64,000 bases of DNA from Mobula hypostoma (Eukaryota): positions 10,292,001 through 10,356,000 of the forward strand of contig NC_086097.1 in the NCBI RefSeq assembly GCF_963921235.1, written 5' to 3'. The stretch's first letter is position 1; each line of letters starts with the position of its first letter. Made by a program: the position numbers and the translations under genes. Positions 1-64,000 of this stretch are shown piece by piece. A model generated the notes under the pieces. The model did no database searches. It saw only the letters and a program-made list of their open reading frames with translations, and was not told the origin of the DNA.

Positions 1-364
1 GTAATAAGCACATAAGAAATAGCTAGAAAGTGACAGGTGAACCGAGGTGGGCGAGGAGGAGGGATGAAGTGAGAAGCTGGGAGGTGATAGGTGTGTAATG
101 TGAAGGGTTAGCTTACTTTTTGATTGAAAGCTGTACCAGTTGCCGATTGGCCCATCTGAAGGATTCAAATGCCTCAGGAGTTCGCGTTGGTCTCCAGGCA
201 CTCATCTTCACACTGAGGTTGCGACCATAAGTATCTGTTTGGTAAATGCTTAGTTTTGCAGTTGTGTAACTTGAAGAGACTTAATGAGCTACCAAGCCGA
301 CCAGGCAGCATCTACGGAAAACAGTGAACAGTCGACACTTTGGATTGAGACCCTTCTTTCTTTT

Positions 365-2188
365 TCAGAGACATAAAGTGTAAAAGAGAGGCAAGAGTGG
401 ATATCGAACCACTGGAAAACAATGCAAAAGAGGTAGTAATGCAGGAGAACAAAATAGCTAATGGACTGAATAAGTATCTTGTATCAGTCGTCACTGTGGA
501 AGACATTAGCAGTATGGTGGAAGTTCCAGGTGTTGAGGGTATGAAGTGTGTGAAGTTACCATAACTAGAGAGAAGGAAACTGTAAGGTCTGAAAGTAGAT
601 AAGTCACCTGGACCAGATGGTGTATATCCCAGAGTTCAGAAAGAGGTGGCTGAAAAAATTGGGGAGGCATTAGTAATGATTGTTCAAGAATCACTAGATT
701 CTGGAATGGTTTCAGAAGAGTAGAAAATTGCAGATACAGTATCACTTCACTCTTCAAGAAGGAAGAGAGGCAGAAGAAAAGAAACTAAAGGCCAGTTAAT
801 CTGACCTCAGTGGCTGGGAAGATGTTGGTGTCAGTTACTAAGGATGAGGTCTCTGAGTACTCAGAGGCACCTGATACAATAGGCCGTAGTCAGCATGGTT
901 TCCTCAATGGAAAATCTTGTCTGACAAAGCTGTTGGAATTCTTTGAAGAAACAACATGCAGGCTGGACAAGGGAGAATTAGTTGATGTTGGGTACTTGGA
1001 TCTTCAGAAGGTCTTCGACAAGGTGCCGCATATGAGACTGCTTAACAAGCTACGTGCCCATGGTATTACAGAAAAAGTTTCTAGCCTGGATAAGGCAGTG
1101 GCTGAATAGCAGGAGACAAAGAGTGGAAATAAAGGGAGCCTTTTCTGACAGGCTGTCAGTGACTAGCGGTGCTCCACAGGGGTCTGTGTTGGGACCGCTT
1201 CAATTACGTTATGTGTCAATGATTTGGATGATGGCGTTGATGGCTTTGTTGCAAAGTTTGGAGGGGAGGTAATGGTGGAGGTGCAGATAATCTTAAGAAA
1301 ACATAGAGGCTACAGAAGGACTTAGACAGATTAGGAAAATGGACAAAGAAATCGGAGATGGAATATAGTGTCAGGAAGTGTATAGCCATGCACTTTGGTA
1401 GAGGAAATGAAAGGGTTGACTATTTTCTAAATGGAGAGAAAATAGAAAAAAACTGAGATGCAAAGAGACTTTGCCGTCCTTGTGCAGGCTTCCCTAACGG
1501 TTAATTTGCAGGTTGAGTCTGTGGGGAGGAAAGCAAATGCAATATTAACATTGATTTCAAGAGGACCAGAATATAAAAGCAAGGATGCAATGTTGAAGCC
1601 TTTTAAAACACTGGTGAGGCCTCTCTTTGACTATTATAAGCAGGTTTGGGCCATTCTCTTATAAAGGATGTACTAAAAATGGACCGGGTTCAAAGGAGAT
1701 TCACAAAAATGATTTCAGGATTGCATGGTTTGTTGTATGAAGAGCATCTGATGGTTCTGGGCCTGTATTCACTGGAATTCCAAAGAATGAGGTGTGACCT
1801 TATTGACAAATATCAAACGGTGCAAGGCCTTGATAGAGTGGATGTAGAGAGGATGTGTCCTACGATGGGAGAGTCTAAGACCTGAGAATACAGCCTCACA
1901 ATATAGGGGTGTCCTTTTAGAATGAAGATGAGGAGGAATTTCTTTAGCCAGTGAGTGGTGAATCTGTGGAATTCTTTATCACAGGCAGCTGTGGAGGCCA
2001 AGTCTTTATGTATATTTAAGGCAGAGGTTGTTAGATTCTTGATTGGTCTGGGCATGAAGGGATATAGGAAGAAGGCAGGAGATTGGGACTGAGAGGAAAA
2101 TTGGATCAGCCATGATGAAATGGCAGAGCACTCAATGGGCTAAATGGCCTAATTCTGCTCCTACACCTTATGGTCTTATGGTCTTATT
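365..2188 (+). mobile_element. CR1-type LINE, 5'-truncated and decayed RT region
   Basis: Fragmented ORFs with SQHGFLNGKSCLT, YLDLQKVFDKVPH, SGAPQGSVLGP and RVQRRFTKMI; ends in (TATGGTCT)n tail near 2170-2188. Confidence 0.9.
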
Positions 2189-4662
2189 CATAATCAGTGT
2201 CTTCTATTTTACTTACCTGACCTGTGAACTTGCTTCCTTGTAACAAAATGGAAAAGGTAAAGGGCTGAAGAAGAAAGTAACTGATAGTTCAATAGTTCCA
2301 TTTAATATCAGAGAATGTGTACAATATACAACATGAAATTCTTGCTCTTCGTAGGGTGCCCCAAAGAATGAATGACAGTAAAAATGTTAGATCCCACAGC
2401 CCCCCACTCCCACCCTGTCATGCACAAGCAGCAGCGAACATTACCTCTCCGCCTCCCCCACTTACTACTGCAAAAAGCATCGGCACCCACCTTACAATAG
2501 CAAAGCCCCAAGAGAGGCCATGATCTGCGGTAACACAAAAACTAATTGTTCATCCAACAATTTGACCTGCTGCAGGGTCTTTCTCCACCTAATAAAGTGG
2601 CACAGAGGTGTCACACAGCGAGAGGGGAGACTAACAAAACAAAAAAAAACAATTCGCTGATTGATGTTCAAGTCAGGCATGTCATTATTTTTCTAAGCTC
2701 TCTGACTCGAGAACTGGCAACAAAGTCTCCCCCACCATCAAGAGAAAGAGAGAGAGTGATTCATCGAATACAGAGACCTCCAAAAGCTGATCTGCTGTTC
2801 ACGATATTCCATTTCCTCTCTTAATGCTTCAATTGGTGACACCAGCATAGAATCAGTTCATCTACAGCACCACAATGCCTCAGCACCCCGACAGCTCGTC
2901 TTCTAGACTACGCCCTTGGGATATCGAGAAACAGCTGGTCAGTTCGCCCCAGGTGTGGGAACCATCACCATAAAGAACCATAGTTTGTGCAGTTGCATGT
3001 CAAGGGCACTGACAGAACACCTTGAAAAGGAAAGAAGGAGACAGTAAAGATAAAGATTAAGTTGTCCCTGCAGATGAGCTCAAAGAAGCTGCAGGCCAGT
3101 GCCATTGTAGTTCTGCCTAATGAGAGGAGAGTGGACCATGGGAGAACTCTGGATTTCTAGCATCTGCAGAATCTCTGTAAAGTTGTGTTTCACAGTGTAA
3201 TACTCCAATATATGCAAATAGTGCTTTGTAGTATCTAACTTACCATTTTCTTGCCTTTAAAATCGTCTATATCTGTACAGCATTATGGAGCTTTTGGAGA
3301 TTGGAGGTGTAAATGTCTTTGGCATAAGCTTGTCACATAAAGTAGATTATTACTATTATTTCTCATTCCTAATAAGATGCTCATGTCTAGGTGTTTAGAA
3401 TATCCCTTTTGAAATTACACCAAGATTAACAATCTTTGATGTCAGCCATTTCATGATGAAAGAAAATATATTGGAGAAAAGTGTAAGTTAAAACTTTTTA
3501 CAGTTCTCTTATCATGAGTGAAGATGTTTCTGCTTGTTCAGTATATTCTATAATAAAGCAGAATTTCACAAGCTTTTAATGAAAAAGAAAATATTATCAG
3601 ACAAAACACTTTAAAATCTAAATACTGCAGTATACAATGTCCAGTCTGATACAAAACCACAAATAAAAACATTTTCAATCCGATAACAAGCTCATAATGT
3701 TGGTTATTATACAGACAGTGCAGATAATCATTGAACGTAAAACATTGAACATAAAACAGTACAACAGAGGAATATTGGGAGAAGTTAAGAGGACACCAGA
3801 GGGGGATTTCTCCCAGTTCATCTGCAAAACAGCTTAAATTCTTTTCTTTAATGTCACCTATTTCCTTTTCACGGTGGTTAGAGTCCTTTCAGAGTCCATA
3901 ATCTACAGATGCAATCAGACTGCGGTTCTTCATGGCAGTGAGCTCCCGCTCTCTCAGCTTGCCGAGTGGTCATTTTTGATACCCTCAGGAGGGGGCTCGG
4001 GGATGTGTGCCTTCGAAGTGTGGCCTTGTGTGGCCCTGTGGATGGCTGATTCCTTGCTGGTGTTACCAGATGAAGGTTTGTAGGAGATCAGAACATCGAG
4101 ACAGCGTGTGCTGCTGTCCGAGGCGATTGCACTCGAGCGACAGCTCTCTCTCTCAGTAGTGAGGGAGAATTTGCTGCCGATTCTCGAGTCAGAGAATGCA
4201 GAATAAAGCTGATGCTGCAGACTGCAACATGGAAACTGAGCTGTTGGTTTTATTCTTGCGGTTACTGAGAGAGAGAGCCTGTGGCATGTCGAACTGCTGG
4301 ATCAACAGTGGTTTGGTGAACTCTCAATCATGGTCCCTCTGACAGCTTTGCTATTGCTTGAACACTGGGTGGCAGGTTTCTGAAGCTTTTGCTGAGGTTG
4401 GTGGGAGCAGGGCTTGTGTGTAGGAGGGTGGAGATTGGGGCTTTGGAGTTCTAACCTTTTTCTGTCATTCATTCTTTGGGTTTTTCTTCTGTTTCATGGA
4501 TGTCTGCAGACAGTAAGAATTTCAGGTTGTACATTGTATAGATCCTCTGATATTAAATGGAACTATTGAACCATTGAACAGGCCATTCAGCCCACAATGT
4601 TGCATTAAACCAATTAAATTAATAATCAAATGACTAACTAAACTAATTTCTTCTGCCAACAC

Positions 4663-6710
4663 ATTGTGTGGATTTCTGCATAGGTACGTTCCAATGAGAC
4701 AGGAAAGTTATGGTAGGGTACAGGAACCATGGTGTACAAAGGCTGTAATAAATCTAGTCAAGAAGAAAAGAAAAGCTTACAAAAAGTTCAGAGAGCTAGG
4801 TAATGTTAGAGATCTAGAAGATTATAAGGCTAACAGGAAGGAGCTTAAGAAGGAAATTAGGAGAGCCAGGAGGGGCCATGAGAAGGCCTTGGCAGGCAGG
4901 ATTAAGGAAAACCCCAAGGCATTCTGCAAGTATGTGAAGAGCAAGAGGATAAGATGTGAAAGAATAGGACCTATCAAATGTGACAGTGGGAAAGCGTGTA
5001 TGGAACCGGAGGAAATGAGATACTTAATAAATACTTTACTTCAGCATTCACTATGGAAAAGGATCTTGGTGACTGTAGTGCTGATTTGCAGCGGACTGAA
5101 AAGCTTGAGCATGTAGACATTAAGAAAGAGGATGTGCTGGAGCTTTTGGAAAGCATAAAGTTGAATAAGTCGCCGGGACCGGATGAGATGTACCCCAAGC
5201 TACTGTGGGAGACGAGGGAGAAGATTGCTGAGCCTCTGGTGATGAACTTTGAATCATCAATGGGGACAGGAGAGGTTCCAGAGGATTGGAGGGTTGCGCA
5301 TGTTGTTCCTTTATTCAAGAAAGGGAGTAGAGGTAGCCCAGGAAATTATAGACCAGTGAGTCTTACCTCAGTGGTTGGTAAGTTGATGGAGAAGATCCTG
5401 AGAGCCCGGACTTATGAACATTTGGAGAGGTATAATATGATTAGGAATAGTCAGCATGGCTTTGTCAAGGTCAGGTCGTGCCTTACGAGCCTGATTGCAT
5501 TTTTTGAGAATGTGACTAAACACATTAATGAAGGAAGAGCAGTTGATGCAGTGTATATGGATTTCAGCAAGGCATTTGATAAGGTACCCCATACAAGGCT
5601 TATGAGAAAGTAAGGAGGCATGGGATCCAAGGGGACATTGCTTTGTGAATCCAGAAATGGCTTGCCCACAGAAGGCAAAGAGTGGTTGTAGACGGGGCAT
5701 ATTCTGCATGGAGATTGGTGACCAGTGGTATGCCTCAGGGATCTGTTCTGGGACTCTTACTCTTCGTGATTTTTATAAATGACCTGGATGAGGAAGTGGA
5801 GGGATGGGTTAGTAAGTTTGCTGATGACACCAAGGTTGGAGGTAGTGTGGAGGACTGTCAGAGGTTACAGCAGGACATTGATAGGATGCAAAACCGGGCT
5901 GAGAAGTGGCAGATGGAGTTCAACCCAGTTAAGTGCGAAGTGGTTCATTTTGGCAGGTCAAATATGATGGCAGAATATAGTATTAATCGTAAGTCTCTTG
6001 GCAGTGTGGAGGATCAGAGGGAGCTTGGGGTCCGAGTCCATAGGACACTCAAAGCAGCTGCGCAGGTTGACTCTGTGGTTAAGAAGGCATACAGTGTATT
6101 GACCTTTATTAATCATGGTATTGAATTTTGGAGCTGAGAGAATTTTGCAGCTATATAGGACCCTGGTCCCTGCACCTTGAGTACTATGCTCAGTTCTGGT
6201 CTCCTCTCTACAGAAAGAATGTGGAAGTCATAGAAAGGGTGCAGAGGAGATTTACAAGGATGTTTCCCGGATTGGGAAGCATGCTTTATGAAAACAAGTT
6301 GAGTGAACTCGACCTTTTCTCCTTGGAGTGGAGATGGATGAGAGGTGACCTGATAGAGGTGTATAAGATGATGAGAGGCATTGATCGTGTGGATAGTCAG
6401 AGGCTTTTTCCCAGGGCTGAAATGGTTGCCACAAGAGGACACACGTTTAAGGTGCTAGGGTGTAGGTGCAGAGGAGATGTCAGGGGCACGTTTTTTACTC
6501 AGAAAGCGGTGAGTTCGTGGAATGGGCTGCTGGCAACAGTGGTGGGGGCGGATACGATAGTGTCTTTTAAGAGACTTTTCGATAGGTACATGGAGCTTAG
6601 AAAAATAGAGGTCTATGGGTAATTACTAGTAATTGCTAAGGTAGGGACATGTTCGGCACAACTTTGTGAGCCAAAGAGCCTGTATTGTGCTGTAGGTTTT
6701 CTATGTTTCT
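4663..6710 (+). mobile_element. CR1/HER1-like LINE, 5'-truncated
   Basis: ORFs 4664-5116, 4996-5613, 5682-6137, 6128-6622 (KSPGPDEMYP, NYRPVSLTS, MDFSKAFDKVPH, PQGSVLG, FADD); TTCTATGTTTCT tail; AACAC at 4658-4662 and 6711-6715 as TSD. Confidence 0.95.
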
Positions 6711-6715
6711 AACAC

Positions 6716-6795
6716 CAGGGCTTTCTAATTTGGGGTCCATGGACCCCTTGCTTAATAATATTGGTCTATGGCATAAAACAGGTTGGGAACCTCTG
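6716..6795. mobile_element. ~80-bp hAT-type MITE
   Basis: CAGGG...GGAACCTCTG termini; 8-bp TSD GCCAACAC (4655-4662) / GCCTACAC (6796-6803); the CR1 landed at the left TSD copy. Confidence 0.7.
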
Positions 6796-7394
6796 GCCTA
6801 CACAATGTCCAAAGATCTTTTTCATTCTCTTATGTGATTGAAATCTACTTAAAAGATCAAAAGCTAGACTGAAAGCACTTCGGGTAGTCTTGATTTTGAG
6901 CTGCCTTATTCAATGAATTCTTGTAAATCAAGGATTAATGTTCCACACTGAACTGTTATTAAGTTCTTGCAGTCAATAGAAATCAATATCCAAAAAGTTA
7001 ATTAAAAAATAGAGTGTAAACATCTCTAGCAAGTATGCATTTAAGTCAAAATTGAACCACATTACTCAGGTCAGTTGACAACACTGGAAAAGACCTCACG
7101 CTTTAAAAAGTGCACAAACCATAAGACATAGGAACAGAATTTACATTTATTATCAAAGTATGGATGCAGTATACAACCCTGAGATTTGTCTCCCACTGAC
7201 AGCCATGAAACAAAGAAAGCAATGGAACCCATTTAAAGAAAAATATCAACAAAATAAACAAATCATACAAACGATAAAAATACAAGCAAAATTCACAGAA
7301 TATAAGACCAAAGTGGAAAGAAGAAAAAAAAATTGCCTTTTAAACTCATGAGAGAGCATAGGCCATCAACTTTTTACTGTCGATGTTTCTGTAG

Positions 7395-7528
7395 CAGGCA
7401 ATTTCTTTTTTACAAGGTCGAGCTCAACGCTCAACCCAGCATGGATGGAAAGCATGCCAGGGGAGCTGGCTGGGTTTGAGCTCGGCAGCCTTCACTCCGA
7501 AGTCCGGCGCTGATGCCACTACGCCACC
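7395..7528 (-). mobile_element. tRNA-derived SINE, decayed relative of 16835-17114
   Basis: Minus strand reads GGTGGCGTAGTGGCATCAGCGCCGGACT...GCTTTCCATCCATGCTGGGTTGAG, matching head and body of the 16835 SINE. Confidence 0.6.
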
Positions 7529-7585
7529 TTTGAATCTTTGGTCTTATGTTCTTAAGTGTTAAAGCTACAAATACAAAAGGTAAGA

Positions 7586-7617
<32 letters not shown>

Positions 7618-7839
7618 GATAAATATTGAGAGCATGAGATGAAGCACCCTTGAAAGTGTGTCCATTAGTTGTGGGAACATTTCAATGACTGGGCAAGTGA
7701 AGTTGAGTGAAGTTATCCCCACTTGTTCAAGAGCCTGATGTGATGGAAGAAAGTGAAGCTTCCCAAAGAAATGAAGTTATTAAGATAAAATTCACTATTC
7801 ATCAAAATAATGGTTACTTTGGCATAATGATAAAATGTG

Positions 7840-9260
7840 TAAGGCCTTCAGTTCTTATGTGGAGCAGATGGAGATGTTTTTCAAGGCAATTAATATCATA
7901 GATTTAGAGGATGATGGAGAACATATGACAGCTCCTAATAAAGCTGTGCAATTGTGCAAGAAAGCAATCTTACTGGCCCAGACAGGCTCGGTTATATAAG
8001 ACACTTCGGCAGGTCTCCTGGTGCCAAGCAAGACAAAAAGTATTTCAATTGATGAGCAGATAGAGGATTGCACAATCATTTGAATCTTAGAAAGCCATAA
8101 TCTTGGAACCAGAAACAGAAGTCAGGAGAGACCATCAGTGACAAGACAGCTTCTTTGAAAAATGTGTCCTTACACTAGAGCGTTGAGCTTTTCCTTAATC
8201 AAAAGGTGTAGGCTAAGCTTGTCTAAACAAATGAGTAAACAATAAAACTAAGTTATTATGTGCACAAGACTTGATGTTTGCACTGGGTTGTAAAACCTGA
8301 AGGAATTAACTGAACTGAGCTGAGTTGAGTAGACATGGACTCTTTCCACTTTAGCTGGCTGAACCTTTGATCATTTTTCTTTCATTGCATCAGCAGCAAT
8401 TTTCCTACCGATCTCATGTTTCATTCCAACTTTACTCTAGTGATTTCATCTTAACATTGAGCTGCTGATCATAGAGTCATAGAAAAGCACAGAACAGAAA
8501 CAGGCCCTTTAGTCCATCTAGCTGTGCTGAGTCATTTAAACTGCCTACTCCCATCCTCCTCTAGCAGGACCAGTTCACTCAACTTGTTTTCATAAAGCAT
8601 GCTTCCCAATCCGGGCAACATCCTTGTAAATCTCCTCTGCACCCTTTCTATGACTTCCACATTCTTTCTGTAGAGAGGCGACCAGAACTGAGCATAGTAC
8701 TCAAGGTGCAGGGACCAGGGTCCTATATAGCTGCAAAATTCTCTCAGCTCCAAAATTCAATACCATGATTAATAAAGATATGGATTAGTGTGCAAGCCTG
8801 AATGATATTAGCCAAATTAGTTATAAGAGTGGCACTTATTTCAGAAAATTATACAAGAGAGGTTTATACAACATTAAATCTGATGAACAACATGAAAAGC
8901 AAAGCATGAATGTCACTCATGATAATAACAGTAAATGTAGCAATTTTAAAATTAAAGTGAAAGTTAATGATCAGTGTATGAATATATACTGAAGTAAAGC
9001 TTGAACATTGGTAGAGATGTGTTCCTCTGAAAGTTCAGTGCATTTGCCACATGCAAAAATACACAACATCGAAAAACCATTGAGTAGAAATGATATGGGA
9101 TTTTTCACAATGATTCAATCAAAGAATGAAGCTCTCAATCATGGTAGTTGTCTACACAAACAGATCAGTTCTATTATGAAAATTAAAAGTTGATTGGAAG
9201 AATGTGTCCAGGCTGAGCTGTTTACAACCAGGTCTAGATGACTCATATAGCAATATATTA
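7840..9260 (+). mobile_element. Highly decayed Gypsy-like gag/protease remnant, interrupted by CR1 pieces
   Basis: Translates to SYVEQMEMFFKAINI, AILLAQTG and NQKSGETISD (Gypsy gag-like), then FKIKVKVNDQ in the protease region. Confidence 0.55.
8572..8777 (-). repeat. 206-bp inverted copy of 6104-6309 (internal CR1 segment)
   Basis: Reverse complement matches 6104-6309 with about 2 mismatches by eye; near-identical ORF-track peptide MELREFCSYIGPWSLHLEYY. Confidence 0.9.
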
Positions 9261-9602
9261 ATATGCTTAACAAGTTGTTAGTGACATTTAGGAGCACAAA
9301 GTCAAGACATAAATTAAGGCAAACCCCAAGTGAATTTAGCACAGACTCTGACTTGCACCACATGCTCCAAGGATTAAGTGGAGGAGAAGTTCAAAAAATT
9401 GACACAACACAGTATGTTGGTGAGAAGGGCACAGATAAATTGAATTACAAGCAGATAAGATTGTCTGGCTTTGCAGGAATTGTAATGACAAAGCTTACTG
9501 AGTCAAAATCAGTGAATATTTGTCTTTGAACTAACCAATAAACTTACCAATGGATTCTAGGGCAAGAGAACACAGCCTCAGAATTCACGGATGTCCCTTC
9601 AG

Positions 9603-10732
9603 TGTCATGGTCAGGTCTGTTAAGTCCACATTCTGGTTCACGGTCCGGTCCATCGATCCATATTCCAGGTTTTCTGGTTTTCCTTTGTTCTGTTGGGTGC
9701 TCTAATTAAGGCACATGACTCTTATTTGGGCAGACACATAAATACTTCTGGAGACCAGGGCTTGGCTGCTGGATTGTTCCTATCGAAACTCAATGTCTGA
9801 AACCCTTCCCTGCCCTTTCCTCCTGAAACCTTGCCCTGCAGCCAGTGTCTGTAGCCTTGCCTCACCTGCATCCCTTGCCTTGCTTGCACCACTGTCAAGT
9901 TCAACCATTGGAGCAAGACTGGAACCTTGCTGTGTCACGATAAGAAACTGTCTTTTTTGGTTTGGAACTGTCCCTTTGTGCCCTTTCCTTCGCTAGGTAG
10001 GTCTGGCCTTTTGTCGCTACCTTGTGTTGGGAACTGTGTCCATGCCTTTGCTAGATAGGTCTGGCCGTTTGCTGCTACCTTGTGTTGGGGATTGTCTTGT
10101 TGTGTTCAGTGTTCTGTGTATGAGTCCTGGCCCTATGTCCTATTCCCAAGGAGGGGTCCTGGCTCTGTGTTCCATGTCCCTGTTTTCCTGTCTCTCAAGT
10201 TCAAGGCTCTGTGTTTCTGTGCTCTAGACCAAGGCTCTGTGTCCTTGTCCTCCCCAAGATCAAGGCTCTGTGTTCTGCTTTCCTGTCGTCCTGTCCAAGT
10301 CCAAGGCTTCGTGTCCTCGTCCTGTCCAAGTCCAAGGCTTCGTGTCCTCGTCCTGTCCAAGTCCAAGGCTTCGTGTCCTCGTCCTGTCCAAGTCCAAGGC
10401 TTCATCTTGCCCAGGAGTCTCTCGCTCTGACCTGTAGCCTCGTCTAGTCCTGTCTCCCAAGACCACGTCATGTCTTCACCTAGTTCCGGAGTCCGAGACG
10501 AGTCAAGACCCAGGTTCTGGGTCCTTATCCAGTCTCTAGCTCGGAGTCCAAGCCTAGGCTCCCAGTTCCCAGTTCCCAGTTCCTTGTCCTGGTCCCACTT
10601 GCCTAGCCAATGTCCTAGACCTAGTCTGCATCCAGTCATTTCCCAAACTCTAGTCTCTAGTCCTGTCCTGTTCCTAGTACTTCAGTGTCTGTGACTTGCA
10701 TTTGGGTCCACTCCCAGCACCCTTCTATGACA
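9603..10732 (+). mobile_element. Solo LTR inserted into a CR1 3' region
   Basis: TGTCAT...ATGACA termini; 5-bp TSD TTCAG (9598-9602, 10733-10737); homologous to 50458-51541. Confidence 0.85.
10286..10403. repeat. 31-bp tandem repeat, about 3.8 copies, inside the solo LTR
   Basis: Unit TCGTCCTGTCCAAGTCCAAGGCTTCGTGTCC repeated perfectly. Confidence 0.95.
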
Positions 10733-11864
10733 TTCAGAACAGAGATGAGGAGTAATTTCTTTAGCCCGAGGGTGGTGAATCTGGAGAATTCATTGCCACA
10801 GACAGCTGTGGAGGTCAAGTCATTGAGTATATTTGAAATGAAGGTTGATAGGTCCTTGAGTAGTTGGGGCATCAAAGGTTATGGGGAGAAGGCAGGAGAA
10901 TGGGATAGAGGATGATAACAAATGGCCTAATCCTGCTCCTACGCCTTGTGGTCAAATGATCTTATTGAACTACTGCTGCAGAACTTATTTGCGATATGGG
11001 GAGGTAAGTGTGCCTTGAAGTTATACCCACTCATAGAGAAGACTTTGGGAGCAATCCTTGAGGAAAAGTCCAGAGCCGGATTCCATAAGTTAGTCCTACA
11101 TTGAGTTCAACACTGACTGGTAACTCCTGTGACACCACTGATGCCAACCTGTGTTGGTCTCTGCCATTCCTTTGGATTCATCAGCTGTGTGGAGTGGGGG
11201 AAGGGCTTGTGCACGGGCAACAGCTTGCTCTCCATATTGTACTGCCCTGGCATGCATAGGTGAGAGCTTTGCAACAGAGACTGCACTCATGCATAGGTCT
11301 TGTCAGTCACAAATGGAGCTGCACCAACAACAGAGAAAGCTAGGACACAACATCCGAGGTCAACCTCAACCAACAGAAGGCCATCAATACAGGATCATTA
11401 CCAAAGTTAATCTGTCACATCAATTGAGAATTAAAATGGATAAAGAAAGCTAATACCATCAGTCAATCAATACTCGTCAGGAACGTCATTCATTATCAAC
11501 GAGCCTTCTGGTGAGAAGTCATTGTCAAAGTACAGTGGATTCCAGTTAACTGGAACACATCAGGACCAGTACATTTTGTCGCAGTTAAAGGGCTGCCCCT
11601 TTGTGTGGAACTTATTGGAAATACAGTGAGATCCACGTCCTGAATTATAACACATTTGAATTAATAGTCTGTACAGTCGGTGTGGATATGAAGCCTCATC
11701 TGGATGAGAAAGGATAAGTGATTTTGCTTTAATCTGAAAGCTTTCTGATTGCATTTACCATTTACTTGTACAAGCTCTTTGATATGGATTTATCTTTATA
11801 TGTACTATACCTTTACTCAACTTTTCAAATTGTTTGGGTGGGAATTTTAATCCAGACATCCAGA

Positions 11865-12352
11865 ATATAGAACATAGAATATAGAACAGAGAACATAGAA
11901 CAGTACAGCAGGGTACAGACCCTTTGGCACACAATGTTGTTTCGACCCTGATTCCATGATCAATCTAACTCAGGGGTTCCCACCCTGTGGAACACAGATC
12001 CCTCAGTTAATGGCAGGGGTTCATGGCATTAAAAAGATTAGGAACCCCTAATCTAATACTTCCTTCCCACATCATTATCCATTTTCCTTTTTTCCACGTG
12101 CCTATCTAAGACTCCTTAATGTCTCTAAGATATTTGACTTTACCAGAACCTGTGGTAGAATGTTCCATGCACCTACCGGTCTCTGTCAAAGAAAACAGCC
12201 TCTGACACCTCCCCCCCATACATTCCTCCCAGCACTTCACAATCGTGTCTCTTTGTACTGTATTAGCCGTTGATGCCTTGGGGGAAAAATGTATCTGGCT
12301 GTCCTCTCAAACTATGCCTCTTACTATCTTCTACACCTGTATCAAGTCACCT
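11865..12352 (-). mobile_element. CR1 3' fragment
   Basis: (AGAACAT)n tail in reverse; RGDLIQVY-type end of ORF2 on minus strand. Confidence 0.7.
11971..12050. mobile_element. ~80-bp hAT-type MITE
   Basis: CAGGGGTTCC...GGAACCCCTA termini; flanks ATCTAACT / ATCTAATA. Confidence 0.7.
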
Positions 12353-14064
12353 CTGCGATATTCAAGCTTGTTTAATGTCATTTCCAGTACATAAGTATAA
12401 AGGAGAATAGAATAATTGTTACTCCAGATCCATACAACACAAAGAACACAATGAGATAAAGAGCACAATAATAAAAAACACAATTTTAAATACATACATA
12501 GATTCATTGTATGTCCATATACCAGTACACTTGCAAACCTGTGTAAATGTTTTGACAATAAATGCATTTGAAACACTTCTTACTGATATCTGATCTTTTT
12601 CGAAATATGCTGTACACTCTGGCTCTTGGACTCAGCAACAACGTTGATAAGGTTTGCCTGTTAAATGGATCCAGTTCTGAATTTAAGCCAAGCCACTTGC
12701 TTCAATTATACATTTGGGAAAAAAAGAAGCTGTCTCTGAATGGCAGGGCTCTGTCTGATTATGGTAAAATGAAAATTGTTCCAAATAGTTTCTGTGGAGC
12801 ACTTATAATTTGATATGCTTTGCAAGAGCTCCTTAAGTACATGGTCTGTAGTGAGGCTGCAAAATAACCATGCCTCTTGCCATCAGTCACTCACTCATTC
12901 CCTGCTATGCTTAAGCTGCCACTGTAATTGAATATTCCATTTATACCAATTTTAAAACTTGTTTTCCAAGGTGACACCTTAAATCATTACGCTCCGCTGC
13001 CAATTCTCTTGAAAGACCGTATCCTTAAATCCCATCCATCTTGTGATTATTCAGCTTCTGTCAGTCTGTCAATTAAAATTGTCAGATCGCACTGCCAGTA
13101 ATCTTTTTATTTTGCAATGTGTTGAAGGTGCTGGAGCTTTTTGTCAGATTTATGGTAAAACTTATGGGTATCACTTTATCCAATGCGCTCCTTATCATCA
13201 TCACGCTGAGCCGTGTTGTATGACATAGGCATCATGATCTTTCCATGACCATGATTTCTCTTGGCAATATTTTTCTACAGAAGTGGCTTGCCATTGCTTT
13301 CTTCTGGACGGTGTCTTTACAAGATAGATGGCCTCAGCTATTATCAATACTGTTCAGAGATTGTCTGCTTGGCATCAGTGGTCACGTAACCAGGACCTGT
13401 GATATGCACCAGCTGCTCACATGGCCATCCACCATCTGCTCCCATAGCTTCGCATGACTGTAATTGGTGGGGCTAAGCAGGTGCTACACCTTGTCCAAGG
13501 GTGACCTGCAGACTAGCGGAGGGAAAGAGTTCCTTACACCTCCTTTGGTAAAAATGCATGTCCACTCTGCCACCCACTCCTCATTAGTAAAAATATCACT
13601 AAACAATTCTTTACTTTAGGCAACCTATACAGTGCTCTTTAACCAGTATGAAATTAGATTAAATAATTACAATGATTTGCACAAGATTCCTTTCAGAGAC
13701 CAAGAAGAAAGGATAAAGAAAGTGCTTATATTTATAAAATACACAAAATGCTGGAGGAAATCAACAGGTCAGGCAGTATCTATGGAACTGAATGAACGGT
13801 CAACATTTTGGTCTGAAAGCCTTCATTGGAACTGTTTATTCCTTTCTAAGTTTGCTGCCTGACCTGCCAAGTTCCTATAGCATTTTTTGTATATTGCTTT
13901 GGATTTTCAGCATCCACAGAATTTTCCTTTTAAAATTATATGTTTAAACATAGATAATGTAATTTTCTAGAGGAGGTAAGTTTAGTTTGCTGAAACCAAA
14001 GAAAATAAAGCAGATTATAATTGCCTTCAATCATCAATTAGTCGTAGAGTGTTCAAGACATCGA

Positions 14065-14790
14065 GATATGCATCATGGTGACATTGCTCTTTAACCAAAC
14101 TTGCCCATGCTACACCTATTTCCTACCTGAGCAAATCTCATCTGCCTGTATTTAGCCAATGTCTCTCTCAACCTTTCTGATCCATGTACTTTTCCAAATA
14201 TCCTTTAAATATTGTAATTGTACCCATGAGTACCACTCATCACATTTGGCATACCAATCACTCTCTATGTAAAAAATTGCCCCTCGGTTCCCCTTTAAAT
14301 CTTTACTTATCACTTTAAATCTATGTCCTCTCATTTTAGGCTCCCTTACCCTGGGGGAAGTTATATATACTCCACGTGAGTTTATACACCTCTATCTTCA
14401 CCTCTCAGCCTCCTGAGTCTAGGGACAAAAGCCCCAGCTGAATCAATCTCTGCCAGTAACATAAGTCATCCAGTCCTAGAAACATAGTTGTGAACCCTTT
14501 CTGCACACTTTCCAGCTAATAAAATACTTCTTATCACTGACTGGCCAGAATGACACACAACAATCCAAGTGTCTCAGCAGTGTCTTGTACAGTTTTAACA
14601 TGATATCCCAGTTTTCTACTGAAAATGGCAGGAATGCCAAATGCCTACTTCACCATCCAATACCTTGTGTCACCACTTTCAGTGAACTATGTACTTTACC
14701 TTTAGATCACTCGGCTTTATAACACTATTAAGGACACCGGCACTTACTGTGTAGTTCATGTCCTGGTTTAACTTCCCAAAATGCAACACT
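14065..14790 (-). mobile_element. Old CR1 3' fragment
   Basis: MRGHRFKV motif and CR1-like 3' sequence. Confidence 0.65.
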
Positions 14791-14909
14791 TTAGACATGT
14801 CCCAGTAATATTTCTCTGTAGATGTTACAACTTATTCTGTATTTTGTTGTTGTTTTGCCTCATTTTGCTTCAATGCTTTGATCTGTATGAACAATATGGG
14901 CACTCTGAT

Positions 14910-15165
14910 AGTGTAATGGTTAGCGCGGATCTGTTACAGTTCACAGCGTCGGAGTTCAGAGTTCAGTTCCAACACCATCTGTAAGAAGTTTATACATCCT
15001 TCCCAGGAATGCGTGGTACTTCGGATACTCTGGTTTCCTCCCACATTCCAAGGATGTACCAGTTAATTGGTCATTGTAAATTGTCCTATACTTGTTTGCT
15101 GAGTGGTGAAGCTTGGAGGGCCGGAAAGGCCTGTCCCACACTGTAGCTCTAACTGAATAAAATAA
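14910..15165 (+). mobile_element. HE1/V-type SINE; further copies near 15440, 21575, 28720, 36765, 44250, 54200, 55360, 58235 and 60900
   Basis: Conserved core CTCTGGTTTCCTCCCACATTCCAAGGATGTAC, tRNA-like head and CR1-like GAAAGGCCTGT tail. Confidence 0.7.
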
Positions 15166-16834
15166 ATCCTGCAAGGCAAGTATTTTACTGTATCTCAATA
15201 CATGTGACAATAATAAACCAATCTTAATTCCATTTGCAAATTAGATCTGCCAATGCTTGCCCCAATTTTCCATCAATTATTTTTTAAAAACATTATTTTA
15301 AACTAAAAATTCTTTGTGATAATTTAATGATTCCAGGTGAGATCAAAGGTTTTTCTTTACTCAGAGTGTGCTTGGCAAACAGAAATTACAGCCTGAAAAG
15401 ACAACAAAGGCTAAAAGCTTTTTTACCCTTGTGGGCAACACGATAGTGTGGTGGTTAAAGTAATTCCCACTGCTGTCTGTAAGCAAGTTGTACATTTTCT
15501 CTGTGACTGCGAGGGTTTCCTGCAGATGCTCAAACATCCTTCCACAGTCCAAAGACGTACAGGCCAGGATTAATTGCCATGTTATGTTGGTGCCAGAAGC
15601 ATTATGATACTTGTGGACAGCCCAGCAGAATCCTCACTGATTTAATTTGACATAAACAATGCATTTCACTGTATGTTTTGATGTATTGCTAGCCTTTTCT
15701 GTTACCTTTATCTTTATTATAATTAAAACACAATTAGTTGTGTAATTGAAGGACTGTGTTAGTGATGCAATAAGGAACGGTAGTTTTTTTTTGTTCAGCT
15801 GTTCTTGGGGTGAATGTGGTGTCCAGGGAGGGGTAGCCCTTCTGGTGAAGAGGCTTGTCATGTACATTCCAGTTCTGCTGACTCACATTTGGTCCTAACC
15901 AGACACTCAACTCTCACCTGTCTCTGCAAGTAACTGTTAGCATGCGATAGCAGTTACGCCTCAGTACGCCGCTTCCACAGGTGGGCCAAACCAGGTGAGG
16001 GTATTTGGTGGGCCTCATACCCCGGTGAGGTAGGGTCATGCTTGTCCTAGCACGCAAAGTCAACTCCGGTGAATAGGACGGATGAGATCTGCAGTGCAAT
16101 CCAACAGCCAGGAAGGTGGTCCTCCACTGGAACTGAGAAAGACCCCAGTTTGTGAAACATGTTGGGACCACTGGACCTGCACTTGTGAGTTCGAAAGTTT
16201 GGAACTGCCCCAGTGCAACAGATTTTCCACTTTAAAAACTCTCCCTTTCATTATTGGACATGATGGACAACCACCACACAGTTCTAAGCATGATGGGTTG
16301 CATGGTCTCCCTTGAATTGTAAACTCTCTATAATTCTACTCTTTGTTGAACAATGCAAGTCCATGCTAATCCTTGCAGTGATGGCAGCAGCAAAGTCTTC
16401 ACAGCTAATTATCCAACTTTCATAGTTTGCTGCCTGGACACTATTATTAGGTAGATTTATCCTGTTAGTGCATCCCTTACAGTGAGAATACCTATATTTT
16501 TATTCAAATGATTGCAAGAAAATAAACCAGCAGTTACTTGAATCACTAGAGGTTATGGGGTCTGCTGTATTTGGAGCTATCAGAGACATTTTGGCTTCTC
16601 TTCATGCTGGCGTTCCTCCAGTGTCTCCTATTAAGGTTCCCCCAGACAGGGTAACCTTTGTAAAGTACAGAGACTGACGATGAATTGTGTGCTACAGCTC
16701 TTTTTATGTCAGCTGTTGTTAAAGTAATTTTGCCAGTCACCATTTCCTAACCTTGAGCAATCATCTTCAAAGGGAGTGAAGAAAGAAGTTTCATACTCGG
16801 AACAATGCATTGTCAAATTGAGACTGCAATTACT

Positions 16835-17114
16835 GGGCCGGCTGGTGGCACAACGACATCGGCACTGGACGCGGGAGCGGAGGTTCCCAGGTTCGAGACT
16901 AGTCGGGTCCGCTCCCGAGTACGCTTTCCACCCGTGCTGCATTGAGTGTCAGGATCACGACTCGACCTCGTGAAGTGAGGGGAAAATGCTGCGAGGGTCT
17001 CTGTGTGAGGAGTGGCATGCCACATGGTCTCTCTCTCGCTCTGCGCCTTGTAAAAGCCATGAAAAAGAAGGACATCATCACGGACAGACGCACACGCACG
17101 CACACAAAAAAAAG
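16835..17114 (+). mobile_element. Young tRNA-derived SINE
   Basis: A-box-like TGGCACAACG, B-box GGTTCGAGACT, CpG-rich, (GCAC)n plus A tail; perfect 15-bp TSD GAGACTGCAATTACT (16820-16834, 17115-17129). Confidence 0.85.
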
Positions 17115-19359
17115 GAGACTGCAATTACTAAAATATTTTTAATCCAGGTCTAAGTAGGTGTTTAAATTGATATTAAAGGCTTATGTCTAGGTTTTTTTTG
17201 CCATGAAGGTGGGGGCTTATATGGGAGGCAGGGTTTGAGGGTCGGCACAACATTGTGGGCCGAAGGGCCTGTACTGTGCTGTACTATTCTATGTTCTATG
17301 TTCTATGAATGTTCCAAATAAGAGAACAGTCAGAAAAGGAAATGTGTTAAGATTTCCACTCTAATCTTCACATCAGCATTCCTGACCATCTTCCTCATTT
17401 TAAATCATCATGATGAAAATGCATTGAATATTTTTGAGATTCATTTGTACATAGACCAATTGTACGTCTAATTTCACAATCATGACAAAAATGGGTGCCT
17501 GGAATGTGCTGCCTGGGGTGGTGGTAGAAGCAGATACATTAGGGACTGTTAAGAGATGTTTAGATAGGCACATGAATGTGAAGAAAATGGAAGGATATGG
17601 ACATAGTGCAGGCAGAAGAAAGTAGTTTAGTTAGCCATTTGAACACTAATTTAATTGGTTTGGCACAACATTGTACATTTACAATACAAACATTCTGGAA
17701 AAATGCTAGTTATCTATGCACACAAAAAAAGGCACAAATCCAGTCTGTTTTATTAATGCCTAATCTGTCTACTCTCAATCAATCAATCCTAATTACTCAA
17801 ATGTATTTACTTTAAAACACTCAGATTATTTATTTATGTATTTATTCATTCATTTGCTCATTCATTCTGCTTACATAGATAAAACAAGAAGTATTTTGTA
17901 TTCAGAGCATTAGGAGTCTTTCTGAATAAGACACTGCAAGAATGCAGGACCAAAGTCATTCATTTTAAGCAAATATCTAACTTTTTAAAAATGGCAAGTA
18001 AGGGAATTCACATTGTTTGATGCATCTTATTAACACTACAATCTTACTTTGTCCTCTGTTGTGCAAGAATGCTTATTTATGAATATCAGTTTACCTCTTG
18101 TATTTTAGATGCCATTAACGCCATGAAAGCCACGTGGCACATGATCCACAGGACGATATCAGTGGCCCTCCATTGGTCGAGGTCGACCATGGACGTAGCG
18201 TCCTAGCAAAACCATCTGTGGCTGATAAGACCAATACTAGGGTGGCAAGTCTCTGTTGCAAAGATTGCATCTACAAGTGGTCTCAGCTCTTCCTTTCTAT
18301 GGACCTGTTTGTCTTGCGCCTCTTACAGGAATTTTCTCTTGCCTGACTTAAGCTGTTGTTTCAGGGTGCTTCTCCATCTACTGCGGTCAGCTGCAAGTTC
18401 CTCCCAGAGCTCAGTATTGACACCCAGCGCCTTCATGTCCCGCTTGCGTCTGCATCCTTGTAGCGCAGTTGTGGGCAGCCAGTGGCTCTCCTGCTTGAAG
18501 CCAGCTCACTGCAGAAGACATCTTTTGGGATGCAAGCATCATGCATGCGGCAGACATGACCCATTCAGCTCTGCCTGAACAGGGTGTGCACACTAGGGAG
18601 GCTGGCACAAGAAATAACCTCAGAATTGTGTACACTGTATCTCCAGGAGATACTCAAGATGCAACGATACCTTAAGGGTGATATCAGAGTCAGAATATCA
18701 TTATGAGGAGAGATCAGATATATATACGGATTACTTCCCCTTGAATAGCAAATACTGGAAGGAGATTGAATATATATCTTTTTTTGAATTGTGAAAGGAT
18801 TTGACAGATGAATAGAGAGACAAAAAACTCTTTCCTCTAGTTCAGGAATTGATAATGAGGGCTGGTCAATTTAAAATTGCCAGTAACATAATGACGGAAG
18901 AGATTAAGCCCAGCTTATTTCCTCCAAGATTTGTTAGAGCATAGAAGACTTTGGCAGAGGAAGGAAAAGCGATTAAAAAAACATCCTAATTTTTCAATGA
19001 AAAATGGAGAAATATTTAAAGGAAAGAGCGAACATGGGCACAGTAACACAAATGGCCTATCTCTCTGTGCTGTTACATTTTTATTGTCTGTTGATTCTAA
19101 TTGCACTCTGTGTATTCTTCATCTTCCTCCTTTTTAATGATCCTGAAAGTTTTTAAAAGTGGCTGATATATTCCTTTCTGAGGAGCTCTCACTGTTCATG
19201 AATAGGGATGAGGTTATATCATTGCTTTAGCTTTGATGTGAAGCAATTTTGTAATGAGGCAAATGGACCATTACACTCATTCATTGATCTTTCTGTCAAA
19301 TGGACCGAGTTCCAGAGTGCTGCAAATAGAAGCTATGAGTGAATACGTGAACATGAAAA

Positions 19360-19725
19360 TCATGAAGATGCTGGAACTCCAAAGCAACTCACACAAAATG
19401 CTGGAGGAACACAGTAGGTCAGGCAGCATCTATGGAAATAACTAGTCAGTCGACTTTTCGGGCCGAGACCTTTCTTCAGGACTAGAAAGGAAGAGGAAAG
19501 ATGCCAGAATAAAAAGGTGGGGGGAAGGGGAAGGAGGACTAGCTAGAAGGAGATAGCTGAAGACAGGTCGGTGGGAAAGATAAAGGGTGAGAGAGGAAGA
19601 GATCTGATAGGAGAGGAGAGTGGACCATAGGAGAAAGAGAAGGAAGTGGGGCACCAGGGGGATATGGTAGGCAGATGAGAAGAGGGGAATAGAGGGAATA
19701 GAAGAGGGAAGAGGAAAGGATTTTT
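19360..19725 (-). mobile_element. Penelope-like 3' tail fragment
   Basis: Reverse complement resembles the 42255-42647 tail, including the hammerhead-like block. Confidence 0.75.
19447..19484 (-). ncRNA. Minimal hammerhead ribozyme-like motif, variant copy
   Basis: Minus strand: TAGTC CTGAAGA aaggtctcggccc GAAA AGTC GACTG; core retained, stem III palindrome mutated. Confidence 0.5.
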
Positions 19726-20119
19726 TTTGGTAAGTCAAATAATATGTGAGGTGGCTTTTACTCAATACAGTTTTTTTCACTTAGCACTTCTTCACTTTCC
19801 ATGGGAAGTCACCTTTAGAAGATACTTGTGCAGTTGATTGTAATCCTTAAGAGTTTTATGAAATAAGTGCAGAGAAATAACACTCTGAATTCTCTGGCCG
19901 GCAATGACACAGTGTGAGGCATCTAACTCTGAATGCATGAGGATCTCCTTGAAAAGGCAAACTGCAGACTTGTTGAACATGTGGCTCAACAGGAATTGTT
20001 TCAAAGTCTACCGTTCTCATCACAAATGTGAAAAGACCTATCAGTAGTCTCCTGATCATTTGTTGCATTATCAGTAGACAGACTGACAAAATGTTTAAGC
20101 TATCATGGCATTTCTCTGG

Positions 20120-20765
20120 AGGGGATGTTCACTATAGTTGGGGAGCCGAGGGCCAGAAGGCACTACCCCAGAATAGAAGGGTGTTAGAACAGAGATGAGG
20201 AAGAAATTCTTCAGCCAGAGGGTGGCGAATCTGTGGAATTCATTGCCATGGACAGTTGTAGAGACCAAGTCATTGGGTATATTTAAAGTGAAGGTTGATA
20301 GGTTCTTGATTAGTAAGGGTGTCAAAAGTAATAGGGAACAGGCAGAGAATGGGGTTGAGAGGGATATAATGCCATGATGAAAGGTGGAGCAGACTTAATG
20401 GCCCAAATATAGATATAGGAGCAGAATTAGACCATTTGGGCCATTGAATCTGCTCCATCATTTCATCATGGTTGATCCAATTTGCCTCTCAGCCCCTATC
20501 GCCTGCCTTCTCCCCATATTCCTTCATGCCCTGACCAATCAAGAATCTATTAATCTCTGCCTTAAATATACATAAAGACTTGGTCTCTACGGCTACCGGT
20601 GGCAAAGAATTCCACAGATTCACCATTTCCTGGCTAAAGAAATACCTCCTCATCTCAGTTCTAAAAGGACACCCATCTATTCTGAGGCTGTGTCCTCTGG
20701 TCTTAGACTTTCCCACTATAGGAAACATCCAATCCACATCTACTCTATCAAGGCCTTTCACCATT
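20120..20765. mobile_element. Two CR1 3' fragments arranged tail to tail (+ then -)
   Basis: MRKKFFSQRVANLWNSLP on + and MRRYFFSQEMVNLWNSLP on -. Confidence 0.75.
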
Positions 20766-22099
20766 GTGTGGGGGAGGGGGAGGGGGGGCTTTGGGGTTCT
20801 AAGTTTTTTCTGTCATTCATTCTTTTAGGGTTCTTCTGTTTTTTGTTGATGTCTGCAAAGATGAGTATTTCAAATTGTATATTGTATACATTCTCTGATA
20901 ATAAACAAAACTATTGAACCATTATATATGTCCATGTCTTTATGTGGTGCATGGAACACTGAGTGATTACCCATTTAATAACCAATTGTCCTTTGCTTGT
21001 ATTGCAACTTACTGCCCGTTATGTAGATGACGCTTAGGGCTGCAAAGAAGGTCCTTCATCTCTGGCAGTGTCATTACTTCATTCATCATGTTAATAGTTT
21101 CCTTTCAGTTTTCATTACAGTCGGTCATGCAAGTCCCGGGTGGAGACTCAGGAATGCCATCACACTCAGACATAGAAGGGTTCTTCACTGCTATGTCTTT
21201 ACCAGTCATGGTTGTTAACCTTGAGCTGAACCCCCAAAACTGAGGGAAAGGTTGACCACTCTTAGCCTGGCATCTACCCTTTGACCTGTTTGGCATGGGT
21301 GACCCTACGAAGAGCCAAAGCATAAAGCCCTGACTCCAGCCAGCACAGCTCTCTGGGCCACTGAAGCATGCAAGCCCCCAAACCACAACAAAATTGTGGT
21401 CCTCTTGGAGGTTATGTTGCAATAATGGTTATGAAAGTGGTACTATTAACTGCCAGAAAGTTCCTCTGTTTCTTTCTGTGGAGCGGTTGCAAGCTTGTAG
21501 GCACTGAGCAGCAGAAAATAAAAAAGGCCCTTCTGAGCTGTGCTGCCCAGCAACACACTTATTTAACTTCAACCTAATCAGAGGACACTTTACAATGACC
21601 AAATAACTTACTAGCAGCTACTTCTTTGGATTAAGGGAGGAAATCAGAGCACCTGGAGAAAACCTACACGGTCACAGAGAGAACATACAAAATCCTTACA
21701 GATGGTGCTGGTGTTGAACTCCAAACTGCAATGCCCCACGGTGTAACAGTATCGCACTATATGGCGTATTCCTCCCTTTGTATGTTCCTTCGTTAAGTTA
21801 AGTATCTGCAATAAGTTGACTTTTAACCATATAACCATATAACAATTAAAGCACGGAAACAGGCCATTTCGGCCCTTCTAGTCCGTGCCGAATGCTTACT
21901 CTCACCTAGTACCACCAACCTTCACACAGCCCATAACCCTCCATTCCTTTCCTGTCCATATAGCTGTCAGACTTACAGGCAGCCCATGGTTCATTATCAA
22001 TTGAGCATTAATATCAAAATGCATTCTACAGTACAGAATAATTACTATTTTACAAAGCACAGCATGATATGAATAGAATAGATATTACTATATGAATAA

Positions 22100-22930
22100 C
22101 TATAGTAACAACCTGGCACTCAACATCAGTAAGACGAAAGAGCTGATTGTGGACTTTAGGAAGGGTAAAACATAGGAACACATACCAATCCTCATAGAGA
22201 AATCGGAAGTGGACAGAGTGAGAAGTTTCAATTTCCTGGGTGTCAAGATCTCTGAGGATCTAAGCTGGTTCCAATATATCGATGTAGTTATATAGAAGGC
22301 AAGACAGTGGATATACTTCAGTAGGAGTTTGAAGAGATTTGGCATGCCAACAAATGCACTCAAGAACTTCTATAGCTGTACTGTGGAGAGCATTCTGACA
22401 GGCTGCATCACTGTCTGGTATGGAGGGGCTACTGCACAGGACCGAAAGAAGCTGCAGAAGGTTGTAAGTCTAGTCAGTTCCGTCTTCAGTACTAGCCTAC
22501 AAAGTACCCAGGACATCTTCAGGCTGTGGTGTTTCAGAAGGCAGTGTCCATTATTAAGGACGTCCAGCACCCAGGGCATGCCCTTTTCTCACTGTTACCA
22601 TCAGGTAGGAGGTACAGAAGCCTGAAGGCACACACTCAGTGATTCAGGAACAGCTTTTTCCCCTCTGCCATCCGATTCTTAAATGGACATTGAATCTTTG
22701 GACACTACCTCTCCTTTTTTTAATATACAGTATTTCTGTTTTTGCACAATTTTAAAATCTATTCAATATACGTATACTTTAATTTATTTACTTGTTTATT
22801 TATTATTATTTTTTTATTTTATGTATTATTATTATTTCTCTGCTAGATTATGTATTGCATTGAACTGCTGCTGCTAAGTTACCAAATTTCACGTCACATG
22901 CCGGTGATAATAAACCTAATTCTGATTATG
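22100..22930 (+). mobile_element. Rex1/Babar-like LINE 3' fragment
   Basis: LNISKTKELIVDFRK and FYSCTVESILTGCITVWYG motifs; AATAAACC(TGATTC)-type tail. Confidence 0.8.
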
Positions 22931-24189
22931 ATATATTCCAGAGTAATATTCAAGAAGATACCAAAAGTGTCTTCTGATATAACACCTATAAAAAGTATTC
23001 ACCCCCTTGAATATATTCATGTTTTATTGTTTTACAACATTGAATCATAATTTTGGTTTCATCAGCATTCTTCTTCCAACTGACTTCTGAGTCTTCCACA
23101 TGCCTTCTAGCAAAATCTAGCCAAGATTTCATGTGAGTTTTTTTCAAGCGACTTTCTCCCATAAAGCTGCGACAGGTGAAGCATGACTTAAGATGGAAAA
23201 CATTGTGTCGTGCAAGTTACTATAAGTGAATGAAACTGGTCATCAGGGGGATTTGGGATTGCTATCATGCGTATTCATGACTCCGCCCTGTGAATAAAAC
23301 ATAAGAGCACCACAGCAGTTTTCTAGGCCCACCTTTGTATACGTTGTAGGTTTCTCAGCCGAAAAGTTCAAGCCCAGTCAGAAGTACTACACATGCTTAT
23401 GGGAGCAAAAATACAGTGCATCCTACCATTGAAATGTGGTTCCATGGGCAGAAATAAAAGGTGCATTGTGATGCACTTAGCACTAATTTATCTGTTCTAG
23501 AAACCCATTAACTGTCAGTCATCAACTTGCTCATGCTAAACTGAAATGGATGGCTTCTAATATCAAGGCTGAGTTCTATTTCTTAAGAACTGTTAAGTTG
23601 ATTTTACCTTGCTGGTGAGGTCTCAAGGGGTAAAATTGGCTGTTGAACTTCCTCATTTAACAATAGTCTCCCTGTACTGAAATTAGTCCTCTGGCCACTA
23701 TAAGGCCAACCTTATTCTTCTCCATCTCCACTGGGTCTCTATAACTGCCTAACTATCATCTTGCAGGAAGCCCACTCCTGAGTGATTCACAAACACTTAC
23801 TTCATGGATAATAAAAACTTGAAACCATTTTGCCATTCTCTCTAGATCTGAGCTCAGGACTGAACTAGAAAAACATTCAGAAGTTGAGACCTGTTGGCTG
23901 GAACCATGGTCTGCAAATATCTGCGAAACCATGTCCGCATCTGAATCTGGGTCTGCTGGAGGCCAAAGAATGTAGACTGTGTGGGGTTGAAGGACTATAT
24001 ATGTGGGTAGGTGGGAGGGAGGAATGAGCGCTTCCTTTGCTGTAGCTGTTTTTATTGAGTTGCGTTCTATGTTGTTCTGCAGAGCATTGTAGGTATGCTA
24101 TATTGGCGGCAGAAAGTGTAACAAAACTTGCAGGCTTCCCTTCCAGTCCACCTTGGGTGTGTTCATTGATTACATAAATGACATATTTC

Positions 24190-25715
24190 ACAAGGCTTGC
24201 TTAGGAACTTTAGATATATATATATATACTGTATTTGGCAATGTGGAGCAGAGGCCGAGTTTGTAAATCAGGTGGGAGTAAATAGTCATAGTCATACTTT
24301 ATTGATCCCGGGGGAAATTGGTTTTTGTTACAGTTGCGCCATAAATAATTAAATAGTAATATGTAAATTATGCCAGGAAATAAGTCCAGGACCAGCCTAT
24401 TGGCTCAGGGTGTCTGACCCTCCAAGGGAGGAGTTGTAAAGTTTGATGGCCACAGGCAGGAATGACTTCCTATGACGCTCTGTGCTGCATCTCGGTGGAA
24501 TGAGTCTCTGGCTGAATATACTCCTGTGCCCAACCAGTACATTATGTAGTGGATGGGAGACATTGTCCAAGCTGGCATGCAATTTGGACAGCATCCTCTT
24601 TTCAGACACCACCATCAGAGAGTCCAGTTCCATCCCCACAACATCACTGGCCTTACGAATGAATTTGGTGATTCTGTTGGTGTCTGCTATCCTCAGCCTG
24701 CTGCCCCAGCACACAACAGCAAACATGATAGTACTGGCCACCACAGACTCGTAGAACATCCTCAGCATCGTCCAGCAGATGTTAAAGCACCTCAGTCTCC
24801 TCAGGAAATAGAGACGGCTCTGACCCTTCTTGTAGACAACCTCAGTGTTCTTTGACCAGTCCAGTTTATTGTCAATTCATATCCCCAGGTATTTGTAATC
24901 CTCCACCATGTCCACACTGACCCCCTGGATGGAAACAGCGGTCACCGGTACCTTAGCTCTCCTCAGGTCTACCACCAGCTCCTTAGTCTTTTTGACATTA
25001 AGCTGCAGATAATTCTGCTCACACCATGTGACAAAGTTTCCTACTGTAGCCCTGTACTCAGCCTCATCTCCCTTGCAGATACATCCAACTATGGCAGAGT
25101 CATCAGAAAACTTCCGAAGATAACAAGACTCTGTGCAGTAGTTGAACTCCGAGGTGTAAATGGTGAAGAGAAAGGGAGACAAGACAGTCCCCTGTGGAGC
25201 CCCAGTGCTGCTGATCACTCTGTCAGACACACAGTGTTGCAAGCACACGTACTGTGATCTGCCAGTCAGGTAATCAAGAATCCATGACACCAGGAAAGCA
25301 TCCACCTGCATCGCTGTCAACTAAAGGATATTGGGAACGGGGAGGGTGGTGTTCTGTGGGAGGGTATGGGACAGGTGGCAGAGAAGGAGTGCCAGGAGGC
25401 AACGGTGGCACAGATGCAGGCACACCCACCCTTGAGACACCAGGCACGGTCGTTTGATTCCAAACAATTGGTTTATTGTTCATTACAGAATGTCTCTCTG
25501 GTGCTTCCTGCTCCCTCTCCTCTCCCTTCCCATTTTCCCAACCATGAGTTCCCTCACCCTGCCTCTTTCCCACTCTCAGCCCACAATAGAGACCCATATC
25601 AGAATCTTGTTTATCTCACTCACAGATGTTATGAAATTTTATTTGTAGTAGCAGCAGTTAAGTGCAATACATAAAATTGCTACATATAGGTACCTAAAAC
25701 TTTTGCACAGTACTG
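24190..25715. mobile_element. Tc1/mariner-like non-autonomous element split by a Rex1 insertion
   Basis: Collinear with 60335-60886 once 24282-25318 is removed; CTTTTGCACAGTACTG terminus. Confidence 0.55.
24282..25318 (-). mobile_element. Rex1/Babar-like LINE, 5'-truncated RT
   Basis: TGAPQGTVLSPFLFTIYT, KFSDD, LNVKKTKELVVD; (TATGAC)n tail. Confidence 0.9.
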
Positions 25716-27609
25716 TATGTTTCAATGTACAATTGATAAATAAACTTGGATCTTGACATTCCATTCCCCAATACTGAAATGCCATGCACTAGGGAGTGAA
25801 AAATTCATCAGGCTGAAAAACAACAGTAGATCACTTCAGCAATTACACTGCACAATACTGGCGGAGGAATGTTGATGTTTTTATCCGAATTTCCTCTCTC
25901 TGTTTAAAATAGCAGACATAGGCAGTTTAAGGTTTGGAGATTCACTATCCGTTATGTATTTTGAAATAGTTACACTTCACATCTGTTAACAATAAAAAGT
26001 TTTCAACACTATTTCAACCTTTTTTCAGTCCAGCTGCCTGGTGTAGAATTCCCTGTGTTTGTTTTAAAACACATTTTGTGGTTTTAAAAGATTTATAGAA
26101 CAAGGGAAGCATGATAAACATACTGTGCTTGATTTTCCAAATTATTTGTGGTTGTATAAACAGACAATTATTCAGTTTCTCATCCACCCCCAGGTTAACA
26201 TTTCATTCAATATGCATGAATCGTTGTAACTATTATTTATTACAGAGTGTATATAAATCAACGTTACATTACAATATGGAACAATTAATATTGAACAAGT
26301 CATGGAGGTTTCCTCAAGTCATTTTTCTCCTGTTGAAGGTTGCTGTTGTTAATTGGCAGAATTCTGTATATAATGTAATCCTTCTGGAACCACAGAATCC
26401 AGGAAATATCATACATGTGAAATAATAATTTTAAGAAGCAATGTTTCTTCTGTGGCTTGCTTAAATTGAATCATTTTGGGAAGCTGACCAATATTTAAAC
26501 CTCAAATCAATTTTACAAGGACAAGTTGTGCCAGGAAAAGCCTAATAGGTGATCTCTGTGATATCTGGGCAGTAGTTGCTGCCATTGTGAACCTACATTA
26601 GCAAACTTTACCGATTCATTATTATATGCTCTGCCAAGGCATATAAGGGAAAACCCAGCGTCTAGGGATTTGGAATGTGAGGATGGTTGTCAAGGAGCTT
26701 AAATGTGGCCCGTGGTCGAGGGGGCTGACACCATAAAACTATAAGAACATAAGATATGCGAGCAGGATTAGACCATTTGACCCATCAAGTCTGCTCTGAC
26801 ATTCCATCATGACTGATTTATTATTTCTCTCAACCTCATTTCCTACCTTCTCTCCGTAACCTTTGATGCCCTAAATAATCAAGAACATATGAACCTCCAT
26901 TAAGTATATCCATAATTCAAGTTTAATACTCATGAATTCAGCTAAACAAAATAGCATTACTCCAGGGCCAAGGTGCAAAACACAGAACCAACAGTCACAC
27001 ACAGCACAAGGTGCATATAGCACATAGCAAGCACATATAAGATGGCAGTAACTGTCACACAAAAACATATATAGTTCAAGATCCTGTGCCCATGAATGTT
27101 GCAGAAATATGTGATTGAACACAAAACAGTTTGACTTCTGCCAAGCAAGCACTGGGGGGCAGAACCAACTCCAGCTCAGATGCCGGACCGTAACGCCTCC
27201 GACTTGTCTCTCCTGTGAGGCTGTAAACAGGCAACACCGCACAATGAACTGGCCTGCACAGCCATCTTTGGCAATGAATTCCACAGATTGACCACCCTCT
27301 GGCTAAAGAAATTCCTTCTCATCTCTGTTCAAAATGGACATTCCTCAATTCTGAGGCTGCGCTTCTGGTCGTAGACTGCCCCACTATAGGAAGTATCATC
27401 TCGACATCGACATAAGTTTTTCAATATTTGATAGGTTTCAATGAGATCTCCGCTCATTCTTCTAAACTCCATTGAGTACAGACCAAGAGCCATCAAAAAC
27501 TCTATATATGTTAACTTTCCATTTCTGGAAACACTCCTTTGAATCTCTTCTGGACTGTCTCCAATGCCAGCACATCCTTTCTTAGATAAGGGGCTTTAAA
27601 TGAATTAGA

Positions 27610-28500
27610 ATCAGAATCAGAGAGAGTAGAGCAGTGGGCTAACCACGCATCCCTGAGATGCACCAGTGTTGATCGCCAGCGAGGAGGATATGTTATCACC
27701 AATCCGCACAGATTGTGGTCTTCCAGTTAGGAAGTCAAGGATCCAGTTGCAGAGGGAGGTATAAAGAGGCCCAGGTTCTGCAACTTCTCAATCAGGATTG
27801 TGGGAATGATGGTATCAAGTGCTGAGCTATAGTCAATGAATAGCATCCTGACGTAGGTGTTTGTGTTGTTCAGGTGGTCTAAAGCCATGTGGAGCCATTG
27901 AGATTGCATTTCCCATTGACCTATTGTGGCAATAGGCAAATTGCAATGGGTCCAGGTCCTTGCTGAGGCAAAATTTCAGTCTAGTCATGACCAACCTCTC
28001 AAAGCATTTCATCACTGCTGATGTGAGTGCTAGCGGGTGATAGACATTAAGGCAGCCCTATTATTCTGCTTAGGCACTGGTATAGTTGCTGCCTTTTTGA
28101 AGCAAGTGGGAACTTCCGCCCATAGCAGTGAGAGGTTGAAAATGTCCTTGAATACTCCCGCCAGTTGGTTGGCACAGGTTTTCAGAGCCTTACCAGGTAC
28201 TTCCGCCTTGCGAGGGTTCACTCTCTTTAAAGACAGTCTAACATCAACCTCTGAGATGGAGATCACAGGGTTATCAGGTGCAGCAGGGATCTTCACAGCT
28301 GTAGTTGTGTTCTCCCTTTCAAAGCGTGCATAGAAGGTGTTGAGTTCATCTGGTAGAGAAGCATTGCTGCCATTCATGCTATTGGGTTTCACTTTGTAGG
28401 AAGTAATGTCTTCTAGACCTTGCCAGAGATGCCATGGATCTAATGTCGCCTCCAACCTCATTCGAAATTGTCTCTTTACTCTGGAAATAGCCCTTAGCAA
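27610..28500 (-). mobile_element. Rex1/Babar-like LINE internal fragment
   Basis: [43 protein letters not shown]. Confidence 0.85.
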
Positions 28501-30480
28501 ATCATAGCTGGTTCATTTTCTGATACAGGCCTGGGTCGCCAAATTTGAATGCCACAGCCTTCAGCAGGACATTGTATGAGTGTAAACATTACACCTCTTT
28601 GGTAGCCCAGAGATAATCGGTGGCTTGGAGATTGGCACCCTAGGATTGGCAGGGTCTCGGGTAGGGATGGGTGAAGTTTGAGACCTTGCTTGGAGAATTT
28701 TGAAGAGATAAAGATTAGCTTTATTTGAAACATGTACATTGAAACATTCATTGAAATACATTGTTTTTATCAAATCACATCAGTGAGGATTGTGCTAGAC
28801 AGCTGCAAGCGTGCCCAAGCTTCCGGTGCCAATATGGCATGCACACTACTTACTCATATTCACTGTACGTCTTTGAAATGTGAGAGGAAACTGGAGTACC
28901 CGAAAGAAACCCACACCATCATGGGGAGAATGTACAAACTCCTTACAAACAGCGGTGGGAATTGAATCTCGATCGTTGAAAACTAGCTCTGGAAAGCAAC
29001 GCACTAAGTGAGTTTGGAATGTTGCAAGTGGGTCAGAGTCTGAGGGAACGGTGTTTGGTTGACAAGGTCTGGATTGACTTGGAGACCAGGAGATGAGGAT
29101 AATTTGGGTTGGGAGAACAGGGAAGGCTATTATTGTCTCCTTAATGAGGGACAACCCAAATCATGAGAGGTAAGTAATAGGAGTTGCCTTAGATGGAACC
29201 CTGCCAGGAACAGAATTATTACAATTAAATTATCCCTGGAGTGTCCAACAATATGCACTTCAGGGAAAACATAGACGCATTTCCTTCCAGTGCTCCAAAA
29301 CAATATTGCACAGGAAATAATGTAATTAGATGCACACATGATGGAAAAATTGCATGGTATACGAGCCTGATAGGCAGTAGGAAAAGTACCCTTTTTGAAG
29401 TCATAAGAAAGAAATCGTAGCCATTTTTGTGATTAACTCTGGATGAAGCCCATTCCAAATCTTGTCATGTTTTAATAAACAGTCCTGTTGTATTGACTTC
29501 TGAGCATTCACCTCATCATCAGCTATTGGCTGTGTATGATGTCTTACATTGCAACAGTTAATTTCTATATTTCCCAGAGCCTTATTATGATGACTGTTCT
29601 TCTAAAGTTTACCATTGACTGCCAAGCATCCATTAAACATTGGCACCTCTTGTATTTATGAAAGGGATTATAGTAAAAGTTTGTCTATCTACCACAATAC
29701 CAACTAATTCACTCCAGTAATGAGTATTTCCAAAGGTATACACATGCCAACACAGGGACAGCTCTTAGGCTGAGCCTGGGACTGAGCTGAGGGATTAAGT
29801 GTGAGCCCAGGACGATAGCATTGACAACCTGCTGGCATTACAGATCAAAGTTCAAAGTACATTCATTCTTAAAGTATGTTTACAAGTATTTTCATTCATC
29901 CATACATGAACACCAATGAATACAGCCAAATGAAACAGCATTACTCTGGGGCCAAAACACATTACCATCAGTCATATACTGCAAAAGGCACATAAGGGCG
30001 CAGTAATATTCAGTCCCACAAAAAAATAGTCTCAGTCCCTGAGACCTTGAACACAGCAGCAGTCTGCAATCGAACACAATACAGCCTGTCTTCTGCCGAC
30101 TGAACATCAGGGGTAGAACTGACTCCAGCTTGGACATCACACCGCACACCCTCTGGTGGAGTGTACTGACTTGGACAGTTTGGACATCACACCACACACC
30201 CTCCGGTGGAGTGCACTGACTCGGGTAGCTTGAGGACTAGTCCTCACAGTGACTGAGGCCACGCAGCACCTCTGCCTTCTCCCCTCCCATTGGTCATTAA
30301 ATCAGTGGATTGGACTTGCAGCATTCCACAGTGACAATGCAATCAGAAGAAAAGTGATTAAGACAATCCCTCGCTGTTAGACTGCACTGACTCCTCTGAC
30401 ATGGGTAGCAGCACGATCTTCTCAAAGTACAAATGCTTCACTTTCTCTGCCAATGAACAACTCGCTGATGGGGTAGACCT

Positions 30481-33400
30481 AGAAACATAGAAAAGCTACA
30501 GCACAATACAGGCCCTTCGGCCCACCATGCTGTGCCGAACATGTCCTTACCTTAGAAATTACCTAGGGTTACACATAGCCCGTTATTTTTCTAAGCTCCA
30601 TGTACCCATCCAGGAATCTCTTAAAAGACCCTATCGTATCTGCTTCCACCACCGTCGCCGGCAGCCCATTCCACGCACTCACCACTCTCGGCGTAAAAAA
30701 CTTACGCCTGACATCTCCTCTGTACCTTCTATCAAGCACCTTAAAACTATGCCCTCTCATGCTAGTCATTTCAGCCCTGGGAAAAAGCCACTGACTATTC
30801 ACGCGATCAATGCCTCTCCTCATCTTATACACACTATCCAGTCACTTCTCATCCTCCGTCGCTCCAAGGAGAAAAGGCCAAGTTCACTCAATCTATTCTC
30901 ATAAGGCATGCTCACCAATCCAGGCAACATCCTTGTAAATCTCCTCTGCACCCTTTCTATAGTTTCCACATCCTTCCTGTAGTGAGGTAACCAGAACTGA
31001 GTACAGTACTCCAAGTGGGGTCTGACCAGGGTCCTATATAATTGTAACATTACCTCTCACCTCGTAAACTCAATCCCACGATTGATGAAGGCCAATACAC
31101 CGCATGCCTTCTTAACCACAGAGACAACCTGCTCAGCAGCTTTGAGTGTCCTATGACCTCTGATCCCAAGATCCCTCTGATCCTCCATACTGCCAGGAGT
31201 CTTACCATTAATACTATATTCTGCCATCATATTTGACCTACCAAAATGAACCACTTCACACTTATCTGGGTTGAATTCCATCAACCACTTCCCAGCCCAG
31301 TTTTGCATCCTATCGATGTCCCACTATAACCTCCGACAGCCCTCCACTCTATCCACAACACCCCCAACCTTTGTGTTATCAGCAAATTTACTAACCCATC
31401 CCTCCACTTCCACATCCAGGTCATTTATAAAAATCATGAAGAGAAGGGGTCCCAGAACAGATCCCTGAAGCACACCACTGGTCACCAACCTCCATGCAGT
31501 ATATGGCCCATCTACAACTACTGTTTGCCTTCTGTTGGCAAGTCAGTTCTGGATCCACAAAGCAAGGTCCCCTTGGATCCCATGCCTCCTTACTTTCTCA
31601 ATAAGCCTTGCTTGGGGTATCTTATCAAATGCCTTGCTGAAATCCATACACACTATATATCCTGCTCTACCTTCATCAATGTGTTTCATCACGTCCTCAA
31701 AAATTTCAATCAGGCTCCTAAGGCACGACCTGCTTTTGACAAAGCCATGCTGACTACTCCTAATCATATTATGCCTCTCCAAATGTTCATAAATCCTGCC
31801 TCTCAGGATCTTTTCCATCAACTTACTAACCACTGAAGTAAGACTCACTGGTCTATAATTTCCTGGTCTATCTCTATTCCCTTTCTTGAATCAGGGAACA
31901 ACATCTGCAACCCTCCAATCCTCCAGAACCTCTCCCATCCCCTTTGGTGATGCAAAGATCTTTGCCAGAGGCTCAGCAATCTCCTTCCTCACCTCCCACA
32001 GTATTCTGTGGTACATATAGTCCGGTCCGGAGACTTATCCAACTTGATGCTTTCCAATTTTTGGATTTTCAAAAGGCTTTTGATAAGGTCCCACACAGGA
32101 GATTAGTGTGCAAACTTAAAGCACACGGTATTGGGGGTAAGGTATTGGTGTGGGTGGAGAATTGGTTAGCAGACAGGAAGCAAAGAGTGGGAATAAACGG
32201 GACCTTTTCAGAATGGCAGGCAGTGACTAGTGGGGTACCGCAAGGCTCAGTGCTGGGACCCCAGTTGTTTACAATATATATTAATGACTTGGATGAGGGA
32301 ATTAAATGCAGCATCTCCAAGTTTGCGGATGACACGAAGCTGGGTGGCAGTGTTAGCAGTGAGGAGGATGCTAAGAGGATGCAGGGTGACTTGGATAGGT
32401 TGGGTGAGTGGGCAAACTCATGGCAGATGCAATTTAATGTGGCTAAATGTGAAGTTATCCACTTTGGTGGCAAAAATAGGAAAGCAGATTATTATCTGAA
32501 TGGTGGCCGATTAGGAAAAGGGGAGGTGCAACGGGACCTGGGTGTCATTATACACCAGTCATTGAAAGTAGGCATGCAGGTACAGCAGGCGGTGAAAAAG
32601 GCGAATGGTATGCTGGCATTTATAGCGAGAGGATTCGAGTACAGGAGCAGGGAGGTACTACTGCAGTTGTACAAGGCCTTGGTGAGACCACACCTGGAGT
32701 ATTGTGTGCAGTTTTGGTCCCCTAATCTGAGGAAAGACATCTTTGCCATAGAGGGAGTACAAAGAAGGTTCACCAGATTGATTCCTGGGATGGCAGGTCT
32801 TTCATATGAAGAAAGACTGGATGAACTGGGCTTGTACTCGTTGGAATTTAGAAGATTGAGGGGGGATCTGATTGAAACGTATAAGATCCTAAAGGGATTG
32901 GACAGGCTAGATGCGGGAAGATTGTTCCCGATGTTGGGGAGGTCCAGAACGAGGGGTCACAGTTTGAGGATAGAGGGGAAGCCTTTTAGGACCGAGATTA
33001 GGAAAAACTTCTTCACACAGAGGGTGGTGAATCTGTGGAATTCTCTGCCACAGCAAACTGTTGAGGCCAGTTCATTGGCTATGTTTAAGAGGGAGTTAGA
33101 TATGGCCCTTGTGGCTACAGGGGTCAAGGGGTATGGAGGGAAGGCTGGGTTCTGAGTTGGATGATCAGCCATGATCATAATAAATGGCGGTGCAGGCTCG
33201 AAGGGCCGAATGGCCTACTCCTGCACCTATTTTCTATGTTTCTATGTTTCTAAAAGTTCCAATACATCCTCTTTCTTAATGTCCATCTGCCCAAGCTTTT
33301 CAATCCGCTGTAAGTCATCCCTACAGTTGCCAAGATCCTTTTCCACAGTGAATGTTGAAGCAAAGATTTTATTAAGTACCTCAGCTATCTCCTCCAGTTC

Positions 33401-33660
33401 CATACACACTTTTCCACTGTCACACTTGATTGGTCCTATTCTCTCATGTCTTATCCTCCTGCTCTTCAGATACTTGAGGAATGCCTTGGAGTTTTCTTTA
33501 ATCCTGCTCACCAAGGCTTTCTCATGGCCCCTTCTGGCTCTCCTAATTTCATTCGTAAGCTCCATCCTGCTAGCCTTATAATTTTCTAGATCTCTATCAT
33601 TACCTAGTTTTTTGAACCTTTCATAAGCTTTTCTTTTTTTCTTGACTAGATTTTCAACAG
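30481..33660 (-). mobile_element. CR1/HER1-like LINE (same subfamily as 4663-6710) interrupted by a younger CR1
   Basis: Minus-strand ORFs 33242-33853, 31543-31848, 31057-31308, 30820-31050, 30569-30832; host rejoins as TTTCC|AAAAGTTCC. Confidence 0.93.
32058..33251 (+). mobile_element. Young CR1 LINE, 5'-truncated, with uninterrupted RT C-terminal ORF
   Basis: Stop-free from FLDFQKAFDKVPH through PQGSVLGP and FADD to stop at 33155; (TTTCTATG)n tail. Confidence 0.95.
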
Positions 33661-34667
33661 TACTGCAGTACTTTAAGACCTTAATGTTCAGCAGGGTCTT
33701 GCGATCATCAAAAATTATGTTTAAAAAGGCAATAACACCTTTCGGTTGACCCATAGAAGCCGCTGTGATTGAACATTCTGCTATCTTTTTTATACAACCT
33801 CGAGATTCATCTTCTTCCATGCACCCACAAAACAAAGACTGCCAAATATCCAATGTGAGTGAAAAGAACAGATCATGTAATCAATAGAGAAATGTAAACC
33901 AATAATATACATGCAGAGCATGAACTACAGAGTCACTGAAGCAGAATTCAAGCCGTCACTAGTCCGGGCTGAAAGAATACTCATGTTGGCACTGGGAAGG
34001 CACTGAGTGAACGCCAGGAGAACACCTGGGAGAACTTGTGACCTTACTTGGGGCAGTGTTGGGGGAAACTTGGGTTAGCATTGGAACAGGTACAGAGGCG
34101 TATTCAGGCAGACTGACATACTTGATTAATCAGAATCTGTCAGGACTGGCATGTGGTGGATAATTGAGCTTTTATTGGACATAAATTGAAGTATTTCTTA
34201 TTTGCCTTTTTTGGTATTAGGCAGTGAGTGGCTGATGGTCTGAATTCTTTTAAAATGGATTAAGTTCTCCTCTAAAATATCAGCCATACAAATGGATTTG
34301 TTTTACGCAAATATCACCATCCACCATTTCCTGTTCACTGTTGCTTAGATAAAGATTTACATTTACCATGCTTTCTCCTTGATGCATCTGTAATATTCAA
34401 GCTCTCTATTGAAAGTGAGCCTTTGACTTTTAAACTGGTTTATACATTCACTGCAACTTTGAAGCAGGGACCAACTGAACCAACAGAACGGAGTTATGTG
34501 CACAGTTAACTGTTTTTTTTAAGTATACACAATTTCCAAAGATCCTGTCTGTAACATATGTGCTATATTAAAATTTGATTTGGACAATATTTATTGCTTT
34601 CAACATTTAAGGATTATGTTAAATGACTAACTGTTCTCTGGGTTAAAAATTTCTTTATGCATTTTAT

Positions 34668-34835
34668 ATAAAAGAAACCCCAGGAAGACAGATGGCTGAT
34701 ATTGGACACTCTTTCGCTAATAACATTATCATTGTTAATGATTTGAATCCGTGACTATTTTTCCAGAATGTTAGACAGTGGCTGAGAGACATGCAGAGAC
34801 ATTTTCCCTTGAATATAAATAGTAGAAGATTTGGA
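34668..34835 (+). pseudogene. Possible decayed Rab1-like small GTPase remnant
   Basis: One frame reads IKETPGRQ...ANNIIIVNDLNP*LFFQNVRQWLRDMQRHFPLNINSRRFG, aligning with recalled Rab1 IWDTAGQE...[40 protein letters not shown]. Confidence 0.45.
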
Positions 34836-34892
34836 CTGCCGGGGACAAGAGGCATTTGTAGACAGAGTTCCTCTTGTCTTAACCTACTACTC

Positions 34893-35890
34893 CATGAGCC
34901 TCTGCATCCAACACATCACTCTCCACAACTTCCGCCATCTCCAAAGGGATCCTACCACCAAGAACATCTTTAACTAACGCCCCACCCCCCAACTTTCTGC
35001 TTTCCGCATGGATCGCTCCCTCCATGATTCTTTGTCCATTTGTCCCTGTCAACTAATCTCCCTCCTGGAAATTATCCTGCAAGGCACCAAAATGCTACAC
35101 CTGCCCCTCCATCTCCATTCAGGGCCCCCAGACAGTCCTTCCAGGTGAGGCAAAACATCCCTTGTGAATATGTTGAGATTGTCTGTTGTATCTGGTGTTT
35201 CTGATGTGGTGTCTACATGGGTGAGACTCATCACTAATTGGGGGATCGCTTTGTCAAGCACCACTGTTCCATCTGCCAAAAGCAGAATTACCTGGTGGCT
35301 GAATATTTTAATTCCATTTCCCATTCCCATTCTGACATGTTAGTCTATGGCTTCCTCTTTTGCCACGATGAGGCTACCCTCAGGGTGGAGTAGCAACACC
35401 TCATATTCCATCTGGGTAGCCTCCAACCCGATGGCATGAATATCAATTTCTCCTTCTGGTAATTGTTTTTTCCCTCCCCCCTCCCTTTTCTTCTATTTCT
35501 CACTCTGGCCTCATCACCTATCCATCATTTCCCTCTGGATACCCTGCATCTTCCCTTTCTCCCATGGTCCACTCTCCTCTCCTATCAGATTCCTTCTTCT
35601 CCAGCCCTTTACCCTTCCCACCTGCACAGCCTCACCTATAACTTTCTAGCCACCCTCCTTTCCCTTCCCTCACCTTTTTACTCTGACATCTCCAGCCCTT
35701 TACCTTTCCTACCCATCTGGCTTCACATATCACATTCTAGCTATCCTCCTTCCCCTGCCCACACCTTTTTATCCTGGTGTCTTCCCCTTCTTAGTCCCAA
35801 TGAAGCTTAAAATGTCAACTGTTAATTCATGTCTATAGATGCTGCCTGGCCTGTTGAGTTCCTCCAGCATTTTGTGTGTGTGTGTGTGTG
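34893..35890 (+). mobile_element. Decayed Penelope-like fragment (GIY-YIG region and tail)
   Basis: Homologous to 41660-42647 (CAGTCCTTCCAGGTGAGGCAA, GGTAGCCTCCAACC). Confidence 0.8.
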
Positions 35891-38679
35891 CTGCTTTATA
35901 GATTACAGTCTGGGTGCCATCTTTTCAGTCATATACCATTCACTGTCTAAGTGATTAAAATCAGAAACCAGAAAGGGTTCAGTTGTTCAATACTTCAGAT
36001 TAATATCAGAATTTATACAGTATAGAAGCTGAAATCCTTACTCTTCACAGATATCCATGAAACATAAAAAACCCTAAAGAATGAATGGTAGAAAAATCCT
36101 CCCCAGAGCCTCCCACCCCCTCCCACATATAAACAGTAGCAAAAAGCATCAGCCCTCCCACTCCCACTCCCTCCACTTGTTCCAGAAAACCATCCACCAT
36201 ACAAGTAATAGCAAAGCTCCCAAGGACCATAATCTAGAGTCAATCGAAAACCTACTGTCCAGGCAACACTCTGACATCTCAGACAGGCTCCCTATCTCAC
36301 TAGAGCGGGAGAAAGAGAGACCTTACTCCTATCACAGTGAGAGGGGAGGCCATCAGCTTGCTGTTTCGTGGTTACAATCTGCCATGTCACTTCAATGAGT
36401 CCGCCTTACTCCCCAACTCGAGGTCCAATAGGTTCTCACTCACCATCAAGAGAGAAAGCAAGAGAGAGAGAATGCAGGGGCCTTCCATCAGTTGCGCACA
36501 CCACCCGCTGTCTTGATGTTTCAATCTCTGACGCTGCTTCAGTCGACAACATCGGTGAGGAATTGAGTCATCCACAGGCCCACTTTCCACTTTGAGGGAT
36601 AGAGTGGGTGATCTGTAAGCTACTCCAATGTGATTATTTGAAAATCCATTTAGGTTTCTAATACACTTCAAACTCATAAGATAGGGTATTGTTAGAATCA
36701 GAGAATGTGCTTCAGGTTTTGTTCTTTAACGGAAAACCATGGCTAGGGTGGGGGCAGGGAAAAATAGTAGTTAGTGTAAAGTTAATACAGTGCCAGTGTT
36801 CACTGATTGGAGTTCAAATCCTACCACTGCCTGTAAGAAGTTTATACGTTGTATCAGTGATTACATGGGTTTCCTCCAGGTGCTCTGGTTTCCTCCTACA
36901 TTCCAAAGATGCACAGTTAAGGTTAATAAGTTGTGGCATACTATGTTTGTGCTGGAAGCATGGTGACACTTGCAGGCTGCCCAGAGCTGTGCATTTAATA
37001 TATCAGTAATATTTGAACAATACTGTGAGCATGTTATTTGATTGAGCATTTTTTGTTGCTTAAATGATTCATTATGGTTTTATATATGAAGAATCTGAAT
37101 TACATATGTCATCACTCCACCACATCATATGTGCGTACTTTGCTTAAAGCAAAACTAAAATGTACACAAATTATTCCCAGCTCAGTGTTTTCCTGTCAAT
37201 TAGTTTTATGTTTTGGAGTTACAAAACATAGAAGTGGTGACAAAGAGGCTTTAAGTGAACATGAGATGATTACCTACTTGTTAAAAATACAGCAAGATGT
37301 TTGAGTTTAGAAAAAAACATAGTGAGAAATGGTTGAGTAAAAAAAACAGCGCAGTATACCCTTCTTCAGAAAAGCACATGGTCAAGCTTTAAAGAAAAGG
37401 CAGAAAATGGACAAATTCGCAGATTCATAAACGGTGAGTAACAGGTGACAATAATCATTTTTTAAAAAGCTGAAATGGCCAACTACATCACAAAGATTGA
37501 CGCATTTCACAAGAGATAACTGGCTCATGTACACTGCTCTAATTCAACAGTGTTTTGAAGCAAGTGAAATAGCCAGTGAGAAATGAGTACCAGTTCTGCT
37601 GAGTCCATTGGATTTAAAGCCTTACAGTTTGCTTAGACACTTGACTGCTCAAATCAGATTATCATTGCTGATCTTATGAGAAATATCTAGAACTGAAACC
37701 ATTGTTGATTGCAGAATGCTTTAGGTTTCATAAGTAGAATCAAAAGGAAGGGGAGACCACTTCGGGATATGTGGCTGAATTGAAAAGATTGTCTGAGCGT
37801 TGTCAGTTCAGTGATGGCCTAGATGCACTGAGAGATTGTTTAGTTTGTGGAATCTCACAAAAAAAGCATTCAAAAACGGCGCCAACTGAAGCACAACTTA
37901 CATTTAAAAGAGAAGTTAAAATTGCTGTTTCAATGGAAACTGGAGACAGAGATAAAATTAAGTTGCAGTCAGGAATGAAAGGGAGCATGAACAAAATTAC
38001 TACATCTAAACAGAAGTTGGTCAGGCCAAATGAATTGTGTTACCGTTGTGGCAGGGGCTCAGAAACAAAAACCAATGCAGGGTTTAAAGGCAAACTTGTA
38101 TAAAATGCAACAAATACAAAGAGCTTTTCAGGCAGACTAAAATAAATGGACTCTACAGGGAAGAGAAAAAGCTAAAAAGTCAAGTTACAGTTTCAACAAG
38201 AGCTCTAATCTGCATGCTGTTGATTAAAAAAAACATGATAATGATGAGAGTGACACAGGACTGGGTACACTTGAGACTTACATTGTGAAAACTAACAAGA
38301 GACAAGCAATATGGCGTACATCAGAAGTGAACAGCAAATTGTTTAAAATGGAACTGGACACTGGCTCGGCTATTTCGGTTATTCCACAAAATGAGTTTTA
38401 ATGGCATTTCACAGATATGGAACTGAAGGTTGCAGATATCCAATGAAGAACTGATACTGGGGAAAGATAACTCCTGTGGGAATGACATCCATAACAGTGA
38501 AATACAGCAACCAACAAGTCTGCTTGGGCTCGCCTGTAAAAACAGGAGGATCAGCATTGTGGGGCTGTGATTGGCTGAGACAACTACAACTTGATTGGAG
38601 AGGTACCCACCAGTTACATGCTACATCCCCTGAAATAGAGTTAACTGAAAGTGAGTTACTGGATGACGCCACAACTGTC

Positions 38680-39758
38680 TCCATGTTGTACACCAGGAAC
38701 CATTGCCCAACAGAGGGCAAACAGGTGGTTAGTGCCAATGTCTGTGCCTCTGGTTGGAAAGCATATTGAACCAAGGAAGGACCATGCTGCTCAGAAGAAT
38801 CATGAAAATGACAAAAGCAGTGGTTCGACTTTAACTGTTCATGTAGGCAACATATCTGAGAAAGCTTCTGATCTGTAAATCAGGCAATAATTTGCAAAAT
38901 GTGGCTTGGTTTTACCCAAAAAGAGAGTTCAGGGAGTTTAAGAAAAGTTGCAAACATTCAGCTTTTGTGAGTAAAAAGAACCAGAAACTACTCCGCACGC
39001 ATTAAGGTTATTGCATGAGCTTCAAGTGGCAGACAAAAAGGTGCTTGCAAAAGTAGAGGTAAAGACCAAAGTCCGGCTGGATGCATGGAAGGTCAAAAAG
39101 ACAGGAGTCAATGGGGAAAGGAAAACAGAGGATTTGTCAGATGATGTGGATGAGGAAACCAAGAGGAGTGATCAGATTGTAAAGGGAGCAACAGAAGGAT
39201 TAAAAAGTAGAATACTCCAGTGAATTAAACGCATCATACCAAGATTAAGAGTCACATCCAAGAAAGAAGAAAAAAGAGAAGAAAGAGGAAGGTGATATAT
39301 GTGCTATGGAAATGGAAGAGGATAATGATAGCAACCTTGAGAAATTATCAAATGCAGAGAACTCATGCACGTTCTCATTTTTACTTTAAGCGGGGTGAAC
39401 ATGTATAATGCAGAGTCAGGTTGACATATGCCACTCACATAGAAATTAGAAGAAGAATGGGAGGTGAGAGACAGAAAGACAACAAGTTGCAAAGGAGAGA
39501 AAGGATGGAGAGAAAGAAAGTGAATGAGAAAGGGAAAGGTGGGAAATAGAGAAGGAACATGAAAAAGAAAAAATGCAGGATTAGGACCGTGAGTAAGACC
39601 ATAATATGGATCGTAAGAGAAAGAAGGATAAATAAAGGGAGCGCGACTGAGAAAGAAACTGAGAACTGGATAAAGAGTGAGAAAGATGCAGGGACCAGAA
39701 GAGAAACAAGGATCAAAGTAAATCCAGAGAAAAAAGCCAAGAAAAGGAGAAGAAAAGT
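38680..39758 (+). pseudogene. RBM25: Processed RBM25 pseudogene fragment (RRM and RE/RD-rich region) inside the Gypsy provirus
   Basis: One frame: VGKHIEPRKDH...TVHVGNISEKASDL*IRQ*FAKCGLVLPKKRVQGV*EKLQTFSFCE*KEPETTPHALRLLHELQVADKKVLAKVEVKTK...DEETKRSDQIVKGA; after a frameshift EYSSELNA...HPRKKKKEKKEE...MEMEED. Matches recalled vertebrate RBM25. Confidence 0.9.
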
Positions 39759-39959
39759 GCCTTGAGGTGTTGGAACCACTTCCTGCAGTCTCAGAGTCTG
39801 CTCCTGCAACCACCATGGAGAAGGTCCCGGAACCAGAGATTGTTTTCCCAGCCACGAGTCTCACCAGCTAAGCAGACTTTATCAGGAAAGGTGTTATCCT
39901 GCAAGAGTAAGAAATCCTCCAAAGCAATTAAAATTTTAAGCCTGAATGGAACATTTTAA

Positions 39960-40220
39960 AATGGAATTGACTTTATTTCTTACATCCTTCACATACATGA
40001 GGAGTAAAAATCTTTGCATTACATCTCCAACTTAAATGTGCAATGTGCAATCACAGTAATTTATAATAAATAGAACAGTCAATGTAATATAGAGTACACT
40101 TAAATCAGTGTGAGTTCATCAGTCTGATGGCCTGGTGGAAGAAGCTGTCCCGGAGCCTATTGGTCCTGGCTTTTATGCTGTGGTACCATTTCCCAGATGG
40201 TAGCAGCTGGAACAGTTTGT
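39960..40220 (-). mobile_element. Rex1-type 3' tail fragment inserted in the provirus
   Basis: AATAAAGTCAATTC-type tail in reverse; CCTGGTGGAAGAAGCTGTCC motif similar to other Rex tails in the window. Confidence 0.5.
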
Positions 40221-40904
40221 TTACTACACTGTGACTGTCTATATAGTAGTTATATAGTGTTATATAGTATATCGTATACATAGCATATGTAGATCAATAG
40301 AGATGCATTCTCTATTGAGAAGGAGTTTATAGCTAAGCTGGGAGGAGTGTTGTGTATTTAATGTCAGTAATATTGTGGGTATGTTGTTTGTTTGAGCATG
40401 CTTTGTTTAAATGATTCATTATGGTTATATGTAGTAAGTACTTGAGCAGCATATGTCATCATAACTGCATCATACATATTCACCTCGCTTAAAGTAAAAC
40501 TGAGAACGTACATGAGTTCTTCTCAGTTCAGTGTTTTCCTTTTGATTAGTGATTTTTTTCAGATTTTGCAGTTACAAAACATAAACCCAGCACAATCCAT
40601 GTTGATTTGATGTGATGCATTTCATTATGTTTTGATGTTTCGATGTGCATATGACAAATAAAAATATTCGGAAAGTCACTGAAGTGGTAAGAGTGCTTTA
40701 TTTTAGTTTCTCCGAATGCAGGAAGTTTCAGATTTGGCCTTACTTGTGAGATTAATATATTTCAATGGCAGGTCCAGTGAGAGTTAATTTATGTTCTGCA
40801 CATTCTTAACACCCCTTTTCCAAAGAAAAGGTAAACACCATTTTTTCATATATATTTTCTCTGCTCTCTGCGAAACCCTAAACGTGTCCACATACTTAAA
40901 ATGT

Positions 40905-42647
40905 CCAGTCCCTGTATACTTCCATCCCCCATCAGGAAGGTCTCAAAGCTCTACGCTTCTTTTTGGATTCCAGACCCAATCAGTTCCCCTCTACCACCAC
41001 TCTGTTCCGTCTAGCGGAATTTGTCCTTACTCTTAATAATTTCTCCTTTGGCTCCTCCCACTTCCTCCAAACTAAAGGTGTAGCTATGGGCACCCGTATG
41101 GGCCCTAGCTATGCCTGCCTTTTTGATGGCTTTGTGGAACAATCTATGTTCCGTGCCTATTCTGGTATCTGTCCCCCACTTTTCCTTCGCTACATCGACG
41201 ACTGCATTGGCGCTGCTTCCTGCATGCATGCAGAGCTCGTTGAATTTATTAACTTTGCCTCCAACTTTCACCCTGCCCTCAAGTTTACCTGGTCCATTTC
41301 CGACACCTCCCTCCCCTTTCTAGATCTTTCTGTCTCTGTCTCTGGAGACAGCTTATCCATTGATGTCTACTATAAGCCTACTGACTCTCACAGTATCTGG
41401 ACTATTCCTCTTCTCACCCTGTCTCTTGCAAAAACGCCATCCCCTTCTCGCAATTCCTCCGTCTCCGCCACATCTGTTCTCAGGATGAGGATTTTCATTC
41501 TAGGACGAGGGAGATGTCTTCCTTTTTTAAAGAAAGGGGCTTCCCTTCCTCCACTATCAACTCTGCTCTTAAACACATCTCTCCCATTTCACGTACATCT
41601 GCTCTCACTCCATCCTCCCGCCACTCCACTACGAATAGGGTTCCCCTGGTCCTCACCTACCACCCCACCAGCCTCCGGGTCCAACATATTATTCTCCGTA
41701 ACTTCCGCCACCTCCTACGGAATCCCACCACTAAGCACATCTTTCCCTCCCCACCCCTCTGCATTCCGCAGGGATCGCTTCCTACGCGACTCCCTTGTCC
41801 ATTCGTCCCCCCCATCCCTCCCCACTGATCTCCCTCCTGGCACTTATCTGTGTAAGCGGAACAAGTGCTACACATGCCCTTACACTTCCTCCCTTACCAC
41901 CATTCAGGGCCCCAAACAGTCCTTCCAAGTGAGGCAACACTTCACCTGTGAGTCGGCTGGGGTGATATACTGCATCCGGTGCTCCTGATGTGGCCTTTTA
42001 TATATTGGCGAGACCCGACGCAGACTGGGAGACCGCTTTGCTGAACACCTACGCTCTGTCCGCCAGAGAAAGCAGGATCTTCCAGTGGCCACACATTTTA
42101 GTTCCACATCCCATTCCCATTCTGACGTGTCTATCCATGGCCTCCTCTACTGTAAAGATGAAGCCACACTCAGGTTGGAGGAACAACACCTTATATTCCG
42201 TCTGGGTAGCCTCCAACCTGTTGGCATGAACATCGACTTCTCTGACTTCCGCTAATGCCCCACCTCCCCCTCATACCCCATCTGTTACTTATTTTTATAC
42301 ACACATTCTTTCTCTCACTCTCCTTTTTCTCCATCTGTCCCTCTGAATATACCTCTTGCCCATCCTTTGGGTCCCTCCCCCGCTTGTCTTTCTTCCCGGA
42401 CCTCCTATCCCATGATCCTCTCGTATCCCTTTTGCCTATCACCTGTCCAGCTCTCGGCTCTATCCCTCTCCCTCCTGTCTTCTCCTATCATTTTGGATCT
42501 CCCCCTCCCCCTCCAACTTTCAAATCCCTTACTCACTCTTCCTTCAGTTAGTCCTGACGAAGGGTCTCGGCCTGAAACGTCGACTGCACCTCTTCCTAGA
42601 GATGCTGCCTGGCCTGCTGCGTTCACCAGCAACTTTCATGTGTGTTG
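40905..42647 (+). mobile_element. Penelope-like retroelement, 5'-truncated (RT + GIY-YIG endonuclease)
   Basis: VQSLYTSIP, GVAMGTRMGPSYA, RYIDD, FLDLSV, GVIYCIRCS*CGLLYIGETRRRLGDRFAEH; two frameshifts and one TGA; 17-bp direct repeat CCACATACTTAAAATGT (40888-40904, 42648-42664). Confidence 0.93.
42549..42586 (+). ncRNA. Minimal type I hammerhead ribozyme motif
   Basis: TAGTC / CTGACGA / AGG-gtctcgg-CCT / GAAA / CGTC / GACTG: complete core, stems I and II, palindromic ACGT in place of stem III. Confidence 0.75.
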
Positions 42648-42931
42648 CCACATACTTAAAATGTTGTTTTAAGTGCTTTGCACATTTCTTCCTGTAACCA
42701 TTAATTAGAATTCTAATGATTGTTTGGTGTAAGCAATTTGATTCAATTTCTATTGCATTAACCATGTATATTTTATATCCACAATAGAATGGACATGCAT
42801 TAAAAGTCATTATCATTTACAGATACTTATCTTGGCAGGATGACTATCTTAAACATACCAGTTAAACATTAGATTGAAGCCAATTAAATCTGGTCGAAGA
42901 AAAACTCCCGTTAAGGGAGGCAACTGCTAAA

Positions 42932-43394
42932 TGGGGCAGCAGGCTGAGGGTAGCAGTCACCAGCAGAATCAACAAACTCATTCGTAAGGCCAGTGATGTT
43001 GTGGGGATGGAACTGGACTCTCTGACGGTGGTGTCTGAAAAGAGGATGCTGTCCAAGTTGCATGCCATCTTTGACAATGTCTCCCATCCACTACATGATG
43101 TACTGGGTGGACACAGGAGTACATTCAGCCAGAGACTCATTCCACCGGGATGCAACACAGAGCGTCATAGGAAGTCATTCCTGCCTGTGGCCATCAAACT
43201 TTACAACTCCTCCCTTGGAGGGTCAGACACCCTGAGCCAATAGGCTGGTCCTGGACTTATTCCCTGGCATAATTTATTTTTTACTATTTAACTATTTATG
43301 GTTTATTACTATTTATTATTTATGGTGCAACTGTAACGAAAACCAATATCCCCCGGGATCAATAAAGTATGACTATGACTATGATTATGACTAT
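42932..43394 (+). mobile_element. Rex1/Babar 3' fragment, same subfamily as 24282-25318
   Basis: Near-identical peptide ...ERHRKSFLPVAIKLYNSSLGGSDTLSQ; (TATGAC)n tail. Confidence 0.9.
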
Positions 43395-44694
43395 TGTGAA
43401 AGTCCTCACTCATATAAGGCAAATACAAGTAATGGCCATGGTTCTTTAAAGTTGATGTAGCCAAGGGTGGTAACGGGGACAAGCTTCCCCTACCTGTTAA
43501 ATGGTCCCAGTGGTGTGCACCTCAAATAGCCTCTGACAGTCTTCACGTGGGCTTAGCTAATAAGCTCAGCAAAACCGTTTCTACTGACAGGGCCACTTTG
43601 GGCAGATGGGGATCAACAGCCATGGTTGGCAGCTCATCTAGGAGAAGGAAAACTCTAATCTCAAACCTCCACTGCCCTGTGGTGAAGGCTTCGGGAATAA
43701 ACCACGAGGGATAAATCTGGAGCTGGAGTCCTGAAGGCAGTTCTACATTGAGTTCATTGCCAACTGGCAACCCCTACGAAACTGTATCAGTTTCTGCTGT
43801 TTCTTTCGGTTCATCAGATGCACGGAGAGGGAGGATCTTGATACACGGGCTTGCTCTCCATATTGTCCTGCCCAGGCTTATGTATCTAGACAGGTAGGAT
43901 GCGGTATCCATGGTCAACTCTGACCAATGGAGGCCTCAGACTCAGATTATGGTTATTAGAGTAGTCCAGAAGAATTTTGAACTTCGAAGTAATTTTATTA
44001 CCAAAATACATATATAACTCTGAGATTCATTTTCTTTCAGGCATACACAGAAAATCTAAAAATCATTACGGAATCAGTGAAAGACAGAATCCAACAGGGT
44101 AGACAAACAACGAGTGTGCAAAAGACAACAAACTGTGCAAATACAAAAGAAGAAAAGAAAAATAGCAATAAACAAATAAGTAATAATTATCAAGAACATG
44201 AGATGAAAAGTCCTTGAAAGTGAGTCCATAGGTTCATGTATTTATTCATGCCCGTGCTGCCCAGCAACCCCCAGTTTAGCCATAGACTAATCACAGGACA
44301 ACTCGCAGTGAGCAATTAACCTATCAACCGGTACGCCTTTGGACCGTAGGAGGAAATCGGACCACCAAGAGGAAACCCATGACGTCTTGATGAGAACATA
44401 TAGATATCTTACAGACAGCAGTGGGAATTTTCTAGGAACGGTTTAGTGATGGAGCAAATAAAATTGAGTTCAGTTATCCCCACTGTTGGTTGAGGGCTGG
44501 AAGTCATCTTAATTTGGTTTCCAACAAATAAATGTAAATTGAAGAGATAACATATGGGAACTTTACTGTTGTAGAAATGACAGCATTGGTGAGTGGTGAT
44601 CATGAAATGCAGATGAGTTGGATTGTATCTATCATCCACTCAAATGGCTCACCATCTTCCAGTCATATTTGAATGGTCCAATCATTTTATAAAA

Positions 44695-44759
44695 TAGGGA
44701 TTCCCAGCCTGAGCTCAATAGTATTATTCCATGGCATAAAAAAAGGTTGGGAACCCCCA
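44695..44759. mobile_element. hAT-type MITE, internally deleted copy
   Basis: TAGGGATTCCC...GGGAACCCCCA; perfect 8-bp TSD TTATAAAA (44687-44694, 44760-44767). Confidence 0.75.
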
Positions 44760-45439
44760 TTATAAAAGAAACAATGACAAGTGTAAGTAGCAATAATTCA
44801 AAGCTCTTTTGTGCAGTTTGTTACTTTCGGCAATCTGGTTGAATGCCCAAGTTGGTATGGTCTTTCACTGATTCTGTTATGGCTATTATTCTAAAGATTT
44901 ATTATAAATGATGACATATATGTACTTTGGTAATAAACTTACTTTGAACTTTTAAACTTTAAACGTTACAGGAATGATAGCGTCTGAAATTCATTTAGTG
45001 TGCAACTCCAAATTGGTTGTAGGCAAATTTGGTTACAATGAAGTTTTAAGGCAGATGAATAACGGCATTCTAAAATAACCAGAAAGGGGCAGGCAGAGAG
45101 GCGATAATCGAGTCACACAGTATTGAAACTGTTCTTTAGCCTAACAACTCTCTGCAGCCAAGAAAAACTCATTTACAAACGCAAAAAGAAATCGGAGGGT
45201 CAAGTAGAACTGGTAGAAGCTGAGGGGTGGTTGGGTTGGCATCCGTAATATCTACTTGGTTGGGAGGGTGAAGATGCATCTCTACTAAAGAAGGTGTAAG
45301 GCTGTCCTTCCTTCTCCTAACCTGCAGGTCACACTTGGGCAAGGTGTAGCAACTGCTTAGCACTCCCGATCAGGGCCAGGAGAGCCATGGAAGCAAGTGG
45401 TAGATAGTCATATGAGCAGCTGGTGCACATAAAGCCTGC

Positions 45440-45980
45440 TACATACTTACCCTATCTATACACTTCATGATTTTGAATACCTCTATCAAATATCCTCTCA
45501 GTCTTCTGTGCTCCAAAGAATACACCAAATAACTCAGGTCCTCCAGACCTGGCAACATCCTTGTAAATTTTCTCCGCACTCTTTCAACCTTGTTTACATC
45601 TTTTCTGTAGGTAGGTGACTAAGACTGTACACAATACTCCACATTAGGTCTGACCAACATCTTATAAAACTACAACATAACATCCTATTTTCTGCACTCA
45701 ATACATTGATTTCTAAAGGCCAATGTACCAAAAGCTGTATTTACGACCCTATCCACCTGTGATGCATTTTCAATGAATTATGGACCTGTGTTCCCAGATC
45801 CCTTTGTCCTACCACACTCCTCAGTGCCCTACCATCCACTCGGTAAGACCTACCCTGGTTGGTCCTACCAAAGTGCAAAACTTTGTACCTGTCTGCATTA
45901 AATTTCATCTGCCATTTTTCAGTCCATTTTTCTAGGAGATGCAGACCCCATCACAAGCCATGATAGCCTTCCTCACTCTC
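45440..45980 (-). mobile_element. CR1 RT fragment
   Basis: Reverse complement of the RPNxEYCVQ / VQRKFTRMLPG-type region. Confidence 0.7.
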
Positions 45981-46774
45981 TTGGATAAGACCATGATCAT
46001 CCACATTAAAACAACAAGCTTCATAATGATGATGATGATCTGATATGGAGATTTTTTCTTCATGTGCTCTTTTCTCTGGCCTCATTTAAAAGAAACTATG
46101 ATGCGGCCAGACAGATAACAAGCCTTTTAAAAAGGATGACATTTCTTAACCTCACAAAACTTCCTATCTCATTGAAACGTACACTGTGTAATTCAGAATG
46201 ATTCGGGCTGTGACTCATCCCTTATGTCTTCAACTAAACTTTAACATTTAGATCTGTTTATCACTGAGAGGTGTTAAACTTTCTGCATGATGAATGTGTT
46301 AAAGTTTAATTTATTGCTGAAATCAGCAGTAAATTTGTATTTGTTGCTAATGCAAGGCTGATGTAGTGTTGATGTTCTGGCCTTAAACAAAATCTACAGT
46401 CAAGTTTTAAACTTTATTTTCATAATAATCACCAGATTATAATGAAAACAGAAAGTTCCATATAATTTGAATTGAATTATTTCTCTGGTTCAAAGAGTAA
46501 TTCATGTTAAATGTAAATCTGTAACCAAGGTATAAAGAAGGTGAAAAAAGTTCTTCATTTAGAATTCCAAAAGCAATTATGATTTATTGACTCATGGGAA
46601 GAGCTCCTCCTTGTGGGGTAACCTAGAACTCTAAGCACACAAGATTCTGCAAGTGCTGGAAAACTAGAGCAACACACACACAAAATTCTAGACGAACCTA
46701 GCAGGCCAGTCAGCAGCAATGCAAGTGAATATACAGAGGATGTTTCAGGCCGAGACCCTGAGAAGAACATACAC

Positions 46775-47700
46775 ACTTTCTGCTCTCAAAATTTCACTTT
46801 TGAAGGCCTCTCACTGACCAAGTACACTGTTGTCAGAAACAAGCTGTCCCAATCCACACTGGCCACAGATGTTTTCTGATACCATCAAAATTGGCCTTTC
46901 ATCAATTTAGAATCTCAACCCACAGACTAGACCTATCCTTTTCCATAACTGTCTTGAAGCTAATGGCATTATGATTACTAGATGCAAAGTGTTCCCCTGC
47001 ACAAACTTCTGTCACCTGCCCTATCTCATTACTTATTAGCAGATTTAATATCACACTCTTCCTTTTTGGGACTTCTATGTACTGATGAAGGGAACGTTCC
47101 TGGACACATTTGACAAACTCTTTCCCATCCAGCCTTTTCACAGTATGGGATTTCCAGTCTGTGAACTGTGAACTGTTAACTGTGAAAGTTAAAAATAACC
47201 TACTATCACAACCCTATGTTCCTTGCAACAGTCTGTGATCTCTCAACCAATGTGCTCCTCTACATCCTGCGGACTGTTGGGTGGTCTATCATATCATCCC
47301 ATTAACATGGTCATACCTTTCTAATCTCTCGGTTCCACCCATAACACATCGGTAGATGAGCTCTCCGGTCTGACCTGACTGAGAACAGCCATGAGACTTT
47401 CTCTGTCTAGTAATGCCACCCCTCCCCCTTTAAATACTCCCCCTCTATCATATTTAAAACAATGGAACCGCAGAATACTGAGATGCCAGTCCTGGCCTTT
47501 CTGCAACCAAGCCTCACTAATGGCAACAATGTTATAATCCCATTTACTGATCCATACTCTAAGCTCTTCTGCCTCTCCTACAATATACGTTGTTCCCATT
47601 GTGATATATGCAGCTCAAGTATATCATTAGTCCCACAATGTTCAACCTTTCGATTCCTGACTTTGCATGTAGGCTTAACGATATCTTTCTCCACAACCAC
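46775..47700 (-). mobile_element. CR1 endonuclease-domain fragment
   Basis: IVAISEAWL, DRGGVFKGGGVALL, ASSNHNAISF (APE-like endonuclease motifs). Confidence 0.75.
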
Positions 47701-47944
47701 TCCACTACCTTTTCTGGGCTCTGAGCTCTGTCATGAAAAGAAAGAGAGATCTCAATCCAGATAAAAAGATTCAAGGTGTGCCTAGCTTTCTTGATAAACA
47801 GCAACTTCTTTGTTGACTCCTAGTAATCCTGTGACAGCTCAAAGTGGAGAAAAGAGCTTTCAAGTCGACACTGAAATTCTCATGCCCATGTGTAGGAGTA
47901 CTTGCAAGGACATTGTAAACAGCAGGAGGACTGCATCTCCACAC

Positions 47945-48747
47945 TGTCACGTACTCCGTGATGGGTTAAAGAACCAGCAGAAATGGAAAACACTTTGGAG
48001 CCCAGTATTGCTATTAACTAATGGTATTTATTAGTAACTACGCAATATAGTAATATAAAATCAGACATATAAAACAGGTTAGCAATGATTAGATATGTAT
48101 AAGTGTGGAAATATATGAAAACCAAGCTTCTTCAAGTCTAGGGGTAAATAGATAGTCTTACGATGATGAGTAAAGTTCAGTTCGGTTCGTGGTATTGAGT
48201 TGAGTAGTGATGGAGAGAGAGAGCTGTTTGGTTCTTCAGGTGAGCTGATGCCGTCAATCTTCCCATTGTCCTCCGAGTTCCTTTAGAAGTCACTGACTGT
48301 GACCACAACAAAGGGAACTGTTCTTCTGTGGTGGAATTATCAACCCAGGCGAGAGTCGGACACATGAATAACTCCCCACCCGTCGCACCCTTTTCACACT
48401 GCGAGAACCACTGATCGATCCGCCTGATCGATCCTCCAAAACCCACCTTTTCTGTGGACACAACAAAGCTCATTCAGTGTCCAAAACCATGTGTCTGTGA
48501 GTCTATCATCTGACCTTCTATTTATCTCACCGTGCTGAACCTCAGCTGTCTATCAAGTAGCTCTTCCCTTCTCTCTCTGTAAGAACACAGAAGCTGACAG
48601 TGTCCTTGCAAAGTGTAAACATGCTGCAGAGAAACCATAACACCATCTCTAAGCAATCTTTGCCTCGCTCTCTCTTAATAACAAGGTGTCTGTGTTAAGT
48701 TTCCTTTGAAAGCACAGTTCATAGGGATACTTCAGGTCCCCGTCACA
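47945..48747. mobile_element. Solo LTR of a second family
   Basis: TGTCAC...GTCACA (TG..CA) termini; 4-bp TSD ACAC (47941-47944, 48748-48751). Confidence 0.75.
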
Positions 48748-50219
48748 ACACAGACAATCCAATGGCAAATTCGATCAGGCACCTCCTGCCCTCTTCCCCT
48801 CTGGAGAAATCAATGGTTTCATCAGTCACTTGTCAGGGGGCTGAAGTGGATGCACATCATCCTTCACCTCAAGGGTCTGTCTGAGTAGGTAAGTAAGTAC
48901 TTATATGTTGTCATTTGTTGTGTAAAATGAACCTTTCACAGTGATCCCTGAATTCAATGTAATTCGAAAACTAAAAATGTATCTTGAAGTTGTCATGAAT
49001 GCTTTTAATTTTTTTTTGCTTTTTGACAACTTAGTTATGGATTGTTAAAAGTTGCATAATGAATCCACATCAAGCAAAAATCAAAAATACACAATGGGAG
49101 ATTCATACATTGATTGTAAGCTTAATAAATGCCTCAAAAATCACTCTGTGTTATTTCCAAGGATACCACTCCATTGGTACCAGAATATTCCAAGAGTTTT
49201 GTATGCAAAAGCTCATGAATAATACTAAATAGAGATGCTGTTCACACTGCTGAGGTGTCAGAATTGTTAGTTGCTCTTTCTTCTCTCAAGACATTGTGTG
49301 TGATCAAATCCCTTTCCAGAGAGTTCAGCTCAAATTGGTTTAGACTGGTCCTCGAAGGCAGCAATCAGAATCAGGTTTAATATCACTGGCATAAGTTGTG
49401 AAATTTGTTGTTATATGGCAACAACGCATTGCAACATATAATAGTAAAAATAATCTATAAATTACAATAATAAATACATTTAAAATCTTTAAATAAATAT
49501 ATAGTGCAAAAAGAGAGCAAAAAAAGAAAAGAGTGAGCTAGTGTACATGGGTTCACTGTCCATTCAGAAATCTGATGGTGGATATTTTTAAAACATCGAG
49601 GTGTCTCTCTTCTCAATGGTAGCAATGAGATGAGGGCACGTCCTGGGTAATGGGAGTCCATTATGCCAACTTTTTGAGGCATCAACTGAAGGTGTCCTGG
49701 ATGCTAGGGAGGATAGTGGCCATGATGGAACTGGCTGAGTTTGCAACTTTCTGCAGCTTTCTGATTTGGTGCAGTGACCCCTCCAAACCAGACAGTGATA
49801 TCTGCAAAAAGGGTACTTGCATTCAGAGGAGGTACCTTCTGAACGAGACAGTTAACCAACTCCATAGCTGCTCTCTTGGGTGGAGGGCAAAGGCTGATAG
49901 AGCAGGACTCTACCATAACAATGAGCAAGATAGTTTATCTGGTGTTTGGATCAATAATTACCTTTCAGCAACAAATTATCCCTCCTGTGGGTAAACCGAT
50001 TGTTGCATTCCCCCTGTTAAAATTGAAAAGACCAAAATTATAACTATCCTTGTGAATTTTATCCATACTCTTTCAATCTTATTGTTATCTTTCCTGTAGC
50101 TAGGTGCCCAGAACTGGCCACAATACTTCAAATTTGGATTTACCGATGTCTTATACCATTTCATCTCTCCTCTAGCTTTGACTCTAAGCACTGCTAAGAA
50201 TTAAACAAAAAATCTGGGA

Positions 50220-52090
50220 GAATGTGTACACAGTTTAATGCAGACAAGTGTGAGGTGTTGCACTTTGGTAGGACCAACCAGGGTAGGTCTTACACAGTGA
50301 ACTGTAGGGAACTGAGAAGTGTAGTAGATTAAAGAGATCAGGGAATACAGGTGCATAATTCATTGGAAGTTGTGTCACTGATGGATAGGGTCATAAAGAA
50401 AGCTTTTGGGACGTAGACCTTCATAAATCAAAGTAATGAGTACAGGAGATGTTGAAGTGTCATGGTCCAGTCCGTGAAGTCCGCATTCCAGTTCACTGTC
50501 CGGTCCATTGACCCTTGTTCCAGGTTTTCCTGTCTACCCTGTTTCTGTTCCTGTTGAGCACTAATTGAGGCCGCTGTTTCTCGTTGGGGCTGGCTGCATA
50601 AATACCTCCAGAGACCAGGGCGTGGCGGCTAGATTGTTCTTGTCCTTACTCCTTGTATCCCTTCCCCTGCCTTCTGTTTCCTCACCTGAAGCCTTGCCAG
50701 CAACTCCCGCCTCGCTTGAAGTGCTTGTCTCGCCTTGTATTGCTTGAAGCCTTGTCTTGTCTTGCTGGTAACTCTCGCCTCGTCTCGCCTGCAGTCTTGT
50801 CCTGGAGCCACCCTGTACCTAGCTCCCTTCCTGTCCCTTGCATCCGCCAAGTAAGTCAGGCTGTCTTGCCGTTACCTGCGGTTGGTTCTGTCCCTTCATG
50901 GCCCTTGCCTCCGCCGGGTAGGTCAGACCATCTTGCCATTACCCTGCGGTTGGTTCTGTCCCTTCCCATCCCTTGCCTCCGTTGGGTAAGCCAGGCCGTA
51001 TTTCCGTTACCTACAGTTGGTCCTGTCCTTTCCTATCCCTTGCCTCCATTGGGTGGAGTACCGTGCCCTGTCCAGGTGATCCGTGCCCTGCCCAGGAGGA
51101 GCTTCAAGACCCCAGGCCTTGAGCCTTGCCCCAAGCCAAGCTTCAAGACCCCAAGCCTCAAGCCTCTAGTCTCTAGCCTTGCCCTAAGTCTCTGGTCTCC
51201 AGCCTCGCCTCAAGTCTCTGGTCCCCAGCCTCGCCTCAAGTCCCTAGCCTCACCTTAAGTCTCAAGCCTGAAGACTCCAGCCTCGTCCTGCCTACCAGCC
51301 AAGTCACATCCTTTCCTAGTTCCGGGATCCGAGCCAGAGGCAAGATCCAGGTTCTGAGTCCCTGTCCAGTCTCTGGCTCGGAGTCCAAGCCCGGGCTCCT
51401 AGCTCTCTTATCCAGTCCTGATCTGGGTTCCCGGTTTTCGTGTCCATGTCCTAGCCCTCACCCTGTATCTTAGTCCTGTCCCTAGTACTTCAGTGTCTGT
51501 GTCTTGCACTTGGGTCTGTTCCCAGCCACCTCCTTATGACATGAAGTTGTATAAGACATTGGCGAGGCCTAATTTGGAGTGTTGTATGCAGCTTTGGTCA
51601 CTTACTGTACTTACAGGAAATTTTGATAGAGTACAGAGAAAACTTATAAGGATGTTGCCAGGTCTGGAGGACCTGAGTTATGAGGAAATATTGAAAAGGT
51701 TAGGACTTTATTCCTTAGATCGTAGAAGATTGAGAGGAGATTTGATAGAGGTTCACAAAATTATGAGAGGTATAAATGCAAGCAGGCTTTTTCCACTGAA
51801 GTTGGGTGAGACTACAACAAAAGGTGAGAGGTGAAAAGTTTAAGGGGAACATTAGGGGGAACTTCTTCACGCAGAAGGTCATGAGAGTGTGGAATAAGCT
51901 GCCAGTGCAAGTGGTGTATGCGAGCTTGATTTCAACATTTAAGAAATATTTGAATAGATACATGGATCATTGGGGTGTGGAGGGCTATGGTCCCAGTGCA
52001 GGTCGATGAAGTAGGTAGTTTAATTGATCTTGGCATGGACTAAATGGGCCAAAGGACCTGTTCCTGTGCTGTATCTTTCTATTACTCTGT
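50220..52090 (+). mobile_element. CR1 3' fragment interrupted by a solo LTR
   Basis: KCEVLHFG, RPNLECCMQ and GNFFTQKVMRVWNKLP on either side of 50458-51541. Confidence 0.8.
50458..51541 (+). mobile_element. Solo LTR, same family as 9603-10732
   Basis: TGTCAT...ATGACA; 5-bp TSD TGAAG (50453-50457, 51542-51546). Confidence 0.85.
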
Positions 52091-52542
52091 TTTTCCCCAG
52101 GGTTAGGGAATCAAGAAGTAGAGGGCAGATACACTTATGTTTTGTAACTGCAAAAATGAATTGAAAGAAAAAGGCCGGAGCCCGCAAGATGCGTGTAAAG
52201 TTCGTTTTTACTTTAAGTGAGGAACACACGTAGGATGCGGTGCCATAATGCTGAATCTCATTCATGTACTTTTATAAATCCTTAATGAATTATGGAAACA
52301 ACAAAGAATGTTTACTCTAACAATATATTTGCAATATTACTCAAATATTACTGAAAAATTAAATGCACAAGAGGGACGTATTTAATAAAACCCTAAGGAG
52401 CAACCTTTTCATCCACAACGTGATTGGTATATATTATGAACTACCAGATAAAGTGGTTGAGACAGATACGTTAAACCAATTTAAAAGGTACTTGGACAGG
52501 TGCATGGACTGAAAAGGCTAAGAGGGAATAGGAGCCGAAAAA

Positions 52543-54020
52543 GACCATAAGACCATAAGACATAGGAGCAGAATTAGGCTATTTGGCCCATGAGGTCTGG
52601 TTTGCCATTTAGTCATAGCTGAACCTTTTTCCCTCCTCAGCCTTCTCACCATAAGCTTTGATGCCATGTCAAAGAACTATCAAGCTCTGCCTTAAATACA
52701 TCCAAACACATGGCCTCCGCAGCTGTCTGTGGTAATAAATTCCACAAATTTATTGGATAGGTTGGGTGAGTGGGCAAGTTCATGGCAGATGCAATTTAAT
52801 GTGGATAAATGTGAAGTTATCCACTTTGGTGGCAAAAATAGGAAAACAGATTATTATCTGAATGGTGGCCGATTAGGAAAAGGGGAGGTGCAACGAGACC
52901 TGGGTGTCATTATACACCAGTCATTGAAAGTGGGCATGCAGGTACAGCAGGCGGTGAAAAAGGCGAATGGTATGCTGGCATTTATAGCGAGAGGATTCGA
53001 GTACAGGAGCAGGGAGGTACTACTGCAGTTGTACAAGGCCTTGGTGAGACCACACCTGGAGTATTGTGTGCAGTTTTGGTCCCCTAATCTGAGGAAAGAC
53101 ATCCTTGCCATAGAGGGAGTACAAAGAAGGTTCACCAGATTGATTCCTGGGATGGCAGGACTTTCATATGAAGAAAAACTGGATGAACTGGGCTTGTACT
53201 CGTTGGAATTTAGAAGATTGAGGGGGGATCTGATTGAAACTTATAAAAACCTAAAGGGATTGGACAGGCTAGATGCAGGAAGATTGTTCCCGATGTTGGG
53301 GAAGTCCAGAACAAGGGGTCACAGTTTGAGGATAAAGGGGAAGCCTTTTAGGACCGAGATTAGGAAAAACTTCTTCACACAGAGAGTGGTGAATCTGTGG
53401 AATTCTCTGCCACAGGAAACAGTTGAGGCCAGTTCATTGGCTATATTTAAGAGGGAGTTAGATATGGCCCTTGTGGCTACGGGGATCAGGGGGTATGGAG
53501 GGAAGGCTGGGGCGGGGTTCTGAGTTGGATGATAAGCCATGATCATAATAAATGGCGGTGCAGGCTCGAAGGGCCGAATGGCCTACTCCTGCACCTATTT
53601 TCTATGTTTTTATGTTTATAAATTTACCACCGTTTGGCTAAAGAAACTTCTCTGCATCTCTGTATTAAAAGGACACCCCTCTATCCTGAGTCTGTACCCT
53701 CTTGCACTAAACTCACCCACGATGGGAAACATCCTTTCCACATCTACTGTCTAGGCTATTCAATGTACAAAAAGTTTCAGTGAGATCCCTCTCATCCTTC
53801 TAAATTCCAGCGAGTACAGACCCAGGGCCATCAAATGTCCTCATATGATAACCCTTTTATTCCTGGATTCATCCTTGTGAACCTCCTCTGAACTCTTTCC
53901 AATGCCAGCACATCTTTTCTTAGATAAGGACCCAAAACTGTTCACAATACTCAAGGTACAGCCTCACTGGAGCCTTATAAAGCCTCAACATCACATCCCT
54001 GCTCTTGTATTCTAGACGTC
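52543..54020 (-). mobile_element. Older CR1 3' fragment hosting a young CR1
   Basis: (AGACCATA)n tail in reverse; host rejoins as CCAC AAATTTA CCACC. Confidence 0.8.
52753..53619 (+). mobile_element. Young CR1, 5'-truncated, near-identical to 32390-33251
   Basis: Stop-free RT C-terminus to 53523; TSD AAATTTA (52746-52752, 53620-53626). Confidence 0.95.
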
Positions 54021-55957
54021 TTGAAACCAATAAATAATAAGGTGCATTTACATCGTAAGTTAAAAAGTAAATGGTATAACACTACTTGTGCTTCATTCAA
54101 AGTGTGACTTTGAGAAACTATTAGACTACAATAAAATCTAATCCTTTTCACTCATATCACTGACAGAAATAAATCAAATATCCTTACCCAGTATTTTTTT
54201 TATTTATTGAGATACAGTGCGTGGTGGGCCTTTTCAGCCTTCGAGCCATTCTGCCCAGCACACTTGCATTTAACTGTAGCCTAATCATGGGACATTTTAC
54301 CACGGGCAATTAACCTACCAACCAGTGTGTCTTTAGACTGTGAGAGGAAACCAGAACACCCAGGAAAAGCCTAAGTGGTCATGGGGAGAATGCACCACCT
54401 CCTTAGCGACAGCAATGGGAATGGTACCCCGGACAGCTGTACTGTAGAGTGTTGGGTTAACCACTACGCTACTGTGAATATGGCTTCCAGGCTATCAGTG
54501 TGGTAAAATCTTGGCTGCTCTCTAAAACTGGCACTCCATTCAAAGAGAATATAAGGCTGAGCTTTAAATCTTCACGTTGCCAGAATTGTCCAGATTCCAG
54601 GAGCTAACGTATCATGGAAACTTATCTTCAGGATGTGAGTGACATTGGTAAGGTTGTGCTTGTTCTTCCTCACCACTTAACTTCAGGAAGGTACTTTTTT
54701 TTTATTTCCCCCAGTAATTGCTATACATTGATGAGTTACAGACTGGATACATTTTACTAGATTCAATTACTGCAGCTTGGCCCTGGAGTAAGGAACAGGC
54801 CGGAGCCAGGTATGGATTGCAAGTTTTCTTTCCTGAGAAGAATTAGTGAACATTTTAAAACATTCAAGTTGCTTCCAAGGGCCTCTTTATCTGATGCCAA
54901 CCTTTAAATTATTATAATTAAGTTTAGTTTCACAATGAAATTTGATCTTATGACTCCCAAGCTATTATACAGTGCTACAACCCTGACTTTACAGCGAAAC
55001 CCAACCAAAGAAAATTTCCAAGCACAGTCCCATTTCTGTTAAACAACACTAGAGAGAAATCAGGAACATGAGATATTGTAGATTTCTTTGCTTCATCCAG
55101 GCTTAGGGCCAGTGATAACTTGTTAAAGTGCTTTCTCTCCAACTGTCCGTGATACAATACAGCCCAAGCTATGAGCCTGGGATCCGTTAGACTTCATGAT
55201 TCAATTCTACAACTTGCTTTCTATCCAGTCAGTTCAAATTTTCAAGTTAAATTCTTCAAAACAGTATCTAAACTGGGCACATTGCAAGAAAGTACCACAG
55301 CTGGTTTTCCAGGCGCATGTGGTGACCCAGCCAATCCTACAGAACCAGATTTATTTTATTTTATCTAGCAATATAGTATGGAATAGGCCCTTCCAGCCTT
55401 TCGAGCCATGCCACACCAGAATCCCACAAACTCCAATTAACCCTAACCTAATCACAGGGCAATTTACCATGACAATTAGGCAACCCAGTATGTTTTTGGA
55501 CTGTGGGAGGAAACCAAAGCACTCTAAGAAAACTCAAGCATTCCACAGGGAGGAGGAACAGAAAACCCTTAAGGAACGGTGATGAGATTGAACTCATTAT
55601 TATCATTTATTATCAAAGTATATATACACTACACAATCTTCAGATTCCTCTCCTTACAGGTAGCCATAAAGCCAGAAACCCAAAAGAACCCATTAAAAAG
55701 ATCTCATTGAAACTGGATAGAATGGATGTGGAGAGGATGTTTCCTATGGTGAGGGAGTCTAGGACCAGAGTGCACAGCCTCAGAATAGAGGGGTTGGTCA
55801 TTTAGAACAGAGATGAGAAGCAATTTCTTTAGCCAAAGGGTGGTGAATCTGTGGATTTCAATGCCACAGACAGCTGTGGAGGCCACGTCATTTGGTATAT
55901 TTAAAGCAGAGGTTGGTAGGTTCTTGCTTAGTCAGGGTTTTAAAGGTAATGAGGAGA

Positions 55958-57442
55958 TGTCACTCTCTACAGGTGAGGTGCCGGAGGATTGGAGAGTGGC
56001 TCATATTGTTCCGTTGTTTAAAAAAGGATCGAAAAGTAATCCGGGAAATTATAGGCCGGTGAGTTTAACGTCAGTAGTAGGTAAGTTATTGGAGGGAGTA
56101 CTAAGAGACAGAATCCACAAGCATTTGGATAGACAGGGGATTATTAGGGAGAGTCAACATGGCTTTGTGCGTGGTAGGTCATGTTTGACCAATCTGTTGG
56201 AGTTTTTTGAGGAGGTTACCAGAAAAGTGGATGAAGGGAAGGCAGTGGATATTGTCTACATGGACTTCAGTAAGGCCTTTGACAAGGTCCCGCATGGGAG
56301 GTTAGTTAGGAAAATTCAGTCGCTAGGTATACATGGAGAGGTGATAAATTGGATTAGACATTGGCTCGATGGAGAAGCCAGAGAGTGGTGGTAGAGAATT
56401 GCTTCTCTGAGTGGAGGCCTGTGACTAGAGGTGTGCCACAGGGATAAGTGCTGGGTCCATTGTTATTTGTCATCTATATCAATGATCTGGATGATAATGT
56501 GGTAAATTGGATCAGCAAGTTTGCTGATGATACAGAGATTGGAGGTGTAGTAGACAGTGAGGAAGGTTTTCAGAGCCTGCAGAGGGACTTGGACCAGCTG
56601 GAAAAATGGGCTGAAAAATGGCAGATGGAGTTTAATACTGACAAGTCTGAGGTATTGCACGTTGGAAGGACAAACCAACGAAGAACATACAGGGTTAATG
56701 GTAAGGCACTGAGGAGTGCAGTGGAACAGAGGGATCTGGGAATACAGATACAAAATTCCCTAAAAGTGTCGTCACAGGTAGATAGGGTCGTAAAGAGAGC
56801 TTTTGGTACATTGGCCTTTATTAATCAAAGTATTGAGTATAAGAGCTGGAATGTTATGATGAGGTTGTATAAGGCATTGGTGAGGCCAAATCTGGAGTAT
56901 TGTGTTCAGTTTTGGTCACCAAATTACAAGAAGGATATAAATAAGGTTGAAAGAGTGCAGAGAAGGTTTACAAGGATGTTGCCAGGACTTGAGAAACTCA
57001 GTTACAGAGAAAGGTTGACTAGGTTGGGACTTTATTCCCTGGAGCGTAGAAGAATGAGGGGAGATTTGATAGAGGTATATAAAATTATGATGGATATAGA
57101 TAGAGTGAATACAAGCAGGCTTTTTCCACTGAGGCAAGGGGAGAAAAAAACCAGAGGACATGGGTTAAGGGTGAGGGGGGAAAAGTTTAAAGGGAACATT
57201 AGGGGGGGCTTCTTCACACAGAGAGTGGCGGAAGTATGGAATGAGCTGCCAGACGAGGTGGTAAATGCGGGTTCTTTTTTAACATTTAAGAATAAATTGG
57301 ACAGATACATGGATGGAAGGTGTATGGAGGGATATGGTCCGTGTGCAGGTCAGTGGGACTAGGCAGAAAATGGTTCGGCACAGCCAAGAAGGGCCAAAGG
57401 GCCTGTTTCTGTGCTGTAGTTTCTATGGTACTATGGTTCTAT
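55958..57442 (+). mobile_element. CR1 LINE, 5'-truncated, nested in an older + strand CR1 tail (about 55707-57540)
   Basis: ORFs 55813-56394 and 56448-57362 (NYRPVSLTS, DFSKAFDKVPH, FADD); (TTCTATGG)n tail; GGAGA repeated at 55953-55957 and 57443-57447. Confidence 0.93.
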
Positions 57443-57664
57443 GGAGAAGGTAGGACAGTGGTGTGGAGAATGATAATAAATCAGCCATGATGAAATGACA
57501 GAGTAGACACAATTCTGACCTAATTCTACTCCTATGTCTTATTGGAGAATAACACATTACAACCATGTGAACATTTGTTACATTTGCCTCATTCTTCTAC
57601 AACATTAAGAAGAGAAAAGGAACTTGGACTCCCTACTTCCTTCAATATTTAAACATCAAAAGGG

Positions 57665-58060
57665 CAGTTGTGGAGGAAAATCAGTGGAAATTAGTAGATC
57701 ACTTTTGCACTGTCCACCACAAAAGGCACAATCTCCCAGAGGCCACCCATTTTGATTCACCTTCCTATTCCCATGCCAACACGTTTCTCATGGCTTCCAC
57801 TACAGCCACAACGAGGCCAAACTCAAGTTGGAGAAGCAACAGTTTATATCCTGTCTTGGTATCCTGCAACCTGAAGGTATGCACATCAATTTCTCTAACT
57901 TCCAGTAAGTTAGCAACCCTCCCTCCCTCTTCTTGTCCCTTTCTTTTTCTCATTCTAGTTACACTACTGTTCCTTCTCTTCTCATAACCTGTCCCTCACC
58001 TCCATCTGGTGCCCCTACCCCCTTCCTTTCTTTCATGGTCCACTGTCCTCTCCTATCAGA
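57665..58060 (+). mobile_element. Decayed Penelope-like fragment
   Basis: DHFCTVH...ATHFDS resembles the GIY-YIG C-terminal region at 42030-42250. Confidence 0.6.
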
Positions 58061-59224
58061 AACAGTAAACCACCCATTCCAAACTGATGTCCCATTGTGG
58101 CTTGCTACTTCAGCATCACGGCAAGTCCATGGGTGGTGCCACATTTCCTCTGATCCAGCAAGGTTGCTTCTTAAATCTGAGGTAAATGTATACTAATGTG
58201 CTGTGTTAGGCTGGTGTTACCTTATGCAATTGTGTCACATAGCAGTTAGCACAGCTCAGGATTTTTGAGTTCAGAGTTCAATTCCAGCGTCATCTTTAAA
58301 GAGTCTGTACGTCCTTCCTGTGGAATGTCTGTGTTTTCTCCGGGTGCTCCAGTTTCCTCACACCGTCCAAAATCGTATCTGTTAGTGGGTTGATCGTTCA
58401 TTGTAAACTGTCCTGTGATTAAGTGAGGGTTAAATCAGTAGGTTGTTAGGTGGCCAGCTCGAAGGGCCCAAAGGGCCTATTCTGCGCTTTTTGTCAGCAA
58501 ATAAGTAAATAAATTGTTAACTAGAATATATATTCTGTAATTATGTTAATTGTCCTAACAATCATATGATTATCACAATACTTCTAATGTAAATGTAATA
58601 TTTGACAGAATATTGCAGGAAGAACCTGAAGATACCCCCATGCTCTTGCTCTATTAAACTCTCTCTAACACTCAACCCCCTCATTCAGAAATAATGATCC
58701 TGCTCTCATCTTAAAATGTCAAATGATTTCTAAAGCAAGTAAGAGGAATTTTACTCAAAATTCACTGTTCTGGAAAATTCCTCATTGGAAAATTTATTCC
58801 AAGCTTGAGTACTAGACAGCCTACTTCATTATTTGAACTATATTTCACTATGTTATGACTCACTTCAGTCTTCTCCATCCACTTTATATATTTGAGACTA
58901 CACCAAAGAATCCTTTTGATCTTTGAACCAATTTTAATGTTTGTGTGAATAACAAACATTATTTGGCATCCTTTGAAGCAGGATTGTTATGTCATTATGA
59001 TATGCTTTTTAAAAGTAGTTTCATGTTTTCAAGCTCTGGGCTGTGATCAATAATTCATTCTTGCTTTTACACCTGGCTAGGCATGTTTTAGCTTTGTTAC
59101 TTGTGTTACTTAGTGCATTGGATCAACCTTCCCATGTATCCAGTAGGCTGAAGATTGGCTCTTTCTACAATTGGTGGATCACCAACTTAGCTGATTCTAC
59201 CACTGAACATGTTTTTAACTCACT

Positions 59225-60150
59225 CTTCCTCTTGCTTTCTGCAGGGATCACTCCTTTCACAATGCCATTGACCTTTGGGTGAGGTGAGGCAACACTTCAC
59301 CCGCGAATCTGCTGGGGTTCTCTTTTGTGTCCAATGCTCCCGGATGCAGTCTCCTCCACATTGGTGAGACTCATTGTAAATTGGAGAACACTTCATCGAG
59401 CACCTCCGCACCATCTACCACAAACGGGACTTCCTAAAGGCCAAACATTTTAATTCCATTTCCCTTTCCCGTTCTGACACGTTGATCCATGGCCTCCTCT
59501 TATGCCAAGATGAGACCACCCTCAGGGTGGAGGAGCAGCACCTCATATTCTGTCTGGGTACCCTCCAATTGAAAGGTATGATTATACCTCTATTTTCCAC
59601 TCTGTCCTTTACCACACTCACCTGCTTCTCATACCCGCAGGATCCCCTCTTCCTTCCCTTTCTCCTATGGTCCACTCTCCTCTCCTGTCAGATTCTTTCT
59701 CCTCCCGGCTGGCTTCACCGATCACCTTCCCGCTAGCCTCTCTCCACTTCACCCCCACCTTTTATTCTGCACCTTGCTCCTTCCTTCTCAGTTCTGAAGA
59801 ACAGTTTCAGTTTGAAATGTCAACTTATGTTCTAATTTATATATCTATTTTTATGGGGTTATGGTCATAAATATGTAACTTTTTAAATATCTATTATTTT
59901 TGTTTTTCTGCTTTTTTTAATCAATTCAACATACTTATATTCACTTATAGTAATTTATTTGCTTATTTATTTTTCTTTCTCTGTTATCATGTATCGCATT
60001 GAACTGCTGCTGCTGTTAACAAAAATTCACAACACATGCTGGTGATAATAAACCTGATTCTGATTTCTATACATGCTGCCTGATCTACTGAATTCCTCCA
60101 GCATCTTATGTATGTTGCTCTGGATTTCCAGCCTCTGAAGAATTTCTTGT
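59225..60150 (+). mobile_element. Decayed Penelope-like fragment with hammerhead-like block, split by a Rex-type tail
   Basis: IHGLLLCQDETTLRVEEQHLIFCLGTLQ; AGTT CTGAAGA...GAAA TGTC AACT at 59790-59825. Confidence 0.75.
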
Positions 60151-60334
60151 GTATATTATTAGTTGAGTTACTGCAAATCTCCTTAGATTAAAACGTACTT
60201 CGTGAACATTCTTCCTTCTTACACGGAGCTTGAACCTCTATCTACCAAACTTCAATTCGTCAAGTCTGAACAAACCAGTCTACTTTTAGCTGATCAAGAT
60301 TAGATTAAATGTTAGATTTACTTATCTCATCTAC

Positions 60335-60886
60335 GCTACTGTGCAAAAGTCTTGTGCACATATAAATAGCTAGGGTGCCTAAGACTTTTTCACAGCACTG
60401 TATTTGTCAACTTGGAGCGGAGAGCGAAAGTTTGTACATCTGGTGGGAGCAAAGGATGTAGGGAACGGTGCGGATGGAGCGCTGTGGGAGGGGTGCGGGA
60501 CAGGTGGCAGAGAAGAAGGGCCAGGGGTGGGATGGTGCAGGTGCAGATACACCCAGCCCTAAGACACCAGGCAGGGTCATTTGATTTCAAACAATTGATT
60601 TATTAATCAATACAGAATGTCCCTCTGGTGCTTCCTGTTCCATCCCTTCTCCCTTCCCTTTTTTCCCCAACCGTGATTGCACTCTGTCTCCTCCTTCCCA
60701 CTCTCGATCCACAATAGAGACCCACATCAGAATCAGAATCAGGTTTATCATCACTCACATATGTCATGAATTAAGTTTTTATTTGTGGCAGCAGTGAGGT
60801 GCAATACATAAAATTACTATAGTACTGAGCAAAAGTCATAGCTATATATATATATATATATATGCCTAAGAATTCTGCACAGTACT
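60335..60886. mobile_element. Tc1/mariner-like non-autonomous element
   Basis: TACTGTGCAAAAGTCTT...AAGAATTCTGCACAGTAC inverted ends with internal partial repeats of the TIR. Confidence 0.6.
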
Positions 60887-61909
60887 AAAAATCTAATTGT
60901 CAAAATATACACAGGAATATGTTGTCTGTCAATGACCAACACATTCTGAGGATTTACTGGGGCTGCCCGTAAAGATTGCCATGCTTTCAGCAGCAAGATA
61001 ACCCACTCAAAACTTATTCTCCCTAACTTGTACGTCCTTGAAATTTGGAGGAAACTAGAGCACCCGTGTGGTTAAAGTCAGTTTGTCCTGGACTTGCAGC
61101 ACAAAGAATTCGGAATATAATAATAGATGTTAGGGCTTGCAGTCCACATGCAAAATTCTCTTCTTTGGACTTAAACCACACTGAATTTCAGAATACATGA
61201 AGTATTACTGACATTTTATTTGCAAATACTGTCAATTGCAGGAACTAAAGAACGCCGTGAAATACAATATTGGATTAAAGTCTAGATTGTGTTTTTTATT
61301 GTTTTCTTTGTTTTAGCTTTCTTTACACTTGCTTACAAAATATGTTGGTATGATCATCTTCCAGCTAGCCTCTTTCCCCTCCCCCCACCTTTTTTGTTCT
61401 GGTGTCCTCCCCCTTCCTTTCTGGTCCCAGTGAAGGGTCTCGGCCCAATTCGTCGACTGCTCATTCATTTCCATAGTTGCTGCATGACCTGCTGAGCTCC
61501 TCCAGCATTTTCAGTGCGTGTGTTTTTATAATCACCTGTTTGTCTGTAAACTTTTAGTAACTTATGGAATATTTATTTCTATACTCCCATAGTTTCTTTG
61601 TCTGTAAAGCTGAAATGTGACTCAGTCAATACTTGTTCACAAGTTCTTTACCTAAACTGGTTCAGACCAGTTTGCAGTAAAAAAGGAAGCACATGCTCAA
61701 ATTCCTTTGTTACTTCTCTTTACTGACCTTACATGCCGGTACAAGCTGACCCTGTCTGACCTGCAGTATAATGAACCACAAATAGAGCTATAATGACCAT
61801 AAGAATTTCTCCTCATTCTTGACTTCTACAGAACCTTCTGGAAAACATCATCTCCAGATCTAACAGTCATTAGTCATTTTCCCTTTTGTCAGAGACCTTT
61901 TCCCAGGGC

Positions 61910-62235
61910 TGAGATAGTCAGAGGCTTTTTCCCAGGGCTGAAATGGCTAGCACGAGAGGGCACAGTTTTAAGGTGCTTGGAAGTAGGTACAGAGGAGATC
62001 TCAGGGGTAAGTTTTTTACGCAGAGAGTGGTGAGTGCGTGGAATGGGCTGCCGGCAACGGTGGTAGAGGCGGATACGATAGGGTCTTTTTAAGAGACTCC
62101 TGGACAGGTATATGGAGCTCAGAAAAATAGAGGGCTATAGGCAACCCTAGGTAATTTCTCAGGTAAGGACATGTTCAGCACAGCTTTGTGGGCTGAAGGG
62201 CCTGTATTGCGCTGTAGGTTTTCGATGTTTCTATG
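61910..62235 (+). mobile_element. CR1/HER1-like 3' fragment
   Basis: Closely similar to 6392-6710. Confidence 0.85.
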
Positions 62236-62284
62236 TAGCTGTTCTATAAAATCGATTCAGCAAAACATTGTGGGCTGAAAGGAA

Positions 62285-62830
62285 ACTTTTGGCACATTGG
62301 CCTTCATAAATTAAAGTAATGAATATACTGTAGGAGTTGGGATGTTATGCTGAAGTTGTATAAGACATTAGTGAGGCTTAAATTGGAGTATTGTGTGTGT
62401 TGCTAAGACTTGAGGACCTTAGTTGTAGGGAAAGGTGTTATTGCAGAGAAAGAAGAAGGAGGGGAGATTTGATTAAGGAATAGAAACAATGACGGGTATA
62501 GATAGGGGAAATGCCTACAGGCTTTTGCCACTGAAGTTGGGTGAAGCAAGAACTTGGTTTCATGGGTTAAGGCTGAAAGGTGAAATGTTAAGTGGGAACA
62601 TGAAGGAGTCTTCATTTCGATAGTGGTGGGAGTGTAGAAGGAGATGCCAATGGAAAGGATGAATGCACATTCAATTTCATGATTTAAGAGCAATTTGGAT
62701 GGGTACATGGATGGGAGGGGATGGGAGGGGTATGGAGGGCCATGGTCTGGGTGCAGGTCGATGGCAGTAGGCAGGTTAATAGTTCAGCATAGACTAGATT
62801 GGCTGAAGGGCCGGTTTTTATGCTGTAGTG
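62285..62830 (+). mobile_element. Old CR1 3' fragment
   Basis: Degenerate match to 56800-57420. Confidence 0.65.
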
Positions 62831-64000
62831 TTTTTCAATGATTCAAAGTACATTTATCATCATTTAAAATAGCATTTGAGTGTGTATAAGTATATAAAGT
62901 GATTTTTTGGAACAGCTGTTTGGTAAAAGAGCATAATCTGAATAAGAATCAGAATCAGGTTTAATTTCACCGACATACAGTATGTTGTGAAATTTGTTGT
63001 TTTGCGGCAGCAGTACAGTGCAATACTGAATAATAATAAAACTGTGAATTACAGTAAGAAATATATATGATGGTAGAAGGGAAGAAGCTGTTCCTGAATC
63101 ATTTTGTGCTATTTTGATTGGGGTGGATTAGCAGTGTGGTGCTGGATTGAACTGTACTGATCTCAACTGAATATTCCTGGCACTGTTTTGAAGACCTGTT
63201 ATTTCATGTTTCATATTCTGTGTTTCTCACTCATTTTTTGTGCCATTTGCATGATTTTTTCTTTGCGCATTGGAAGTTTTATGGAGTTTTTCTTGGCTCG
63301 TTGCTGTCTGTGGTAAGATGTATCTCGGGGGGGTGGTTGTATACTACATACACATTTTGATGATAAATGTACTTTGAATCATTGAATCTTTGAGTATGTG
63401 CATTCAGGCTCCAGTACCTCCTCCTTGATGGAAGCAATGAGAAGAGACATATCCTGGGTGATTGGTGATGGGATATTAATGGCTCTCTTATACCCATTAT
63501 AAAGATACAAAGAAAACATTTGCTTTGGAGGACACTGCCATTTTCCAATTTTTGCCTCTTCTGCATTTCGTTCTCTTTACATAGCTTTGATCTATTATCG
63601 TTGGCCATGGCATCTGCTCTCAAGACCCAATGTAATGGAAATAACAAGAATATGCAATTTGGAATTCAAGAAGCAAGAAGTGTACACAATACTTTTAATA
63701 CATTAAATAGGTAAGACTAGTCACAAGCACATAACATAGTTGGTTACACATCTTCCCGAGAAGGAAAGATGGCGGCGCGACGCAGCTCGCAGCGGCCACT
63801 CTGGTGGTGATGTCTGTTATTTGTCAAGTAGGGTGCTGTGCACAATCCTGATTTGATGGAAACGGACGTGAGAGCACGGAGGAACATCTGGTGAAACCTG
63901 AAATGTCTGCTTCACTGCTGCTGCTACTGTGTGGGCCAGAATCTCTGGAGGAGAAGGCCCCAAGTCCTCGGCTTTGCTTGTTGCTCGGCGGTCGGGACAG

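What the first reader, a model, noticed from the sequence alone, without database searches (positions are those of the whole stretch)
36985..40585. Gypsy provirus that swapped its pol core for a captured RBM25 cDNA
Seen: LTR - PBS-like site - gag - protease (DTGS) - about 1.1 kb of non-retroviral sequence - integrase 3' tail - PPT - LTR, bounded by a CCCAG TSD, with RT, RNaseH and the integrase core missing. The insert translates collinearly to the RRM and RE/RD-rich region of RBM25 with no large introns and no poly(A) tail or TSD of its own. Established: RBM25 is a multi-exon splicing regulator, and LTR elements can capture host mRNA by template switching during reverse transcription. Inference: a two-switch recombinant replaced pol with host cDNA and integrated as a non-autonomous chimeric provirus. 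In-frame stops and visibly diverged LTRs indicate an old, dead copy, but a family may exist.
Basis: partly seen in the sequence, partly recalled or inferred. Interest (0 to 1): 0.85.

Follow-up and report, generated by a model that had tools for sequence, protein, structure and literature searches.

The report
Gypsy retrotransposon family carrying RBM25 cDNA
This is one old, dead copy of a jumping-gene family, more than a thousand copies strong in this (probably shark) genome, whose own enzyme genes were replaced long ago by a spliced piece of the host's RBM25 splicing-factor gene: a known kind of gene capture, seen here at unusual scale and with readable junctions.

Summary
Window 36985-40585 reads LTR, PBS-like site, gag, protease, 1,081 nt of intronless RBM25 cDNA, integrase C-terminal tail, PPT, LTR, flanked by CCCAG. 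RT, RNase H and the integrase core are absent.

The insert aligns collinearly to 8 exons of the native RBM25 gene of the same genome. That gene spans 23 kb with introns.

The window copy is not the primary recombinant. The same 5' junction occurs 1,407 times in the genome (24-mer, up to 3 mismatches; reversed control 0). The RT-bearing partner junction occurs 3,007 times.

The 5' junction falls exactly on the 5' boundary of a native internal exon. Spliced contigs from four runs show that this exon is used. This points to read-through transcription and cryptic-donor splicing, not a random template switch.

The 3' junction lies inside an exon at about 6-9 nt of microhomology, as a template switch would leave. 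This is the retroviral oncogene-capture route, here in a Ty3/Gypsy element.

Copies decay neutrally. LTR identity is 76.5% (K2P 0.29).

Verdict: real, a new member of a known kind, of moderate interest.

The parts
36980..36984 (+). 5' target-site duplication CCCAG
   Evidence: Same pentamer at 40586-40590 directly outside the LTR ends
36985..37235 (+). 5' LTR
   Evidence: 76.5% identical to 40348-40585. The same LTR is found on other copies and on the autonomous partner L064
37237..37250 (+). PBS-like site (TGGTGAC...); tRNA not identified
   Evidence: TGG motif 1-2 nt after the LTR end in the window, L044, L006 and L018
37475..38290 (+). gag remnant with zinc knuckle, broken by stops and frameshifts
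   Evidence: tblastn of Gypsy Gag-Pol P0100 residues 14-~290. The gag ORF of sister copy L044 is 61% identical to P0100
38291..38676 (+). Protease (DTGS at 38357-38368) and the PR-RT linker, up to the capture junction
   Evidence: P0100 residues ~290-419. 78-80% nt identity to the RT-bearing partner copies L047 and L052 up to the junction
38677..38724 (+). First captured RBM25 exon (48 nt); its 5' end is the Gypsy/RBM25 junction
   Evidence: 94% identical to native G000:C1:99832633-99832586, which is flanked by ttttcag| and |gtaacc. Spliced to the next exon in 4 of 4 runs
38725..39365 (+). Five further RBM25 exons (RRM and following region), introns absent
   Evidence: Collinear blastn to native exons at 99829160-99813121, 79-88% identity. 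Weak RRM_1 Pfam hit. RBM25 hits
39366..39439 (-). Private inverted fragment of the element's own LTR, not in sister copies
   Evidence: 85% identical to the reverse complement of 40443-40520. Exon neighbours are directly adjacent in L003 and L024
39440..39757 (+). RBM25 RE/RD-rich exon plus 33 nt of the next exon; its 3' end is the RBM25/integrase-tail junction
   Evidence: Native 99810688-99810351 (68.6%, gappy) and 99809260-99809228 (93.9%). Homology stops inside the exon
39758..39939 (+). C-terminal tail of Pol (end of integrase) to the Pol stop
   Evidence: Matches the tail that follows the integrase C-terminal domain in autonomous copies L070, L071 and L073. P0100 residues 1303-1319
39963..40219 (-). 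Later insertion of an unrelated repeat (looks like a LINE 3' end; that label is recalled, not tested)
   Evidence: Absent from sister and autonomous copies, where 39962 abuts 40220. An 80% identical copy lies at G000:C1:99891614-99891899. No Pfam hit
40335..40347 (+). Polypurine tract
   Evidence: Purine run directly before the 3' LTR start TGTTGT
40348..40585 (+). 3' LTR
   Evidence: alignment
40586..40590 (+). 3' target-site duplication CCCAG

Best explanation
Window 36985-40585 is one decayed copy of a high-copy, non-autonomous Ty3/Gypsy family that arose from a single capture of host RBM25 mRNA. Inferred sequence of events: (1) An autonomous Gypsy element sat upstream of, and in the same orientation as, a 48-nt internal exon of RBM25, most simply in the intron before it. 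(2) A read-through transcript from its LTR was spliced from a cryptic donor (...ACT|GT) in the protease-RT linker to that exon's acceptor. The downstream RBM25 introns were then removed normally. (3) This gag-PR-RBM25 RNA kept the packaging region and was co-packaged with a normal element RNA. (4) During minus-strand synthesis, RT copied the 3' LTR, PPT and integrase tail from the normal RNA. It then switched to the chimeric RNA at a short purine-rich microhomology, AAGAAA(A)GG, inside an RE/RD-region exon. (5) The resulting LTR-gag-PR-RBM25-IN tail-LTR element lacks RT, RNase H and integrase, and was multiplied in trans by its RT-bearing partner family to well over a thousand copies. Shown: the anatomy, intron loss, shared junctions, copy numbers, native use of the 48-nt exon, and neutral decay. 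Inferred: the read-through/splice step, co-packaging and the order of events.
For: RBM25 identity: one search gave 98 hits, with the informatively named ones RBM25. The native multi-exon gene lies at G000:C1:~99791418-99840648(-), and 8 exons are collinear with window 38677-39757. One origin: 19 of 19 loci and 27 of 28 copies align across the 5' junction. The junction 24-mer occurs 714+693 times at up to 3 mismatches, at least 100 of them exact, against a reversed control of 0. The 54 of 54 scored protein matches are intronless and start at gar RBM25 residue 60 or later. 5' junction: 7 of 7 chimeric copies switch to RBM25 at the first base of the exon, and 10 of 12 autonomous copies read ...ACAGCA|GTGTTC at that point, so GT is shared. 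The native exon is preceded by ttttcag. A GT..AG joint from this exon to the next is seen in 4 of 4 runs, and a loose end leads to an upstream 30-nt exon, so the exon is internal and in native use. A shark RBM25-like model (P0105) starts within this exon's translation. 3' junction: RBM25 homology ends mid-exon. Autonomous L073 reads ...AAAGAAAGG|TGTCCAG, the native gene reads ...GAAGAAAAGG|GATAGG, and chimeras carry the RBM25 left side with the TGTCCAG right side. Partner: L064+L052 share LTR, gag and PR at 74-80% and continue into RT. The partner junction 24-mer occurs 3,007 times, control 0. PR and RBM25 are in one ORF in L040, L041, L043, L044 and L045, 5 of 6 full copies. In-lineage capture: copies share KDHAAQ...ESDESS-type residues with this genome's own RBM25, not with the Heptranchias or gar proteins. 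Decay: copy-to-copy differences are equal at codon positions 1, 2 and 3 (0.159/0.169/0.154).
Against: The proposed donor ACT|GTGTTC is weak by the MAG|GTRAGT consensus (consensus recalled; no splice-site scorer was available). No element or solo LTR remains in the native intron upstream of the 48-nt exon; the only family LTR in the 100 kb examined is about 36 kb upstream of the first mapped coding exon, on the opposite strand. The autonomous sequence at the 3' junction rests on one copy at nucleotide level (L073), with L070 and L071 supporting only at protein level. The two 24-mers differ at 5 positions, so some cross-counting at up to 3 mismatches is possible. The runs used for the splice joint are labelled 'RNA?' by guess only, although they do contain spliced joints.
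Confidence: 0.72

Rival explanations
1. Both junctions arose by microsimilarity-driven template switches between a packaged, fully spliced RBM25 mRNA and the element RNA (the LTR-mediated retroposition model of Tan et al. 2016). On this view the 5' switch landed on an exon boundary by chance.
For: This is the documented route for LTR-flanked retrocopies in animals (PMC5131818: outline and passages read). The 3' junction fits it. GT is shared at the 5' junction. The proposed splice donor is weak.
Against: The switch point coincides with the first base of an internal exon. With a 2-nt ambiguity and about one boundary per 135 nt of this cDNA, chance is roughly 2% (my estimate). The native mRNA upstream of that exon (...CCACTCCAG) is absent from all 7 chimeras examined. 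The 5' microsimilarity is only 2 nt, against a median of 6 in Tan et al..
Confidence: 0.15
2. The 5' junction is a forced copy-choice. RT ran off the 5' end of an RBM25 transcript that begins at the 48-nt exon and jumped to the element RNA.
For: It would also place the junction at the exon's first base. A shark gene model (P0105) has its start codon inside this exon.
Against: The exon has a polypyrimidine-AG acceptor. In 4 of 4 runs a contig continues upstream into a 30-nt exon about 4.8 kb away, so it is an internal exon in the transcripts seen.
Confidence: 0.07
3. An ordinary LINE-made RBM25 processed pseudogene landed in an already pol-deleted Gypsy copy, and that copy later spread.
For: LINEs are active in this genome: a LINE with APE-RT ORFs interrupts copy L043, and a repeat was inserted at 39963-40219.
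Against: The insert ends in an internal exon far from the mRNA 3' end. It has no poly(A) and no flanking duplication. It starts at an exon boundary fused in frame to the protease linker. The Gypsy sequence is not contiguous across it, since about 830 residues of Pol are replaced.
Confidence: 0.01
4. The chimeric ORF (Gag-PR-RBM25) is or was a host-domesticated gene rather than a parasite.
For: PR and RBM25 are in frame in 5 of 6 full copies. 4 of 54 matched RBM25 stretches have no stop.
Against: There are more than a thousand dispersed, LTR-flanked, mutually ~80% identical copies. Differences are equal at all codon positions. 50 of 54 stretches carry 1-13 stops. The window copy is broken throughout.
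Confidence: 0.02

Closest known systems
LTR-mediated retroposition chimeras (Tan et al. 2016, Genome Res; PMC5131818, outline and passages read)
   Same: An intronless partial host cDNA replaces part of the internal ORF of an LTR retrotransposon. Both LTRs are kept, the cDNA has no poly(A) or TSD of its own, there is microsimilarity at a fusion point, the fusion is in frame, and the chimera can go through further retroposition cycles as a non-autonomous element.
   Different: Their model uses two microsimilarity switches, whereas here the 5' junction is at an exon boundary with only GT shared. [quoted passage not shown] The host is a cartilaginous fish, a group not in their survey (fly, mosquito, zebrafish, chicken, mouse, human).
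Oncogene transduction by retroviruses (read-through or spliced virus-host RNA plus non-homologous recombination during reverse transcription; Swain & Coffin 1992, recalled and cited in PMC5131818; read-through plus splicing and helper dependence described in PMC4276931, passages read)
   Same: The 5' junction is made at RNA level using a host splice acceptor. The 3' junction is inside a host exon at short homology. Pol is lost, and the element depends on a helper.
   Different: The carrier is a Ty3/Gypsy retrotransposon with no env seen, and it spread in the germline. The captured gene is a splicing factor fragment (RRM plus RE/RD), with no sign that it is an oncogene. The outcome is a genomic repeat family, not an infectious virus stock.
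Bs1 of maize (Elrouby & Bureau 2001, 2010; known to me only from the mention in PMC5131818 and from recall)
   Same: An LTR retrotransposon whose internal region carries host gene fragments, and which lacks pol.
   Different: Bs1 combines pieces of three genes and is low-copy (recalled). This family carries one gene fragment and is high-copy.
HERV-K / FAM8A1 processed pseudogene in human (Jamain et al. 2001; known only from the mention in PMC5131818)
   Same: A vertebrate LTR element with a captured host cDNA and microsimilarity at the fusion points.
   Different: A single untranscribed locus, not an amplified family.

Membership tests
Ty3/Gypsy (Metaviridae) LTR retrotransposon | Two direct LTRs with TG...CA termini and a short target-site duplication | tested here: met
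   LTRs 36985-37235 and 40348-40585. Family termini TGTTGT...CATAACA. CCCAG on both sides. The window's own first three LTR bases and last bases are mutated.
Ty3/Gypsy (Metaviridae) LTR retrotransposon | PBS next to the 5' LTR and PPT next to the 3' LTR | tested here: inconclusive
   A TGGTGAC... motif sits 1-2 nt after the LTR in 4 copies, and there is a purine run at 40335-40347. The priming tRNA was not identified.
Ty3/Gypsy (Metaviridae) LTR retrotransposon | Gag and aspartic protease homologous to Gypsy Gag-Pol | tested here: met
   P0100 residues 14-419 align to 37509-38679. Sister gag is 61% identical to P0100. DTGS is present. Pfam RVP hit is only weak: E 0.001 on L040, below the cut-off.
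Ty3/Gypsy (Metaviridae) LTR retrotransposon | Pol order PR-RT-RNase H-IN | tested here: met
   Met for relatives: P0100 has PR 297-387, RVT_1 504-645, RNase H 708-839 and integrase 950-1148. Own-genome partner copies show PR then RT (L052), RNase H (L067, L068) and the IN C-terminus then tail (L070-L073). The window element itself lacks RT, RNase H and IN, so it is a non-autonomous derivative.
LTR-mediated retroposition chimera (Tan et al. 2016) | Intronless host cDNA replaces internal element sequence; no poly(A) or TSD of its own | tested here: met
LTR-mediated retroposition chimera (Tan et al. 2016) | Microsimilarity at both fusion points | tested here: inconclusive
   3': about 6-9 nt, AAGAAA(A)GG. 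5': only GT, and the point is an exon boundary.
Retroviral-type transduction (read-through/splice plus one recombination) | 5' junction uses a host splice acceptor | tested here: met
   The junction is the first base of a native internal exon with an AG acceptor. The exon is spliced natively. Donor use in the element is inferred, not shown.
Retroviral-type transduction (read-through/splice plus one recombination) | Defective genome propagated by a helper of the same family | tested here: met
   Pol core absent. An RT-bearing partner has the same LTR, gag and PR. Trans-mobilisation itself is inferred from the copy number.
Retroviral-type transduction (read-through/splice plus one recombination) | The carrier is an infectious retrovirus (env) | not tested
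   No env was seen in P0100 or in the partner pieces examined, but no full partner copy was read.
LINE-mediated processed pseudogene | 3' end of the mRNA with poly(A), flanked by its own TSD | tested here: not met
   The insert ends in an internal exon with no A-tail and no flanking repeat.

The most novel reading that the evidence does not exclude
The captured RBM25 module (RRM plus RE/RD tract, translated in frame after Gag-protease) was not passive cargo. It helped the defective element compete for its partner's machinery, for example by RNA binding or packaging, by nuclear-speckle targeting, or by interfering with splicing or RNA surveillance. That would explain why a pol-less chimera reached about half the copy number of its helper. 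The evidence does not exclude this: the 5' fusion is in frame in 5 of 6 full copies, and all sampled copies keep the RRM exons, although they were sampled by that region. Post-insertion decay is neutral, which says nothing about the active master lineage. The RE/RD tract comes in discrete length classes, so at least that part was dispensable.
Probability: 0.1. Interest if true: 0.8.

Novelty: new member of a known kind. Interest (0 to 1): 0.5.

Why it matters
Gene capture by LTR retrotransposons is documented in animals mostly as young, single-copy events. Retroviral transduction is known mostly from tumour viruses. This locus shows a germline Ty3/Gypsy element that captured a host splicing-factor fragment by what looks like the retroviral route (splice plus one template switch). 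It then became a major repeat family in a vertebrate genome: at least 1,407 junction-bearing copies, roughly 0.1% of 3.48 Gb if most are near full length (my estimate).

Both junctions can be read against the living parental gene and the helper family in the same genome, which gives an unusually clean natural record of the mechanism. It also matters for annotation: thousands of RBM25-like pseudo-exons can mislead gene prediction and copy-number analyses of RBM25 in cartilaginous fishes.

Tried and rejected
- Pfam on the window's own gag and PR pieces gave nothing useful. Identity rests on homology to P0100.
- The first autonomous candidate, from the best RT hits (L046), belongs to another Gypsy family (67% over 160 nt). 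15 of 17 further RT-hit candidates did not match the chimeric protease; only L047 and L052 did.
- Both of those partner copies are internally deleted, so other copies had to be sampled for the integrase tail. L069, L072, L074 and L075 gave no tail match.
- No fused protease-RBM25 protein was found among named proteins (166 hits, 120 listed, all RBM25-type). None was found among the 150 listed of 902 representatives either: best stretches cover either query 1-93 or 103-281, never both. This is weak evidence, because dead copies are rarely predicted as proteins.
- No RNA holder is on record as RNA. Runs X1-X4 are 'RNA?' by guess, and I used them only for the spliced joint.
- Literature searches found no description of this family: RBM25 + retrotransposon + LTR gave 14 papers, none relevant by title or abstract. 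'LTR retrotransposon' + 'gene capture' + shark gave 4, none relevant. RBM25 + shark gave 4, none relevant. Repbase/Dfam could not be consulted.
- Earlier scan notes gave nothing on this genome or sequence.
- The higher copy-to-copy identity of the RBM25 part (0.82-0.86, against 0.71-0.80 for LTR, gag and PR) is not evidence of constraint, because the copies were picked by their match to that part.
- Whether RBM25 was in frame with the integrase tail in the founder is unresolved. The A-run at the junction differs in length among the window, L042 and L045.
Full report
**What is at the coordinates**

The window is G000:C1:10292001-10356000 of a 3.48-Gb, 200-contig genome.

- Two direct repeats, 36985-37235 and 40348-40585, are 76.5% identical over 230 aligned columns (39 transitions, 15 transversions, K2P 0.29).
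- Compared with sister copies, the family LTR begins TGTTGT and ends CATAACA.
- CCCAG lies directly outside both ends (36980-36984 and 40586-40590).
- A TGGTGAC... motif follows the 5' LTR, and a purine run precedes the 3' LTR.
- A complete Gypsy-type Gag-Pol from the protein database is P0100, 1,319 aa. Its Pfam order is protease, RVT_1, RNase H, integrase.
- P0100 aligns to the window over its residues 14-419 (37509-38679: gag, zinc knuckle, protease with DTGS at 38357-38368, and the linker) and over residues 1303-1319 (39886-39936).
- Nothing in the window matches its residues about 420-1250.
- Stops and frameshifts are spread through all parts.

**The insert is RBM25 cDNA from this lineage**

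The 38732-39223 translation, with X at stops, found 98 proteins at E of 0.001 or better. Every informatively named one is RNA-binding protein 25, and the best E is 6.8e-51.

I located the native gene with the PWI-domain end of a gar RBM25. It lies at G000:C1:~99791418-99840648 on the minus strand and has many exons.

Window 38677-39757 aligns collinearly to eight native exons spread over 23.4 kb (99832633 to 99809228). Identities are 94, 85.6, 78.8, 85.6, 87.6, 82, 68.6 (the gappy RE/RD exon) and 93.9%. Seven introns of about 1.1 to 6.1 kb are missing. There is no poly(A) and no separate duplication.

Chimeric copies share lineage-specific residues with this genome's own RBM25 (KDHAAQ..., ESDESS-type). 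They do not share them with the Heptranchias or gar proteins. The capture therefore happened in this lineage.

**It is a family, not a one-off**

- The 1,081-nt insert alone gave 2,885 first-look candidates. All 40 scored places, one of them the window itself, match at 78-83% from the first bases of the query.
- In 19 of 19 fetched loci the alignment runs from protease across 38676/38677 into RBM25, and most also have the integrase tail and LTRs.
- With six more full loci, 27 of 28 copies cross the 5' junction. The exception, L024, is truncated.
- With a gar RBM25 as query, 54 of 54 scored places are intronless stretches beginning at residue 60-148. None reaches further upstream, and 50 of 54 carry 1-13 stops.
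- A 24-mer spanning the 5' junction occurs 714+693 = 1,407 times at up to 3 mismatches, at least 100 of them exact. The reversed control gives 0.
- The corresponding protease-to-RT 24-mer of the RT-bearing relatives occurs 1,525+1,482 = 3,007 times, control 0.
- The two patterns differ at five positions, so a little cross-counting is possible.

The window copy is thus a descendant of one capture event.

**The helper**

Locus L064+L052 (G000:C36) has the same LTR, gag and protease at 74-80% nucleotide identity and continues into reverse transcriptase. Its RT start and RNase H end each have about 2,000 first-look candidates at 85-89% identity. Copies L070, L071 and L073 show the integrase C-terminal domain running into the same tail that follows RBM25 in the chimera. 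All partner pieces I read carry stops, so the helper also looks dead.

**The 5' junction**

Twelve RT-bearing copies and seven chimeric copies are alignable up to ...GCCACA(A/G)C(T/A). After that point:

- 10 of 12 RT-bearing copies continue GTGTTCAAGG (linker toward RT).
- All 7 chimeras continue with the RBM25 exon, GTCTCC....

In the native gene that exon is preceded by ttttcag and followed by gtaacc.

I laid four runs on a 3.9-kb native stretch. In 4 of 4 runs a joint skips 3,425 nt with CT..AC ends on the plus strand, which is GT..AG on the gene strand. It joins this 48-nt exon to the next exon, at depths 58, 70, 50 and 190. A loose end leads upstream to a 30-nt exon at 99837508-99837479. 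A shark RBM25-like model (P0105) begins inside the translation of this exon.

The chimera therefore starts exactly at the 5' edge of an internal exon that the host uses. I estimate the chance of a random breakpoint doing so at about 2%. The simplest reading is splicing from a cryptic donor (ACT|GT) in the protease-RT linker of a read-through transcript.

The donor is weak by the consensus (recalled). No element remains in the native intron today. Both count against this reading, but mildly.

**The 3' junction**

RBM25 homology stops inside an exon. The native gene reads ...GAGAAGAAAAG|GGATAGG. Autonomous L073 reads ...GTTAAAGAAAGG|TGTCCAGA. The chimeras carry the RBM25 left side joined to TGTCCAGAG-type sequence. 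The overlap AAGAAA(A)GG is about 6-9 nt, the signature of a microhomology-guided template switch.

Together, the two junctions match the route known for retroviral oncogene capture. That route combines read-through and splicing for the 5' side with recombination against a co-packaged helper genome for the 3' side. My sources are Swain & Coffin 1992 (recalled; cited in PMC5131818) and passages of PMC4276931. The two-switch model of Tan et al. 2016 (PMC5131818) fits less well.

One partner-type copy, L068, joins RNase H directly to the last RBM25 bases plus tail. It looks like a recombinant between helper and chimera, which fits co-packaging.

**Coding state and selection**

- Protease, the 48-nt exon and the RBM25 RRM region lie in one open frame in L040 (287 aa), L041, L043, L044 and L045 (281 aa), that is 5 of 6 full copies.
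- The window also reads through the junction, before a 1-nt shift.
- Whether the RE/RD region was in frame with the integrase tail in the founder is unresolved.
- Copy-to-copy differences in three RBM25 exons are equal at codon positions 1, 2 and 3 (0.159, 0.169, 0.154; 28-29 copies), so decay after insertion is neutral.
- Copy-to-native differences are 0.101, 0.096 and 0.175. The excess at third positions is what purifying selection on the native gene would give.
- The spacing between the fifth captured exon and the tail falls into classes: 39-56 nt (5 copies), 82-197 (8), 282-341 (5), 412-446 (4), 517-523 (window and L042) and 950 (L009, probably interrupted). L043 is interrupted by a LINE. 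Variants with shortened RE/RD tracts therefore also spread.

**Age**

Intra-element LTR K2P is 0.29 for the window and 0.26, 0.29 and 0.43 in three sister copies. At assumed neutral rates of 1 to 2.5 x 10^-9 per site per year (assumption, not measured for this organism), that is roughly 60-150 million years. The RBM25 part suggests somewhat less, about 8% per copy, but those copies were selected for similarity.

**Later events in the window copy**

Bases 39963-40219 are an unrelated repeat that sister and partner copies lack. Bases 39366-39439, between two RBM25 exons, are an inverted fragment 85% identical to the element's own 3' LTR and are absent from sister copies.

**Known or new**

Capture of host cDNA by LTR elements is established in yeast, plants and animals, and some chimeras re-transpose (PMC5131818). 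I found no description of an RBM25-carrying family or of such a capture in cartilaginous fishes in the searchable library. Repeat databases could not be checked.

I rate it a new member of a known kind. It is notable for its copy number, its in-frame Gag-protease-RRM fusion, and its junctions, which point to the retroviral read-through/splice route in a Ty3/Gypsy element.

Noticed in passing
window 40900-41988 (+): A 362-aa open frame with RT-like motifs (YIDDC) followed by a GIY-YIG-like stretch. I recall this pattern from Penelope-like elements, but Pfam gave no hit at E of 0.01 or better, so the label is untested.
   Followed up: partly
window 52136-52369 (-): Another LTR of the same Gypsy family (69% identical to 36988-37230) in reverse orientation. 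It is a solo LTR or part of a further copy.
   Followed up: no
window 39366-39439: A roughly 74-nt inverted copy of the element's own 3' LTR segment 40443-40520 (85% identity) sits between two RBM25 exons, in this copy only. It is closer to the 3' LTR than the two LTRs are to each other, and its origin is unexplained.
   Followed up: partly
window 36812-36909: The sequence just upstream of the element matches repeats elsewhere (L040 471-568 at 75.5%; native region 99890013-99890064 at 81%). The element therefore landed in or beside another interspersed repeat.
   Followed up: no
L068 (G000:C36:48039853-48040599) 1-270: A partner-type copy in which the end of RNase H is joined directly to the last RBM25-derived bases plus the integrase tail. 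It looks like a recombinant between the helper and the chimeric element.
   Followed up: partly
G000:C1:99837508-99837479 and 99832633-99832586 (native RBM25, L033/L086): The native RBM25 5' region has small internal exons of 30 nt and 48 nt that are joined in RNA-like contigs. They do not fit in frame after the MSFPPH... exon, which ends in phase 1. RBM25 therefore has alternative 5' exon structures here, and the exon for the canonical TPMIP...-type segment was not located.
   Followed up: partly
L043 (G000:C18:37199000-37207400) about 4600-7700: A LINE with long open APE and RT frames (685 and 331 aa) interrupts one chimeric copy inside the RBM25 part, so non-LTR activity postdates the family.
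   Followed up: no
L046 (G000:C45:27884200-27889400): A different, younger-looking Gypsy family with an 858-aa open PR-RT-RNase H-IN frame. It is about 68% identical in protein to P0100 and is not the partner of the chimeric family.
   Followed up: no

Follow-up and report, generated by a model that had tools for sequence, protein, structure and literature searches.

A predicted minimal hammerhead ribozyme in the pseudo-LTR of a truncated Penelope-like element from the ray Mobula hypostoma

The DNA analysed here (the window) comprises 64,000 nucleotides of Mobula hypostoma (assembly GCF_963921235.1, contig NC_086097.1, positions 10,292,001 to 10,356,000, forward strand) and holds a 5'-truncated, probably Neptune-type Penelope-like element (PLE) at about 40905-42647 on the + strand. 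The element is bounded by a 17-bp target-site duplication (TSD), identified as the longest word common to both junction regions, with its left copy at 40888-40904 and its right copy at 42648-42664 (both +). These are its only two occurrences in the window; they are identical at 17/17 letters, and 12 of the 17 letters are A or T. Because the end of the TSD overlaps the reading frame, the 5' junction can be placed only to within a few bases. Translations, tblastn and motif searches delineated an ORF remnant (40905-42255, +) containing the end of the reverse transcriptase (RT), the thumb, a Cys linker and a GIY-YIG endonuclease (EN). The ORF carries frameshifts near 41394 and 41759 and an in-frame TGA at 41986-41988, and ends with a TAA at 42253-42255. 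The remainder of the element, delimited by sequence and by the depth of public sequencing runs, is a 3' UTR or pseudo-LTR (pLTR; 42256-42647, +) that is pyrimidine-rich on the + strand.

An RT remnant followed by a C-terminal GIY-YIG domain with CCHH is the layout of an EN+ PLE. Alignment with 17 homologues placed the GIY-YIG motif (VIY...YIG), an internal CxxC and a downstream H...H (together CCHH) at 41962-42120 (+). The best of 255 protein homologues were labelled Mobula and Hypanus (85-89% identity), followed by sharks and then by invertebrate elements; homologues carry PF00078 and some of them PF01541, and a Pfam search with four short frame pieces of the ORF remnant alone gave no match. 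The translation also contains a CX4CxxC zinc-finger-like linker of the Neptune/Nematis type at 41851-41877 (+). A CX2-5CxxC linker between RT and EN is described for Neptune and Nematis and as absent from Penelope/Poseidon (PMC8557442), and by these definitions its presence excludes the Penelope/Poseidon clade. From the linker and reports on host clades, the element likely belongs to Neptune, which is favoured over Nematis only because the PLE clades reported from vertebrates are Neptune and Poseidon (bioRxiv 10.64898/2026.07.22.740005).

The original prediction placed a minimal hammerhead ribozyme in the tail of this element, at 42549-42586 (+), and re-reading the sequence found every letter of the motif where it had been reported. 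Stem I, recovered in the sequence, by descriptor and by folding, pairs TAGTC (42549-42553) with GACTG (42582-42586). The core from C3 to A9 reads CTGACGA (42554-42560), and the GAAA box (42574-42577) is followed by C (42578) and GTC (42579-42581), so that the palindrome ACGU (A15.1-C-G-U16.1) falls at 42577-42580, C17 is 42581 and cleavage is predicted directly 3' of C17 (all +). The motif thus has the type I core boxes C3-U4-G5-A6-N7-G8-A9, G12-A13-A14-A15.1 and U16.1-H17. Stem I consists of five pairs, the outermost being U-G, with pair probabilities of 0.55-0.98 in a fold of the 38-nt motif, and gives a type I closure; 15.2-16.2 are palindromic and the motif has no monomeric helix III. C3 lies 298 nt after the ORF stop and the predicted cut 66 nt before the 3' TSD, leaving a 66-nt tail (42582-42647, +) whose extent is given by the runs and the TSD. 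In folds, the last bases of the element (42627-42647) can form a 5-bp hairpin beside an overlapping one, a candidate tail structure for the start of reverse transcription.

The motif was then assessed against chance. A full descriptor, composed of the core, stem I of at least 3 bp, stem II of at least 3 bp and palindromic 15.2/16.2, matched the window at this motif alone and gave no match in 100 length-matched first-order Markov controls. The bare core pattern alone was not above chance, with 9 matches in the 64-kb window vs 13.98 expected. A search with covariance models was negative: no Rfam hammerhead family was matched at E<=5 over the whole window or at E<=10 over 42450-42700. Rfam matches to PrrB_RsmZ, MIR6140 and others scored far below their gathering scores and were discarded; the weak MIR6140 hairpin match arises from two decayed family tails in inverted arrangement at 13722-13909. 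The motif fits the published consensus for minimal hammerhead ribozymes (min-HHRs), CUGANGAH-G...C-GAAAN-palindrome-NUH with a U-rich 5' flank, given in the supplement to PMC4209133, which counts in favour of a min-HHR. These data support the view that the 3' terminal repeat of this PLE holds a minimal type I hammerhead motif without monomeric stem III, as known from PMC4209133.

The structure of stem II required revision. It had been drawn as AGG (42561-42563) paired with CCT (42571-42573) around the 7-nt loop GTCTCGG (42564-42570); this register, though it can be drawn, is probably wrong. Folds, runs and relatives point instead to a model in which A42561 is unpaired after A9 and is followed by a 4-bp helix, GGGU/GCCU (42562-42565/42570-42573, +), with a CUCG loop (42566-42569). 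In the 38-nt fold, RNAfold pairs G42562-U42565 with G42570-U42573 at probabilities of 0.87-0.97, compared with about 0.02 for AGG/CCT. In three public runs, a C at position 42573 makes up 19.1, 28.7 and 21.2% of the summed depth; it suits the G-led register (-5.1 kcal/mol) and disrupts the A-U pair of the A-led one; the G-led register is therefore the only one compatible with both alleles. The revised register is preferred because RNAfold, the C allele and all 11 motif matches at the related loci described below agree.

With stem II in this register, the closing pair 10.1-11.1 is G-U in this copy and G-C in a minority of depth. As U at 42573 is the majority letter in the close subfamily (~71-81% of depth), the G-U pair is not private decay of this copy. 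A majority U at 11.1, vs the conserved C, counts against the min-HHR reading, as the published consensus has G10.1-C11.1 at more than 80% conservation (PMC4209133). Across 44 min-HHR rows in the supplement to that paper, 42 carry an additional nucleotide after A9; 34 close with G-C, 6 with G-U, 3 with A-U and 1 with U-A (our own count). In the literature searched for activity of a G10.1-U11.1 pair, we found no mention of U11.1. A MAFFT alignment of six motifs strayed from the structure and was left out of the pair counts.

Additional copies of the motif came from a protein-alignment scan of prokaryotic genome contigs, in which 8 of 81 candidates were confirmed as PLE loci (L004-L011). These look to be stretches of eukaryotic DNA binned into two metagenome-assembled genomes, probably host contamination of records with bacterial titles, and they fall into three sequence families. 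A strict motif scan found matches in 5 of the 8 loci, and a scan relaxed to U4 or C4 found 11 matches covering all 8. In every one of the 11, A9 is followed by one additional nucleotide, the pair 10.1-11.1 is G-C and the stem I and stem II sequences are different, which counts in favour of a min-HHR; none allows the nucleotide after A9 to pair with 11.1. Eight matches are in repeats of protein-bearing elements (3' of the ORF in L004, L005, L006 and L008-L011; within an inverted repeat of L007); three are in neighbouring DNA (one in L004, two in L009). Since the core is kept while stems I and II differ between families, these loci provide independent structural support, from few independent lineages. 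The tail 3' of the predicted cut is 66 nt in the ray copy and 57 nt in L006 and L010, lengths resembling the PLE tails described in PMC11167929.

Two of these loci groups have features of their own. In one PLE family C replaces U4 in 5/5 copies found by the relaxed scan (L004 2615, L005 2062, L008 1991 and L009 4119 on the + strand; L007 2640 on the - strand), with the stems and the extra A kept, a natural variant of the core. In L011 (2540-2690), telomeric-type repeats in reverse complement lie some 50 nt after the motif, close to where the contig ends, and the RT match stops without an endonuclease match; L011 thereby resembles the telomere-associated endonuclease-less PLEs described in PMC8557442. 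DNA-pattern scans of viral and metagenome sequences (L001-L003; 1, 2 and 0 matches) showed no element similarity beyond the pattern and were set aside as chance, and a protein scan of viral contigs confirmed 0 of 16 candidate stretches as PLE relatives.

Within the window, 10 matches to the tail were found, of which 8 span the motif region in alignment, and only the copy at 42549-42586 keeps the whole motif, in agreement with its earlier description as the most intact copy. It is plausible that it is also the youngest in the window, as had been proposed, given the 17/17 identity of the TSD. Diverged pieces of the same PLE family, with 71-74% identity over the ORF end and decayed tails, lie at 34861-35900, 57707-57903 and 59284-60131. 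Other RT remnants were found at 4984-5610, 31890-33152, 52696-53520 and 55789-57359 (RVT_1 in 4 of 10 pieces scanned); 32391-33254 and 52753-53622 are 96.3% identical, so that the window also holds a young family belonging to a different retroelement class.

Variation across the family was analysed in public sequencing runs aligned to 42380-42720 at 80% likeness, with data from three (X1, X5 and X9) of 24 listed; X1 and X5 were guessed to be DNA and X9 to be RNA. Summed depth over the motif exceeded that of the unique flank ~1.5 million-fold in X1 and ~0.6 million-fold in X5, values that are not copy numbers and that indicate a very abundant family. Depth collapses after ~42648 in all three runs, and the tail is covered as deeply as the motif. 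Loose ends cluster at 42550-42552, 42585-42586 and 42648, where sister subfamilies depart; the departures at the two motif borders count in favour of a min-HHR. Agreement with the loose-end consensus before 42550 is low (0.39-0.45) and both motif borders are partly due to 2-nt indels, which counts against. Among the loose ends listed there was no pile-up at the predicted cut, contig ends being unable to reveal RNA ends. At low depth, joints jump back ~35 nt within 42550-42587 in X1, X5 and X9 (for example 42584 to 42550, in 3 contigs of X1 and 1 of X9). These could be head-to-tail duplications placing two ribozyme motifs side by side, either as rare real tandems or as assembly artefacts.

Core-box positions showed no non-CpG variant at or above 5% in the three runs, and all listed differences inside the motif are CpG transitions except that at 42573. 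Outside CpGs, 1 of the 38 motif positions is variable vs 15 of 187 in the flanks, a difference that is not significant (Fisher p 0.21). In the DNA-guessed runs, CpG decay is 8.6-12.7% at 15.2, 16.2, 17 and 1.1 and 9.1-11.2% in loop II. The core CpGs therefore decay like those of loop II and most genomic copies show no visible selection, which counts against the min-HHR reading; selection on the core as judged by CpG decay was rejected, there being no difference from the loop II control. In the same runs C>T at N7, a free position, is raised (15-16%) and G>A at G8 lowered (5.9-6.5%), a weak hint of selection.

The RNA-guessed run X9 differs from the other two in several respects. Eight differences reach at least 5% in X9 while staying below 3% in both DNA-guessed runs, and every one is an A>G change on the + strand, in a stretch that has only 33 A but 73 T. 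They lie in 42462-42600 and affect 0 of 8 motif adenosines vs 8 of 25 outside the motif (p 0.08). The pattern is suggestive of A-to-I editing of sense transcripts, X9 being RNA by guess; both edited Penelope repeats of lizard and hyper-editing in the elephant shark have been reported (PMC5625713). CpG decay in X9 is 2-4 times lower than in the DNA-guessed runs. As the ratios are equally reduced in loop II (0.23, 0.35) and at core positions (0.28-0.56), the drop reflects younger copies and not selection on catalysis.

The closest known system is the metazoan PLE min-HHR (Cervera and De la Pena, 2014; PMC4209133), which has been reported from the Xena, Poseidon and Neptune elements of fish as well as from coelacanth, Xenopus and reptiles. 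Common to it and the ray motif are a type I topology, the boxes CUGANGA and GAAA, a nucleotide left unpaired between 9 and 10.1, palindromic 15.2-16.2 without a loop III, a stem I that is short, a U-rich 5' flank, a position in terminal repeats and a predominance of solitary truncated copies. It differs in its stem II (4 bp vs 5-8 bp in many rows) and in position 11.1, which is mostly U in the ray subfamily and U in 6 of the 44 rows. A palindromic, very short stem III and a dimer model are also features of the small PLE hammerheads cleaving as dimers of Lunse, Weinberg and Breaker, compared here by their description in a review (PMC6765202). The anole element Poseidon_Ac (PAc; Frangieh et al., 2024; PMC11167929) likewise has a pLTR hammerhead, a tail marking the 3' end of insertions and a target that, like the ray TSD, is AT-rich. 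PAc, however, belongs to the Penelope/Poseidon clade and has no Cys linker, and its ORF starts inside the ribozyme motif; for the ray family, comparison of the tail translation with 120 homologue proteins gave 3 weak matches at chance level for such a start. Type I hammerheads related to those of PLE pLTRs are found in non-LTR retrozymes as well, reported in the one chondrichthyan sampled (bioRxiv 10.64898/2026.07.22.740005); retrozymes are non-coding tandem hammerhead units, whereas the ray copy is a single motif on an RT-EN remnant and so falls outside that class.

Taken together, these data make it very probable that the motif is a family-encoded min-HHR in the pLTR of a batoid Neptune-type Penelope-like retrotransposon, one that would cut RNA in intact source elements. 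From known PLE biology, an intact source element would be transcribed as pLTR-ORF-pLTR or as a tandem, and the ACGU palindromes of two motifs would pair with each other, giving a double hammerhead. Cleavage after C17 would probably be slow and aided by the protein of the element. Reverse transcription would start in the tail 3' of the cut site, such that the inserted DNA keeps the whole motif and ~66 nt. Since the inserted DNA extends 66 nt beyond the predicted cut, the RNA it was copied from was either uncut there, or rejoined or circular. The copy at 42549-42586 itself is most likely an inert, dead-on-arrival passenger, because it has a single motif, no cis partner and a broken ORF; the second (5') pLTR is missing from this truncated copy.

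Several observations weigh against unaided cutting. Nearest-neighbour energies, which leave out core tertiary contacts, are -11.5 kcal/mol for the double hammerhead, -22.0 for two monomers and -30.3 for the best cofold, and the natural upstream sequence is predicted to sequester the core (stem probability 0.001); both count against the min-HHR reading, and by such models the active form would not be favoured unaided. The upstream hairpin was considered as a designed core-masking switch and rejected as unproven, since 13% of 200 shuffled upstream sequences mask likewise. Published min-HHRs show no cutting as monomers and weak cutting as dimers, even in cis (PMC4209133). The PAc ribozyme cut in vitro only with the element protein and was dispensable for insertion, and PAc RNA-seq gave no reads starting or ending at the ribozyme site (PMC11167929).

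It is also possible, though unlikely, that the motif is a hammerhead by descent that no longer cuts in this subfamily and is kept as a pLTR signal (a folded or sequence signal for protein binding, RT start or promoter) or as a mere passenger of the repeat. The prevalence of U at 11.1 (~71-81% of depth), the predicted sequestration of the core and the equal coverage of motif and post-motif tail would all be expected of such a relic; moreover, ribozyme mutants left in vitro insertion of the anole element unaffected (PMC11167929), and the idea that HHRs may simply parasitise PLEs has been raised (PMC8557442). Against loss of cutting, G10.1-U11.1 also appears in 6 of the 44 published rows (PMC4209133), and three EN-bearing families whose stems differ all retain the full set of core letters, the palindrome and the two stems.

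A bolder proposal takes the ray family to be so abundant, sense-transcribed and intact and unedited in its core that solitary copies cut cellular transcripts through trans partners or the element protein, G10.1-U11.1 being a tuned, slower variant; we regard this as very improbable. Extremely improbable, in our estimation, is the related view that lone copies of an abundant, transcribed family, by pairing in trans, cleave transcripts of the host or from read-through and so act as a genome-wide RNA-processing signal. Motif depth 5-6 orders above the unique flank in the two DNA-guessed runs (not a copy number), the 2-4 times lower CpG decay of the motif in X9, the exclusively sense-strand A>G differences there (8/8) and their absence from motif adenosines (0/8 vs 8/25 outside) would all fit such cutting. 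Yet the decay is reduced equally in loop II and core, as in younger copies, the editing gap has a p of 0.08 and X9 is RNA by guess; a 4-bp intermolecular helix is weak, and published min-HHR dimers are poor cutters even in cis (PMC4209133). If trans-cutting were true, it would be a ribozyme-based layer of RNA processing at very many loci in a vertebrate. A chance look-alike of the hammerhead core is largely refuted: no Rfam hammerhead was matched, the bare core is common and the fold z-score is only -1.24, but the full descriptor occurs in 0/100 controls, the location is that known for PLE hammerheads, and distant relatives keep the core while changing the stems.

A family-encoded min-HHR is thus the reading we retain, and the motif is real, was correctly recognised and is ordinary: its class has already been described, including in fish Neptune elements, and its function is predicted. 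The 44 min-HHR rows include no cartilaginous fish, and the searched supplement text of PMC4209133 names no shark, skate, Callorhinchus or Leucoraja; in the literature searched we found no paper joining hammerhead or ribozyme, Penelope, and shark or ray. A PLE hammerhead from cartilaginous fish may therefore be unreported in that literature, in which one preprint includes chondrichthyan retrozymes. As a single dead copy of a known motif class, the locus matters little. Its value is as test material for possible cutting in vivo by the minimal hammerheads of metazoan PLEs (PMC4209133; PMC11167929; PMC8557442): an abundant, apparently transcribed vertebrate family that carries two natural alleles at 11.1 would be expected to give a strong signal in a cyclic-phosphate RNA-end experiment.
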